Assembly (NCBI GenBank): GCA_050287845.1
Contig: JBNKCR010000019.1
Location: forward strand, 1-52,250
DNA from: Polyangia bacterium
GTDB taxonomy: Bacteria > Myxococcota_A > Polyangia > JAAYKL01
Length of the DNA stretch: 52,250 nt
Direction of reading: 5' to 3'
Below the pieces are notes generated by a model. The model made no database searches. It saw only the letters and a list, made by a program, of their open reading frames with translations, and was not told the DNA's origin. Position 1 is the stretch's first letter. Every line of letters begins with the position of its first letter. This document shows, in pieces, positions 1 through 52,250 of the stretch. Position numbers and translations under genes: made by a program.

Positions 1-180
1 TCACGACAGGAAGCCTGGCAGGCGGAACAACAAATAAAGAAGTGGACCAGAAGAAAAAAGGAAGCGCTCATTCGCGGCGATTTTGATGAACTGAAGAATC
101 TCGCCAGCAGAGCTAAACTGTCCCGCGCGGATTCGAGACACCCGCAAGCGCGTTCCTCACCACAGCGGGACTCTGACTGA
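1..180 (+). CDS. GIY-YIG nuclease family protein (YhbQ/UPF0213-like), C-terminal part; 5' end outside window
   Basis: Frame 1 from base 1 translates SRQEAWQAEQQIKKWTRRKKEALIRGDFDELKNLA..., the typical C-terminal 'A..E.QIK.W.R.KKE.LI' signature; stop TGA at 178-180. Confidence 0.8.
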   Translation, partial: SRQEAWQAEQQIKKWTRRKKEALIRGDFDELKNLASRAKLSRADSRHPQARSSPQRDSD

Positions 181-517
181 GCTGGGGTATTTTTCCTGTA
201 TCTTCACCACTTTTCCCTCAAATTGTCGCTTTACTGCACAAATACCGGGGTAATTCTTTTTGCACAGCTTTTAGAAACCGCTCAAACACAACGATTCAGA
301 ACACCTCGAATAGCTCGAATCAAATAATGTTTACCCGGAATTCCCAATCGCGTCGGGACTGACTGGCTGAGGCAAATCTGTGTTTATGACTCGTATCAGG
401 GGCAAGGAAAATGAACAAATGTTCAAACACCGGGATTAACGGGAATTCATCTCAAAGTTGATTCAGGTAATTTTGCCGAAAAGAGTACTGAAGCAGGTTT
501 TGAGATGAGATCGTGAG

Positions 518-552
518 AAAAAAAAATCCCCCGAAGGCTTGGCTTCGGGGGA
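518..552 (-). terminator. Rho-independent terminator of msrBA
   Basis: Inverted repeat tcccccgaag/cttcggggga, followed on the minus strand by a 9-T run; about 36 nt after the msrBA stop. Confidence 0.85.
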
Positions 553-588
553 GTCGGTTGTCGTTTTGGAGTTTTTGTTTTTTTGGGT

Positions 589-1542
589 TTATTGGAACCG
601 TTCCACCTTTGTGTGGCAGTACGGCGCCTGTTTATTCTTTTCGTAGTAATCCTGGTGATACGATTCCGCCTCCCAGAACGTGGTTGCCGGAATCAACCGG
701 GTTACTACACTGAAGCCTTTGTCTTCCAATTGCTTGATCAGTTGCTCTGCGACCTCCTTCTGTTTCTCGTTCCGGTAAAATATGACGCTTCTGTACTGTT
801 CACCCACATCCGGGCCCTGCCGGTTCAACTGGGTCGGGTCATGGATTTCAAAAAACAGCTTTGCCAGTTCCCTGAACGATGTCTTTGTCGTATCAAACAC
901 GACCTTCACTGCCTCCGCATGTCCGGTATCGTGATGACTCACTTCTTCATACGAAGGCGACTCTGTTTTACCGCCAATATAGCCGACGGATGTTTTGATT
1001 ACTCCTTTGGCCTTATCCAGGTGGTACTGCACCCCCCAGAAACATCCCCCTGCGAAAATGGCGACTTCCTGGTTTGATGAATCATTTACCTCCTTTGCCT
1101 TTGGCTTGAAATCGAGACTGACTGAATTGACGCAGTGTCTCGTATCCTTGTCTGTAAACCCTTCACCGAAAAACACATGACCGAGGTGGGCGCCACAATT
1201 GGCACAAACAATCTCTGTTCGGGAGCCGTCCTCGTCCGGCACCTCTCTGACAGCACCGGGAATGGCTTCGTCAAAACTGGGCCACCCCGTTCTGGAGTCG
1301 AATTTCGCCCCGGATTTAAAAAGTGGTTGTCCGCACCGTTTGCAGTTGTACGTTCCCTCCTCTTTAAAATGGACATATTTTCCACTGAACGGTGCTTCGG
1401 TCCCCTTTTTCTCAATGACGTATCGCTCCTGTTCTGACAACGACTGTTTTTTCATGGGTGAAGAGTTTTCTTTTGCAATCAGTACCACCGCAAATATCGA
1501 CGTAACAACAACTGGAATTCCAAATATTATCCATCGATTCAT
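589..1542 (-). CDS. msrAB: Bifunctional peptide-methionine sulfoxide reductase, MsrB-MsrA fusion with N-terminal membrane anchor/signal
   Basis: MsrB motifs GTEAPF, CKRC, GWPSF, CANCGAHLGHVF, RHCVNS; MsrA motifs GGCFWG, TGHAEAV, RQGPDVGEQYRS, AESYHQDY. Confidence 0.95.
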   Translation of the reverse strand: MNRWIIFGIPVVVTSIFAVVLIAKENSSPMKKQSLSEQERYVIEKKGTEAPFSGKYVHFKEEGTYNCKRCGQPLFKSGAKFDSRTGWPSFDEAIPGAVREVPDEDGSRTEIVCANCGAHLGHVFFGEGFTDKDTRHCVNSVSLDFKPKAKEVNDSSNQEVAIFAGGCFWGVQYHLDKAKGVIKTSVGYIGGKTESPSYEEVSHHDTGHAEAVKVVFDTTKTSFRELAKLFFEIHDPTQLNRQGPDVGEQYRSVIFYRNEKQKEVAEQLIKQLEDKGFSVVTRLIPATTFWEAESYHQDYYEKNKQAPYCHTKVERFQ

Positions 1543-1990
1543 GCGCGGCCTCCGGTTGCGGAATTAAGTTGGCATCTAAATACCAGTTTAACAACGCTTT
1601 ACCTCCCGGCAACTGCCTTCACATATTTTCAGTAATTTTTACCGGGTAATTTTCACGTTAAGTGTGTGGGAATCCATATTTGCAGTTTTGCTTCTGGCCA
1701 GCCCATATCATCCGTAGCTGTTTTCGGCTTTATCCTGCGCCTCCCGCGCCGGAGGCCCTGCCGCATTGTTTTACGGGACAGGTGAAAGTAATGTTTTCAC
1801 ACCCGGGGTTAACCGCATTTGGGCAAAAAACCCATATGAAATAAATAGACAAAGGGTAGGCGTTGGTACTATCAGTCCATATACCGCAACATTGAGGACG
1901 TTCGTGATCCGCGGTATCGGGGATTGCCTGAATGGGACTGCGTGAATAATTTGGATTGGATGAATTTCGCAAGGGGATGTAAATAGTCGT

Positions 1991-4423
1991 ATGAGGAAAG
2001 TATCGCCATCGCGCCGGACCGGCTGGAACTATAAAACGCTATTTTTCAGACTGAGCCTTGTGGTTGTGTTTCTGGGACTTGGCGCCGTTGCCGGACTTGC
2101 GAGCGTATTTTATTTCCTGTCTCTCGATTTGCCCGCCATCGGTCCGCTTCGGGATGGGTATGATCCGCCGCAGACCACCCGGATTCTGGCCGATGATGGC
2201 ACGCTCATTGGCGAATTGTTTATTGAACGCAGGGAAGTGGTGCCAGTGAACCGGATTCCCGCTGTCATGCGGAATGCGGTGATTGCGGCGGAAGATGCGG
2301 AATTTCGGCACCATCAGGGCATTGACTTTATGGGAATTGTACGAGCTGCCCTGCGGAATGTGACCAGTGGTGAGCTGTCGCAGGGAGCGTCCACCATTAC
2401 CCAGCAGGTGGCCAGAACCTTCTTTTTGACACGGGAGAAAAGTTTCTCGCGAAAAATGCGGGAAATTCTGCTTACCTATCGCATTGAAAAGGAGCTGACC
2501 AAAGATCAGATTCTTTTTCTGTATCTTAACCAGATTAATTTCGGTCACGCCCGATATGGCGTTGGGGAAGCCGCGCGATATTATTTTGATAAACAGGTTT
2601 CTGAACTTTCTCTGGCGGAAGCCACCCTGCTGGCGGGAATACCCAAGGGACCATCGATTTATGAGCCCATCAGACATCCGGAGAAGGCCATGGCCCGCAG
2701 AGCGTATGTGCTTGGGCAGATGCAGAAACACGGATATATCTCTGCTGCCGAAGCGAAGCTGGCGGCAGATTCGCCCCTGAAAATCCAGTCGACAGGCCGA
2801 AACCGGGGACAGATGGTGCCGGAGGTGATGTCCGCCGTGCTGGACGAGCTTCAGGGGGTGGTCAGCCTCGATGAGCTGAAGCGGGGAAGATATATTATTA
2901 AAACCAGCATTTTTCCAGGCCTGCAGAATGCCGCCCGGGCTGCCTTGAATCGCGGGTTGACCGAAGTGGATGCCCGACATTCGCGGATAGCGCCGTTCAG
3001 TTCGAAAAAATGGCCGGATGCCAGTCGGGGGAAAGGCCCCCTGCGGGAAGGCACGGTCTATGCCGCAGAAGTGACTGGCGCCGATGATGCCAGAGGAGAA
3101 CTGTATCTGGATTTGGGCGGGCACAAAGGGGTGGTGAAGCTGAAAGACGAAACCCGGTACAATCCCAAAGGGCTCTCTGCCGGGCAGTTCGCGGCGGTGG
3201 GCGCCCGGTTGCGGGTAACCCTTGGGAAGCCGCCTCAACCCGGAAACCCCCTGTTGCTCCAACTGGCGATGGGCCCGCAGGGGGCGGTGGTGGTGCTGGA
3301 ATCGAATACCGGAATGGTCTTGGCGATGGTGGGCGGCGACCGGGCCGTGGCCGGGGGATTCAACCGTGCCCGGTCCGCCAGACGACAGCCCGGTTCATCG
3401 TTTAAACCCTTTGTGTATCTGGAAGCGCTGCGTCAGCGAAAGTACACGCCGGCCTCACTGTTGGATGATTCTCCCGAGGTGGATGGGGAGTGGAAGCCGA
3501 AGAATTCCCATGGGGATGAACTGAAGGGTCGGGTGTCCATGCGGGAAGCGCTGGCCGAATCCATGAATCTGCCGGCTATCAAATTGATTCGCGATGTGGG
3601 CCCGGAGAAAGTGGCAACCCTGTGCCGGGAGCTGGGGATTTCTTCTCGAATTGCCGCGACGCCGTCGCTTGCCCTGGGAACATCAGAGGTTTCTCCCATG
3701 GAAATGGCGGTGGCGTATGGAACAATCGCTGCTGGCGGTATCCGGCGAGGCCCGTGGGTGGTCCGACAGCTGATTGGTCCGGATGGGATGGAGGTTCCGC
3801 TGTTGGGACGAATTGGTAAACCCGTGTTGGCCCGGGAAGAAGCGTATGCCATTACCTCGCTGATGAAATCGGTGATTGAACGGGGCACCGGCGCCAAAGC
3901 CCGGACATTGAAGCTTCCATTGGCCGGGAAAACGGGTACCACGGACAGCGCCCGGGATGCCTGGTTTGTTGGATTTTCACCGGAGATCACCACTGCGGTG
4001 TGGGTTGGATTTGATGAACCACACAGCCTTGGAAAAAAAGAGTACGGTTCCCGGGCCGCATTGCCGATATGGATGGATGTGATGCGGGAAGCGCATCAGA
4101 ATCGAATCGTGGCCGATTTTGACATTCCCCCGGGGATTGTTGAAGTGGAAATTGATCCGGAAAGCGGATTGCTGGCCTATGAGGGCATGGAAAACGCGAC
4201 GAAAGAAATTTTTATTGAAGGCACCGAACCAACAGAAGAAGCACTGCCCGAAGAAGTGGTGGGCCTGGATGCCTTTCTGGTGACGCAGGCCGAAGAAATG
4301 GCCGCAGATGAAGCCGACGCCGGGGATTCTGCCTCAAGTACGGGAGGCAGTGACAATATGACAGAAAGTGATACAGATACACAGGTCGAATCGGACGGCG
4401 GCGATACCGCATCCGGGAACTAA
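1991..4423 (+). CDS. mrcA: Class A penicillin-binding protein PBP1A
   Basis: N-terminal TM; transglycosylase motifs EDAEFRHHQG, GASTITQQ, RKMRE, YLNQINFG; transpeptidase motifs SSFK, SMN, KTGT; acidic C-terminal tail. Confidence 0.93.
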   Translation: MRKVSPSRRTGWNYKTLFFRLSLVVVFLGLGAVAGLASVFYFLSLDLPAIGPLRDGYDPPQTTRILADDGTLIGELFIERREVVPVNRIPAVMRNAVIAAEDAEFRHHQGIDFMGIVRAALRNVTSGELSQGASTITQQVARTFFLTREKSFSRKMREILLTYRIEKELTKDQILFLYLNQINFGHARYGVGEAARYYFDKQVSELSLAEATLLAGIPKGPSIYEPIRHPEKAMARRAYVLGQMQKHGYISAAEAKLAADSPLKIQSTGRNRGQMVPEVMSAVLDELQGVVSLDELKRGRYIIKTSIFPGLQNAARAALNRGLTEVDARHSRIAPFSSKKWPDASRGKGPLREGTVYAAEVTGADDARGELYLDLGGHKGVVKLKDETRYNPKGLSAGQFAAVGARLRVTLGKPPQPGNPLLLQLAMGPQGAVVVLESNTGMVLAMVGGDRAVAGGFNRARSARRQPGSSFKPFVYLEALRQRKYTPASLLDDSPEVDGEWKPKNSHGDELKGRVSMREALAESMNLPAIKLIRDVGPEKVATLCRELGISSRIAATPSLALGTSEVSPMEMAVAYGTIAAGGIRRGPWVVRQLIGPDGMEVPLLGRIGKPVLAREEAYAITSLMKSVIERGTGAKARTLKLPLAGKTGTTDSARDAWFVGFSPEITTAVWVGFDEPHSLGKKEYGSRAALPIWMDVMREAHQNRIVADFDIPPGIVEVEIDPESGLLAYEGMENATKEIFIEGTEPTEEALPEEVVGLDAFLVTQAEEMAADEADAGDSASSTGGSDNMTESDTDTQVESDGGDTASGN

Positions 4424-4473
4424 TTCTTGTATTTGACTGGACCGTTGGGTAAACTTTTGCACTGGATACCGTT

Positions 4474-5412
4474 ATGGAAAAAGCATTCACAAAATATTAT
4501 TGGGTAATTATATTACTGACATTGGCTATCGTTGCCTTTTTTGTTGCCTCCGGCACCAATGAACTGGCAGCGGGCACCATCGCCGACCTTTTACCGCAAA
4601 CCCAGAGCACACGGCCCATGCTGACTGCTCTGCCCAAGCCGGTTGCGCGCAACAGTGCCATAGTACCCAATGGGGATATTATTCTGGAACGAAATATATT
4701 TGATTCCACTGCAACCGAGGTTGAGCCGGTTCCTGATGACGAATTTCTGGACGAGCCCGTCGCGAATGGCGACATGCGTCTGGTGCAATGTACCATGGGC
4801 GGCGTGAAGTTGCTGGCCAATGTGGCCTCCAACCGGGACCCGGATTGGTCGTTTGCCAACGTTGAAGTGAACGGCGAGCGAAAACTGTACCGCATGGGCG
4901 ATGAAATCAGTGGCCGAACCGTGAGCGGTATCAGCTGGCGATATCTGATGCTCAAGGGCACTTCGGATGAATGCTATATCGACATGTTCGATCAGGATCC
5001 CAGGGCTGCCCCACGTCCTGCGGTGCCCACTCCGCCGATACCCAGACCGCCGGGGGTGGCAGAGGCAACCAAAGGAATTACCATCAACAGCGAATTTGAA
5101 CGCACGGTCGATCGATCAGTTGTTGATCAGGCATTGGCCAATCCCACCAAATTCGCCCAGGATGTGCGGGTACGCCCCTACAAGAAAAACGGCGAGACGG
5201 TCGGATTCCGATTGCGCCGGGTTCAACCGGGCAGCGCCATCGAACAGCTGGGGGCGAAGCGGGGCGATGTACTTCACTCCGTCAACGGTATTGAACTCAA
5301 AAGTGTGGACGATGCGCTTTCCGCCTATCAGAAACTGCGAAGTGACAGCAACCTGACTTTTTCAATTACGCGCCGTGGAAAACCGGTTGAACTGAAAATC
5401 AACATCGACTGA
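4474..5412 (+). CDS. gspC: Type II secretion GspC-like protein (TM, HR domain, C-terminal PDZ)
   Basis: N-terminal TM, 'ILERNIFDS', Pro-rich linker, PDZ 'VRVRPYKKNGETVGFRL...LGAKRGDVLHSVNG...ITRRGKP'. Confidence 0.82.
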   Translation: MEKAFTKYYWVIILLTLAIVAFFVASGTNELAAGTIADLLPQTQSTRPMLTALPKPVARNSAIVPNGDIILERNIFDSTATEVEPVPDDEFLDEPVANGDMRLVQCTMGGVKLLANVASNRDPDWSFANVEVNGERKLYRMGDEISGRTVSGISWRYLMLKGTSDECYIDMFDQDPRAAPRPAVPTPPIPRPPGVAEATKGITINSEFERTVDRSVVDQALANPTKFAQDVRVRPYKKNGETVGFRLRRVQPGSAIEQLGAKRGDVLHSVNGIELKSVDDALSAYQKLRSDSNLTFSITRRGKPVELKINID

Positions 5413-5927
5413 TGCCAGACAACAATAATCCGTATCAGACCCCCGGCAGTCCATTCCAGTCGGAGCCGCCGGCACAACGTTCGCGAGCCAATCTGGAACC
5501 CGCCAGTCGCGGCAGTCGTCTTCTGGCGGCCATGCTGGACGGTGTCGTCACCATGATAGTGGTGCTTCCGGTGATGTACTATATCGGCCTCTTTGAGCGG
5601 GGAGATGATTTTGGAGGACAGGTGACCGCTTTTCTGCTGGGGTTCATCTCGGTCATTATTATTCACGGATACCTGCTTCATACTCGCGGACAATCCATTG
5701 GCAAAGCGATTGTGGGGATTCAGATAGTGGGGCTGGATGGCTACCGCATTTCCCTTGCGCAAATTATTTTCAGACGATACATGCCCATTCAGTTGGCCAG
5801 CCTGATTCCCGGTTTTGGCTCCGTGCTGACGCTACTGGATGCTGTGTGGATTTTCAGGGAAGATCGTCGGTGCATTCACGACCATCTGGCTGGTACGGTG
5901 GTGGTTGCCTACATGCCCGACGCGTAG
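5412..5927 (+). CDS. RDD family membrane protein
   Basis: NPYQTP start, ASRGSRLLAAMLD, GQSIGKAIVGIQIV, RRCIHDHLAGTVVV; start overlaps the gspC stop. Confidence 0.9.
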   Translation: MPDNNNPYQTPGSPFQSEPPAQRSRANLEPASRGSRLLAAMLDGVVTMIVVLPVMYYIGLFERGDDFGGQVTAFLLGFISVIIIHGYLLHTRGQSIGKAIVGIQIVGLDGYRISLAQIIFRRYMPIQLASLIPGFGSVLTLLDAVWIFREDRRCIHDHLAGTVVVAYMPDA

Positions 5928-6028
5928 CATTTTTTTGACCTATCTGACATTCCAGGTTGGGGCACTATTTTTGTAGTTGGGGTGCACGTTTTTTTACATC
6001 TCTCTCCAGGGTCGTGAAACAGGTGCAA

Positions 6029-6550
6029 CTATTGCTGTTTATCAATGGGAGGGTGACCTTCGGGGAGTTTCCTGGGGCCGGCGGTGGTTTCCGGTGTGAC
6101 CGGCGGATGGTCTGGCGGCATCTGTGGTTCACTGTTGGCATCGGCTTTCGGGGCACCCCCTGCCACGTTGCCGAAAATGATGCTGTCAAAGGTCTGGTTG
6201 ATGGTGGGACTGGTAAAATTTTTCATCACAATCGATTCTTCAATGATGATATCTTCCCCGGGCTTGAAGTTGCCCTTCAGTACGGCCGCCCAGTGCTTCA
6301 GGTTTTCGCTGTCCCGAAAATGGATGTACGTGTATTTGGTGACATCTTTGGTTTCCAGAATAATTCCCCGGTGCACTTTACCGGTGCTCGGTGTATCTGC
6401 GGACGCCGCCATTTCGTTGAGCGGTGACATTTTTCCAGGTTGCGCCGGTGCGCTGGCGCGTCCGAGCTCAGCCACCTGAGTGTCTTTTTCCTTGCAGGCG
6501 GTGAACAGCATCATCACGAGGATTGGCAGCGTAATAAAATGGTTTTGCAT
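6029..6550 (-). CDS. Lipoprotein with NrfJ-like OB-fold and His-Pro-Pro motifs
   Basis: Likely start MQNHFITL with lipobox LFTAC; core G.ILET.D..KYTY...WAAV...MKNFTSPTINQTFDSIIFG; tail MPPDHPPV and LPEGHPPI. Confidence 0.65.
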   Translation of the reverse strand: MQNHFITLPILVMMLFTACKEKDTQVAELGRASAPAQPGKMSPLNEMAASADTPSTGKVHRGIILETKDVTKYTYIHFRDSENLKHWAAVLKGNFKPGEDIIIEESIVMKNFTSPTINQTFDSIIFGNVAGGAPKADANSEPQMPPDHPPVTPETTAGPRKLPEGHPPIDKQQ

Positions 6551-6677
6551 TTCAGTCAGTCCTTCATTTCCGGGATACGATTCACGAGACTTTTTGTTTT
6601 CGTCTTCACTGGACAATGGCATAGGCTCATGATGTCGTATGGTTTTAAACAACGGTAATATCGCCATCGTGCCCGGC

Positions 6678-6739
6678 TTCGTCAAGGTTTCCCGGCAGTG
6701 GATTCGGTTTCGTCAAAGTTTCTCGGCAGTGGATTCGGT
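6678..6739. repeat. Two tandem 31-bp imperfect repeats
   Basis: ttcgtcaaggtttcccggcagtggattcggt followed by ttcgtcaaagtttctcggcagtggattcggt (2 mismatches). Confidence 0.85.
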
Positions 6740-6755
6740 TGGAGCGTGGGGGCAC

Positions 6756-7244
6756 TCAGGAACGTTGGGCTGAGAAAAAAGTAAGTAAATCTCTGATGGT
6801 CCGCGACAATACAGCGATTGCCGTGACACCGATGAGCCCATCCATGGAGAGAATGAGAATTTCCACAATTTGATTGTAGCGACTCTCAATGGGAGAAATC
6901 AGGTGTCCGATATATCCGAGGGCCGTCAAGCATGCCGCCAGCAACGACATCAGCAGATGAGAGAATGCGCGATTCTTCAGCACGACGGGCGTCCGGGTGA
7001 CTCTGTTGCGCAAATCCTGGGGTATTTTTTTCCAGACTTTCAGACGTTTAAAAAAGAAATACCAACTGAATACCGCCACAACGGGCATCAGCAGCATGAT
7101 CACCAGAAACAGTACGTTTTCTACCTTGTACGGATTCTGAATGTTCAACAGTAAAAAGCCAGCCGCCAGAATGGTGTGACAGATAGACAAGCGGATGTCG
7201 GGAAGAATGGCCTGTTCGGGAGATGGTGGTTGAGACATCGACAT
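6756..7244 (-). CDS. Hypothetical membrane protein (about 4 TM)
   Basis: 162-aa ORF with four hydrophobic segments; no family recognised. Confidence 0.6.
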   Translation of the reverse strand: MSMSQPPSPEQAILPDIRLSICHTILAAGFLLLNIQNPYKVENVLFLVIMLLMPVVAVFSWYFFFKRLKVWKKIPQDLRNRVTRTPVVLKNRAFSHLLMSLLAACLTALGYIGHLISPIESRYNQIVEILILSMDGLIGVTAIAVLSRTIRDLLTFFSAQRS

Positions 7245-7312
7245 GTCGATATCCTAATGATTCTGTATCTGGTGTCAAACTATACCGTTGGTATGGGGAT
7301 TTTGCAGTTGCG

Positions 7313-7768
7313 TCAAAGTTTCCGGTAATCTTTGAAGCGGATCATCACGTGCACAATCGTCCCCAGAATGATAATCACGCCAACCAGAAGCACACCAACG
7401 CCCCGCATTCCAATATCTTCGTTGGATTTAAAGTGCAGAAACAACGGATAGCGGATGAGTGATACGGCCAGAACGATGGATGAAATTGACCACAGAAAAA
7501 ACATTTTCCTTAATCTTCCCGGGACGCTGGTCAGTTCTTCGTTCTCTGGATTGGACTCGTTTTCATCCCGTTTCATGAGGACCTTTTTCACCACGTAAAT
7601 CATCATTGCGATCATTGCCAATGACAGGGCCAACAGGCCGGAACGACCGATTTGCGGCCCACCGTGGTATTCCGGATAAATATTGATGCACAGAAACGCC
7701 GTGAATACCGCAATGGCACTGGCGACGAGGTAATTTTTTTCCAGTCTGGAATGCTGTTCTCGATTCAT
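7313..7768 (-). CDS. Hypothetical membrane protein (about 4 TM)
   Basis: Likely start MNREQHSRL; four hydrophobic segments split by a charged loop. Confidence 0.6.
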   Translation of the reverse strand: MNREQHSRLEKNYLVASAIAVFTAFLCINIYPEYHGGPQIGRSGLLALSLAMIAMMIYVVKKVLMKRDENESNPENEELTSVPGRLRKMFFLWSISSIVLAVSLIRYPLFLHFKSNEDIGMRGVGVLLVGVIIILGTIVHVMIRFKDYRKL

Positions 7769-8169
7769 AGCGTCGCTTGTAAACAAAAGGATTGAAGTTG
7801 TACAGTCTCTGTAAAGAAAAACGTTATCTCCGGTCCCGGGAATTCTTTTTTGTGTTGCGCAAGAACGCAACTGGACACACAATAGAAGTAAGAATCCTCT
7901 GGAGTGTACGTAACGCTGCATATGTGACCCAGCTGTACCAGGAAATAGGGATTCAGCTCTCGCTGCGGTGTGCAAGCCATTCGGTTGGAAGCCTTAAGCG
8001 GCGATATGGAACCCACTTGTAGCGTCAGCGGGTCACCGCATTTTTACGGCACTTTGGAGGATTTTTACTTTCTTTTTCTGTCGCCAACTTTTTTCGGCGC
8101 GAGTCTTTTGCATGTATCCCTTCTGTCCGCGTGAAATCGCCTTGATTTTCGATTCTGACGACCGATAAT

Positions 8170-8931
8170 GTGCGTATGGAAACGATTTATTCATGGCTGT
8201 TTCGGGTGCTTATTGTGGTGACCGTTGTCGTCCCCATCGCGCTGAGATTCATTAACGCACCGTATGGCAAGTTTATTCGGCGGGGATGGGGGCCGAAGAT
8301 TCCCGGTCGCGTTGCGTGGGTTGTCATGGAGTCGTTTGCGGTTTTCACCATTCTGACTGTATTTATTGTCAGTCGTCGCGTATCTGATCCTCTCTCGGTG
8401 GTGTTCCTGTTGATTTGGGAGAGCCACTATGTGTATCGCACGTTCATTTTTCCATTTCGCGGCAAAGGGTCGCGGCGCGCTATGCCAGTGCCGGTAATGA
8501 TGATGGCAATTCTGTTCAACATCTGGAATGGATTTCTCAACGGCGCATGGTTGTTCTTTCTGAGTCCCCGAAAAGATTGGGACTGGTTGAGTTCGTGGCC
8601 ATTTATGGTTGGCCTGCTGGTATTCCTGCTGGGAATGGTGCTCAATCAACACAGCGATCATGTTCTGCTGAAGCTGCGAAAGGTGGGCGATTCCGGCTAT
8701 TATATTCCATACGGCGGTGGGTATCGATGGGTTTCCGTTCCGGCATATCTTGGCGAAATCGTGGAGTGGCTCGGATTTGCACTGTTGACCTTCAGTCCGG
8801 CCGGATTGCTGTTTGCATGCTTTACTGCTGCCAATCTGATTCCCAGAGCTGTTTCAACCCACCAGTGGTATTTGCAGCGTTTTAAAAACTACCCCAGAGA
8901 ACGTCGGGCAGTCATTCCGTTTATTTTGTAA
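8170..8931 (+). CDS. Steroid 5-alpha-reductase (3-oxo-5-alpha-steroid 4-dehydrogenase) family protein
   Basis: APYGKF..GWG, WVVMES, HYVYRTFIFP, NQHSDHVLLKLRK, YYIPYGG.YRWVS.P.YLGEIVEWLGFA, ANLIPRA..THQWY..F.NYP.ER.A.IPFIL match the SRD5A/DET2 pattern. Confidence 0.92.
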   Translation: MRMETIYSWLFRVLIVVTVVVPIALRFINAPYGKFIRRGWGPKIPGRVAWVVMESFAVFTILTVFIVSRRVSDPLSVVFLLIWESHYVYRTFIFPFRGKGSRRAMPVPVMMMAILFNIWNGFLNGAWLFFLSPRKDWDWLSSWPFMVGLLVFLLGMVLNQHSDHVLLKLRKVGDSGYYIPYGGGYRWVSVPAYLGEIVEWLGFALLTFSPAGLLFACFTAANLIPRAVSTHQWYLQRFKNYPRERRAVIPFIL

Positions 8932-9072
8932 TGTCACGCGCGTTGAACTTGAACGAATACTCTCACAATTTTGGCAACATACCCGATAGTCTGCTTTGCA
9001 GAACACATCGCGGTGTGCGAAAACAATCTGGAGTGACTGGTGCGAGGTTGGGGGAGTGCTATATTTTTTTTA

Positions 9073-9164
9073 TCGCGTGGTCTCCTCCTTATTCTACGCG
9101 AAGTGCCCAATTCGGGAGTGCAGCCGTTATCGGCCCTGGTAGCGGCAGGCACTCCCTTTTTTTT
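9073..9164 (+). ncRNA. Candidate small RNA: hairpin with CU-rich anti-SD loop plus long terminator hairpin
   Basis: Stem tcgcgtgg/ctacgcga closes loop tctcctccttatt; then gggagtgc-gccgttatc...ggtagcggc-gcactccc followed by 8 T. Confidence 0.45.
9114..9164 (+). terminator. Rho-independent terminator (long stem plus T8)
   Basis: gggagtgc...gcactccc with inner stem gccgttatc/ggtagcggc, then tttttttt. Confidence 0.8.
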
Positions 9165-9229
9165 ATTTTCAGTCACATTTTTCGTATGGTCGACTCTGGG
9201 CCCATCGGGCGTGCGCAAAGGCGACGAAC

Positions 9230-11101
9230 GTGAACAATACCAAATCGATACTCCTATTCCTGTTGATTGCAATTCTGGTTGGCGGTTGTGAAAAAATTCG
9301 ATCATTTTTCGGCGATTCTTCACCCCTGGAACATTGGGAGTATCTGCAGAAAAGCGCACCCGGGTATTCGCCCGACGCATTTGATGCGGTATCCTCCCGG
9401 CAGCCGGATACCGCCGGAACGGATTTCGTGCCCGGCACTTCCGGTGAACCGACAACTTCTGCCCGAGATGATGAACGCCTGTCGATGTTGCAGACCGAAT
9501 TGAATTCGTATTCGTTGAAAACGATTCGGCCTCCGTTGCCGGATTCACCCGCGGAGCGGCGCATGTTGGCCTATCTATTGAAGGCGTCTCACCTGGTGGA
9601 TGACATTTATGCATTGCAGGTTCATGGTAACAATCTGATATGGCGGAATCAGATTCGACTTACAGGTGAACCGATTGAGAATCAATTCATGATGTGGTTT
9701 CGTCGTCCATGGTGTCGGTTGAATCGGAACCCCCGGTGCAATGCCATTGCGTCTTTGCCTCCGCGTCGAACCGGAACCGCGTTCTGGCCGGTGGACTTCA
9801 ACGACGCCGAATTGGTCAGCGCGGGTAGAATGATTAACGCCAGGGAACTGTTCAGTCCTTTTGGTCTTGTGGTGCGGGATGGGGGAGTGCGAATGCGCGC
9901 CGTGCCGTATGTGGCGGATTCGCGGTTTTCGGATTTATTCAGACAACTGTCGGATGCATTCAGACAAGCTGGCGCATCGCTTGAAAATGTCGCTGATCGC
10001 AATTCTCTTTATGCACTGGCCGATGCAGTGATGGCGGGGGATATGAACCATCTGGGAATGTTGGCGCAGGAGTCGATGAACTTATCTGCAGGCTGGCGTA
10101 TTCACTTTGGGGGATCCCCCGCATCAATTGATCCGTTTGGCAAGAAGCGGGCACTGGAATTCTCGGTGATGAAACGCGATTCGGATATTCAGGCTGCGTT
10201 GGATTTTCTGGCGCAACAACAGGATGCGCTGCAGCAATCATTTTCTCAACTCTTCGGGGAAGGTTTGCCGTGGACGTCCTTGTCCGGGGGGACCAATTGG
10301 AATGGGTGGCGTGTATGGCTCAACGCCGGAGCTGGCGCGGACCCATGGACGGAATCCGGGTGGAACATTGAAGGCGTCGGAAAAAGTGGGGATTTTGTTT
10401 TGCATGCCATTGCCGAATCACGGTTGCCGTATGTTCGCATGCTGAATGGATTGGATGATTCGGTTTTATCCCTGTCCGCGTGGACGACAATGGTGGGCGC
10501 AGTCAATATTGCCGCACAGCTGGTTCCATCGAATTCAGCAGCAATTGGGGCAGATGCGGCGTTCAGAACCGTTGGTCATTTTCTGGGAGAGAAAACCGGC
10601 AGGACATTGGCAGCGCTGCGTCTTGCCGGTTCATTCTGGATTCTACAGCAAATCAATCCACGCAGTGACTCCGATAGTTCAATCTTTATTGACAGTACAC
10701 AGGCGTTGATTGCCAATGTGATATACGCGCTCCAAAATGACGATGAAGATGGACAGTGGGCGTCCACATGGATGCTGCAGCGGGTGTCTGCGCCAGCTGA
10801 GACGGATGCAGAGGGCGCGTTTGACGCAGCTTATACCGCAGAAATGCTGTCCGCGGGAGCAAGGTTGTTTGAAGAGTTGGTCCAGGGGATATCGGCGGGT
10901 AAGCGGGGGGAAATTGATCGCCTGATACCCGCCGACGGAAAAGGGGAGAACGCCATGGAAAGCCGCACTTCCCTGATGTCGCTGATTGAACGAAAAATGA
11001 AATCATTTCCCCAGCCCAAGCTGGCAATATTTCACTTTATTCCAAATGTGAATGAGGTTAAAACCGCCGTAGTTGACTTGCCGGGGGCAGGCGAGAATTG
11101 A
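9230..11101 (+). CDS. Lipoprotein, degenerate peptidase M49 (DPP III/NUDT3-like) homolog lacking the zinc motif
   Basis: Lipobox LVGGC; segments ERRMLAYLLKASHLVDDIYALQ, RPWCRLN, GTAFWPVD, LFSPFGLVVR, AVPY, DPFGKKRALEFSV resemble bacterial M49; no HEXXH/HEXXGH in the ORF. Confidence 0.6.
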   Translation: MNNTKSILLFLLIAILVGGCEKIRSFFGDSSPLEHWEYLQKSAPGYSPDAFDAVSSRQPDTAGTDFVPGTSGEPTTSARDDERLSMLQTELNSYSLKTIRPPLPDSPAERRMLAYLLKASHLVDDIYALQVHGNNLIWRNQIRLTGEPIENQFMMWFRRPWCRLNRNPRCNAIASLPPRRTGTAFWPVDFNDAELVSAGRMINARELFSPFGLVVRDGGVRMRAVPYVADSRFSDLFRQLSDAFRQAGASLENVADRNSLYALADAVMAGDMNHLGMLAQESMNLSAGWRIHFGGSPASIDPFGKKRALEFSVMKRDSDIQAALDFLAQQQDALQQSFSQLFGEGLPWTSLSGGTNWNGWRVWLNAGAGADPWTESGWNIEGVGKSGDFVLHAIAESRLPYVRMLNGLDDSVLSLSAWTTMVGAVNIAAQLVPSNSAAIGADAAFRTVGHFLGEKTGRTLAALRLAGSFWILQQINPRSDSDSSIFIDSTQALIANVIYALQNDDEDGQWASTWMLQRVSAPAETDAEGAFDAAYTAEMLSAGARLFEELVQGISAGKRGEIDRLIPADGKGENAMESRTSLMSLIERKMKSFPQPKLAIFHFIPNVNEVKTAVVDLPGAGEN

Positions 11102-11221
11102 AATTGGGACACGTTCTGATGAACGCCAGGCTTGCGATACTGCAAACTCGCGTTAACCTTATGTGTGGATGGCATGATGTGATACCCGGGGTAACATCCG
11201 ACCGATTTGTGGGGATAAGTA

Positions 11222-11572
11222 ATGCAGAATATAGAAGATTTAAATGTGAAGATTTTCGATAAGGAGGCGTTGATGGCCCGGCTCTGCGATGACGAGGAGT
11301 TGGCCAATGAAGTTCTGGATGTTTTTCTGGAGGATACGCCACATCAGATTGAATCGCTGCGGGCAGCTCAAAGAGCCGGAGATGTTGAGTTGATTGCCCG
11401 TCAGGGGCACACCATAAAGGGCGCGTCCAGCAATATCTCTGCACTTCGGTTGAAAGAAATTGCATATGATATTGAACAGGCGGGCAAGCAGGGGGAACTC
11501 GACAGGGTTTCCGAATTGCTGGGGATGCTGGAGGAACAGTTCAGGGAATTGCAGAAACATCTGTCCCGTTAA
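11222..11572 (+). CDS. Stand-alone Hpt (histidine phosphotransfer) protein
   Basis: FDKEALMARLCDDEELANEVLDVFLED...GHTIKGASSNISA, with phospho-acceptor His in HTIKG. Confidence 0.92.
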   Translation: MQNIEDLNVKIFDKEALMARLCDDEELANEVLDVFLEDTPHQIESLRAAQRAGDVELIARQGHTIKGASSNISALRLKEIAYDIEQAGKQGELDRVSELLGMLEEQFRELQKHLSR

Positions 11573-11844
11573 AACCTCGTCTGCGGAAAGATTGAATGAT
11601 TGTAATGTCTCCGTCGAACCAGACCGTTTGCACTTTCCTGCCGAATCCGGTCACTCTATCATAATTACTGTTTAATATACTCAACACTGATTCGGTCTGT
11701 CACCGGTTTTTAGAAAACGTTTCGTGTGGTATATTGTCTTCATATGAACACGTGACAGCATAAAACTTACAGACAATCCTCAGATGGAATGGGTAAGCCG
11801 GTATTGATTGCGGTTCGTTGCCCGGAAAACAGGGAGTTGATTCG

Positions 11845-14016
11845 ATGAAATTAGTATTCCGCATTGGTATTTGTTGTTGTTTTGTGGCGATGACTGGCCT
11901 CTGGATCGGTTGCACAAAGCAGAATGTCGCCGTACAGACCGCTGATGCCACGTTGTCGGACACGGCGCTCTGGCGTAGTGGGTTGGCCAGAGCGGAGTCC
12001 AGAGATTACGATGGCGCGTTGGCGGACATTCAACTGGCAATGCAGAAGAATCCCATGCTGAAATATGAGTTGGCATTGGCCCATCTGCGATTTCTGAACA
12101 AGTCGTACCGGGACGCGGTGAAACAATACGAAGCGTTGATAGCAGGCGGCAGGCTCAATCGTCGACAGCAGGACGAGTTGAAAGCCGAAGTCACTCGAAT
12201 CAATGATGCCAGCGGTGAGGTTACGGGCAGAAGTCTGGCCGGGCAGTGGATTCGCGCGACCGCAGCTGTGGTGGAGGCGGAGGAGGCCATTGAAAGAGAG
12301 GACTACGGTGTCGCCTATACACGTTACGACAAGGCATATCAATACAATCAGGATTACGAATTGCTGCTGGAATCCGCGTTGGCGGCCTCCCGCGCGAAAC
12401 AATGGGAATGGGCGCATCAGAAACTCAAGGAATATGTCGCGGTGGGTGGGGATGATATTTCCAGGGATATGCAATATCGCGTTTATGCGGAAATTGACCG
12501 GATAATGTCCATGCTCAAGGGGGAAAAGGTGGTGACTGAAAAGAGTCTCGCTGACGAGATTTATGCGGAACGGAACGGTGAGGAAGAAGCGGATGGCCTG
12601 CCCCCGTCCATGCTCACCGCTGCTTCATCCGATCCCGCTGATACAGATCCTTCGGCAAAATTGAATGCGCCTGAAGATTCTGATGTGGAAGAAGCGGAGG
12701 CGGCCTCCGTTGCCACAGCGGCCTCCGGGAGTGATGTATCGACAGATGAGAGAGGGGAAAAACAGGCCGATGAGTCATCGGCACCGGATTTGGCGGAACA
12801 GAAACGTCTTGAAAAAGAGGCCGCCCGAATTCGGGCAGAAGAGGCGCGGGAGCGAAAATTGGCGTTGAAAGCCGAACGGGAGGAAAAGCGCAAAGCGGCA
12901 CAGGAAGCGAAGCGCCAGAAAGCACTCGAACAGAAAGCAGTGCTGGCGAAGAAAAAAGAAGAAGCCCGAAAAAGGAAAGAGGAGGCGCGCGCCCGCCGGG
13001 TAGAAGAGAAACAGAAACAATTGCTGGAGAAGAAGCTTGCTGCAGAAGCGAAGGCAAAAGAGCGGGAGATTGCACGGCAGGAGAAACTTGCAAAGCTGGA
13101 AGCGGAAAAAGCCAGAAAGGCAGAGTTGGCCGCTGCCAGACAGGCTGAAAAAGAACGTTCGCAGGAAGAACAGCAGGCAGCGGCTGAGGCAGAACGGGAG
13201 CGTGCGGCTGCAGATCGGGCAGCGGCGGAGCAGGCGCATAAAGACGCACTGGAAAAGCGGGCGCAATTAAAAGAAGAAAGTCGACTGGCAGCGCTGGCCA
13301 AAGCGGAAGAAAAAAAACGTGCGAGGGAGGAAGCCAGACAGCGCAAGGCGGAGGAGCAGGCGCGCAAAGTGGAGGAGCGGCGTCTCGAAAAAGAAGCGCG
13401 ATTGGCCCGGGCTGCGGAACGAAAGAGAGAGAAGGAGGAGGCGAAGCGAATTGCCGCCGAGGAGCGACGTGCCGCGCTCGAGGAAAAACAGGCCGAGAAG
13501 CAGCGGGTGAAGCTGGAAAAAGAACTGGCTGCGCAACAGGCGAAGACTCCGGAAAAAACGGTTGCGATGGAGAAGGCAGGAATGCCGGACGGAGAGGCAA
13601 AAATGGTTGCCGGGGCTGCGGAACAGCTGTCTGGCACAGAGGAGGAAACGGCCGGTTCCCCGGCATTGAAACCGATGGGAAAAGTGGATTCAACGAAAAG
13701 CACGTCTGATGCAAAACCGGAAACGTCATTTGAAGATTTGCTGTTTTACGCAAAATCCAGGAGTGCAACGGTTCGTTTCCGGGCGGTACGGGATCTGATT
13801 CCCCTGTTGAACGAGCGCTCTCGGGCCGCGCTGGAAGATCGTGTCATTCAGGACCGGAATATTCATGTGCGCTTTCTGGCCATAGAAGGTCTGGTACAGC
13901 GACATTCCGTTGCGTCATTGCCGATATTGGAGCATGCGCTGGTGACAGCTGCCACTTCACAGGAGAGAGCCACGTTGAAAAATGCGATTTCGCAGATTCG
14001 TCTTGGAAGAAAATAA
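11845..14016 (+). CDS. Lipoprotein: TPR-like N-terminus, acidic linker, long E/K/A/R charged helix, C-terminal HEAT-like repeats
   Basis: Lipobox LWIGC; TPR-like helices; about 250-aa EAKR-rich stretch; VRFRAVRDL/VRFLAIEGL HEAT-like repeats. Confidence 0.7.
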   Translation: MKLVFRIGICCCFVAMTGLWIGCTKQNVAVQTADATLSDTALWRSGLARAESRDYDGALADIQLAMQKNPMLKYELALAHLRFLNKSYRDAVKQYEALIAGGRLNRRQQDELKAEVTRINDASGEVTGRSLAGQWIRATAAVVEAEEAIEREDYGVAYTRYDKAYQYNQDYELLLESALAASRAKQWEWAHQKLKEYVAVGGDDISRDMQYRVYAEIDRIMSMLKGEKVVTEKSLADEIYAERNGEEEADGLPPSMLTAASSDPADTDPSAKLNAPEDSDVEEAEAASVATAASGSDVSTDERGEKQADESSAPDLAEQKRLEKEAARIRAEEARERKLALKAEREEKRKAAQEAKRQKALEQKAVLAKKKEEARKRKEEARARRVEEKQKQLLEKKLAAEAKAKEREIARQEKLAKLEAEKARKAELAAARQAEKERSQEEQQAAAEAERERAAADRAAAEQAHKDALEKRAQLKEESRLAALAKAEEKKRAREEARQRKAEEQARKVEERRLEKEARLARAAERKREKEEAKRIAAEERRAALEEKQAEKQRVKLEKELAAQQAKTPEKTVAMEKAGMPDGEAKMVAGAAEQLSGTEEETAGSPALKPMGKVDSTKSTSDAKPETSFEDLLFYAKSRSATVRFRAVRDLIPLLNERSRAALEDRVIQDRNIHVRFLAIEGLVQRHSVASLPILEHALVTAATSQERATLKNAISQIRLGRK

Positions 14017-14079
14017 GAATTATTGTTTTTCATTGGAGCGGCTGATGATATGTTCCGCTTGTTGATTGGGGGTTTGCTT

Positions 14080-14460
14080 ATGCAGAATATGAAACGAGTA
14101 CTTGTTGTCGATGATGAAGCGGTTGTACGGGAAAGTCTTGAACAGTATCTGGAGGATTGCGACTATGAAGTCAGTACTGCGGACAATGCAATTTCTGCGC
14201 TGCAGTTTCTGCGAGATGGAACATCTTTTGATATCGCGGTGGTTGATATTCGGATGCCTGAAATGAATGGCGAAGATTTCATGATGGAGGCTTCGCGGAT
14301 ATTACCTGAGATGAAATTTCTGATTCAGACTGGAACGTTGGATTATCATGTCAGTCCAGGGCTGCAGCATCTGGGGATTTCCGCTGAAAACGTCCTGAAG
14401 AAGCCTGTATTTGAATTGCAGACATATGTTGATAAAATCCAGGAGATTCTGGAAAAATGA
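14080..14460 (+). CDS. Single-domain response regulator (receiver)
   Basis: VLVVDDE, VVDIRMPEMNG, QTG, LKKP. Confidence 0.92.
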   Translation: MQNMKRVLVVDDEAVVRESLEQYLEDCDYEVSTADNAISALQFLRDGTSFDIAVVDIRMPEMNGEDFMMEASRILPEMKFLIQTGTLDYHVSPGLQHLGISAENVLKKPVFELQTYVDKIQEILEK

Positions 14461-14468
14461 TTGACGAT

Positions 14469-15431
14469 TTACAGATTTGCCATGGCGGCCAGTAGAATTC
14501 GCATACTGTCGGGTCTGTTGTCCGGCGACTTTTCAAGGCAACTCATGATGATTAATTCCAGTGCCGGGCTCAACGGTGTTGATATCTTTTTATGCAAAGG
14601 AATGGGCGTGCGGTTGAGCTGTGCATCGATAAGTTCTTCCGCCGTATCGCCGCGGAACGGCAGGTCGCCGCAAATCATTTCGTACATCACGATACCCAGA
14701 GAATAAATATCTGTGCGCCTGTCCACCTGTTGTCCGGCAATCTGTTCCGGAGAGAGGTAGCTGGGAGTGCCGATGACGCTCTCCGTTGTGGTGATTCGCG
14801 GAGTGTCGAGCAGTCTTGCAAAACCGAAGTCTGCGATTTTAACCACGCTGCCCACGTTGCTGTTTCGCGGAATCAGAATGTTCTCCGGCTTCAGGTCTCG
14901 ATGAATCACGTCCTGGAGATGCGCGGCGTTGAGCCCTTCGGCGGTGGCGGCGGCAATGAGCAATGCCTGGGGAATGTCCAGTTTTCGCTGGGCCATCAAT
15001 TTGCGAAGGGGCGGTCCGGGGACATACTCCATCACAAAAAACAGTCTGCCATCGGGGGTTTCGCCCATTTCTCTCGCATGTACGACAGCGGGATGATTGA
15101 TTCGGGCGGCCGCCCTGGATTCAATCAGGAATCGTTCCCTTACCCGGGGGATGAGATTCAACTCGGAGCGCAGAATCTTAATGGCCACGAGTTCGCCCGT
15201 TTCCACACAGCGCGCCATGTATACCGCACCGGAACCGCCCTTGGAGAGCTGCGAATTCAGGCGATATCGGCCGTTCAGAATCTGGCCTTTCAACTCCGCG
15301 TTCGCCGTCCGCACAACTCTGCTTCCGGCGACAACTGGAAACCCGTTCGTCTGCTCATCTGACACGGTATTGTACAATCCTGTCCTCATGTGTTCAGAGC
15401 TCAAAATGCTGCTCCTGAATGGTGATTCCAT
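14469..15431 (-). CDS. Hanks-type Ser/Thr protein kinase (kinase domain only)
   Basis: KGGSGAVY, VAIK, HRDLKPEN, DFG, GTPSYLSPE, DIYSLG. Confidence 0.95.
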   Translation of the reverse strand: MESPFRSSILSSEHMRTGLYNTVSDEQTNGFPVVAGSRVVRTANAELKGQILNGRYRLNSQLSKGGSGAVYMARCVETGELVAIKILRSELNLIPRVRERFLIESRAAARINHPAVVHAREMGETPDGRLFFVMEYVPGPPLRKLMAQRKLDIPQALLIAAATAEGLNAAHLQDVIHRDLKPENILIPRNSNVGSVVKIADFGFARLLDTPRITTTESVIGTPSYLSPEQIAGQQVDRRTDIYSLGIVMYEMICGDLPFRGDTAEELIDAQLNRTPIPLHKKISTPLSPALELIIMSCLEKSPDNRPDSMRILLAAMANL

Positions 15432-15577
15432 CTTAGCCTAGAAGTTTTTTTCTGTGCCGTCAAATTAAAATATTTCTGTAAATCATCAATGGAACTATTT
15501 TGCGGTTTTTTTTACAAAAGTTGCGTGATGGGCGAAGAAAGTTCACTTTTTTTTATTTTTCGATAGAAGAAGTTGCG

Positions 15578-17677
15578 ATGAAAAAAAAACAACTCACACC
15601 AAATTCAGCAAATTCACCAGAGTCAGATGAAAGTCGAACAATTGATCTGAACGAATTTCAGAAAAGTACTTTCGCCGAGTGGAAGGATGCTGCCATTCTG
15701 GGATTAAAAGGGGCGCCATTTGAAAAAGTGCTGAAACGGAAGACGCTGGACGGCATCATTCTGGACGCAATTTACGATGATGTGCCCGAGATTATTTCAA
15801 GTGATTCAACAAATGATTTAATTCGGGGGACTGCACAGGTCGGTCGCTGGGGAAAAGGTCAGATTTTTCAATGTAACCGCCCGGAATTATTTGCCATGCA
15901 TCTGAAAAACGCACTCTCCGCCGGACAGGACGAGGTCCGATTTGTTCTGGCGAACCCCCACCGGAGGCAACCGGCAGAAGGTGCGGTGACCATTGAATCG
16001 CCGTATGACATTGGTGTGGAAGTCACCGAACTTTCGCATCTGCACATTGCGTTGCCCGATATTGTCAGGGGCGTTGTGACGCGGTTTCATTGCGGTTCTT
16101 CGGGAATCTCCACGTTGGCGATGTGGGCGGCGCTGCATCATGAGCGCGGGTGGAAAATGACCGAATGGCGTGGCAGTCTTGGCTACTCCCCCATCAGTGA
16201 ACTGGCAACTGCGGGAGAACTGCCGGGAACGGCATCCCGGGTGTTTGACGAGGCTTACGCGCTGGTGCGGTGGGGAAAAGAGAATGCGCCAGATGCCCGG
16301 ATGCTATTGGTGGACGGCTCCACGTATCATAACGGTGGGGCCGGCGCCGCTCTGGAAGTGGCGTGCTGTCTTGGTGAAGTATCGGTATATCTGAATGAAC
16401 TGGTGTCGCGCGGCGGCTCGGTGGACGACGTGACGAGTCGGTTGAGTATCCAGTTGGCGACGGGAGACGATTTTTTTGAAGACATTGCCAAGATGCGTGC
16501 GCTCCGCCTGTTGTTTGCCGGTCTCACCAGAATTCTGGGAGCAACCCGGTTATCATCGCCGGAAATCTGGAGCCGGACATCACGACTGTGGGCAGTGAAG
16601 GATGAGCCGCTCAACAACATTCTGAGAAGCATTTCTGCTACCATGAGCGCCGTTTTCGGCGGTGCGGTCAGCATCCATTCGGCGCCGTTTAACGAAATTT
16701 TCAGTGAGACGGACGATTTTGCCGCGAGAATTTCGCGGAATATTCAGCTCATTTTGCAGGATGAATGTCAGCTGGGAGATGTCGGCGACCCCTGTGGCGG
16801 CGCATATTATGTGGAACACCTGACCGAAAAGCTGGCGGAGAAGGCGTGGGAACTGCTTGGCCAGATGACTTCCCACCCGGACGGATTCCTCGGCGGACTC
16901 TCGGATGGATTGGTGGCAAAAATGGTGGAGGCATCTCACGCCCGACGCATGGAAAAACTGAATTGCAGAAAGCAGAAAATAGTGGGCGTAAATGATTTTG
17001 TGGCGTTTGATGCGGCGGATGACACGATAAAAGAGGCATCGACATTCCAGGCGTCTGCGGAAGAGAGCGACGGGGTTTCAACGGCTGATGTTGCCCTTGA
17101 CTGGCACGGAGACATCATTGGGAGTGCCATCTCTGCTGCGTTGAGCGGCGCCACGCTGCGCGGTATTGACGCCTCAGTGAAAAGGGACGGGGTGTGGCGG
17201 GTACCTGCGGTGACCGGTCCGCGACTGGCTTTGGGATATGAACAGTTGCGCAGACAAGTCACCCTGGTGAACGCCCGGCGACAAAATGAATGTTCGGTGT
17301 TGCTGCTTCGCCTTGGAACCATTCGGGATGCCCGGGCCCGAGCCGATTTTTCAAGGGGGTTTTTCAATGCCGCGGGATTCAGAATTGTCGAATCACCGCT
17401 GTGCAACGGCGTGGAGGATGCGGTAGCGGCGGTACGTTCCGCCCGGGCGGATATAACGGTGTTCTGTTCCACCGACGAGTTGTATGCCCAACTGGCGCCG
17501 CCAATCGCAGAGGCCACTCGCGCTGAATCTGCGACTGTCATGGTGCTGGCAGGTCGTCCGCTCGAGATGGAACCCGCGTACCGGCAGAGTGGAATATCGG
17601 AGTTTATCTTTCTCGGCGCCAATCATTTTCTGCTTCTGAAATCGTTAATCGAAACAGTGGGAGGGCACCATGACTGA
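15578..17677 (+). CDS. mutA: Methylmalonyl-CoA mutase small (beta) subunit
   Basis: LKGAPFEK.L...[44 protein letters not shown]-terminal B12-fold without DxHxxG; overlaps mutB start. Confidence 0.9.
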
Positions 17678-19808
17678 TTATCGGGATATATCGTCGATTT
17701 CTTTTGCTGAGCTGAAAAAAGCAGTCGCCCGGGATACCGCAACGCCAATCGCGAAGCAGGGGGACAATGTCGGAATGGTGGCTGCGGAGCGACTCACCGG
17801 GGTGCCCCACGTTGGCTTCACAGCCGGTGTTCCACCGTATCTTCGGGGGCCATATGCTTCGATGTATGTGACCAGACCATGGACGGTGCGTCAGTACGCC
17901 GGATTTTCAACCGCGGAAAAGAGCAATGAATTTTACCGGAGGAATCTGGCGGCCGGTCAGATGGGGCTCTCCATTGCGTTTGATCTCGCCACCCATCGCG
18001 GATACGACTCCGATCATCCGCGGGTGGTCAGTGATGTGGGCAAGGCGGGCGTGGCTGTGGATTCGATTCTCGACATGAATATTCTGTTCGATTCAATTCC
18101 CCTTGACCGTATGAGTGTGTCCATGACCATGAACGGCGCAGTGTTGCCCATTATGGCGTTTTATATTGTGGCTGCGCGAGAACAGGGCGTCTCCACCGAG
18201 CAGCTCATCGGGACGATTCAGAACGACATTCTGAAAGAATACATGGTGCGCAACACGTATATCTATCCCCCGGTGCCATCCATGAGAATCATTGCGGATA
18301 TTTTCAAGTACACTTCGGCCAATATGCCCAGGTTCAATAATATCTCAGTGTCCGGATATCATATGCAGGAGGCGGGTGCCACGCCGGACCTGGAAATGGC
18401 CTACACCCTGGCGGATGGTCTGGAGTACCTGCGCACGGGAATGGCAGCCGGTGTTGATATTGATGCGTTTGCGCCGAGGGTTTCATTTTTCTGGGCGACC
18501 GGTAAAGATTTTTTCAGAGAAATTGCCAAAATGCGGGCGGCCCGGGTCATCTGGGCCACGCTGGTGAAGTCCCTGGGGGCAAAGAGTCCAAAATCCATGG
18601 CATTGCGGACACATACCCAGACGTCCGGATGGAGTCTGACCGCCCAGGATCCGTACAACAATATTTCGCGAACCTGTGTGGAAGCCATGGCGGCGGCGTT
18701 TGGCGGGACCCAGTCTCTTCATACCAACTCTCTGGACGAAGCGCTGTCCCTGCCAACCGAACGGTCTGCGCGGATTGCCCGAAATACCCAGCTGTTTCTT
18801 CAGGAGGAAACCGGCGTCTGCAGCTGTGTGGATCCCTTTGGCGGAAGCTACTATGTAGAAGCGCTTACCCATGAAATCATGACCCGGGCCTGGCAGCATA
18901 TCCAGGAAATTGAAGCCCTTGGCGGGATGGCGAAAGCCATTGAAACCGGAGTGCCCAAAATGCGCATCGAAGAAGCCGCCGCGAAACGGCAGGCCCGGAT
19001 TGACAGTGGTCAGGAACCGATTATCGGCGTGAACCGCTATCGGCTGGAAGAAGAAGCTGAAATTGAAAGTCTGGAAGTGGACAACACGGAAGTGCGGCGC
19101 GCCCAGATGGCCCGATTGGAAAAATTGAGAAGGGAACGGGATGCCGACGCAGTGGCGGCCACGTTGAACGCCCTGACCCGTTGCGCTGAGACTGGTGAGG
19201 GGAATCTGCTCGAACTGAGCGTTGATGCGGCGGCGGCACGTGCAACTCTCGGGGAAATCACCCTGGCGATTGAAAAGGTATTTGGCCGGCATCAGGCCCG
19301 TGCGGAAGCGGTGAAAGGAGTGTACAGGGGCGAATATATGGACCGGAACAGGATTGATGAAATCGGGCAGTCCGTGGCGCGATTCGAAACGATGGAAGGA
19401 CGCCGGCCGAGACTGCTGGTGGCCAAGATGGGGCAGGATGGACACGATCGGGGGGCCAAAGTGATTTCGACGGCCTTTGCGGATTTCGGCTTTGATGTGG
19501 ATGTGGGAACACTGTTTCAGACGCCGGAGGAAACCGCGAGACAGGCGGTGGAAAACGATGTGCACATTATTGGCATGAGTTCTTTGGCGGGAGGGCATAA
19601 GACGCTGCTGATTCATCTGACCGAAGAACTCAGAAAGCTGGGAAGAGAAGACATTCTGATTGTGGTGGGCGGCGTGATTCCACCGGTGGATATCCCCTTT
19701 TTAAAGGAGAATGGCGCTGCGGCCGTATTTGGTCCGGGCACGGTAATCCCGGATGCGGCAACTGAAATTCTGGCGCTGCTTACACACGTTCTGGGACACG
19801 TTCATTGA
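17670..19808 (+). CDS. mutB: Methylmalonyl-CoA mutase large (catalytic, B12-binding) subunit
   Basis: [53 protein letters not shown]. Confidence 0.97.
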
Positions 19809-19815
19809 GAATGAA

Positions 19816-20832
19816 ATGTCTGGCACAGTAAAAAAACGGACACCGCTGACCCTGGACGACCTGGAAAAGGGTGTGCGGCGGTCTGAACGAACCATCCTGG
19901 GGCGCGCCATCACCCTGGTGGAGAGCAAGGCCCCTGCGCATATGCAACTGGCGTCAGCACTGCTGGGGCGACTCGCCACAACCGAACGCAACACGTTGCG
20001 AATTGGCATTACGGGCGTGCCCGGCGTAGGAAAGAGCACGTTGATCGAAGCGTTGGGGTTGCATCTTCTCTCCATTGGCAAGCGGGTGGCGGTGATTGCG
20101 GTGGATCCCAGCAGCACCATCTCCGGCGGATCCATTCTGGGGGATAAAACCCGGATGGAGCGACTGGTTCAGCACGACAACTGCTTCATTCGCCCAGTGC
20201 CTTCCCGGGGAACCCTTGGGGGGGTGGCGCAAAACAGCATGGAAACCATTCTGCTCTGTGAAGCCGCCGGGTATGATGTTATTCTGGTTGAAACGGTGGG
20301 GGTGGGGCAGAATGAGGCTACCGTACGGGATCTGGTCGACTTTTTTTTACTGCTCATGCTTCCCAATGCAGGAGACAATCTGCAGGGAATCAAACGGGGA
20401 ATCATGGAGCTGGCCGATCACATTTTCATCAACAAGGCCGACGGCGACAGTGTGCATGCCGCGGAATTGGCACGCGTTGAATATGCAGGATCCATGGAAT
20501 TTATGCGGTCATCCACCAGAGGTTGGTCTCCCGCGGTGACCACAGGGTCGGCATTGGCGACAACCGGTGTCTGTGATTTATGGCAGGTGGTGGAGGCGTT
20601 CGCGCGTAACACACAGGAGAGCGGCGCATTTGATGAACGGCGCCGTAATCAGCGGCGTCAATGGTTCAAGCTGAGGCTCGCCCAGCAATTGCAGACCAGA
20701 TTCTTTGCCCATCCGGATGTGCAACAGGAGATTGGCCGTACCGAATGTCTTTTCCTTAAAGGCACCCTTTCTCTGAACGACGCCATGGAGACGATTCTGG
20801 GAGTGATGAATCTTTCTTTGCCGGAAGAGTGA
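19816..20832 (+). CDS. meaB: Methylmalonyl-CoA mutase-associated GTPase MeaB
   Basis: GITGVPGVGKST, AVDPSS..SGGSILGDKTRM, ETVGVGQ, NKADG. Confidence 0.96.
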   Translation: MSGTVKKRTPLTLDDLEKGVRRSERTILGRAITLVESKAPAHMQLASALLGRLATTERNTLRIGITGVPGVGKSTLIEALGLHLLSIGKRVAVIAVDPSSTISGGSILGDKTRMERLVQHDNCFIRPVPSRGTLGGVAQNSMETILLCEAAGYDVILVETVGVGQNEATVRDLVDFFLLLMLPNAGDNLQGIKRGIMELADHIFINKADGDSVHAAELARVEYAGSMEFMRSSTRGWSPAVTTGSALATTGVCDLWQVVEAFARNTQESGAFDERRRNQRRQWFKLRLAQQLQTRFFAHPDVQQEIGRTECLFLKGTLSLNDAMETILGVMNLSLPEE

Positions 20833-20851
20833 CATGTCTTGAACCGGTGAT

Positions 20852-21610
20852 TCAGAATCCGGTGGGCTCATCGATAAACACGGTTTCAATATCCGGAAAC
20901 TGCTGTACCAGTTTCTTTCCAAGGGCTCGCACTCCGACGGTTTCCGTTTTGTAATGACCCAGATACATGAGGTGGATTTTGCCTTCCCGGGCTTCGTGGT
21001 ACTTTTCATGGGACCCTTCACCGGTAATCAGGCAGTCGTATCCTGTTTCGATGGCCTCGGTGAGAGTGGATGCACCCCCTCCTGAAACAATGGCAACGGT
21101 GCGGATTTGCGGTGGACCGAACGCAATGGTCTGGCCCCGGGTATTCAACTTTTCCTCAAATATTTTCTGTAGCTCTGTGGGGGTCATGGGGGCAGGGAGT
21201 GTCCCGCCGAATCCAACAGCGGATTCCATGTACTTTCCGAATGGTTTAATCCGTTTCAATCCCGCCATGGTGGCCAGTAGCGCGTTGTTTCCCACCTCCG
21301 GGTGCATATCCAGAGGCAGATGCGCAGCGTATAGATTGATATTGCTGGAAATCAGGAATTTGATGTGTTCGTAGTTCCGGCCGGTAATGTAATTGAGTCC
21401 TCCCCAGATGAATCCGTGATGTACCAGCAGCATCTGCGCACCGGCCTCAGCTGCCTTTTCATACGTAGCCAGGGCGGCATCGGTGGCCAGCGCAACTCTG
21501 GTGACTTCGTCTGCGCCCTGCACCTGCAATCCGTTTTGCGACTTATCCTTTATTTCTCCAATGCGTAGAAAATCATCCAAATACGAGACTATATCATTTC
21601 TTCCGGTCAT
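20852..21610 (-). CDS. Nif3-like dinuclear metal centre protein (YbgI/DUF34)
   Basis: NGLQVQG, LVHHGFIW, YAAHLPLDMHPEVGNN, SGGGA, TGE, GHYKTE. Confidence 0.93.
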   Translation of the reverse strand: MTGRNDIVSYLDDFLRIGEIKDKSQNGLQVQGADEVTRVALATDAALATYEKAAEAGAQMLLVHHGFIWGGLNYITGRNYEHIKFLISSNINLYAAHLPLDMHPEVGNNALLATMAGLKRIKPFGKYMESAVGFGGTLPAPMTPTELQKIFEEKLNTRGQTIAFGPPQIRTVAIVSGGGASTLTEAIETGYDCLITGEGSHEKYHEAREGKIHLMYLGHYKTETVGVRALGKKLVQQFPDIETVFIDEPTGF

Positions 21611-21630
21611 ATGGACTCCTCTGTAAATGT

Positions 21631-21666
21631 AAAAAAAAGGGGGACAGTCAATGTGCTGTCCCCCTT
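21631..21666 (-). terminator. Rho-independent terminator after the thioredoxin/GILT-like lipoprotein gene
   Basis: aagggggacag/ctgtccccctt inverted repeat with a T run on the minus strand. Confidence 0.8.
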
Positions 21667-21702
21667 CCAAGTAAACAAACGATGTGCTGTCGCTATCTGA
21701 AA

Positions 21703-23316
21703 TCAGCCACCGCAGGCACCGGCCGGGGCTTTGTTGGCGCGATCGTTGGAGAGCGGTTTTTCGCAGCCTTTGAGACCGGGATTGGCCTTGCAGAAGTTAT
21801 CCTGAATCGCCTTGGGCGTAACACCACTGAATTTGGTTGTGCCATTCACAATCCAGGTGGGGCTGGCGCCAATACCGAGACTGTTGGCCACTTTCATGTC
21901 TTCTTTCACGAGATCTGCACCTTCTTCGTTGACGCATTTCTCAATCGCGGCGGCTTTGATAGGCCCGGTGGTGCATTTCTTCCACTCCGGATTTTTATAA
22001 TCTGCGGCGCGGCACCATACATATTTCAGGTAGTCATTGTTTTTGGGATACAGTTTTTTCGCACATGCCCAGCGCATGTCTTCATCAACTTCGGCCTGAC
22101 CGTGCATGGACGAGATTTTGTCCCCGGCCATGTTGGCAATGAAGTGCAACTGGAAATCCATATCCGAACCAAATGCATCCAGCACTTCGCCCATGGCATT
22201 TACCGCCATGGCGCCGAAGGGACACTGGCTCATTACGAATACTTCAAGAGATTTTGCAGTGGCGGGACGACATGCCAGCGTGTTCTGGCAGGTTTCATCT
22301 TCACAATCCACTTTGCCGTTACCGGTGTCGTCTTTCTTGTTGTCACAGATTTCCGCATTGGGATCAAACGACGCTTTCACTTTTACCTGATAGTAATCGC
22401 CAGTTTTGGTCAACCAGCGTTCCATGTGCTTGAATCCTTCTTCATCCTTCTGAACGCTGTCGTCGAACAGCAGGGCAGGAAGCATGGTGATTTTGGCGTT
22501 CGTCGCGATTTTCTGTGCTTCCGCATCGGACCAGTCCATGGTTACCGGCTTGAGGCCCATGAAAATGCCGTTCAAACTCTGGATCATTCTGTCCACTTCA
22601 CATTCTTCGCCACAGCGCTTGTCTGTCAACGCAATCAGCTTCACTTCTGCTGGCGGCTTAATATTTTCACAATATTTCAGACCTTTTTCCTTGCCGAATT
22701 TATTGCAGATGAACTGTTCCATGGCCTGAGCAGAACGGTTTCCGGCATACTTTTCGTCGGCGACGAAAATGGACGGGCTGCCCGTGGCTTTTTTGGCGGT
22801 GGCCAGTTCAAAGCTCTTGGCAAGCAGGTCTTTGCCCTGGTCGCCATCTTTACAGCTTTTGAACTTTTCAAGATCGAGTTTGGCCGTTTTGGCGCATTCT
22901 TCCGCATGGGTGGGAATCTCGCGCCATTTCTTGTTTACGCAGGTCACATAATCCCAATATTCCTTGCTGGAAGGGGCGAGGGTTTTGGCACAAAGGTGAT
23001 TGATATCGCCCTGAACCTCTTTGTCGCCGTGCATACTGGAAAGTGAGCCATCCGGCTTTTTGGCGCCGATAAAATTAATGTTGATCCCCAGCTGTCCCTT
23101 GAATGTCTCAATTAATGGATAGAGCTGATCTATGGCCTGAGCACCGTAAGGGCATTGGGACATGACAAACAGATCAATCACTACTTCTTCTTTTGTCCCT
23201 GCAGCCTTGGCAGCTTTCTCGTCAGATTTTTTCTCCCCGGCATCTTTGGGACCGCAAGCTACTGCGAACATGGCCAATGCGGCCATTATAAATACAGTTG
23301 TCAGTATTTTCTTCAT
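21703..23316 (-). CDS. Cys-rich lipoprotein with two GILT/DsbA-like thioredoxin-fold domains
   Basis: Lipobox AVAC; duplicated FVMSQCP(Y/F)G...SSMHG..EV..D...GSPS/ASPT domains; central EICDNKKDDTGNGKVDC motif. Confidence 0.75.
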   Translation of the reverse strand: MKKILTTVFIMAALAMFAVACGPKDAGEKKSDEKAAKAAGTKEEVVIDLFVMSQCPYGAQAIDQLYPLIETFKGQLGININFIGAKKPDGSLSSMHGDKEVQGDINHLCAKTLAPSSKEYWDYVTCVNKKWREIPTHAEECAKTAKLDLEKFKSCKDGDQGKDLLAKSFELATAKKATGSPSIFVADEKYAGNRSAQAMEQFICNKFGKEKGLKYCENIKPPAEVKLIALTDKRCGEECEVDRMIQSLNGIFMGLKPVTMDWSDAEAQKIATNAKITMLPALLFDDSVQKDEEGFKHMERWLTKTGDYYQVKVKASFDPNAEICDNKKDDTGNGKVDCEDETCQNTLACRPATAKSLEVFVMSQCPFGAMAVNAMGEVLDAFGSDMDFQLHFIANMAGDKISSMHGQAEVDEDMRWACAKKLYPKNNDYLKYVWCRAADYKNPEWKKCTTGPIKAAAIEKCVNEEGADLVKEDMKVANSLGIGASPTWIVNGTTKFSGVTPKAIQDNFCKANPGLKGCEKPLSNDRANKAPAGACGG

Positions 23317-23399
23317 CGCTGTTTCCTACTCTTTCCTTCCATGAAATTGGCTATTTTTTCAAGCAGCGCGAGCACAGGCTGCGCTATGTTAAACAAATG

Positions 23400-23897
23400 T
23401 CAGTGACCGCAACACCCTTGACTGCCATCACCGCAATGATGATGTTCCGGTGGTACCAGTTCCTCTTCGGTCGCTTGCCTGACTTCGGCGATTTTTACAT
23501 CAAAATGCAGATTTTGGCCAGCAAGAGGATGATTTAAATTCACGATGATGTTTTCTTCCTTTACTTCATGAATGATGAACCGCATGGGACCATGAGGGGT
23601 ATTGGCCTGGAACTGCTGTCCTGGCTGCAAATTCTCGGTGTTCGGAAAGTTCTGTTTTGGAATTTCCTGAAATAATTCTTCATTGACCGGACCGTAGCCC
23701 TCTTCCGGGGCCACGAGCACTTTTTTACTTTCGTCAGCGCTCATACCTTCAAGGGCCTTCTCCAGACCGGGGATGATTTGGCCTCTTCCCCATACAAATC
23801 CAAGAGGGCTATCTTCTTCAGATTTGTCGACAACATTTCCCTGGTCATCGGTTAGCGTGTAATTGATGGCCACATACGCTTCATTTTTCACTTTCAT
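23400..23897 (-). CDS. slyD: FKBP-type peptidyl-prolyl isomerase SlyD
   Basis: YTLTDDQG, GQIIPGLEKAL, PEEGYG, NHPLAGQNLHFDV, His/Cys tail HHHCGDGSQGCCGH. Confidence 0.93.
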   Translation of the reverse strand: MKVKNEAYVAINYTLTDDQGNVVDKSEEDSPLGFVWGRGQIIPGLEKALEGMSADESKKVLVAPEEGYGPVNEELFQEIPKQNFPNTENLQPGQQFQANTPHGPMRFIIHEVKEENIIVNLNHPLAGQNLHFDVKIAEVRQATEEELVPPEHHHCGDGSQGCCGH

Positions 23898-24174
23898 TTT
23901 TACAAACACTCCCTGTGAACATTTCCAACAGAAATACTATCGGCCTTTCAGGCCGTATGGCTCGCAACCCTAGTCTGAAGCGACATTTCGGTCAACTTTT
24001 CATTTATATATTTATAAATATATATAACCCCGGATGCGCGCCTTGTTTCATGATGATATGGTTTACCATCGATTGTTCGGTACACAACCCCGGAACCCTG
24101 CAATCTATTCCATTTTTTGGCGTAAAAAACCGTTATTTTCGGTGGAAAGGCGCTCCGATGCTTGTTTCTATGGG

Positions 24175-24522
24175 CTATTCCGGAGGGCTATCCTCCACGG
24201 GGAACGGGCTCTCAGGCGGGTTGTCATATTCTCGCTGAGAGGCGCTCCACCAGTTCGGCGCGCAGGCAGAACTGGAGCAATCATCGCAGAACAGTTCACT
24301 GACTTCTGACCATTGAACGCGTTTCAGATAGCCTTCGTCGCCTTCGGTACAATCCGTCTGGGCAAATATAGCACAGTCTTCGGCGGACGATATTCCCGAT
24401 GTGCAACTGGCCATGCAGTCGTCTTCGCGGATGCAGCATGTGTAGTAGCATCCACCGTCCTTGCATCCTTCGATGCAGAAACAGATCAGCAGGATTATGG
24501 GTACATAAAACGGTGATTTCAT
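24175..24522 (-). CDS. Small Cys-rich acidic lipoprotein
   Basis: Signal with IEGC lipobox; about 10 Cys in the mature part; Pro/Glu tail. Confidence 0.65.
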   Translation of the reverse strand: MKSPFYVPIILLICFCIEGCKDGGCYYTCCIREDDCMASCTSGISSAEDCAIFAQTDCTEGDEGYLKRVQWSEVSELFCDDCSSSACAPNWWSASQREYDNPPESPFPVEDSPPE

Positions 24523-24630
24523 TTTAACTTCCAGTGGAGAAATCGGAAATGCGCGGAAATTCTTTACACCGAATCGACCTGAATCGGATGGGATTGGCTG
24601 CTGCCCCTCAGTTGGTGACCGGTAAATTCT

Positions 24631-25626
24631 TCACTGGTATTGTGCGAGTGCTGCAGATAACTCCACTTTTACTGCATTTGCCAGGGAAATCGGTGATATC
24701 ACTTTCACATGCCGGTGAAACGAGATGATCCAGTTTTTTATCTCGAAATCATCTTCGCCTGCCGGTACATGCACCGTGAGGCGGGTGGTGCCGTCCGGCA
24801 GGGATTCAAGTTTCTGGGAATGATGAAACTGGCGGACGGAGACAAATGGCTTTGATGTTTTATCGAAAAGAAGCACCACTTCGGTGGGGCAGCCCTTCTG
24901 AATAAAAAGCGCATCCATGAAATGGTTTTCCGGTGCGTAATCTTTAGGTAACTGATATTTGGTTCCCCGAATGGCTTCGGTATTGCTCATCCGTTCGATG
25001 GCAAAGATGCGAATGGCGCTGTCCGGTGAATCCACTGCGACCGCCAGCAGGTACAACCCCAGTCTGTAGGTCACCAACGTGTACGGGATCACCGTCATCC
25101 GGGACTGGTTGCCACTGGAAGATGTGTAATCAAATTGAATTTTTCTGTCGTCAAACAATCCCGTGAGAACTTCATCCAAATCTTCAATCTGAGAATCCGA
25201 CAGCTTTTTGGGGCCATCGCTGACAGTGTACATTTTTCGCTTTAAATTTCGGAGATTGATAAAATCCTTTTCTCTGGAGATCTGAGACTCGATGGTTTCA
25301 AAAATTTTATTCAGCGAGTCTTCGAGGAGTGTCCCTTTGCAGAATTCGAACAGGCCGCGCCCCAGAAATAACGCAGCCACATCGGTCAGATTGAACGGGA
25401 TGTTGATGTGCCTCGCCGAGGCCGGAAGAAACCACACTTTCAGGCCTGTATCGAGGGTTTCGCTCTGGAGAGGAACACCCAGCGATATGAGATCATTGAT
25501 GTCGCGATTGGCGGTTCGCCGGTTTACGCCATAGTCTTCCATCATAGTGCGAATTGTCAGTCTGCCATGGCACATGAATCGCCGGTGAAGTTCAAAAAGC
25601 CGTTGATATTTCGTTTTATCCGCCAT
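24631..25626 (-). CDS. WYL-domain transcriptional regulator (wHTH-WYL-WCX; PafB/DriD-like)
   Basis: HTH 'YGVNRRTANRDINDL', 'FDYTS...PYTLV...LYLLA...IRIFAIERM', WCX 'EIKNWIISF...VKVISP.SL...V..EL'. Confidence 0.93.
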   Translation of the reverse strand: MADKTKYQRLFELHRRFMCHGRLTIRTMMEDYGVNRRTANRDINDLISLGVPLQSETLDTGLKVWFLPASARHINIPFNLTDVAALFLGRGLFEFCKGTLLEDSLNKIFETIESQISREKDFINLRNLKRKMYTVSDGPKKLSDSQIEDLDEVLTGLFDDRKIQFDYTSSSGNQSRMTVIPYTLVTYRLGLYLLAVAVDSPDSAIRIFAIERMSNTEAIRGTKYQLPKDYAPENHFMDALFIQKGCPTEVVLLFDKTSKPFVSVRQFHHSQKLESLPDGTTRLTVHVPAGEDDFEIKNWIISFHRHVKVISPISLANAVKVELSAALAQYQ

Positions 25627-25647
25627 GGGTGCTCCCCGGTTGGGTGA

Positions 25648-25678
25648 GACAGATTTTGTCCTACGGAGGGTGTACGCT
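25648..25678 (+). promoter_or_regulatory. WYL-type operator and promoter for the divergent gene
   Basis: GACA-gattt-TGTC palindrome (25648-25660; GAC-N7-GTC core) overlapping TGTCCT-N10-TACGCT, the same spacing as the PafBC promoter TGTCGG-N10-TA-N3-T. Confidence 0.7.
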
Positions 25679-25715
25679 GAATTTAAGGCGAACACAACCC
25701 GAAACGAGGTAAAAA

Positions 25716-26207
25716 ATGTCTGTCAATTACTCTTTCAACGAATATGATTCACACATCACCCCCCCATTCGCAATGTCTATTTTACAGCGGGAAGGCGCTC
25801 ATCTGGGCAACAACGGATTTGCACATGGAATTGTGGTTGTTCCCGAAGGGGTCAGCGGTACCTGCGAGGTGCGAAACTGTATGGGAGATAATTATATCTA
25901 TCAGGAATTGTATCGGAATGGAAAATTGCTGGATACCAATGATCCTTGCAATCTGCGCAGTCATATGCCGTTGGTTCGTGAAGCCGGGGGAGAACTACTG
26001 GTTGCCAATACCGGGTTGGGCGGATTTCTGTACCGGCTGGTGCGAAACCCCCGTGTACTTCATGTGACGGTGGCTGAACCCGACTTTGATGTGATTGAAT
26101 TGGTGGAGCCTTCTTTTTCACGCTTTGCCGACAAGGTGACTTTTGTTCACTGCACATGGCAGCAGTTGGCCCGCAGCAATGATTTTGATCTGATTTATCT
26201 GGGCTGA
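25716..26207 (+). CDS. Short class I SAM-methyltransferase-like (spermidine-synthase-like Rossmann) protein of unknown function
   Basis: RBS gagg; VPEGVSG; LLVANTGLGG (degenerate motif I); HVTVAEPDFDVIELV (acidic residue after strand 2); ends at FDLIYLG, earlier than a complete fold. Confidence 0.6.
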   Translation: MSVNYSFNEYDSHITPPFAMSILQREGAHLGNNGFAHGIVVVPEGVSGTCEVRNCMGDNYIYQELYRNGKLLDTNDPCNLRSHMPLVREAGGELLVANTGLGGFLYRLVRNPRVLHVTVAEPDFDVIELVEPSFSRFADKVTFVHCTWQQLARSNDFDLIYLG

Positions 26208-26371
26208 TACAGGACAAAATGTATTCATGATTTGTTGATCTCCGTTCGCCACTCCCGGATGTACTCAGCCGATACATATTTTCGGTTTGGTATTGCATTG
26301 GGGTAATTTCAGTTGTAAGTGCTCCAATTATTCGGGTAAAGATAATATAAATACCAGGACGCAGATCATAA

Positions 26372-28324
26372 ATGGCCACAAAGGTACTTGAACAAATGTT
26401 TCGTCTACCAGGTGCTCTCCTGCTGAACCTGTGTATTGGTCTGTGTATTGGTGTCACTATTTCGCAACTGTGTTTCTGGGATATACCGGGGTTTATGCAA
26501 CACAATGTGATGCCACGGGAAATTCAGCCGCTGATGCTGCCGGCAATGATTCGAATAACGATTGTTTCAATGGTCGTTTTTTTTCTGCTTCACACCGGGG
26601 TCGGCTGGCTGCTTCGTCGATATCAGAAAATTCCAATGATTCAGACATTTCAAACAGGCAATCGCTATACCTTTGCAGTATTGGCGATTCCCATGTTTCT
26701 CAGTTTCAATGTTGAGAGACTTGCAGGAAACCACCCTTTGCGCGTATTGGTGATTTCATCGGCCATCGCGGCCATTGCCGCCCTGTATACCTATTCGATT
26801 CGATTCAAACCGACATTTCATTTCGGGTTGAAGCCAATGCATGCAACGATCATATCTGTGGCAATTGTATCGGCTGCGGCGATATGGTTCGTTTCAACCA
26901 TTTTTGAGTACCAGCTGATTCATCATCGGTCGTTGAAAACCGGAAACTACGACATGGGTGTTTATATCAATACGCTATGGAATAGCGCTCACGGCAATCT
27001 TATGAAATGCGATATTATCCGAGGGGGATATCACATTTTTGCTCACTTTGACCCGATTTTATTGCTGTTGTCACCCCTGATGTATGTATATCCCCATGGT
27101 GAAACGGTCCTTTTTCTTCAGACTGCTTGGCTGGCTGCGGGGGTGGTGCCGCTTTATCTCATTGTCCGGCATCATCTGCGACAGAATTGGATGGCGATTG
27201 TGATCTGTTTCGCCTACCTGCTATATCCGACGATACATTGTATGGCACTGTATGAGTTTCATTCGATTGTGCTGGCAGGTGCGCTGATTCTCTGGGCCTA
27301 TTATTTTATTGAAACCCGAAGATTGACTTTGTACTTTGTTGTTCTCGTTCTTCTGCTGCTGAACCGTGAAGATTTGGCCCTGATTATGTTTTTTTTCGGG
27401 TTTTATCTGTTCTACGGTGAAAAGCTTCTGAAAACCGGTGTGATTACCATGCTGGTATGCGTGGTGTATTACATTCTGGTGAAGCTCCTGATTATGGCGG
27501 TCGGGGAAAGTTACAGTTACGATTATTATTTTCACAGAATCCGGATGTCCGGACGAAGTCTGGTGGAAAGTGTCTGGATTACCCTGCTGACCAATCCGGT
27601 CTACCTGTTTCGGCAGGCGTTGACGGAACATAAACTGGTGTACCTGTTGCAGTTGCTTGTTCCTCTGTCCCTGCTGCCGCTGCTGGGACGAAAGAGACTG
27701 TTTGCCCCGTTGTATGGGATTCTGGTCAGCTTCTTTGTATCAAGGTACGTAGTAACGAGCATTCATTATCAATATTCCACTTTTCTGTATCCGTTTTTCT
27801 TTGCCATGACCCCGGCGGTACTTCGTGAAATTATGGATTCCAGGCTCCCGGCCCATTGGGGATTGCAGGCAAACCGGCTGGTTGTTTCGCTGGTAATTGC
27901 CATTCTGGTTGCCTCGGTGTGTGTGTCCTACAACTACGGGGTGTTTCGAGAAAACAGATCGTTCCGGGCAGGGCATACGCGGTTTGACAGGCACATGAGC
28001 GATCGGGAAATCCAGCGCTATGAGGTGGTGAAGAAATTGCAGCAGATGATACCGGATTCGGCAACCCTCTCGGCATCTGAATCTCTGGGTCCCCACTTCG
28101 CAATACGGGAGAATCTGACACGACTGTACTACCTGCAACAGACGGATTATTATCTGGTGTACAACGAAGACTTGAAGGTGGACGAAGAGATTGGGGAACA
28201 GTACAACGTTTTTCTGAGAGATATGAATTACGATTTAATTTTCAGTGAATTGGGTGTGAAGCTGTTTATCCGGTCTGACTTGAATCGGGGCGCGTATCGG
28301 GTGCTGAATAAGCCCCAAAAATAG
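26372..28324 (+). CDS. DUF2079-family polytopic membrane protein (GT-C-like)
   Basis: YDMGVYINTLWN, HFDPILLLL.PL, YEFHS, LNREDL, YQYS; many TM segments. Confidence 0.8.
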   Translation: MATKVLEQMFRLPGALLLNLCIGLCIGVTISQLCFWDIPGFMQHNVMPREIQPLMLPAMIRITIVSMVVFFLLHTGVGWLLRRYQKIPMIQTFQTGNRYTFAVLAIPMFLSFNVERLAGNHPLRVLVISSAIAAIAALYTYSIRFKPTFHFGLKPMHATIISVAIVSAAAIWFVSTIFEYQLIHHRSLKTGNYDMGVYINTLWNSAHGNLMKCDIIRGGYHIFAHFDPILLLLSPLMYVYPHGETVLFLQTAWLAAGVVPLYLIVRHHLRQNWMAIVICFAYLLYPTIHCMALYEFHSIVLAGALILWAYYFIETRRLTLYFVVLVLLLLNREDLALIMFFFGFYLFYGEKLLKTGVITMLVCVVYYILVKLLIMAVGESYSYDYYFHRIRMSGRSLVESVWITLLTNPVYLFRQALTEHKLVYLLQLLVPLSLLPLLGRKRLFAPLYGILVSFFVSRYVVTSIHYQYSTFLYPFFFAMTPAVLREIMDSRLPAHWGLQANRLVVSLVIAILVASVCVSYNYGVFRENRSFRAGHTRFDRHMSDREIQRYEVVKKLQQMIPDSATLSASESLGPHFAIRENLTRLYYLQQTDYYLVYNEDLKVDEEIGEQYNVFLRDMNYDLIFSELGVKLFIRSDLNRGAYRVLNKPQK

Positions 28325-28409
28325 GATTTTAAAAGGCGACAGCACGTTTCCGATGGGGTATGGTCCCCGAATTCCCCCAACCCCCCGGGGTGGACAACAG
28401 GAGGATTTT

Positions 28410-29564
28410 ATGGAGGCATTTGAGGAAATCAGGCCCTACCGGGATTCCGAAGTATCTCATGTGTTATCACAGTTGATTGCGGACAAGGAATTTCACGACA
28501 CCGTTGCCCGGTTTCGTTTTCCGCGGCTACGGAATGTATGCGCGCCGCTGGGACGGACGCTTGTGAGAGCAGCGGTGAAAAATGAAATGCGCGGCATCAG
28601 CGATGTCACTTCATTTCAGCTGGTGGTGAAAAAGTATTTCGAGCGGGTGATTGCTTCTTCCACCAGCGGGTTCAGTATCAGCGGTCTTAAAGAACTCGAT
28701 CCGGACATCGCATATCTTTTTATCAGTAATCATCGCGATATCGCATTGGACCCCGCATTTGTGAATGTTGCGCTGGCCTCCCGGGGGCACGATACTGCCC
28801 GCATCGCCATTGGAGACAACCTGCTCTCCAAACCGTTTGCCGCTCATCTGATGCGGTTGAACAAGAGTTTTATCGTAAAACGTTCCGCCAAGGGCAGGCA
28901 AATGTTGGCCGCAACCAAAAACCTGTCGAATTATATCCGCATGTCCATTCAGAGAGAGAATGCATCGGTCTGGCTGGCACAACGGGAAGGGCGCGCCAAG
29001 GACAGTCTGGACAAAACCGAACCGGCTATTATAAAAATGCTGTCACTGAGTCGGGATCGCAAAGGCGAAGCGTTCAGTGATTTTATCAACACCCTGAACA
29101 TCGTTCCCGTGTCCATCTCATACGAGTGGGATCCCTGTGATATTTTCAAGGCAACAGAGTTGGCGGTGCGAACCTCCGGACAGGTGTATGAAAAGCAGGC
29201 CCACGAGGATCTGAAAAGCATTGGTGCCGGGATAACCGGACAGAAAGGCGCCGTTCACGTTCATTTCGGCAAAGTGATTTGCGGAAATTTTGAAACTGCG
29301 GAACAGGTGGCGGATGCCATTGATGAACAGATTTGGTCGAATTACGTTTTACACCCCAGTAACTTTGTGGCGTATGAAATGCGATACGGTGCGGTGCCCG
29401 CGTTGCCGCAGGGGGCTGAAGGCGAAATATTTCTGCTCGACCGACACATCAATACCAAAACCGAAATTGAACGGCGTCTCGGCGACCTGACGTCTTATGT
29501 GCGGGATTTTCTTCTGGATATTTATGCCAATCCAATTGTTTCCAGGTTGCGCACGGCAATGTAG
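28410..29564 (+). CDS. Glycerolipid acyltransferase (PlsB/PlsC superfamily)
   Basis: FEEIRPY, NHRDIALD (HX4D), IAIGDNLL, LNKSFIVKR, AQREGRAKD, SYEWDPCD. Confidence 0.9.
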   Translation: MEAFEEIRPYRDSEVSHVLSQLIADKEFHDTVARFRFPRLRNVCAPLGRTLVRAAVKNEMRGISDVTSFQLVVKKYFERVIASSTSGFSISGLKELDPDIAYLFISNHRDIALDPAFVNVALASRGHDTARIAIGDNLLSKPFAAHLMRLNKSFIVKRSAKGRQMLAATKNLSNYIRMSIQRENASVWLAQREGRAKDSLDKTEPAIIKMLSLSRDRKGEAFSDFINTLNIVPVSISYEWDPCDIFKATELAVRTSGQVYEKQAHEDLKSIGAGITGQKGAVHVHFGKVICGNFETAEQVADAIDEQIWSNYVLHPSNFVAYEMRYGAVPALPQGAEGEIFLLDRHINTKTEIERRLGDLTSYVRDFLLDIYANPIVSRLRTAM

Positions 29565-29601
29565 CCGCTACGGCAGGAAACGCAAACTGCGAGGAGTGAA
29601 C

Positions 29602-30579
29602 ATGAATTACAGGTCGATTCGAATCTTCGGAAGATGGCAGTTATTCCTGATAATGCTTTCGGTGACAATCGTGAATGTCGCAGTCGCACAGAAAACAGCG
29701 AACGCGCCTGAATCTGAATCAGCAGTGTCCGCTGTGGGAGACTCCTCCGGAATTGCCGGAGACTCACTGGAGTCTGACAATAGTGCTGCGCCAGAAGACC
29801 CTGCAGCGCAGGTTGCGTCTTCAGAAGCATCGGTACAGACGGAGTGTGTACCTCAGTGTCGCAGTGGTTTCATGTGTCACGGCGGATTGTGCGTGTCCAA
29901 ATGCAACCCCCCGTGTGCCGAAGGCCAGATGTGCACTGCGGAAGGGGAGTGTATGGCCGCGGTTGCTCCTCCACTGACGCAATCCCGGGCATCTGTGGCG
30001 CCCGCCCAACAGAATGCACGGGTGGCGCTCTATGCTGAGCGACAGCGAATTCTTGATGAGCGGTTGCAGGAGAGACTTGCCTATCGGAATAAATTGAGAT
30101 TGACTCTTTTTGGCACGCTCTTCGCGTGCGGTGCTTCCAATTACTCGATCATTGGGGGAGGCTTTCAGTTCGGGGTACGCAAGCAAGTGGCGGGGAAAGT
30201 CGCGTTTCATGGACGTGCATCCTTCTTTGTCGGCGGTACAACGGATTACGACGTTGGTCTGCAGGCGAAAAATGTGCTGTTGCCCGGCGGCGATGTGGCA
30301 GCATTGTTTGGTCCGTTCGGCCGGTTCTACTTTGGCCCGCTGTTGTGGCTGCAGGGAGAAATTATTCCGTCGAAGGAGACGGTTACCGATTCGTATGGCG
30401 ATACCTACGAGGTGAAGAATCACATCCGGGGCGGCTTCGGCGGCGAACTGGGCGTCCTCCTCGGCAAGCACGAGCACGTCGATTTGAATTTACGGCTGAA
30501 GTCCGAGTTTGATATGGCGTATTCAAATTTTGTGCAGGCGGAGTTCGGGGTCGGATTTCATTTTTTTCCGGGTGATTGA
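29602..30579 (+). CDS. Secreted protein with Cys-rich module and probable C-terminal outer-membrane beta-barrel
   Basis: Signal peptide; CVPQCRSGFMCHGGLCVSKCNPPCAEGQMC; amphipathic beta strands ending AEFGVGFHFF. Confidence 0.6.
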   Translation: MNYRSIRIFGRWQLFLIMLSVTIVNVAVAQKTANAPESESAVSAVGDSSGIAGDSLESDNSAAPEDPAAQVASSEASVQTECVPQCRSGFMCHGGLCVSKCNPPCAEGQMCTAEGECMAAVAPPLTQSRASVAPAQQNARVALYAERQRILDERLQERLAYRNKLRLTLFGTLFACGASNYSIIGGGFQFGVRKQVAGKVAFHGRASFFVGGTTDYDVGLQAKNVLLPGGDVAALFGPFGRFYFGPLLWLQGEIIPSKETVTDSYGDTYEVKNHIRGGFGGELGVLLGKHEHVDLNLRLKSEFDMAYSNFVQAEFGVGFHFFPGD

Positions 30580-30609
30580 GATGGGCTGCTGACTGTCGGT
30601 TCTGCCAGA

Positions 30610-32790
30610 TTATTGCAGACCGCGTTTTTTCAGCAACGGTTCGATGGCAGGTTCTCTGCCGCGGAATTTCACGTACAGGTCAATGGGGTTGGCGGTATTG
30701 CCCCGGCTGAGAATATTGTCTCTGAACGACGCGGCGGTGGCCGCATCAAACAGGGTGTCCTGCTCCTTGAACGCCGCGAATGCGTCGGCGTCGAGTACGT
30801 TGCTCCAGATGTAGCTGTAATAGCCACTGGAGTATCCCCCCGAGAATATGTGCGCGAAATACGTGCTTTTGTAGCGGGAAATGATTTCATCCATCAGGTG
30901 AATGTTGTGCATCGCCCGATCTTCGAATGCATTCACATCCGCATTTCCGGGATCCTCGGTGAGCGAATGCCAGTTCATGTCGAGAAAAGATGCGGCGAGA
31001 TATTCCACGGTTTCAAAACCCTGATTGAACAGCGCGGTGTTTTTCAGTTTCTGAATCAGCGCGTCCGGTATCACCTCGCCGGTTTCGTAATGAACAGCAT
31101 ACGATTTCAGAACCTCTTCTTCTTCCGCCCAGTTTTCCATGAACTGAGATGGCAGTTCCACAAAATCCCGGGGAACATTGGTGCCGGAAAGGGATGGATA
31201 GGTCACATTGGAGAGCAGTCCGTGAAGGGCATGGCCAAACTCGTGAAAAAGGGTTTCCACTTCTTCCATGCTGAGCAGTGACGGTATTTTCCCTGTGGGT
31301 GCCGGAAAGTTGAACACATTCACAACAATGGGGTGAATGAACCTGCCATCCCGGATTTCCTGACCCCGGTATTCGGTCATCCATGCTCCCTGCTGTTTTC
31401 CGGGACGGGGAAAATAATCCAGGAGCAGCATGCCGATATGCCCGCCTGCGGCATCCTTCACCTCCACCGCAACAACATCCCTGTGATACACGGGCACATC
31501 GTCTCTCTTTTCAAATGTGAGCCCATACAGCTTTGTGGCCACATCAAATGCGCCTTTCTGCACATTCTCAAGCTTGAAATACGGCCGCAATTCGCTGTCT
31601 TCCAAATCGTATTTTTCAGCGCGAAGTTTCTCGGTGTAGTAAAACCAGTCCCACGGTTCAAAGGTTGCTCCGGGGGCATCCTTTTCGAGGCCGGGTTTCA
31701 GGGCGGTCAATTCTTTTCGGGCTGCAGGCAAGGCGCCATCCCACAGGCGCTGAAGTAGCTCCTGCACTTTATCGGGAGTCTGCGCCATGTTTTCCTCAAG
31801 AACGTAGTGGGCATGGCTTTCATAGCCCAGAAGGTTCGCCCGACGGAGGCGCAGTTTCACCATCTCCAGCAGAATTGCCTTGTTGTCGTGACTGTCCCCG
31901 TGGTTCCCTCTGGTGGCATAACCGGTAAACATGGTCTGGCGATGACTCCGGTTTTTCGCATACTGCATGAACGGTATCCAGCTGGGTTTGTGCAGGGTGA
32001 ATTTCCATTTTCCATTCTTGCCCTCTGCGGCTGCCTTTTCTGCAGCGGCGCTGATCACCGCCTCCGGCAAGCCCGCAAGGTCTTCCTGTTTATCAATCAG
32101 CAGTTCGAACGTATTGTTTTCGGCCAGCAGATTGTCGCCGAACTGCACACTCAATACGGACAACCGGCCGTTGATCGCAGTGAGTTCCTGCTTGGCTGCA
32201 TCATTCAGCAGTGCGCCACCCCGTACAAAATTTTTGTAGGTGAGTTCAAGGAGCCGCTGCTGCTCGCCGGTCAGTGTGAAGGAGTCCCGGGCCTCATAGA
32301 CCTCCTTCACCTTGGCAAAAAGGGCGGGATTCATTGAAATGCTGTCCGCATGTGCAGAAAGTTTCGGTGCGACTCTTTTGGCCACTTCCTGAAGCGCATC
32401 GTTGGTGTCCGCAGATTGTTTTGCGAAAAAAACCAGCGCCACCCGCGTGAGCAACGCACCGGAAAAGTCCAGGGCGGAAATAGTGTTTTTAAAAGTCGGC
32501 GCTGCTTTGTTGTCAACGATTTGCTGGACCTCCTCCATATGACGGGACATCGCAGACTCAAATGCCGAATCGTACATGTCATCTTTAATCTGTTCAAAAG
32601 GCGGAAGACCAAACGGTGTATCAAATGGTTTCAGCAGTGGGTTTGCGGATATGTTTTCTGGCGTATTATCGCCCGGGGCGTTGCTCTGATCGCTTTGCAC
32701 TTCAGTTGTCTCCTTTGGCTGTACCGTTGCGCTGCCGCACGATAGTGACAGCAGCGTTGTTACGATAAACAGTGAGATTGGTGGTTTCAT
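30610..32790 (-). CDS. dcp: M3 family metallopeptidase (peptidyl-dipeptidase Dcp-like), lipoprotein
   Basis: Lipobox LSLSC; NPLL, PWDW.YY.EK, GAWM, FHEFGHALH, DFVELPSQFME, FAHIFSGGYSSGYYSY. Confidence 0.93.
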   Translation of the reverse strand: MKPPISLFIVTTLLSLSCGSATVQPKETTEVQSDQSNAPGDNTPENISANPLLKPFDTPFGLPPFEQIKDDMYDSAFESAMSRHMEEVQQIVDNKAAPTFKNTISALDFSGALLTRVALVFFAKQSADTNDALQEVAKRVAPKLSAHADSISMNPALFAKVKEVYEARDSFTLTGEQQRLLELTYKNFVRGGALLNDAAKQELTAINGRLSVLSVQFGDNLLAENNTFELLIDKQEDLAGLPEAVISAAAEKAAAEGKNGKWKFTLHKPSWIPFMQYAKNRSHRQTMFTGYATRGNHGDSHDNKAILLEMVKLRLRRANLLGYESHAHYVLEENMAQTPDKVQELLQRLWDGALPAARKELTALKPGLEKDAPGATFEPWDWFYYTEKLRAEKYDLEDSELRPYFKLENVQKGAFDVATKLYGLTFEKRDDVPVYHRDVVAVEVKDAAGGHIGMLLLDYFPRPGKQQGAWMTEYRGQEIRDGRFIHPIVVNVFNFPAPTGKIPSLLSMEEVETLFHEFGHALHGLLSNVTYPSLSGTNVPRDFVELPSQFMENWAEEEEVLKSYAVHYETGEVIPDALIQKLKNTALFNQGFETVEYLAASFLDMNWHSLTEDPGNADVNAFEDRAMHNIHLMDEIISRYKSTYFAHIFSGGYSSGYYSYIWSNVLDADAFAAFKEQDTLFDAATAASFRDNILSRGNTANPIDLYVKFRGREPAIEPLLKKRGLQ

Positions 32791-32990
32791 TGCAGGGCCT
32801 TCTCTCTTTTGGCTTCGTATCATCATTAATTCGCCGGGATAACATAATGCAACCGGCGCCGATTGTCATCCGGCCGATAACCGCCGTGGCGGAATACGGG
32901 TTGATTTCTGCGCGTATTGTGAACATGATGCGCAACACTTTTATCAATAAGCTGGTGCATTGGCCAGGAATGGGATGGAGAAAAGTCCAG

Positions 32991-33725
32991 ATGGGTTTCA
33001 GAAAACGGATTGCCGCAATATCCCCGGTGTTTTCGCACTTGAATCAGAGTAGATGGCGTAAACCCGTGTTTATCGGGGTGGCTGCTGCCCTGGCCGGTAG
33101 CGGTTTCGGCGTGTTTGCCAACGGCGTGATCTGGCTCGCGTCCAGGGATGTTATCTATCGAAGTGTTGACGAAGTGCCCCCAAAAGAAGTGGCGATTGTA
33201 CCCGGGGCCAGAGTGAATGAAGACGGTTCTCCGTCACCGGTGTTGGCAGATCGGCTCCACGCTGCGGAGCTGCTGTATAAGCATGGAAAAGTGAAAAAGA
33301 TCATCGTGACCGGCGACCATATGGCCAGGGAATACAATGAACCGCTGGCGATGCTCACGTATCTCCGTCAACGAGGTATACCTGCAAGTGATGTTTTCAT
33401 GGACCACGCCGGTTTCAGAACATTTGATTCCATGGTGCGGGCCAGACGGGTCTTTGGTGTCACGGATGCCATTGTTTGTACCCAGCGATTTCATCTGGGC
33501 CGGTCAATATATCTGGCCAGACAATATGGCATCGATGCCATTGGTCTGGAGAGTGATTTTCGTCGATACCGCCATCACAGTATCAATCTGGCCCGGGAAT
33601 TCATTGCGCGGACTTTCGCAGTGCTCGATGTTCATTTGCTGGGGACGGAGCCCGCACATCTGGGGCCGCCAATCCGACTCTCAGAGGACGCCGGCATCAC
33701 CCACGACCCCCGAATTCCGGATTGA
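32991..33725 (+). CDS. SanA/ElyC/YdcF (DUF218) family protein
   Basis: AIVPGA, SPVLADRL, TGD, YNEP, DHAGFRTFDS, TQRFHLGR, REFIAR; start codon uncertain. Confidence 0.88.
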   Translation: MGFRKRIAAISPVFSHLNQSRWRKPVFIGVAAALAGSGFGVFANGVIWLASRDVIYRSVDEVPPKEVAIVPGARVNEDGSPSPVLADRLHAAELLYKHGKVKKIIVTGDHMAREYNEPLAMLTYLRQRGIPASDVFMDHAGFRTFDSMVRARRVFGVTDAIVCTQRFHLGRSIYLARQYGIDAIGLESDFRRYRHHSINLAREFIARTFAVLDVHLLGTEPAHLGPPIRLSEDAGITHDPRIPD

Positions 33726-34222
33726 ACACCATATCTGTAATAACACTTTCATATCTGAAATTCTGAGTGGAAATTGGTATTACAAATATCGGATCTCCAT
33801 TCCGGCCGGGCGTGCCGGCCCAGTTTTTCGCCTCGCCATCGGGCTGGTGTTTCAATGACCGATGTGTCCGTTATTGCGAGGAGAAGTGTCTTTTTCCCCC
33901 GGGAGGTTCGATCGTCTGATTTTTGACGGGCCTCGTCAATATTCTGCGAATAGGTCGCTCATGTATCATGTCCGGTCTTATTTATATTTATTGTCGTTGG
34001 AATAGGGCCTTCTGCATATTGGGAGTTGATGGATGACCGGGACCTGATTTGAACTGACTGAAATCGTTTAAAAATTTTATTTCATTTCCGCTGGGGAATT
34101 CACCGTTGGCATTCGCGCATCGCTTCTGCAGGCCGTGCAATACAGTCATCATTCACATCGCTTACTGGTTGGCAGAGAAATTGGAAAAGATCATCGGGAG
34201 ATCATTTTTTGCGGAGAATCCG

Positions 34223-35176
34223 ATGTTCAGACTGTTCGCCCTTATCGCTGTTATTTTTACCGTATCCATCAATGCCGAGGCGTATGTGCTTCGGGAAGCC
34301 CCGGCAGGGGATTGGGTTCGGTGGTATGAGTCGGAAATTGAAATAATACTGGATCCCAGTCTCCGTGAAATCGGTCCGATGGCCCGGGTGGAATATGCGG
34401 TGGTCGAGGGGTTCCGACTCTGGCGGGCACAATCCACGCTACCGGTACGGTTTAAATTCAGACGGGCCATGTGTGCCGAATCCGGAGATGATCGGCAGAA
34501 CTGTGTAATGACCTGTTCGAAACTTGAAAACTGCAGACACTTTGGTCGAAGCAGGGGGGCAACGACCCAATTGCGATATTCCAGAAGAGGACAGATATTG
34601 GGTGCCGATATTGTGCTCAATACCCGGGATTGGCAATGGAAGCTGAAGCGGGATGGTCAGGATGGCCTGGATTTGCGGTTTGTGATTGCTCACGAAACAG
34701 GACATTTTCTTGGCATCCGGCATTCCAGAGAACCGTCCGCGCTCATGTTTGCCACCATGCTGGTGAAGGACAGCCGGCCGCTGCGATTGGCCCGGGATGA
34801 TCGCGCGGCAGTGCGGGCGCTGTACGGCGCTGTATCCAGGAGCCGTTCCGGAAGACTGTTTGGCGGTGTGTGGCAACGGGAACATCATCCCATTGTAGAA
34901 AAAGGGCTGCTCATCATTTACATGTTTCTTTCCCTCGTCAGCATGGTGCTCTACCGACGCGATACCAATCAGTCACCGGTTGTGCTTAATCTCAATTCAG
35001 CATCCGCATCCGTGCATCCGTTATTCCGCAAACCGGACGTCTGTTGGGCAACTGAAAACCCAAACATCGGTTGCTTTTTTAATTCTGTATACTTAGGTTG
35101 GCCCTCATGTACGGAATACGCGAAAAATTACTCGAACGGTTGTCTGATGTCATGCCGACATTTGAGATTGAATTGA
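34223..35176 (+). CDS. Matrixin (M10) family metalloprotease
   Basis: Signal peptide; ADIVLN; HETGHFLGIRHS (HEXXHXXGXXH); ALM Met-turn; C-terminal TM. The last ~70 aa may be read-through. Confidence 0.85.
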   Translation: MFRLFALIAVIFTVSINAEAYVLREAPAGDWVRWYESEIEIILDPSLREIGPMARVEYAVVEGFRLWRAQSTLPVRFKFRRAMCAESGDDRQNCVMTCSKLENCRHFGRSRGATTQLRYSRRGQILGADIVLNTRDWQWKLKRDGQDGLDLRFVIAHETGHFLGIRHSREPSALMFATMLVKDSRPLRLARDDRAAVRALYGAVSRSRSGRLFGGVWQREHHPIVEKGLLIIYMFLSLVSMVLYRRDTNQSPVVLNLNSASASVHPLFRKPDVCWATENPNIGCFFNSVYLGWPSCTEYAKNYSNGCLMSCRHLRLN

Positions 35177-36141
35177 AAGCGGAACTGGCCGAAAAGATTA
35201 TTGCCCTCAAGCATCAGAAGAATGCGATCATTCTCGGACACAATTACATGGAGCCGGCCCTGTATCTGTCGATTCCGGATTTCACCGGAGATTCGCTGGA
35301 ACTGTGCCGGAAAGCGGCCGCCACCCGGAAAGATATAATTGTGTTTTGTGGGGTTCGTTTTATGGCGGAAACAGCCAAAATGCTGAACCCGGAAAAAAAG
35401 GTGCTGATACCCAGTCCCAAAGCCGGGTGCTCTCTGGCAGAAAGTATTACCGCCGAGGATGTTCGACAGCTGAAAAAACGGTACCCCGGTGTGCCGGTGG
35501 TGACGTACATCAACACCTACGCGGATGTGAAGGCCGAATGCGATATCTGCTGCACCAGCGGCAACGCGGTCCGCGTGGTACAGTCTCTGGGAGACCAGCC
35601 GGTGATTTTTCTGCCGGACGAGTTTCTGGCATCGAATGTGGCAAAGGAAACCGGAAAACAGATTATTTTTCCAACCAAATCTCCGCGCGGCCAGCTTGCG
35701 ATGAATCCGGCGTTGAATTATCAGGTGGTTGGATGGCAGGGGCGTTGCGAGGTCCATGAACAGTTCACTGTGGAGGATATTGACAGCGTGCGCGCTCAGT
35801 TTCCGGATGTGGTGATTATCGCTCATCCCGAGTGCAGTCCAGAGGTGGTGTCAGCCTCGGATTTTTCCGGGAGCACCTCCGAGATGCTTGCCTATGTGCG
35901 TGATGTGGATGCCCCCCGCTACTTGCTGCTCACCGAATGCAGTATGGGTGACAATATTGCAGCCGAGAATCCCCGGAAGGAAATGGTCAGGCTGTGCAGT
36001 ATCCGGTGCCCCCATATGAATGAAATCACCCTTGAGGACACCCTGACTGCCCTGGAAAAAGAACAATACGAAGTGACGTTGGATGAAGATATTCGGCTTC
36101 GTGCGCTGGCATCGGTGGAACGGATGCTGGCAATTGGATAA
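35107..36141 (+). CDS. nadA: Quinolinate synthase
   Basis: ILGHNY, GDSL, FCGVRFMAET, AGCSLA, YINT, CCTSGNA, CEVH, HPEC, GSTS, CPHMN. Confidence 0.96.
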   Translation: MYGIREKLLERLSDVMPTFEIELKAELAEKIIALKHQKNAIILGHNYMEPALYLSIPDFTGDSLELCRKAAATRKDIIVFCGVRFMAETAKMLNPEKKVLIPSPKAGCSLAESITAEDVRQLKKRYPGVPVVTYINTYADVKAECDICCTSGNAVRVVQSLGDQPVIFLPDEFLASNVAKETGKQIIFPTKSPRGQLAMNPALNYQVVGWQGRCEVHEQFTVEDIDSVRAQFPDVVIIAHPECSPEVVSASDFSGSTSEMLAYVRDVDAPRYLLLTECSMGDNIAAENPRKEMVRLCSIRCPHMNEITLEDTLTALEKEQYEVTLDEDIRLRALASVERMLAIG

Positions 36142-36154
36142 ACGGAGTAATGAG

Positions 36155-36703
36155 ATGACCATACCAGTTGTGTTCGCTCACGGATTGAGCGGTTCCCCCA
36201 ACGGAAACAAGGCATTGCTGCTGAAAAAGCATTTCAATGTCACCGCACCGTCGCTTCAGACGTTGGAGCTTCCGGCGCAGGTGCAGGCCCTGTGTGAGGC
36301 AATGGCATCGGATGCAAAGAGCATTCTGATTGGATCGAGTCTTGGTGCCCTTGCTTCCCTGGGCGCAGCGCAACAGACACCGGAGCGAATCGGGTTTCTT
36401 ATATTGCTGGCACCGGCGTTTGACCTCGAAAACCATCGCGACACCTTTGCCGAAGCCCTGTTGGTCCGTCCCGGGTTGATGACTGATGCGCCGCGGTATG
36501 CATCTCTGTTGCCACCAGTCGGCATGCCCTGTCATGTGGTGCAGGGCATGGAAGATGATCTGTTTACCATCGATAAATCCGTTTCTTTCACCCGAAATGT
36601 GCCCACCGCATCCCTCACCCTGGTTCACGCCAACCACCAACTCGACCCATGGGTGGAAAACCTGGTGCCCCTTGTAGAATGGGCAATGGGACAGGTGCGC
36701 TGA
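36155..36703 (+). CDS. YqiA/YcfP-like alpha/beta hydrolase
   Basis: HGLSGSP, GSSLG nucleophile elbow, LAPAF, GMEDD, ANH. Confidence 0.85.
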   Translation: MTIPVVFAHGLSGSPNGNKALLLKKHFNVTAPSLQTLELPAQVQALCEAMASDAKSILIGSSLGALASLGAAQQTPERIGFLILLAPAFDLENHRDTFAEALLVRPGLMTDAPRYASLLPPVGMPCHVVQGMEDDLFTIDKSVSFTRNVPTASLTLVHANHQLDPWVENLVPLVEWAMGQVR

Positions 36704-36738
36704 CGGAGGTTTCATGGAACGATGGGTTCGCGATGTTG

Positions 36739-38319
36739 CTACAGTGATGGATCGATGACCTGGCCGGCGAAAAGGATGGCGCCGGTTTCGGTGTCTCTGA
36801 TGAAAAAGAGAAACGGGTGATCTGCTGTGAAGGGAATCGGGTCGGACCAGGTACTCACAATCACAGCGGTGGCCGCAGCGGCTTCAGTGCCGTACTCATC
36901 CACACCAATAAACGCTTTGTGGAGAACATCAGAAATAAACAGTGGTTCGGTGGTGCTGATTCCGGAAAAGTTCGCCGTGTTTTTGTCGAATGCGTCAATC
37001 ATCCCCAGGTCGGTCAGCGGCTCGGTCAATGAGGCATCCCACACAAAGTTGAATCTGGGGAGAGTCAATTCCAGTTTGATGCGCGGGTCCATGGTTGCCA
37101 GGGCGGTGTTCAGCCACTGCTCATCAATGCTTTCCCGGATGGTCGCAAACTGATCCGCTTCGGGCAGAACAATGGTCATTACCAGAGATTCGCCGTCGTA
37201 GGGGAGATCGACAATCTGGTATCCTGCCTGACTGTCATAGGTGAAATTGTCAGTCAGATGCATCAATGGCACCGATACATCTGTTCCGGACGGCAATGCA
37301 AAGTTGCCATTCGCGGTTTCGCTGACCTTGAACGATTTATGCCAGCTTCCGTAAAAATGGAGCGCATTTGTCAATACCAACCGGGTATCTGCCGTAAGTG
37401 CGCCTGCGGGGACAAGATTTGTCAGCTTCTGCATGGTATTCCCGGCTGCCCAGTCATTGATGGTGAGACGTGTGGATTCAGTTTCAGTGATGAAGTCGAC
37501 CAGGTTCATGCCACTGTCATAGTGGACAGCCAATATGTCGAGGAATGCACTCTCCATCGTCAGCGTATGCTGGGCCCAGATGGCATTGATCAAAGAGAGC
37601 TGTACACTTTTCTCCCCGCCGCTTTCCGCCGGATGTGGTGCGATATTGCGCGACCGCATCTCTGTCATCAGTCTGTTTCCAGCAGCGTGAAACAATGCCG
37701 CCTCAAGGGTGTTGTGCAGAACCAGGGCCATTTCATCCGCTGTATTGTTTCGCGCGCCGGGGAGGGTCATCCCCAGGGCCATGGCGATACTGAGTGGAGA
37801 GTAAACGACATTGACGTCATGGCTGACAAACCCACGGAACAGATCCAGACCAAACGCGTTCATGTTGGTGACAAACGATTGATATGTGACATCATCCACG
37901 TCGGGCTGCGCATTGTAGGGCAGGTCCGATCTGGCAACAGTGTACCCGGCTGTTGAACCGATATCGGTGTCCGCTGATGTTTCTGTTTCTGAATCGGGGA
38001 TGGTATCCGAATTATTCGCCGTTTCTGAATCGGTGGATTCGATGGCGTCAGTGTCGGTGCCGGTGGCGGTGTCGGGTATTGAATCCGAGGTCAGTTCTGC
38101 AGCGGTGTTCGTGTCAGGGCTGGCAACGGAATCGCTGCCTGAGTCGGAGCGTACACCTGAGTCTGTCCCGGAGCTTGAATCCGAGTCCGTTCGCACCTCT
38201 GTGCCGGTGTTATCCGACGCCGTGCCGGCATCATTGTCATTCCCGTCCAGGCAAGCTGTGATGAGGCCCATGGAAAGGGCTATCCACAGCAGATAGAATA
38301 CACATTTTCGGCATAACAT
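36739..38319 (-). CDS. Serpin lipoprotein with D/S/T-rich linker
   Basis: Lipobox LITAC; NVVYSPLSI, NALHFYGSW, LPY, LPRF, HKAFIGVDEYGTEAAAAT hinge, ADHPFLFFIRD. Confidence 0.95.
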   Translation of the reverse strand: MLCRKCVFYLLWIALSMGLITACLDGNDNDAGTASDNTGTEVRTDSDSSSGTDSGVRSDSGSDSVASPDTNTAAELTSDSIPDTATGTDTDAIESTDSETANNSDTIPDSETETSADTDIGSTAGYTVARSDLPYNAQPDVDDVTYQSFVTNMNAFGLDLFRGFVSHDVNVVYSPLSIAMALGMTLPGARNNTADEMALVLHNTLEAALFHAAGNRLMTEMRSRNIAPHPAESGGEKSVQLSLINAIWAQHTLTMESAFLDILAVHYDSGMNLVDFITETESTRLTINDWAAGNTMQKLTNLVPAGALTADTRLVLTNALHFYGSWHKSFKVSETANGNFALPSGTDVSVPLMHLTDNFTYDSQAGYQIVDLPYDGESLVMTIVLPEADQFATIRESIDEQWLNTALATMDPRIKLELTLPRFNFVWDASLTEPLTDLGMIDAFDKNTANFSGISTTEPLFISDVLHKAFIGVDEYGTEAAAATAVIVSTWSDPIPFTADHPFLFFIRDTETGAILFAGQVIDPSL

Positions 38320-38415
38320 TTCCTCACCCCTTATTTTAAAAATTTCGTTTATTCGATTATATGCGAATTGCGAGAATGGGGTTCACAATTAATTGCAGTG
38401 ATCTGAGATTTCGGA

Positions 38416-38649
38416 TCATTTCACCCATGGGGAAATCACCACTTTCCCCACGCCGCCGTCCATTATGTGTGAAAATGCTTCAGCCGTTTGCGTCAGCGGA
38501 AACAGACGACTGATGACCGGTGATACTTTCTGGGAACGATGCAGCTCAATCATATGAAGTAAATCGGTTTCATTCTGTCGATGCGCCAGTAGATCCTCCA
38601 ATATCAGAGAACCTGGGGGGCCATATCGATACTGGAAAATTGTTTTCAT
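38416..38649 (-). pseudogene. Internally deleted MDR-family (NADP-dependent/zinc-binding) oxidoreductase remnant
   Basis: MKTIFQYRYGPPGSLILED (MDR N-terminus) joined directly to ...KVSPVISRLFPLTQTAEAFSHIMDGGVGKVVI (MDR C-terminus) in 77 aa; ATGA overlap with the upstream gene. Confidence 0.7.
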
Positions 38650-39272
38650 CTCGTGCAGAGACGGGATTGAATGTCGGTAATGGGAGGGCTGAGTCTGGCG
38701 TGCAGCGGGATGCAGCAAATCCAGTTGGCGGAATGTTCGAGGGGTTCGTGAACGTATTTCCCCTTGTGAAAATCAAAGAGTATAATTTCGCCGTGGAGTG
38801 AATTTTTTGCGGCGCGTCTTCTCATCATTCTGATGGGGAGAGAGTGCCAGTAATTGAATGCATTTCGCAGATTGTCGAATTCATATACCCCCATGAATTC
38901 AGACGTGTTCATTTTCTGAAACCAGGTTTTCGATACGAATCCCGGTTGCGAAACAATCAGCGGCACGGGAATCCATGACAACAGGCGATTCAGCCACATG
39001 GGCAGGTTTCGAAACCGGAAACATACCTCCAGCAATACTGGCGCCAAATCGCAGTTGTCCTGAGTATCGCGGATGACGATTTTGCGGAACGGCACAAACG
39101 ATTCCCCTGAATCGGATGTGCTCAGGCCGGTGGGCGTCGGTTCAACCGATAACTTCCCTTTCAGGCGAAGCGTCAATGCGCACAGACACAGTGCCATCGG
39201 GGTCAGACTTCTTTTCGTGGGTTGATTGAGTCGTTTTTTCTGTTGGTTGCATTTTAACATGGGCATCTCCAT
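38646..39272 (-). CDS. YdhR-like (dimeric alpha-beta barrel, putative monooxygenase) protein
   Basis: PLIVSQPGFVSKTW...EFMGVYEF...AFNY resembles the YdhR PGF.WK.W...GG.Y.F pattern; RBS gaggggag before 39272. Confidence 0.55.
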   Translation of the reverse strand: MEMPMLKCNQQKKRLNQPTKRSLTPMALCLCALTLRLKGKLSVEPTPTGLSTSDSGESFVPFRKIVIRDTQDNCDLAPVLLEVCFRFRNLPMWLNRLLSWIPVPLIVSQPGFVSKTWFQKMNTSEFMGVYEFDNLRNAFNYWHSLPIRMMRRRAAKNSLHGEIILFDFHKGKYVHEPLEHSANWICCIPLHARLSPPITDIQSRLCTR

Positions 39273-39304
39273 TTCTCCCCTCAAATGGGACACCTCAGCG
39301 TAGT

Positions 39305-39319
39305 GCGATAGTCGTGCCA
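39305..39319 (-). promoter_or_regulatory. Sigma54 -24/-12 promoter for the YdhR-like operon
   Basis: Minus strand TGGCACGACTATCGC (GG-N10-GC). Confidence 0.7.
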
Positions 39320-39507
39320 TGTGAAAACCCGCGGTTTTTGCAGCTGGTTTACAGTACTCCTTGAACTCATTGCTTCACAATGAGCCATGGGCGCCATTCT
39401 GGTATACCGGTTGAAAACCATTGGCGACATGGCGGTTGTGTTTTGCCGGATGGTGCAATAGTATTCGTTCTAATTTTTATAGATATTCAATTCCAACAGG
39501 AAAAAAA

Positions 39508-40860
39508 ATGACTACTTCAATACTTATCGTAGACGACGAACAGGTGTTTCTCGACAGTATGGCCCGTATGCTCCGTATGGAGGGATACGAAGATGTGACG
39601 GCAGCTGCCCGTTCCACCGAGGTTCCCGCCATGTGCGAAACGCGGGAATTTGATGTGGCCTTTCTGGATATAACCATGCCGGAGCTTGATGGTCTGGATT
39701 TGTTGAAACAGATAAAGGAACGGAGTCCTCAGACCGAATGCATCATGGTTACCGCCAACGAGAGTATTCCCATGGTGGTAACGGCGGTGAGGCGGGGGGC
39801 GTATGATTATCTGGTGAAGCCGGTGAGTCCCGAGCAGGTGATGCACACGCTGAATCGGGCGCTGGAGCATCGGCATCTGCTGGCATCTCTGCGATTGCGA
39901 AGCGAAACGGTGATCGCCAGAGAATTGAAGAGTCCGGAGGCATTCACTGAAATCGCCACCACAGATGATAGCATGGTGCGACTGCTCCATGAAGCCGAGC
40001 TCCACGCCAATTCCAATATCCCGGTGCTGATAACGGGCGAAACTGGATGTGGCAAAGAATTGATGGCCCGGGCAGTGCATATGTCGAGCAATCGGGCTGG
40101 CGGCCCATTTGTTGCAGTGAATATGTTGTCGCTGTCGCCCACGTTGTTTGAATCGGAATTTTTCGGACATGTGAAGGGTGCATTTACCGGGGCGGACCGG
40201 GACAAACCCGGATACCTTGCCAAGGCAAATGGGGGAACATTGTTTCTTGATGAAATCGGAGATCTGTCCATGGAGATTCAGGGAAAGCTTCTGCGCATTC
40301 TTCAGGAAGGGGAGTACACTCCCGTGGGCAAGACCAGGCCTGAAATGGCAAACGTTCGCTTTGTTGCGGCCACCAATCAGGATTTGAATGCGCTGGTCGA
40401 AGAGAAGCAATTTCGCAAGGATTTATATTATCGATTGCTGTATGCCCAGGTGCATCTGCCGCCGTTGCGCGAAAGGATGTCTGATATTCCTGTACTCGCC
40501 GCCAGATTCATTCCCGGGAGCTGTACCATTTCGGACAGGGCCATGGATGCGCTGATGAATCACGATTGGCCGGGCAATGTACGCGAGCTCAAAGGCGTGC
40601 TGTCTGCCGCGACCAATCTGGCGGATGGCAGCCCCATTGATGTGACCCACCTGCGATTGCCCAATGTTGCCCCGGTTCGTCAATCCGCAACAAGCGAGGA
40701 CTCCGTCCCGGAGGAATTGTCCCCCATGGCGGATGTGGAACGGCGTCACATTCTTGCGGTATATAATGCCACTGACAAAAATAAGAGTCAGACTGCGCGG
40801 GTGCTGCAAATTGGATTGCAGACGCTGCATCGCAAGCTGAAGGCGTATGGAGTAAAGTAA
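39508..40860 (+). CDS. Sigma54-dependent NtrC-family response regulator (REC-AAA+-HTH)
   Basis: IVDDE, DITMP, GETGCGKE, ESEFFGHVKGAFTGA, LFLDEIGD, WPGNVREL, TARVLQIGLQTLHRKLK. Confidence 0.96.
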   Translation: MTTSILIVDDEQVFLDSMARMLRMEGYEDVTAAARSTEVPAMCETREFDVAFLDITMPELDGLDLLKQIKERSPQTECIMVTANESIPMVVTAVRRGAYDYLVKPVSPEQVMHTLNRALEHRHLLASLRLRSETVIARELKSPEAFTEIATTDDSMVRLLHEAELHANSNIPVLITGETGCGKELMARAVHMSSNRAGGPFVAVNMLSLSPTLFESEFFGHVKGAFTGADRDKPGYLAKANGGTLFLDEIGDLSMEIQGKLLRILQEGEYTPVGKTRPEMANVRFVAATNQDLNALVEEKQFRKDLYYRLLYAQVHLPPLRERMSDIPVLAARFIPGSCTISDRAMDALMNHDWPGNVRELKGVLSAATNLADGSPIDVTHLRLPNVAPVRQSATSEDSVPEELSPMADVERRHILAVYNATDKNKSQTARVLQIGLQTLHRKLKAYGVK

Positions 40861-40861
40861 C

Positions 40862-43648
40862 ATGACCACGGTTGATCCGGAAAAGCTTGTCCAGTTAAAG
40901 GAAAGCGAAGAACTGTTCAACGCCCTCGTGGAGAATATGCTTGATGGGGTTGCCATTGTGGACTGGGACGGCACTATTCAGTTTGTGAACAATGCGGCCA
41001 CCAGAATGTTGGGTCTGGAACGTCGAGAAGATGCTGTGGGCCGGCGTCCGTCTGAGTTTTTGCATCCGGACAGCATTGCACGTGCCCAGCGGGAAATGGG
41101 AATGGTTAAAGAGGGACGTGGCGATTTTCTTTCTGACTATCAGCTGCTGATTGATGGAAATATCATTGAGATTGAATCTCACGGCGCGGAGGTTCAGTAC
41201 CGCGGGCGCAGCGCGGATATGGTTGTCTTCAGGGATGTCACCGAGCGTGAAAGACAGAAAGCGGAGCTCCTGCGATTGAATGAAACGCTGGAGACCCGCA
41301 TTGCCGAACGAACTCGAGAACTGAAAAAAGGCGAGCGGATGTTTCGCGCCATGACTGAATCGATGAATGCCATGGTTGTCATTGCCGATGTGAGTGAGGG
41401 GCGTGCGGTGTATGTGAATCCGATGGCAACCACTATTACTGGATATTCGGAAGACGAAATGCTCGGGAAAACACCAGTCAATCTCTTTACCGAAGAGAGC
41501 ATGAAAGAAGTGCTGCAGTATCAGGCCGCCTGGCTTGCAGGAGAGGATGTGCCCAAGGTGACAAGCCTCGAAATTGTCACCCGTTCCGGAGAACACCGAT
41601 GGATAGAAACCGGCTGGACCATCATTGATCTGGAAGAAGATGGGTTGCACAAGGTGACAGTCAGTTTTGATGTGACAGAGCGAAAGAATGCGGAACGGCA
41701 ACTGGCTGAAAGTGAAAAGAAGTTTCGGGCTCTGGCCGAATCGACCACTGCGATGATTACCATATCGGCGCCCTCTGAAGATGGATTTGAAATCGTATAT
41801 GCCAACGACGCTGCTCTGAATACGTTGGGGTATACATGGGAGGAATTTCGGACACTGAGTCCGTTGTCATTGATTGATATGGAAGATGAATCCCAGCGGG
41901 AACTGGTGGAAGATCTCCTGAAAATTCATTCGGAGCAACCCGTACCCTCCGTGAACTTTGAGGCGAAAGTGGTTACAAAGAGCGGAGACCGCCGCTGGAT
42001 TGCGCATACTGGTACTCACGTGGAACTGGAAGGCCGGATTTGCGATGTCTCAACCAGTTTTGACATCACCGAACGGAAGCGCGCTGAAGCTCAACTGATA
42101 GAGAGCGAAAAGAAGTTCAGGGCGCTGGCGGAGAGTACCAGTGCGCGAATCTGTATTACTGCCGAAGACAATGGTTATGTGAAGTTTTTATACGCGAACA
42201 GGGCGTTACTCGACTACATCGGCACTACCTGGGAGGAGCTGACGGCACAGGATCCCACACTGTTCTGCGGGAATGATGACGATAACAGCGATGAAGAGGT
42301 TGCCCCCAAAGGTCAGAAAGAATGGATGGATGCCGCCCGGGACGCACGAACCAGAGGAATTTCGAACTATAGCTATGAGTTTGTGGATGAATTTGGCGCA
42401 TGGATTCAGATGCACGCCATGGAGACGGTACTGGATGGAAAAAACTGTACCATCTGGACCTCGTTTGACATTTCGGAACAGAAGCGCACTCAGGCGGCAC
42501 TGCAGGAGAGTGAAGAACGATACCGAACTATTTTTGAAACCACTGGTACCGGGATGATCATTTTTGACGATGAGGCGATGGTTCTGTTGGCCAACGAGGA
42601 ATGGGCCAGATTGGTGGGATATTCGCTGGATGATATACAGGGAAAGATGCGGGTGATGGATTTTATTGCTCGGGAAAAGCTGGCGGAAATTGAGGAGAAT
42701 CACCGGAAAAGAAGTGCGGACCCGGAGTCGGTGCCTCGCACGTACGAAACCCTTCTGCAGGACAAATCCGGCAAGGTGCATGTGGGAATCGCTACCATTG
42801 CAATGATCCCCGGAACGCGATTGCGGGTGGCATCGTTTCAGGATTTGTCGGAGTTAAAGCGCGCTCAGAAGCAGATGTACCAGGCGGACAAAATGGCGGC
42901 GCTGGGTCAGATTATCGCCGGCGTTGCACACGAAATCAATAATCCCAACAACTTCATATATTTTAATCTACCCATTCTGCGTAGATACCTTGATACCGTC
43001 AAGACATTACTGGATGAACATGTCGACGACGTAGTGGAGTTGAAAATATTGGGGATGGCGTATGAGGCATTCTGGGAGGATACCTATAAATTACTTGAAA
43101 ACATGGAACACGGTTCGTCCAGAATTACCAGTATCGTCGCGGACCTCAAAAATTACGTTCGCAGTGATGAAGATGCCCACATGAAACCCGAAAGTTTGAA
43201 GCCGGTCATTGATCGGGTGATGACGCTGGTGGGCAAACAGGTGCGAAAAATGGTGAAACATTTCGATGTTGAAACAGATGATCAACTCCCCGAAGTCGTT
43301 ATGAATGCCGGAAAAATAGAGCAGGTGCTCATCAATCTTTTAATCAACGCCGGTCAGGCGGCAGACAAACCGGATTCCTTTGTGAACCTGAAAATCCATG
43401 CTGTTGATACCCGCGTTAAAATCGAAGTATCCGATAACGGTACCGGTATTCCAGTCGATTATCTCGAACAGATTTTTGAGCCGTTCTTCACGAGCAAGGG
43501 CAGGGATGCGGGGACGGGACTTGGTCTTTCCATATCCCATAAAATCGTTGAGGACCACGGTGGTACCATTTCGGTGGAAACTGAACCGGGCAAGGGCAGC
43601 TGTTTTACCGTTTTGCTCCCCACAAATTTGCCTGCTGTATCAAATTGA
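40862..43648 (+). CDS. Cytoplasmic multi-PAS (about 5) sensor histidine kinase
   Basis: Repeated PAS/PAC units ending D(V/I)TERK; H-box GVAHEINNP; N-box NLLINA; DNGTGI; FEPFFTSK; GTGLGL; no TM segment. Confidence 0.95.
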   Translation: MTTVDPEKLVQLKESEELFNALVENMLDGVAIVDWDGTIQFVNNAATRMLGLERREDAVGRRPSEFLHPDSIARAQREMGMVKEGRGDFLSDYQLLIDGNIIEIESHGAEVQYRGRSADMVVFRDVTERERQKAELLRLNETLETRIAERTRELKKGERMFRAMTESMNAMVVIADVSEGRAVYVNPMATTITGYSEDEMLGKTPVNLFTEESMKEVLQYQAAWLAGEDVPKVTSLEIVTRSGEHRWIETGWTIIDLEEDGLHKVTVSFDVTERKNAERQLAESEKKFRALAESTTAMITISAPSEDGFEIVYANDAALNTLGYTWEEFRTLSPLSLIDMEDESQRELVEDLLKIHSEQPVPSVNFEAKVVTKSGDRRWIAHTGTHVELEGRICDVSTSFDITERKRAEAQLIESEKKFRALAESTSARICITAEDNGYVKFLYANRALLDYIGTTWEELTAQDPTLFCGNDDDNSDEEVAPKGQKEWMDAARDARTRGISNYSYEFVDEFGAWIQMHAMETVLDGKNCTIWTSFDISEQKRTQAALQESEERYRTIFETTGTGMIIFDDEAMVLLANEEWARLVGYSLDDIQGKMRVMDFIAREKLAEIEENHRKRSADPESVPRTYETLLQDKSGKVHVGIATIAMIPGTRLRVASFQDLSELKRAQKQMYQADKMAALGQIIAGVAHEINNPNNFIYFNLPILRRYLDTVKTLLDEHVDDVVELKILGMAYEAFWEDTYKLLENMEHGSSRITSIVADLKNYVRSDEDAHMKPESLKPVIDRVMTLVGKQVRKMVKHFDVETDDQLPEVVMNAGKIEQVLINLLINAGQAADKPDSFVNLKIHAVDTRVKIEVSDNGTGIPVDYLEQIFEPFFTSKGRDAGTGLGLSISHKIVEDHGGTISVETEPGKGSCFTVLLPTNLPAVSN

Positions 43649-43745
43649 CAAGCCTCTTTTTTTCAGAATATCGCAATGGTATGATCCCTTTCGATTGCGC
43701 GCGATTAGACATCTGACGTATCAATGATTTTGCACAGATTCCGTT

Positions 43746-43761
43746 TGGCATGGCATTCGCA
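43746..43761 (+). promoter_or_regulatory. Sigma54 -24/-12 promoter for the atypical receiver gene
   Basis: TGGCATGGCATTCGCA (GG-N10-GC) about 45 nt before the ATG; RBS aaggag. Confidence 0.7.
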
Positions 43762-43805
43762 AATCTTCTGTTTGACGGCAATAAGGCCGCAAGGAGAAGA
43801 GTTGA

Positions 43806-44222
43806 ATGAATACCTCAAACCTTATGAATTCTGCAACACCGGTGTCGGATGTCCCGGCAGTGATTGCCATCGTCGATGCCGATAAGCATCAGCGTCAGAG
43901 TCTGTCTCGAGGCATTTCTCTGTATGGACACCGCTGCATCAGCTTTGCCAGCCATCAGGAAATTATGGATGTTATCAGCAAAAAAGAGCCACCGAGCTAT
44001 GATGTGCTGATTGTCGATGTCAGCAATGATTTCCGCAGCGGTCTGGAGCTGGTCAGGCAGTTGAGAACTCTGAGAACCGCTTTGCCCATCATCGCCATCC
44101 GGGGACTGGAGTGGGATGCCAGAATGAAAACAATGGAAGCAGAAACGAAGAAATTGACGGTCATTCAGCGCCCGTTCACCGCTGCGGCGCTTGTTGAAGA
44201 GATTGAAAAACTGCTGAAATAG
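43806..44222 (+). CDS. Atypical single-domain receiver protein
   Basis: AIVDAD, LIVDV, SGLELVRQL, PIIAIRG, QRPF: receiver fold with the conserved T/S and K positions both replaced by R. Confidence 0.75.
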   Translation: MNTSNLMNSATPVSDVPAVIAIVDADKHQRQSLSRGISLYGHRCISFASHQEIMDVISKKEPPSYDVLIVDVSNDFRSGLELVRQLRTLRTALPIIAIRGLEWDARMKTMEAETKKLTVIQRPFTAAALVEEIEKLLK

Positions 44223-44265
44223 CATTTCCCCCGCAATGCTTGCGGACCACATCAAATTTACCCTG

Positions 44266-44293
44266 AACCATTCTGGTATATACCATTTTGGTA
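44266..44293. promoter_or_regulatory. Tandem TACCA-N3-TGGTA palindromic boxes (putative enhancer sites)
   Basis: aaccattctggta-ta-taccattttggta; CCATTCTGGTATA recurs exactly at 39394-39406. Confidence 0.55.
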
Positions 44294-44369
44294 TAACTGT
44301 CGTGCGTCCTGCATTCCACTCGCCCCGACATATACCGCTTGTAAAACAATAGACAAATATTGAATGAAG

Positions 44370-44520
44370 AGTTGATGGCGCCGTAAATCGGCATCCATGA
44401 GCGAGCGATACGCCCGCTGACGGTCTTTCGGTGTTTGGCCCAGTGCCAGATAGGCTTCGGGCACATCCAGGGCATCGGTGAATTCGTTGTTGACGCGGGC
44501 AATCTGGCCAATGGCCATAA
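44370..44520 (-). pseudogene. Remnant of a REP-associated (RAYT/Y1 HUH) transposase C-terminus
   Basis: Minus frame PEAYLALGQTPKDRQRAYRSLM resembles the 'YLALG.T..ERQ.AYR.L' C-terminal motif; no HUH/Y catalytic part present. Confidence 0.5.
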
Positions 44521-44630
44521 TCGGCTGTCAGCTGGATGTTACTGCCGAGCTGCACGTTTCGTCACCGAACGGAGATGGGTTGGTGAAATTGTTGAGATGC
44601 TTGAGAGGATGCTGCGTCCCCGGCAGTCCT

Positions 44631-44828
44631 TACATTGGTGACCAGCCGTTCCATGTCTTCCGGTGATACGCCGGGATATAGGGTGGATACAATCATCATG
44701 GGCACTTTCACTTCCGGCGCGGCTTCCAGGGGTAGCGTGCGATAACTGATGGCGCCGATGACGATGATGCATGCGATAAGCACGTACACGGTTGTATTGA
44801 ATTTCAGTGCAGTCTGAGTGATTCTCAT
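44631..44828 (-). pseudogene. Truncated RND efflux permease (AcrB-like), first ~66 aa only
   Basis: MRITQTALKFNTTVYVLIACIIVIGAISYRTLPLEAAPEVKVPMMIVSTLYPGVSPEDMERLVTNV, then unrelated sequence and a stop at 44562. Confidence 0.85.
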
Positions 44829-44877
44829 GACACGTCTCCATATTCTCAATTTGTTGGATTGTTTTGTTGGGTGATTT

Positions 44878-45984
44878 TCAGTTGATAACGGATGGGGCGA
44901 CCATGTCGATGGGCTGGTCGACGATGTTGACCGGTTGATTGTCCGTCAGGCTGCGGTGACCGAAGGTGACCAGCATGTCGTTGAGGACGATGCCCCGGGT
45001 GATGACAACTTCATCGCCATCGGTATCCCCGAGAGTCACCGGAACTTTCCGGGCTCTGTCATTTTGCACCACGTATACATATCTACCGTCCGTCCCTTCA
45101 ATGACCAATTCCTGGGGCACTTTGATAACATCGGCCAGAGTGTCGGTGTCAATCTGCAGCGAAGCGGACATTCCCACCAGAATCCGTCCATCGCCATTCT
45201 CCACGTCCACCCGCACGGTGAACGTCCGGCTTGCCGGGTCTGCCCTGGGGATGATGGTGCGGACGATGCCTGTGTATGTGCGGGATAGTGCATCAATCTG
45301 AACCGTTACTTCAGAGCCTGCAGTGATAGCGTCAATCTGCGATTCTGGAATGGCCGCTTCCACAACAATAGTGCGTGTGTCCACGACACGGAACAGGGGC
45401 GTGCCGGGGGCAACGAACTCCCCTTTTTCAACAAATTTCTCTGCCACTTCGCCCCGGGTATCCGCCTTTACGACCGCATTGGCCGCATTGGCTGTCGCCA
45501 AATCAAGATTGGCTCTGGCCCCCTGCATGGCGTATCTGGCTTCGTCCAGTTTCTGGGCACTCACCAGGTCCGCCCCCAGGGAAGCCATGCGCGCGTGGGT
45601 GGCTTCGGCCAATCTGTAGGAGGCCTGTGCCTGCATTTCAAGGGCGCGCTGGGTTTTGTAATCCACCCGGGCGAGGGTCATTCTCCGTTTGATCATATCG
45701 CCGATGTCTGCCCCCACATACTCCAGCCAGCCGGCGGTCTGGGCGGCGTAGGTCACATCTTTTTTGGCCAGGGTGATGCCGTTGACCCGAACTGTCCGGG
45801 TCAGCTGAGAAGCATGAACCGGCATCACTGCCACGTTGGCGCGAACTTCCGTTGGAGTGGCTGCGGCTTTCATTACTGGCGATGCGGCTGCGGCTTCTTT
45901 TTTTACGGGAATCGCTGCAATCGCGGATACGCATGCGGCCAATGCAACAACGGTACTGACGATGATGATGGTTTTCCGTTTCAT
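44878..45984 (-). CDS. RND efflux periplasmic adaptor (MFP) subunit
   Basis: Start MKRKTIII with RBS aggag; lipoyl/hairpin pattern; GEFVAPGTPLF, ADPASRTF, VGMSA, VTFGH. Confidence 0.92.
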   Translation of the reverse strand: MKRKTIIIVSTVVALAACVSAIAAIPVKKEAAAASPVMKAAATPTEVRANVAVMPVHASQLTRTVRVNGITLAKKDVTYAAQTAGWLEYVGADIGDMIKRRMTLARVDYKTQRALEMQAQASYRLAEATHARMASLGADLVSAQKLDEARYAMQGARANLDLATANAANAVVKADTRGEVAEKFVEKGEFVAPGTPLFRVVDTRTIVVEAAIPESQIDAITAGSEVTVQIDALSRTYTGIVRTIIPRADPASRTFTVRVDVENGDGRILVGMSASLQIDTDTLADVIKVPQELVIEGTDGRYVYVVQNDRARKVPVTLGDTDGDEVVITRGIVLNDMLVTFGHRSLTDNQPVNIVDQPIDMVAPSVIN

Positions 45985-46210
45985 ATTGAACTCTCCTGTT
46001 GCCATCCAGGTGGCAATACCCAACTGCCCCTGGCTCAAAAGTTTCATTGCATCCCTTTGCCCCGCCACGGTATGGCAGTCCGAACCGGAGGAAAGAAGAT
46101 TCCCTCCGATCCGACTGTCGGATGTGTGCGAAGAAGTCATCGCCGTATCCGAAGATGTGAATGAGGGGCTGTCCATTCTGGGAATTGCGTGTTGCATGTC
46201 CTGTCAGAGA

Positions 46211-46226
46211 GCAACGGCCATGCCAT
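46211..46226 (-). promoter_or_regulatory. Sigma54 -24/-12 promoter for the RND operon
   Basis: Minus strand TGGCATGGCCGTTGC (GG-N10-GC), near consensus. Confidence 0.75.
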
Positions 46227-46381
46227 ACTGGTCCGATGGAGGAACATTGTGCGATTTCAGGGGGTTAGGACGAAAATACAGCGGCGCATGGTGGAGACGG
46301 TTATCTCATAATGGGATACCGTTGTGGGGAAATCGTGAAAATGTGCCTTATTTCAGGGTGCTGTCCGAATGTGTACCAGAC

Positions 46382-46396
46382 TGGTATACATGTTGC
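46382..46396 (+). promoter_or_regulatory. Possible sigma54 promoter for the DUF4139 gene, overlapping a TACCA-N3-TGGTA box
   Basis: TGGTATACATGTTGC (GG-N10-GC); TACCAGACTGGTA at 46374-46386. Confidence 0.45.
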
Positions 46397-46525
46397 CTGA
46401 TTGGCATACATGTGTGTTGCGCGAATTGTTTAAATCTTTATTCGGTCTGATGCGTCATTCCATTTACACTCCGGGTGACCCCATGCCCTGCCGGTCAGTT
46501 CCCGGTCCGCACGAAAGGAAAGACA

Positions 46526-48457
46526 ATGAAAATGAAATTATTGGTTCTGGGTACTTACTTCAGCACTGTGATGCTTTTAGGATGCGCACACAACGCAACA
46601 AAGAAGACCGGGACAACCCCGGATACCGGTGTCACTGCATCCCTGCTTGCACAATCCACTGCGCCACCGGCTTACGCGGATGTGCCGGGTGCGTTGGATG
46701 CGCCGGGAGATGCGGATGCCGCGACCGTGAAGTCCAGAGTGCGAAAAGTGACGGTGTATTCCGATAGAGCCCGAGTGACCCGGGAAGCGCAGGTGAATGT
46801 AACCACTCAGCCGGAGGTGTTCGCCTTCCGAAAGTTACCCGGGTGGGTGGACGATGGGTCAGTGCGGGTGTCGGTGAGTGCCGGCCGCATCGTGGATGTG
46901 CGGGTGGAACGGAATTTTCTGGCCAAGGCGACCGATGCCACCTGGCAGCAGGCAGAAGCCCATCATCGTCAACTGACCCGAAAGATTGCGGCCCTCAATG
47001 ATGAGATTGCCGTGCTTGATGCCCAGAAGGCGCAGATAGAATCCATCAAGGCGTTTTCCAACGAAAAAATTACCCAGGACACAGTGATTGGCAATGTGAG
47101 CGTTGCCACCTACAGCGATGTACTCACATTCATCAGCGACTCTTTACGCGCCAATACCAAAGCGCGCCGGGAAGTGCAGAACCAGCTGGACGATCTCCAG
47201 CCAGAGCAGGAAGCCAGTCAACGGCGCTTGAATGATATGAAGGATTTACAGAAGCTGGAGGAGACCACTGTGCTTTTGACGTTGCAGGGGAGCCGGGATG
47301 TCTCCAGCACCGTTGAACTCACATATATGCTGCCCGGCGCCACATGGGAACCCATGCACGAACTGCGGGTGAGTACTTCGGATGCACAGACCGTTGAAGT
47401 CATTTCGTTTGCCCGGGTGAGCCAGACCAGTGGTGAGGATTGGGGAAATGCGGAGATTTCGTTTTCCACCCAGTCGTCTGTACAGTCGATGCAGATACCG
47501 ACGCTGGAGGCGCTGACACTGGGGGATACCCATACGGCGAAAACCATGCTGACCAGCAGAATGTCGTCATTCAGCCGAGCGCAGCAGGCGTTTGAAGGAC
47601 AGAATCAGTTGTGGAATCGGGTGAATCGTTCAATGAGTAAAAACGCCAGTGTCAGTATTGAACAGAGTTACGAAAGCAACCTGGAGTACCTGCAGGTGGT
47701 GCAGAGCAAAACCGTGGAGATGTTTGAAAGTCTGCAAAAACGAGGCACCACGGCGCATTTCAGGGCCATGGCGCCCCCAACGGTGACTGGCGATGGTCAT
47801 CCCGTACGCACGCGCATCGGATATACCACCCTCAAATCGGCGCAGAAGATTGTAGCGGTGCCGGAGCAGACCCTGAACGCGGCGAGAACCCTGGAAATGA
47901 CCAATACCACCGGGCAGGCATTTCTGCCCGGACAGGTGGCCCTGTATCAGGATGGTGCGTTTCTTGGGATGACCGACATCGGATTCATCGCCCAGGGCGA
48001 AACCTTTTCGCTTTTCCTCAACGTGGCCGATACCATCAAGCTATCGCGTAAACTCGATCGCAAGTTGAGTTCTCTGGTGCAGAAAAAACGAACCCGGATG
48101 AATGTGGCCTATGTGGTCACAGTGGAAAACCTCTCGCAAAAGGACACGTCGCTCGTGCTGGCGGAGCGGATACCCATTTCTGAAAATCGCGACATCAGAG
48201 TCAGTGGTGTCAGCATCTCTCCGGATACCACCCCGGACAACAGCGGGCTCATGTACTGGCATCTGAACCTTAAACCTGGTGAAAAGCGGGAGTTTCGCAT
48301 TCGCTACACCGTTGAATATCCGCCCACACTCATCCTGGAGACCCGTCGCCAACGCATGATGAAAAAAGCGGGCGCCCCCAAAGAAATCCTTGCACCATCT
48401 CCCAAAGCCAAAAGAGAAATCGAAGATCAGCTCCTGGATTTGGAATTAATGTTCTGA
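46526..48457 (+). CDS. DUF4140/DUF4139 (MuiA-like) lipoprotein
   Basis: Lipobox LLGC; VTVYSDRARVTR, ATWEPMHELR, VSQTSGEDW, LPGQVALYQDGAFLG, ERIPISENRDI. Confidence 0.88.
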   Translation: MKMKLLVLGTYFSTVMLLGCAHNATKKTGTTPDTGVTASLLAQSTAPPAYADVPGALDAPGDADAATVKSRVRKVTVYSDRARVTREAQVNVTTQPEVFAFRKLPGWVDDGSVRVSVSAGRIVDVRVERNFLAKATDATWQQAEAHHRQLTRKIAALNDEIAVLDAQKAQIESIKAFSNEKITQDTVIGNVSVATYSDVLTFISDSLRANTKARREVQNQLDDLQPEQEASQRRLNDMKDLQKLEETTVLLTLQGSRDVSSTVELTYMLPGATWEPMHELRVSTSDAQTVEVISFARVSQTSGEDWGNAEISFSTQSSVQSMQIPTLEALTLGDTHTAKTMLTSRMSSFSRAQQAFEGQNQLWNRVNRSMSKNASVSIEQSYESNLEYLQVVQSKTVEMFESLQKRGTTAHFRAMAPPTVTGDGHPVRTRIGYTTLKSAQKIVAVPEQTLNAARTLEMTNTTGQAFLPGQVALYQDGAFLGMTDIGFIAQGETFSLFLNVADTIKLSRKLDRKLSSLVQKKRTRMNVAYVVTVENLSQKDTSLVLAERIPISENRDIRVSGVSISPDTTPDNSGLMYWHLNLKPGEKREFRIRYTVEYPPTLILETRRQRMMKKAGAPKEILAPSPKAKREIEDQLLDLELMF

Positions 48458-48615
48458 ATCGGAGCGCGGACGCGACCCCCGGTTTAGGAAGATGATTGCA
48501 ATACGGCAAGGCGTAATGGACGCAAGTCTATGAAGCTGCCGGATTGCAAGCATCTCGACGAGGATGGCGCAGCCATCGCAGTCAATCCACGACTTCCTCT
48601 CCCAGTTGAATACTC

Positions 48616-48790
48616 AATCAAATTATTGCGCCCGTTATTGCTGACTGTTGGCGAAAATGGGCAAAAGTTGGGAGCAAGTGCCCCGTGAGTGCCCCATGGA
48701 AATGGAGTGAGACCATCGGATTTTTCAAAATAAAAGCCGATAAACAGAAAAATCGGTGTGTCTGTGGGGCACTTAGTGCCCCATGGGAAA
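48616..48790. repeat. att-like junction: IHF consensus plus four AGTGCCCC repeats including a 19-bp palindrome
   Basis: AATCAAATTATTG (WATCAANNNNTTR) at 48616-48628; agtgcccc at 48677, 48688 and 48775; tggggcact-t-agtgcccca at 48765-48783. Confidence 0.55.
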
Positions 48791-48934
48791 GACTAGCAAG
48801 AATACTGTCAGCGATTACCACGGTTCTCCTGGCCAATCTTCTGCAAGACCTAAAACCTGAGCAGTGCTTTTTACCGCCGGACGTTGCTCGATTTTGCCAG
48901 TCTCACAACTCATCGTCTCTATTAAAAACCGAGC

Positions 48935-50632
48935 TCATTTCCGCGTATCAACAAAATCAAATTGAGGGAGTGTTTTCAAGTCGTAGGCTTTGAGGGCGAG
49001 GGTGTCGAGGGTGTTGAAATCGCGATTGCGGAATGCGGTTTTTATTTGTTGTTGCAGGTCACCGTCGATTGACTCCGGGTTGGGGACGCAAATTCGGCGC
49101 AGGTATTGTGCCTGGAAGCGGAGGTATTTGCCGCGCATCTTTACGGCGTAGGACCAAATGAAAAAGAGGGCGACTCTTGAGCTGAGCAGACCGCCCAGCA
49201 CTTCAAGGTCCCAATTTGAAGACGTGATGTAGTACAGATTGTGGTGAGGGTGATAATGCCCTTCGTCGAAGGCGACTTCGTTGGAACCTGCAATGTCCGG
49301 AATCAATAACTTGGGTTTGGGTACCAGTTCGGGATAGACCCGGTCAATGGTTCGAAACCAGCTGCCGGGATTTTTCTTTGCCACATGGCGCTTTTTGATT
49401 TGCGTTTCGTTCTTTGCAAAGAACGCCTTGAGCCTGGGAAATTCATCCAGGTTGATAGCGCCTTTTCCCGATGAAAAAGTGTTAATCACAGCTCGGTTTG
49501 CGTCGTTAATTTTTCCTTCGGTTATGTCTTCTCGCTTTACCAGAGGGACAAGCCGATCCGGTTCAACATTCAAAGCGCTGTCAACTATGTAGATTGAGTC
49601 GTTACCGGTAGCGACACCGATGCTGACCTTCGTGTCGCCATGGCATTCCAACGGTTTATAGCGGCTTTCTAAATCGCGCAGCGCCTCCAGGTGTTGTGGC
49701 GACCCAAGAACCCATGGTTCGGCGCCAGTGAACCAGGTAGCATATTCATGAACATCAACCCCGTTTTTGCCATTGCCATTGGAAAGTAATCTATTCGTGA
49801 CGGCTTCGCATTCGTCAGGCGTTGCACTATGAAGCGTTGCAACATTCACCAGTCTGGCTTTCTTTGTGCCAATCGTAAAAATCGCCGGATACGCAATTAC
49901 ATCAGATTCGAAGGGAGATGCTTCATGAAGGTCAATGTAATGCTGAATGCCAAAGCTTTCGATAATTTTTCGTCGAAGTGGCGCCCCGTATTTGTTGAGT
50001 ATCCAACGGTCGGCGCAAATGAACGAAAGGTTTCCATTCTTCGAGAGCAAATCCAAACCGCGCTCGATGAACGCCACATAAATATCTGCCCTGTCGAAAA
50101 GAGACGAATACCGGCCCCTGTACTCTGCCTGCAAAGCTGGCGACAATTGCTCTATTCGGATGTACGGGGGATTTCCAATGACAAAATCAAAAGTCCGGTT
50201 GTCGCTTTCAAGCAAAAAGTCACCACAACGAACCCAGGTCTTCGCCAAATTTCCTACATACTTTTGGGGTACATTGTTTTCAATCAACGCCCTGGAGACT
50301 TCGGCCCGTGTGATTTCAACATGCGCTTCATCAATGTCGTATGCTCGGAAGCGATCCTTTAACAAATCCACATCAAGCAAATCGGCGCCTGGGGATGCAA
50401 AGAACCGATGAATGGCGGGAATCAAAAACGCGCCATGCCCACAGGACGGTTCAAGGAATGTCATGTCTTTTAATTGTTCGGTTTGCCGGTATCCTGAAAT
50501 GTCCAAAATCATGTTCACGATATGGGGCTTCGTGAGCACCACTCCGTGAATTTCCCCCGACGAGCGTTCTCCATACTCATACGCACTTCTAGGTAACGAA
50601 ATTGGCAAACCAATTGAAAGCTGACTCGCCAT
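48935..50632 (-). CDS. Type II N6-adenine DNA methyltransferase, PaeR7I/XhoI-like (gamma class, TaqI-like C-terminal domain)
   Basis: LEPSCGHGAF (motif I), VIGNPPYIR (motif IV), ADIYVAFIE, FICADRW..NKYGAPLR, IGVATG, HHNLYYITS, LRFQAQYLRRI. Confidence 0.92.
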   Translation of the reverse strand: MASQLSIGLPISLPRSAYEYGERSSGEIHGVVLTKPHIVNMILDISGYRQTEQLKDMTFLEPSCGHGAFLIPAIHRFFASPGADLLDVDLLKDRFRAYDIDEAHVEITRAEVSRALIENNVPQKYVGNLAKTWVRCGDFLLESDNRTFDFVIGNPPYIRIEQLSPALQAEYRGRYSSLFDRADIYVAFIERGLDLLSKNGNLSFICADRWILNKYGAPLRRKIIESFGIQHYIDLHEASPFESDVIAYPAIFTIGTKKARLVNVATLHSATPDECEAVTNRLLSNGNGKNGVDVHEYATWFTGAEPWVLGSPQHLEALRDLESRYKPLECHGDTKVSIGVATGNDSIYIVDSALNVEPDRLVPLVKREDITEGKINDANRAVINTFSSGKGAINLDEFPRLKAFFAKNETQIKKRHVAKKNPGSWFRTIDRVYPELVPKPKLLIPDIAGSNEVAFDEGHYHPHHNLYYITSSNWDLEVLGGLLSSRVALFFIWSYAVKMRGKYLRFQAQYLRRICVPNPESIDGDLQQQIKTAFRNRDFNTLDTLALKAYDLKTLPQFDFVDTRK

Positions 50633-51375
50633 TATTTAAGCCCTTCCAAATACACGCGCACATGACCGGCCAAGCTTGCGAGAAACTTTTGCATAGACAA
50701 ATCAGTAGCCGGTTCGGAGTATTGCCCTTTGGGGCCATCCTTTTCAGTCGCCATCAAAAACGCTGCATGATCATATTTTTTTTCAAGCATCAGCTTTCGA
50801 GCAAGCAATTCGTACCGCTCAGCGTAAGATGTTTCCTTGAATTCGGGCAGTACATCAAAATGCTTCTTTGAATACCCAACAGGCACCCGCGATTTCTCGC
50901 AATCTTCAAGCAGCATCAACCACCCCGCCCACGGTCTGGGCCTGTCGATGCCAAACGCGCCTTCTCGATAGGCGGTCCAGAAGTCCTCGGCCGTTCCCAA
51001 CGCTTCCTCTGTCCGATTATTGAAATTGTTCCCAAACGACGGGCCTCGTTGAGACTTAAACTCAATCGCAGCGACCAAATGGCCATCATGCACCGCCAAA
51101 ATATCCCATTGCTTGGTCACCCGAAAGAAACCGGGAATCGTCAATTCGGATTTTCCATTCAAAAACACATCGGCGTCCTTGAGACCATTTTTCACGCATA
51201 CCCAATGAATCAACTCACAGAATCCGTCCATCTGCTTGCCACCGGTCACAGCAGCCCGCCGACCCCGATCCGCATCCCCGGACGTCTGTCTGGCTGATTG
51301 AGCTGTAAGTGTCGTCCAGTAGTGCGCGACTGCATCACTGAGTTTCTTTTTATATCCGTTGGGTACCAGTTTCAT
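50632..51375 (-). CDS. PaeR7I/XhoI-family type II restriction endonuclease
   Basis: DRGRRAAVTGGKQMDGF, IPGFFRVTKQWD, IEFKSQ.GPSFGNNFNNRTEEALG, TAYREGAF; TAATG overlap with the MTase start. Confidence 0.92.
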   Translation of the reverse strand: MKLVPNGYKKKLSDAVAHYWTTLTAQSARQTSGDADRGRRAAVTGGKQMDGFCELIHWVCVKNGLKDADVFLNGKSELTIPGFFRVTKQWDILAVHDGHLVAAIEFKSQRGPSFGNNFNNRTEEALGTAEDFWTAYREGAFGIDRPRPWAGWLMLLEDCEKSRVPVGYSKKHFDVLPEFKETSYAERYELLARKLMLEKKYDHAAFLMATEKDGPKGQYSEPATDLSMQKFLASLAGHVRVYLEGLK

Positions 51376-51505
51376 TGTCTTGCCTCTGAATGGTTGTTCA
51401 GCAATAAGTTCATCGCACAATTCAGCGGATGTGCCAAGATCTCATGATTATCATCCACGGTCGAGCAATTGCTCGCATCGCGCCATGATGCAATCTCAAG
51501 GATAG

Positions 51506-52120
51506 TCATTTTATAGAATGTAAAAGGCCTTTTTCACTCAGTATACGTTCAATTTTGGGCGGAATATCCAATGCTTCCACTTTGATAAAGGATATTCTCG
51601 AGTTCTTTTTTATTCGCCCGAACTGGTCGGGACAATGATTGAACAAAGTCTGCTGAATAGCCAGGAAGGGGCTCAAATTCAGCAATTTGCTACCTTTTCC
51701 CTCCTCACTATCTCTTTCCAGGTATTGCTTCAGCTCAGCAACTGAAATATTTAATTCGGCACACATGATAAAAATTGTATCAGCAAGCCTTTTTACGTCT
51801 GAGGGGAGTCTCTGAGGCCAATGTTCCTCGAGCCATTCAATAATTCCATTTTTCTGCTCAAATTCATCAGATGCAGGATAATAGCCATCCTCTGTTCTAC
51901 CTATTTGAGAAATCGCGAACTCGGCTTGCTCCAAAATCGCCTTTATTTGGAACGCAACCCTACTCTTACCCCAGGAAAATTCATTCGACTTATACATAAT
52001 ATCGTGCGTTGCTTTACCCCAGGCATGACTCAGAATTGTCTTTACCTGCACCTCAAAGAGAAGCGAATGTACGATTTTCTGCCTTGTGCCCATTGGGGCG
52101 GTTCTTTTTAGTCGTAATAT
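51506..52120 (-). pseudogene. RelA/SpoT-like nucleotidyltransferase-domain gene, 3' part; 5' part displaced by an IS
   Basis: FEVQVKTILSHAWGKATHDIMYK (Syn4-like E.Q.RT...HAW...HD..YK); upstream of about 52120 the frame runs into IS hairpins. Confidence 0.7.
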
Positions 52121-52250
52121 AGAAACCCCCGACCTTTGGGCGGGGTCAGAGACAGTAGGCTTCGCCAACTGTCGATAGAACTCACGTGATACTCCTTAAT
52201 CAGAGTTGTCCCCACAACCAAAGAATAAGGAGAAATCACATGAGTCGATT
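52121..52250 (+). mobile_element. Left end of an IS200/IS605-family element with the start of tnpA
   Basis: Subterminal hairpin at about 52125-52146; second hairpin gacagt/actgtc; gtgatactcctta pairs with taaggagaaatcac and hides the RBS; ATG at 52240 reads MSR(F/L). Confidence 0.7.

Follow-up and report, generated by a model that had tools for sequence, protein, structure and literature searches.

A likely DriD/DdaA-type WYL activator divergent from a truncated, probably inactive methyltransferase fold in a Polyangia bacterium

Introduction

The closest described relatives of the regulator studied here are DdaA of Moraxellaceae, DriD of Caulobacter and PafBC of mycobacteria. DdaA is reported to recognize the motif CGWCA-N5-TGWCG, to activate restriction-modification (RM) and CRISPR genes, and to have its first WYL arginine replaced by alanine (PMC12392091). 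Its box is reported to lie roughly 50 bp ahead of the start site. In basal lineages, DdaA is described as occurring alongside LexA and controlling few genes, some of them near its own locus (PMC12392091; PMC13010146). DriD is encoded at a divergent locus where only the partner gene is activated (PMC13004042), and its reported contact residues include R36, R37, T38, E40 and R41 (PMC10853764). As we read the published didA and CCNA_03891 promoter sequences, an xAxxxT sequence likewise begins 12 nt past the site. The consensus for PafBC promoters is tGTCgg-N10-tA-N3-T (PMC8635444).

We analyzed a locus in a 52,250-nucleotide stretch of Polyangia DNA (the window; source genome G000). The initial annotation of this DNA had proposed a two-gene module, in which a WYL sensor drives an uncharacterized methyltransferase-like effector through a DriD/PafBC-type promoter, as the best candidate for an undescribed system in the window.

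Results

Organization of the locus

The two genes are divergent, and the features relevant to their control and products are as follows.

24631..25626, minus strand: WYL regulator gene (ATG at 25626, stop at 24631, 331 aa; Pfam domains HTH_11, WYL and WCX)
25504..25521, minus strand: recognition helix of the regulator, R36-R37-T38-A39-N40-R41
24979..25179, minus strand: WYL domain, predicted single-stranded DNA (ssDNA) sensor (Y167, Y192 and R212 invariant; Ala209 at the position of DriD Arg207)
25627-25715: intergenic spacer between the divergent genes, 89 bp
25648..25660: palindromic box GACA-GATTT-TGTC with an AT-rich center, at the −35 position; predicted activator site
25673..25678, plus strand: predicted −10 hexamer TACGCT, 12 nt after the box
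25706..25710, plus strand: ribosome-binding site GAGGT, 5 nt before the partner-gene ATG
25716..26207, plus strand: 163-aa partner gene, predicted half-methyltransferase (beta-meander plus Rossmann strands 1–4 only)
26007..26024, plus strand: degenerate motif I, N98-T-G-L-G-G103, with Asn for the first Gly of GxGxG

Both genes, the 89-bp spacer, GACA-N5-TGTC, TACGCT and the ribosome-binding site had been described in the initial annotation, and all were confirmed in the sequence. It had also marked TGTCCT-N10-TACGCT as a further promoter element; this string consists of the palindrome's right half-site together with the −10, and there is no second element. An alternative GTG start is listed at 25695, upstream of the regulator, but the 28 aligned homologs match ATG 25626 instead. 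The partner gene lies outside any defence island. The 163-aa protein matched no Pfam family above cut-off and stayed below the NCBIfam cut-offs; neither it nor the 81-aa orphan described below matched a PADLOC family at E 1e-5 (library of 2023).

Conservation of the box

The GACA-N5-TGTC palindrome alone is common, with 176 strand-counted matches in the 7.2-Mb genome and three in the window, where 0.73 would be expected (4 of 100 shuffles). The full pattern of box plus −10 occurs once in the window, against 0.01 expected (1 of 100 shuffles), and the genome scan for it that had been suggested earlier returned two sites in G000, the second of which is upstream of an 81-aa orphan (G000:C134:16164-16406). 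Because the full pattern was derived from this very site, the real test is conservation in relatives, and here the pattern held. The box was kept 5' of the partner gene in G001, G002, G003, G009 and the metagenome locus L123. In four relatives the spacing to the −10 was again 12 nt (hexamers TACTCT, TACTCT, TAGATT and GATAAT), and box, spacing and −10 were conserved at each of the five chromosomal partner genes whose upstream DNA could be read. As the initial annotation had anticipated, the divergent linkage of regulator and partner was conserved as well (G000, G001, G003, G009 and L123). In G002, where 21 kb separate the partner gene from the regulator, the partner has retained its box and a palindrome is present at both ends. 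The box lay directly upstream of the WYL ortholog in seven genomes (G000, G001, G002, G003, G009, G010 and G012).

Most of the aligned sites had no TTGACA-like −35. The outer C/G of the box was variable, the base following TGTC was mostly C or T, and the two bases there were not GG. The palindrome, the 12-nt spacing and the missing consensus −35 support, by analogy, the DriD half of the proposed promoter assignment. Further points of likeness to DriD are the AT-rich spacer, a site at the −35 and a divergent, uncharacterized partner gene. The PafBC half did not hold up. PafBC promoters share the GTC triplet and TA-N3-T at equal distance; however, PafBC is a heterodimer on one half-site, whereas here a full palindrome is conserved, one close WYL gene was found and GG does not follow TGTC.

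The WYL regulator

Searches of the PDB with the family profile gave DriD chains as the best matches (E 3e-15), with PafBC weaker (E 2e-9). The DriD contact residues R36, R37, T38 and R41 were present in 28 of 28 aligned homologs, including both guanine-reading arginines of helix 3 (DriD R37 and R41). Compared with DriD, these four residues together with Y168/167 and Y192 fall at the same or adjacent positions. Glu40, in contrast, is Asn here, matching the variable outer base of the box. Two YafY-type WYL paralogs in G000 also carry R-T-x-x-R in the recognition helix; thus, the arginines are not diagnostic, and the assignment of box to regulator rests on adjacency. Both paralogs are on other contigs and distant in sequence, the regulator being the sole WYL gene in the window and the only closely related one found in G000.

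Among the candidate ssDNA-contact residues, Y167, Y192 and R212 were invariant and K/R188 and R206 were present. The DriD contacts Arg207 and Tyr240 (PMC10853764) are not kept (their equivalents are Ala209 and Gln243), so the signal may differ. The first WYL arginine, whose position we took from the text of PMC12392091 together with PafB R211/R214, was Ala in 23 homologs, Ser in four, Asn in one and Arg in none. In this feature, in its wHTH-WYL-WCX architecture and in the fit of the inner GACA-N5-TGTC, the regulator resembles DdaA, a likeness judged from the published motif and description. We conclude from these analogies that the regulator is likely a DriD/DdaA-like homodimeric activator. 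With good confidence, we expect that it would bind the box, sense ssDNA, recruit RNA polymerase and activate transcription.

Repressors of the BrxR/CapW kind have sites at the −35, before defence operons. A regulator of this kind would block the −35 until a signal arrived, and the box studied here does overlap the −35 and precede defence operons. Three results make repression very unlikely: the BrxR match was poor (E 0.14 versus 3e-15 for DriD) and CapW was absent among the 15 sequences listed, most aligned sites have no TTGACA-like −35, and the fixed 12 nt to the −10 is the geometry of DriD/PafBC activators.

The 163-aa protein and the 81-aa orphan

The AlphaFold2 model of the 163-aa protein (pLDDT 87.7) had spermidine synthases as its top Foldseek matches (E 1e-5), and VIA aligned it to Hen1 (Z 10.4, rmsd 2.0, 85 aligned). 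The predicted structure is a spermidine-synthase-like Rossmann fold with strands 1–4 only. Its C-terminus lies two residues past Tyr161, all 12 short forms end within 1–19 residues of strand 4, and the post-strand-4 acidic loop, helix D and strand 5 are missing. The first Gly of motif I is Asn98 in 12 of 12 short forms versus Gly in 145 of 145 other relatives, and the DxW-type motif after strand 4 occurs in none of the 12 versus 108 of 131 phage-type relatives. Of the phage-type relatives, 107 of 131 have Asp at 147, which does not figure among the residues common to the short forms. The acidic residue that ends strand 2, Glu121, was kept in 12 of 12. The Rossmann methyltransferase-like fold proposed in the initial annotation was borne out by the model; the truncation of the protein and its loss of methyltransferase motifs had escaped that annotation.

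The 11 homologs (159–176 aa) all had intact frames and the same end point. Synonymous sites were near saturation; in the 7 of 15 pairs that were unsaturated, dN/dS was 0.11–0.35, and the gene is under purifying selection. Loss of motifs, truncation and purifying selection together suggest that the product is likely a pseudo-enzyme acting by binding. Judging from the motif loss, the 163-aa protein alone probably transfers neither methyl nor aminopropyl groups. Restoration of the missing half by TGA read-through or frameshifting was rejected, as the DNA past the stop is not conserved and the stop in G003 is TAG. Even shorter relatives of 98–117 aa have the motif I Gly kept or shifted, and one is without Glu121. 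The 101-aa form of G009 was considered as a pseudogene and rejected, since it begins and ends where two independent relatives, of 98 and 117 aa, also do.

The half-domain might instead gain activity if a partner, or self-association, supplied the missing helix and strand in trans. All short forms share the truncation point and strand 4 is a predicted open edge, and each of the four genomes in the genus carries a co-regulated orphan of 79–81 aa with its own box. The orphan, however, had no profile resemblance to the missing part (hhalign found nothing, probability 0.1%) and is unlikely to be the other half of a split gene. Moreover, motif I is degenerate within the retained half, and G009 and G014 have the short form although no orphan was found there. 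Completion in trans thus has only a slim chance of being correct, and a pseudo-enzyme remains our preferred reading. The model of the orphan was uninformative as to its fold (pLDDT 61.5; best Z 6.2, none at or above 8), and its Atlas matches were all below 0.8. Outside the genus, one weak match was obtained in 301 genomes (E 8e-4).

Genes preceded by the box across the family

A strict-pattern scan of 21 family genomes returned 61 matches, all of which were examined. Seventeen precede defence or DNA-processing genes: Cas3 (three), HsdM (three), HsdR, an Mrr/type IIG nuclease, DrmD-like SNF2 (two), DUF2779 (two), McrB, AddB-like PD-(D/E)XK (two), SbcD and a DEDDh exonuclease. Eight further matches are upstream of the partner gene or the 79–81-aa orphan. 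The reversed pattern, used as a control, gave 47 matches, so that enrichment in raw counts was modest; none of the 30 control matches examined precedes a defence or repair gene, and 28 of the 30 lie inside ORFs of at least 100 aa. WYL orthologs were found in 13 of the 20 other family genomes. Most of them face genes other than the 163-aa partner, and many are not themselves preceded by a box. No box at a recognized defence gene was found in five ortholog-bearing genomes (G008, G015, G016, G017 and G019).

In G000 itself, the box was absent from recA (two copies), lexA (two copies), the type I restriction locus and sbcD, indicating that the regulator is not a general DNA-damage regulator here. 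With a matrix built from 16 defence/repair promoters of relatives, the two sites in G000 scored highest, at 32.5 and 29.9 bits; the next G000 site reached 20.0 bits and shuffled maxima were 18.7–23.3. The training sites had been chosen by the same strict pattern, and the result therefore means mainly that G000 has no further strong sites. A box-like sequence at G000:C17:63269 was rejected as a promoter, being within the hsdM coding region. On sequence grounds, the G000 regulon appears to consist of two genes, those for the 163-aa partner and the 81-aa orphan.

These results bear on the module that the initial annotation had, in essence, favored: a sensor-effector pair of two genes dedicated to defence, with a methyltransferase that is active. 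Divergent linkage in four genomes and L123, the methyltransferase-like fold with Glu121 kept, and the annotation of phage relatives as methyltransferases all fit such a module. In contrast, the box precedes many other genes, including defence and repair genes in relatives and the orphan here, most family orthologs of the regulator face other genes, and the pair is split in G002. Parts expected of an active enzyme are also absent: strand 5 and helix D, as well as the first Gly of motif I and the DxW motif. We consider this module decidedly improbable. The box as part of a wider DriD/DdaA-type regulon is the reading we retain.

The two least credible alternatives need only brief treatment. If the box were read by another factor, such as a YafY-type WYL protein or an alternative sigma, adjacency would be incidental; both paralogs keep R-T-x-x-R, and no WYL ortholog was found in G007 (96% complete), where Cas3 is preceded by a box, but the box stands directly upstream of the ortholog in seven genomes and 53 of the 61 strict sites fall in the 14 ortholog-bearing genomes, leaving this idea barely plausible. 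Equally implausible is that the 163-aa gene is a decaying mobile-element remnant that landed behind the regulator's box: it is narrowly distributed (6 of 61 genomes), shorter forms are known and, in a quick tree of 86 of 157 sequences, it nests among methyltransferase-like/RHH fusions and phage-type genes, but the low dN/dS, the intact frames with one end point, and the box and −10 retained after the split from the regulator argue against decay.

Discussion

Taken as a whole, we think it probable that a DriD/DdaA-type activator drives a likely dead methyltransferase fold at this locus. The regulator would sense a nucleic-acid damage signal, bind GACA-N5-TGTC at the site of a −35 and turn on the divergent 163-aa gene. 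The truncated product of that gene is predicted to act by binding and not by catalysis. The least certain part is what the product binds. Our best guess is a protein partner, for example a full-length member of its own methyltransferase family encoded by a phage or mobile element, contacted through the clade-specific FLxRL and KVTFV surface, which would make the protein a stress-induced defence accessory; an adenosyl compound bound by Glu121 is the second choice of ligand. In relatives, defence systems appear to join the regulon through copies of this box. Any anti-phage role is doubtful. Improbable, in our view, is the fuller version in which the box marks a damage-triggered immunity regulon of these myxococcotal bacteria whose two most strongly conserved outputs, the 163-aa protein and the 80-aa orphan, are new anti-phage proteins, the former being a domesticated, dead half-copy from a phage methyltransferase family that traps the phage enzyme or its partner as a decoy; were that version true, the box could be used to find more defence genes outside defence islands.

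The claim of an undescribed system is not supported at the regulatory level, where DdaA has the same box and controls restriction and CRISPR genes (PMC12392091). Because the same box precedes restriction and CRISPR genes in bacteria related to ours, the locus is likely a branch of this published DNA-damage/anti-phage switch, with its box logic already known, and the surprise is limited accordingly. As with DdaA, the box lies upstream of type I RM and CRISPR-Cas genes, here in relatives. Unlike the DdaA box, ours has a variable outer C/G, lies at the −35 rather than further from the start, and is absent from recA, lexA and sbcD in G000. The phylum also differs, the homolog records here being named Deltaproteobacteria/Myxococcota. 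Compared with DriD, the outputs are defence systems and two orphans as opposed to didA, bapE, recJ and dnaG. Literature searches, which covered few subscription papers, returned no description of the locus or of the effector family.

If the assignment is correct, LexA-independent control of the DriD/DdaA type would extend to an uncultured delta-proteobacterial/myxococcotal family, with restriction, McrBC and CRISPR-Cas3 systems, and not recA, as its apparent targets. The sharp promoter signature would then point to candidate defence genes beyond defence islands. In addition, half a Rossmann fold would be put to unusual use in this conserved family of pseudo-methyltransferases, which stops precisely at strand 4.

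The nearest described relatives of the 163-aa protein are phage methyltransferases of phrog_15480 (E 8e-7), known as such by annotation only, and PF01564. With both it shares the N-terminal beta-meander, Rossmann strands 1–4 and the Glu at the end of strand 2; it differs in being without helix D, strand 5, the first motif-I Gly, M-S-D-T-P-x-E, the strand-3 Asp and the DxW motif. Unlike the phage genes, the 163-aa gene is chromosomal and box-associated. The neighbors at three phage loci of the long family were mostly hypothetical. For relatives fused to RHH, the viral scan found none and the phylum search gave four partial matches.

Locus and promoter

The initial annotation had described a module of two divergent genes, in which a WYL-domain sensor acts on a methyltransferase-like effector through a DriD/PafBC-type promoter. 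All of the elements that it listed, including a ribosome-binding site, were present in the sequence.

Features of the locus and of a second boxed gene
25626 to 24631, - strand: WYL gene, 331 aa; HTH_11, WYL and WCX domains (Pfam)
89 bp between the two genes: intergenic spacer
25648-25660: palindromic box GACA-GATTT-TGTC
25673-25678: -10-like hexamer TACGCT
5 bases upstream of the partner-gene ATG: GAGGT
25716-26207, + strand: partner gene, 163 aa; no Pfam family
G000:C134:16164-16406 (source genome, outside the window), - strand: 81-aa orphan, preceded by the second strong box of this genome (L192-L196)

What had been read as a separate PafBC element consisted of the palindrome's right half together with the -10 hexamer; there was no second site. 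The palindrome alone was common, with 176 strand-counted matches in the genome and 3 in the window (0.73 expected). The strict pattern, GACA-N5-TGTC-N12-TA-N3-T, had one match in the window (0.01 expected) and two in the 7.2-Mb genome.

Relationship of the regulator to DriD, DdaA and PafBC

A profile of 28 WYL homologs was compared with solved structures, and DriD was the best match (E 3e-15), followed by PafBC (2e-9) and BrxR (0.14). Arg36, Arg37, Thr38 and Arg41 were invariant in the aligned homologs, and position 40 was Asn in 26 of the 28, in keeping with a box whose outer base varies. In DriD, Arg37 and Arg41 read two guanines and Glu40 reads the outer C (PMC10853764, in excerpt). Of the ssDNA contacts in DriD, Tyr168, Tyr192 and basic residues 189 and 204 had counterparts here; Arg207 was replaced (Ala209) and Tyr240 was not retained. 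Both YafY-type WYL proteins of the source genome also kept the recognition arginines, and the link between regulator and box thus rests on adjacency.

According to excerpts of PMC13004042, the DriD gene lies in a bidirectional promoter, its product activates only the divergent, uncharacterised partner, and its site occupies the -35 position. By eye, hexamers in the didA and CCNA_03891 promoters (CAAGGT, CAATCT) start 12 nt past the site, a spacing common to the present promoter; the bapE promoter in the same excerpts did not fit. DdaA has Ala at the first WYL arginine, recognizes the motif CGWCA-N5-TGWCG and, by knockout, controls type I RM and CRISPR-Cas genes (PMC12392091, in excerpt). It is a confirmed activator that requires two tyrosines for damage sensing (PMC13010146, in excerpt). 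Likeness to DdaA was judged from this published description. PafBC, a heterodimer, has the consensus tGTCgg-N10-tA-N3-T (PMC8635444, PMC11804915, in excerpt). PMC11999265 (in excerpt) was unrelated.

By analogy, the view that the WYL protein would work like DriD or DdaA is well supported. The switch is of an already known kind, exemplified by DdaA, and the proposal of an undescribed system is not supported on that point. Our literature searches, limited mainly to non-subscription papers, returned no account of this switch with a defence-centred regulon in the source family, nor of a truncated pseudo-methyltransferase as its conserved output; as far as these searches show, both are apparently new. 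Outside the family but within the class, more distant relatives of the WYL protein (L210-L220) had GAC-N7-GTC-N12-TA-N3-T upstream of their gene at 5 of 11 loci, and the WYL profile matched at E 1e-35 in 84 of 301 class genomes.

Conservation of the gene pair

The 163-aa protein was found in six of 61 genomes searched, all six within the source family, and homolog records were named Deltaproteobacteria or Myxococcota. The partner was divergent from a WYL ortholog in four genomes (G000, G001, G003, G009) and at a metagenome locus (L123). Upstream DNA could be read for five partner genes, and each of these was preceded by the box and, 12 nt further on, a -10-like hexamer. In G002 the two genes were still divergent but 21 kb apart, each end retaining the palindrome; the intervening ~21 kb (G002:C150:84091-105720, L179-L180) held mostly lipoprotein and secreted-protein genes. 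In G014, 30 bases were assembled upstream of the partner gene and no WYL ortholog was found.

Downstream of the WYL gene in the window, on the - strand, were a Cys-rich, secreted-looking ORF (24175-24522), an FKBP/SlyD-like isomerase (23400-23909) and a double thioredoxin/GILT-like protein (21703-23316). This order was shared with G002, and the Cys-rich ORF was also next in G003. Genes at 17670-20832 (+) were recognised by eye as what we take to be methylmalonyl-CoA mutase, then a MeaB-type GTPase.

The box across the family

With matrices built from relatives, the source genome had only two strong sites: the partner promoter and G000:C134:16465, which lies upstream of the 81-aa orphan; because the training sites share the strict pattern, the scan mainly shows that there are no further strong sites. 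No box was found there at either recA gene, either lexA gene, sbcD or the type I restriction locus, and the regulator therefore appears limited to two genes, which it would control alongside an intact SOS system. The two recA and two lexA-like genes lie on contigs C115, C24, C18 and C79. Within the family the orphan (79-81 aa) was confined to the genus, occurring in each of its four genomes. It was 73-81% identical across the four, with an invariant 22-residue C-terminal stretch, a predicted four strands and one helix, and no family match.

Across 21 family genomes the strict pattern had 61 matches and a reversed-pattern control 47, a modest excess. Genomic location, rather than raw count, separates the two sets. 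We inspected all 61 strict sites and 30 of the 47 control sites. Seventeen strict sites were upstream of defence or DNA-processing genes: Cas3 (G002, where it heads a cas3-cas5-cas8c operon, G007 and G018), HsdM (G003, G012, G013), HsdR, an Mrr/type IIG nuclease, McrB then McrC, two DrmD-like SNF2 helicases, two DUF2779 genes, two AddB-like nucleases, SbcD and a DEDDh exonuclease. Four more preceded a 163-aa-type partner gene and four the 79-81-aa orphan. The remaining 36 lay before unknown or unrelated genes (an SMC gene, a Bro-N gene, an ATPase and a tRNA among them), within genes or at contig ends, and part of these are surely chance matches. Of the control sites inspected, 28 of 30 fell within ORFs of at least 100 aa, and none of 18 scanned downstream ORFs (at least 60 aa) was a defence or repair gene.

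The box thus appears to mark a regulon in the relatives rather than the gene pair originally proposed. Fifty-three of the 61 sites were within the 14 genomes possessing a WYL ortholog; these counts are not independent because the genomes are kin. Two observations count against the regulon: G007 has a boxed Cas3 and no WYL ortholog was found in it, and in five genomes that carry an ortholog the box did not precede any recognised defence gene.

At four loci one palindrome had a -10-like hexamer 12 nt off on both sides (L174, G001:C353; L177, G001:C142; L045, G003:C202; L107, G012:C138). Those in G001 separated McrBC from an AddB-like gene, and an SNF2 helicase and methylase pair from DUF2779. 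Small boxed ORFs at L169 (G007:C237) and L070 (G010:C4) shared a W-T-R-x-R-P motif by eye and are perhaps another regulon member of the family. Further boxed ORFs of 123-483 aa, at L018, L039, L049, L109 and L111, gave no match in the scans made against Pfam, NCBIfam or PHROGs and are candidate defence or stress genes.

The partner protein is a putative half-methyltransferase

The methyltransferase-like Rossmann fold assigned to the partner was supported by modelling, for strands 1-4 only: the AlphaFold2 model (pLDDT 87.7) comprised a beta-meander and these strands. Its top Foldseek matches were spermidine synthases (E 1e-5), and a wider structure search returned methyltransferases of various kinds (best Z 10.4, rmsd 2.0, 85 aligned). 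Eleven close homologs (159-176 aa) shared the end point. DNA past the stop was not conserved, and one ortholog's stop was TAG. Still shorter relatives (98-117 aa), including the G009 partner facing the WYL gene, retained the Rossmann half and the same end strand. A profile search gave 1149 representatives at E <=0.001, and the best 150 of these were phage-type methyltransferase-like proteins (phrog_15480) and a second group, whose members join the domain to a NikA/TacA-like ribbon-helix-helix (RHH) domain.

GxGxG, DxW, Glu79, Asp147 and Glu121 have roles in SAM binding and catalysis. In a 157-protein alignment (two proteins >330 aa excluded), the first Gly of GxGxG was Asn in all 12 short forms, the half-length proteins, and Gly in all 145 other relatives. 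The DxW-type motif after strand 4 was shared by 108 of the 131 phage-type proteins and 12 of the 14 RHH-type ones but was missing from all 12 short forms. Glu79 (123 of 131 phage-type) and Asp147 (107 of 131) were also lost in the short forms; Glu121 was retained. The gene was under purifying selection, with dN/dS of 0.11-0.35 in the seven of 15 pairs that were unsaturated. A quick tree (86 sequences, midpoint root, quick rather than careful search) nested the short forms within the RHH-fusion group (SH-aLRT 99 and 96). In our reading the partner is a putative pseudo-enzyme that arose from a mobile-type domain and is maintained by selection; by itself it is probably not an enzyme.

Proposed mechanism

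DNA damage or phage replication would yield ssDNA, which the WYL dimer would bind before docking on the box and recruiting RNA polymerase to a promoter without a -35 element. The genes induced would be the half-methyltransferase, the 81-aa orphan and any defence system bearing the box. Close analogy makes this regulatory half likely. Action of the partner against phages is a more doubtful proposal, for which our preferred mechanism is that it would serve as a decoy for full-length members of its family. Arg53, Tyr60, Tyr106 and Arg107, conserved specifically in the short-form clade, may mark a binding surface. The RHH fusions (P0013, P0016, P0017, P0019, P0020, P0023, P0029, P0034 and P0048), joined through a Gly/Arg-rich linker, are possibly ligand-sensing DNA-binding regulators.
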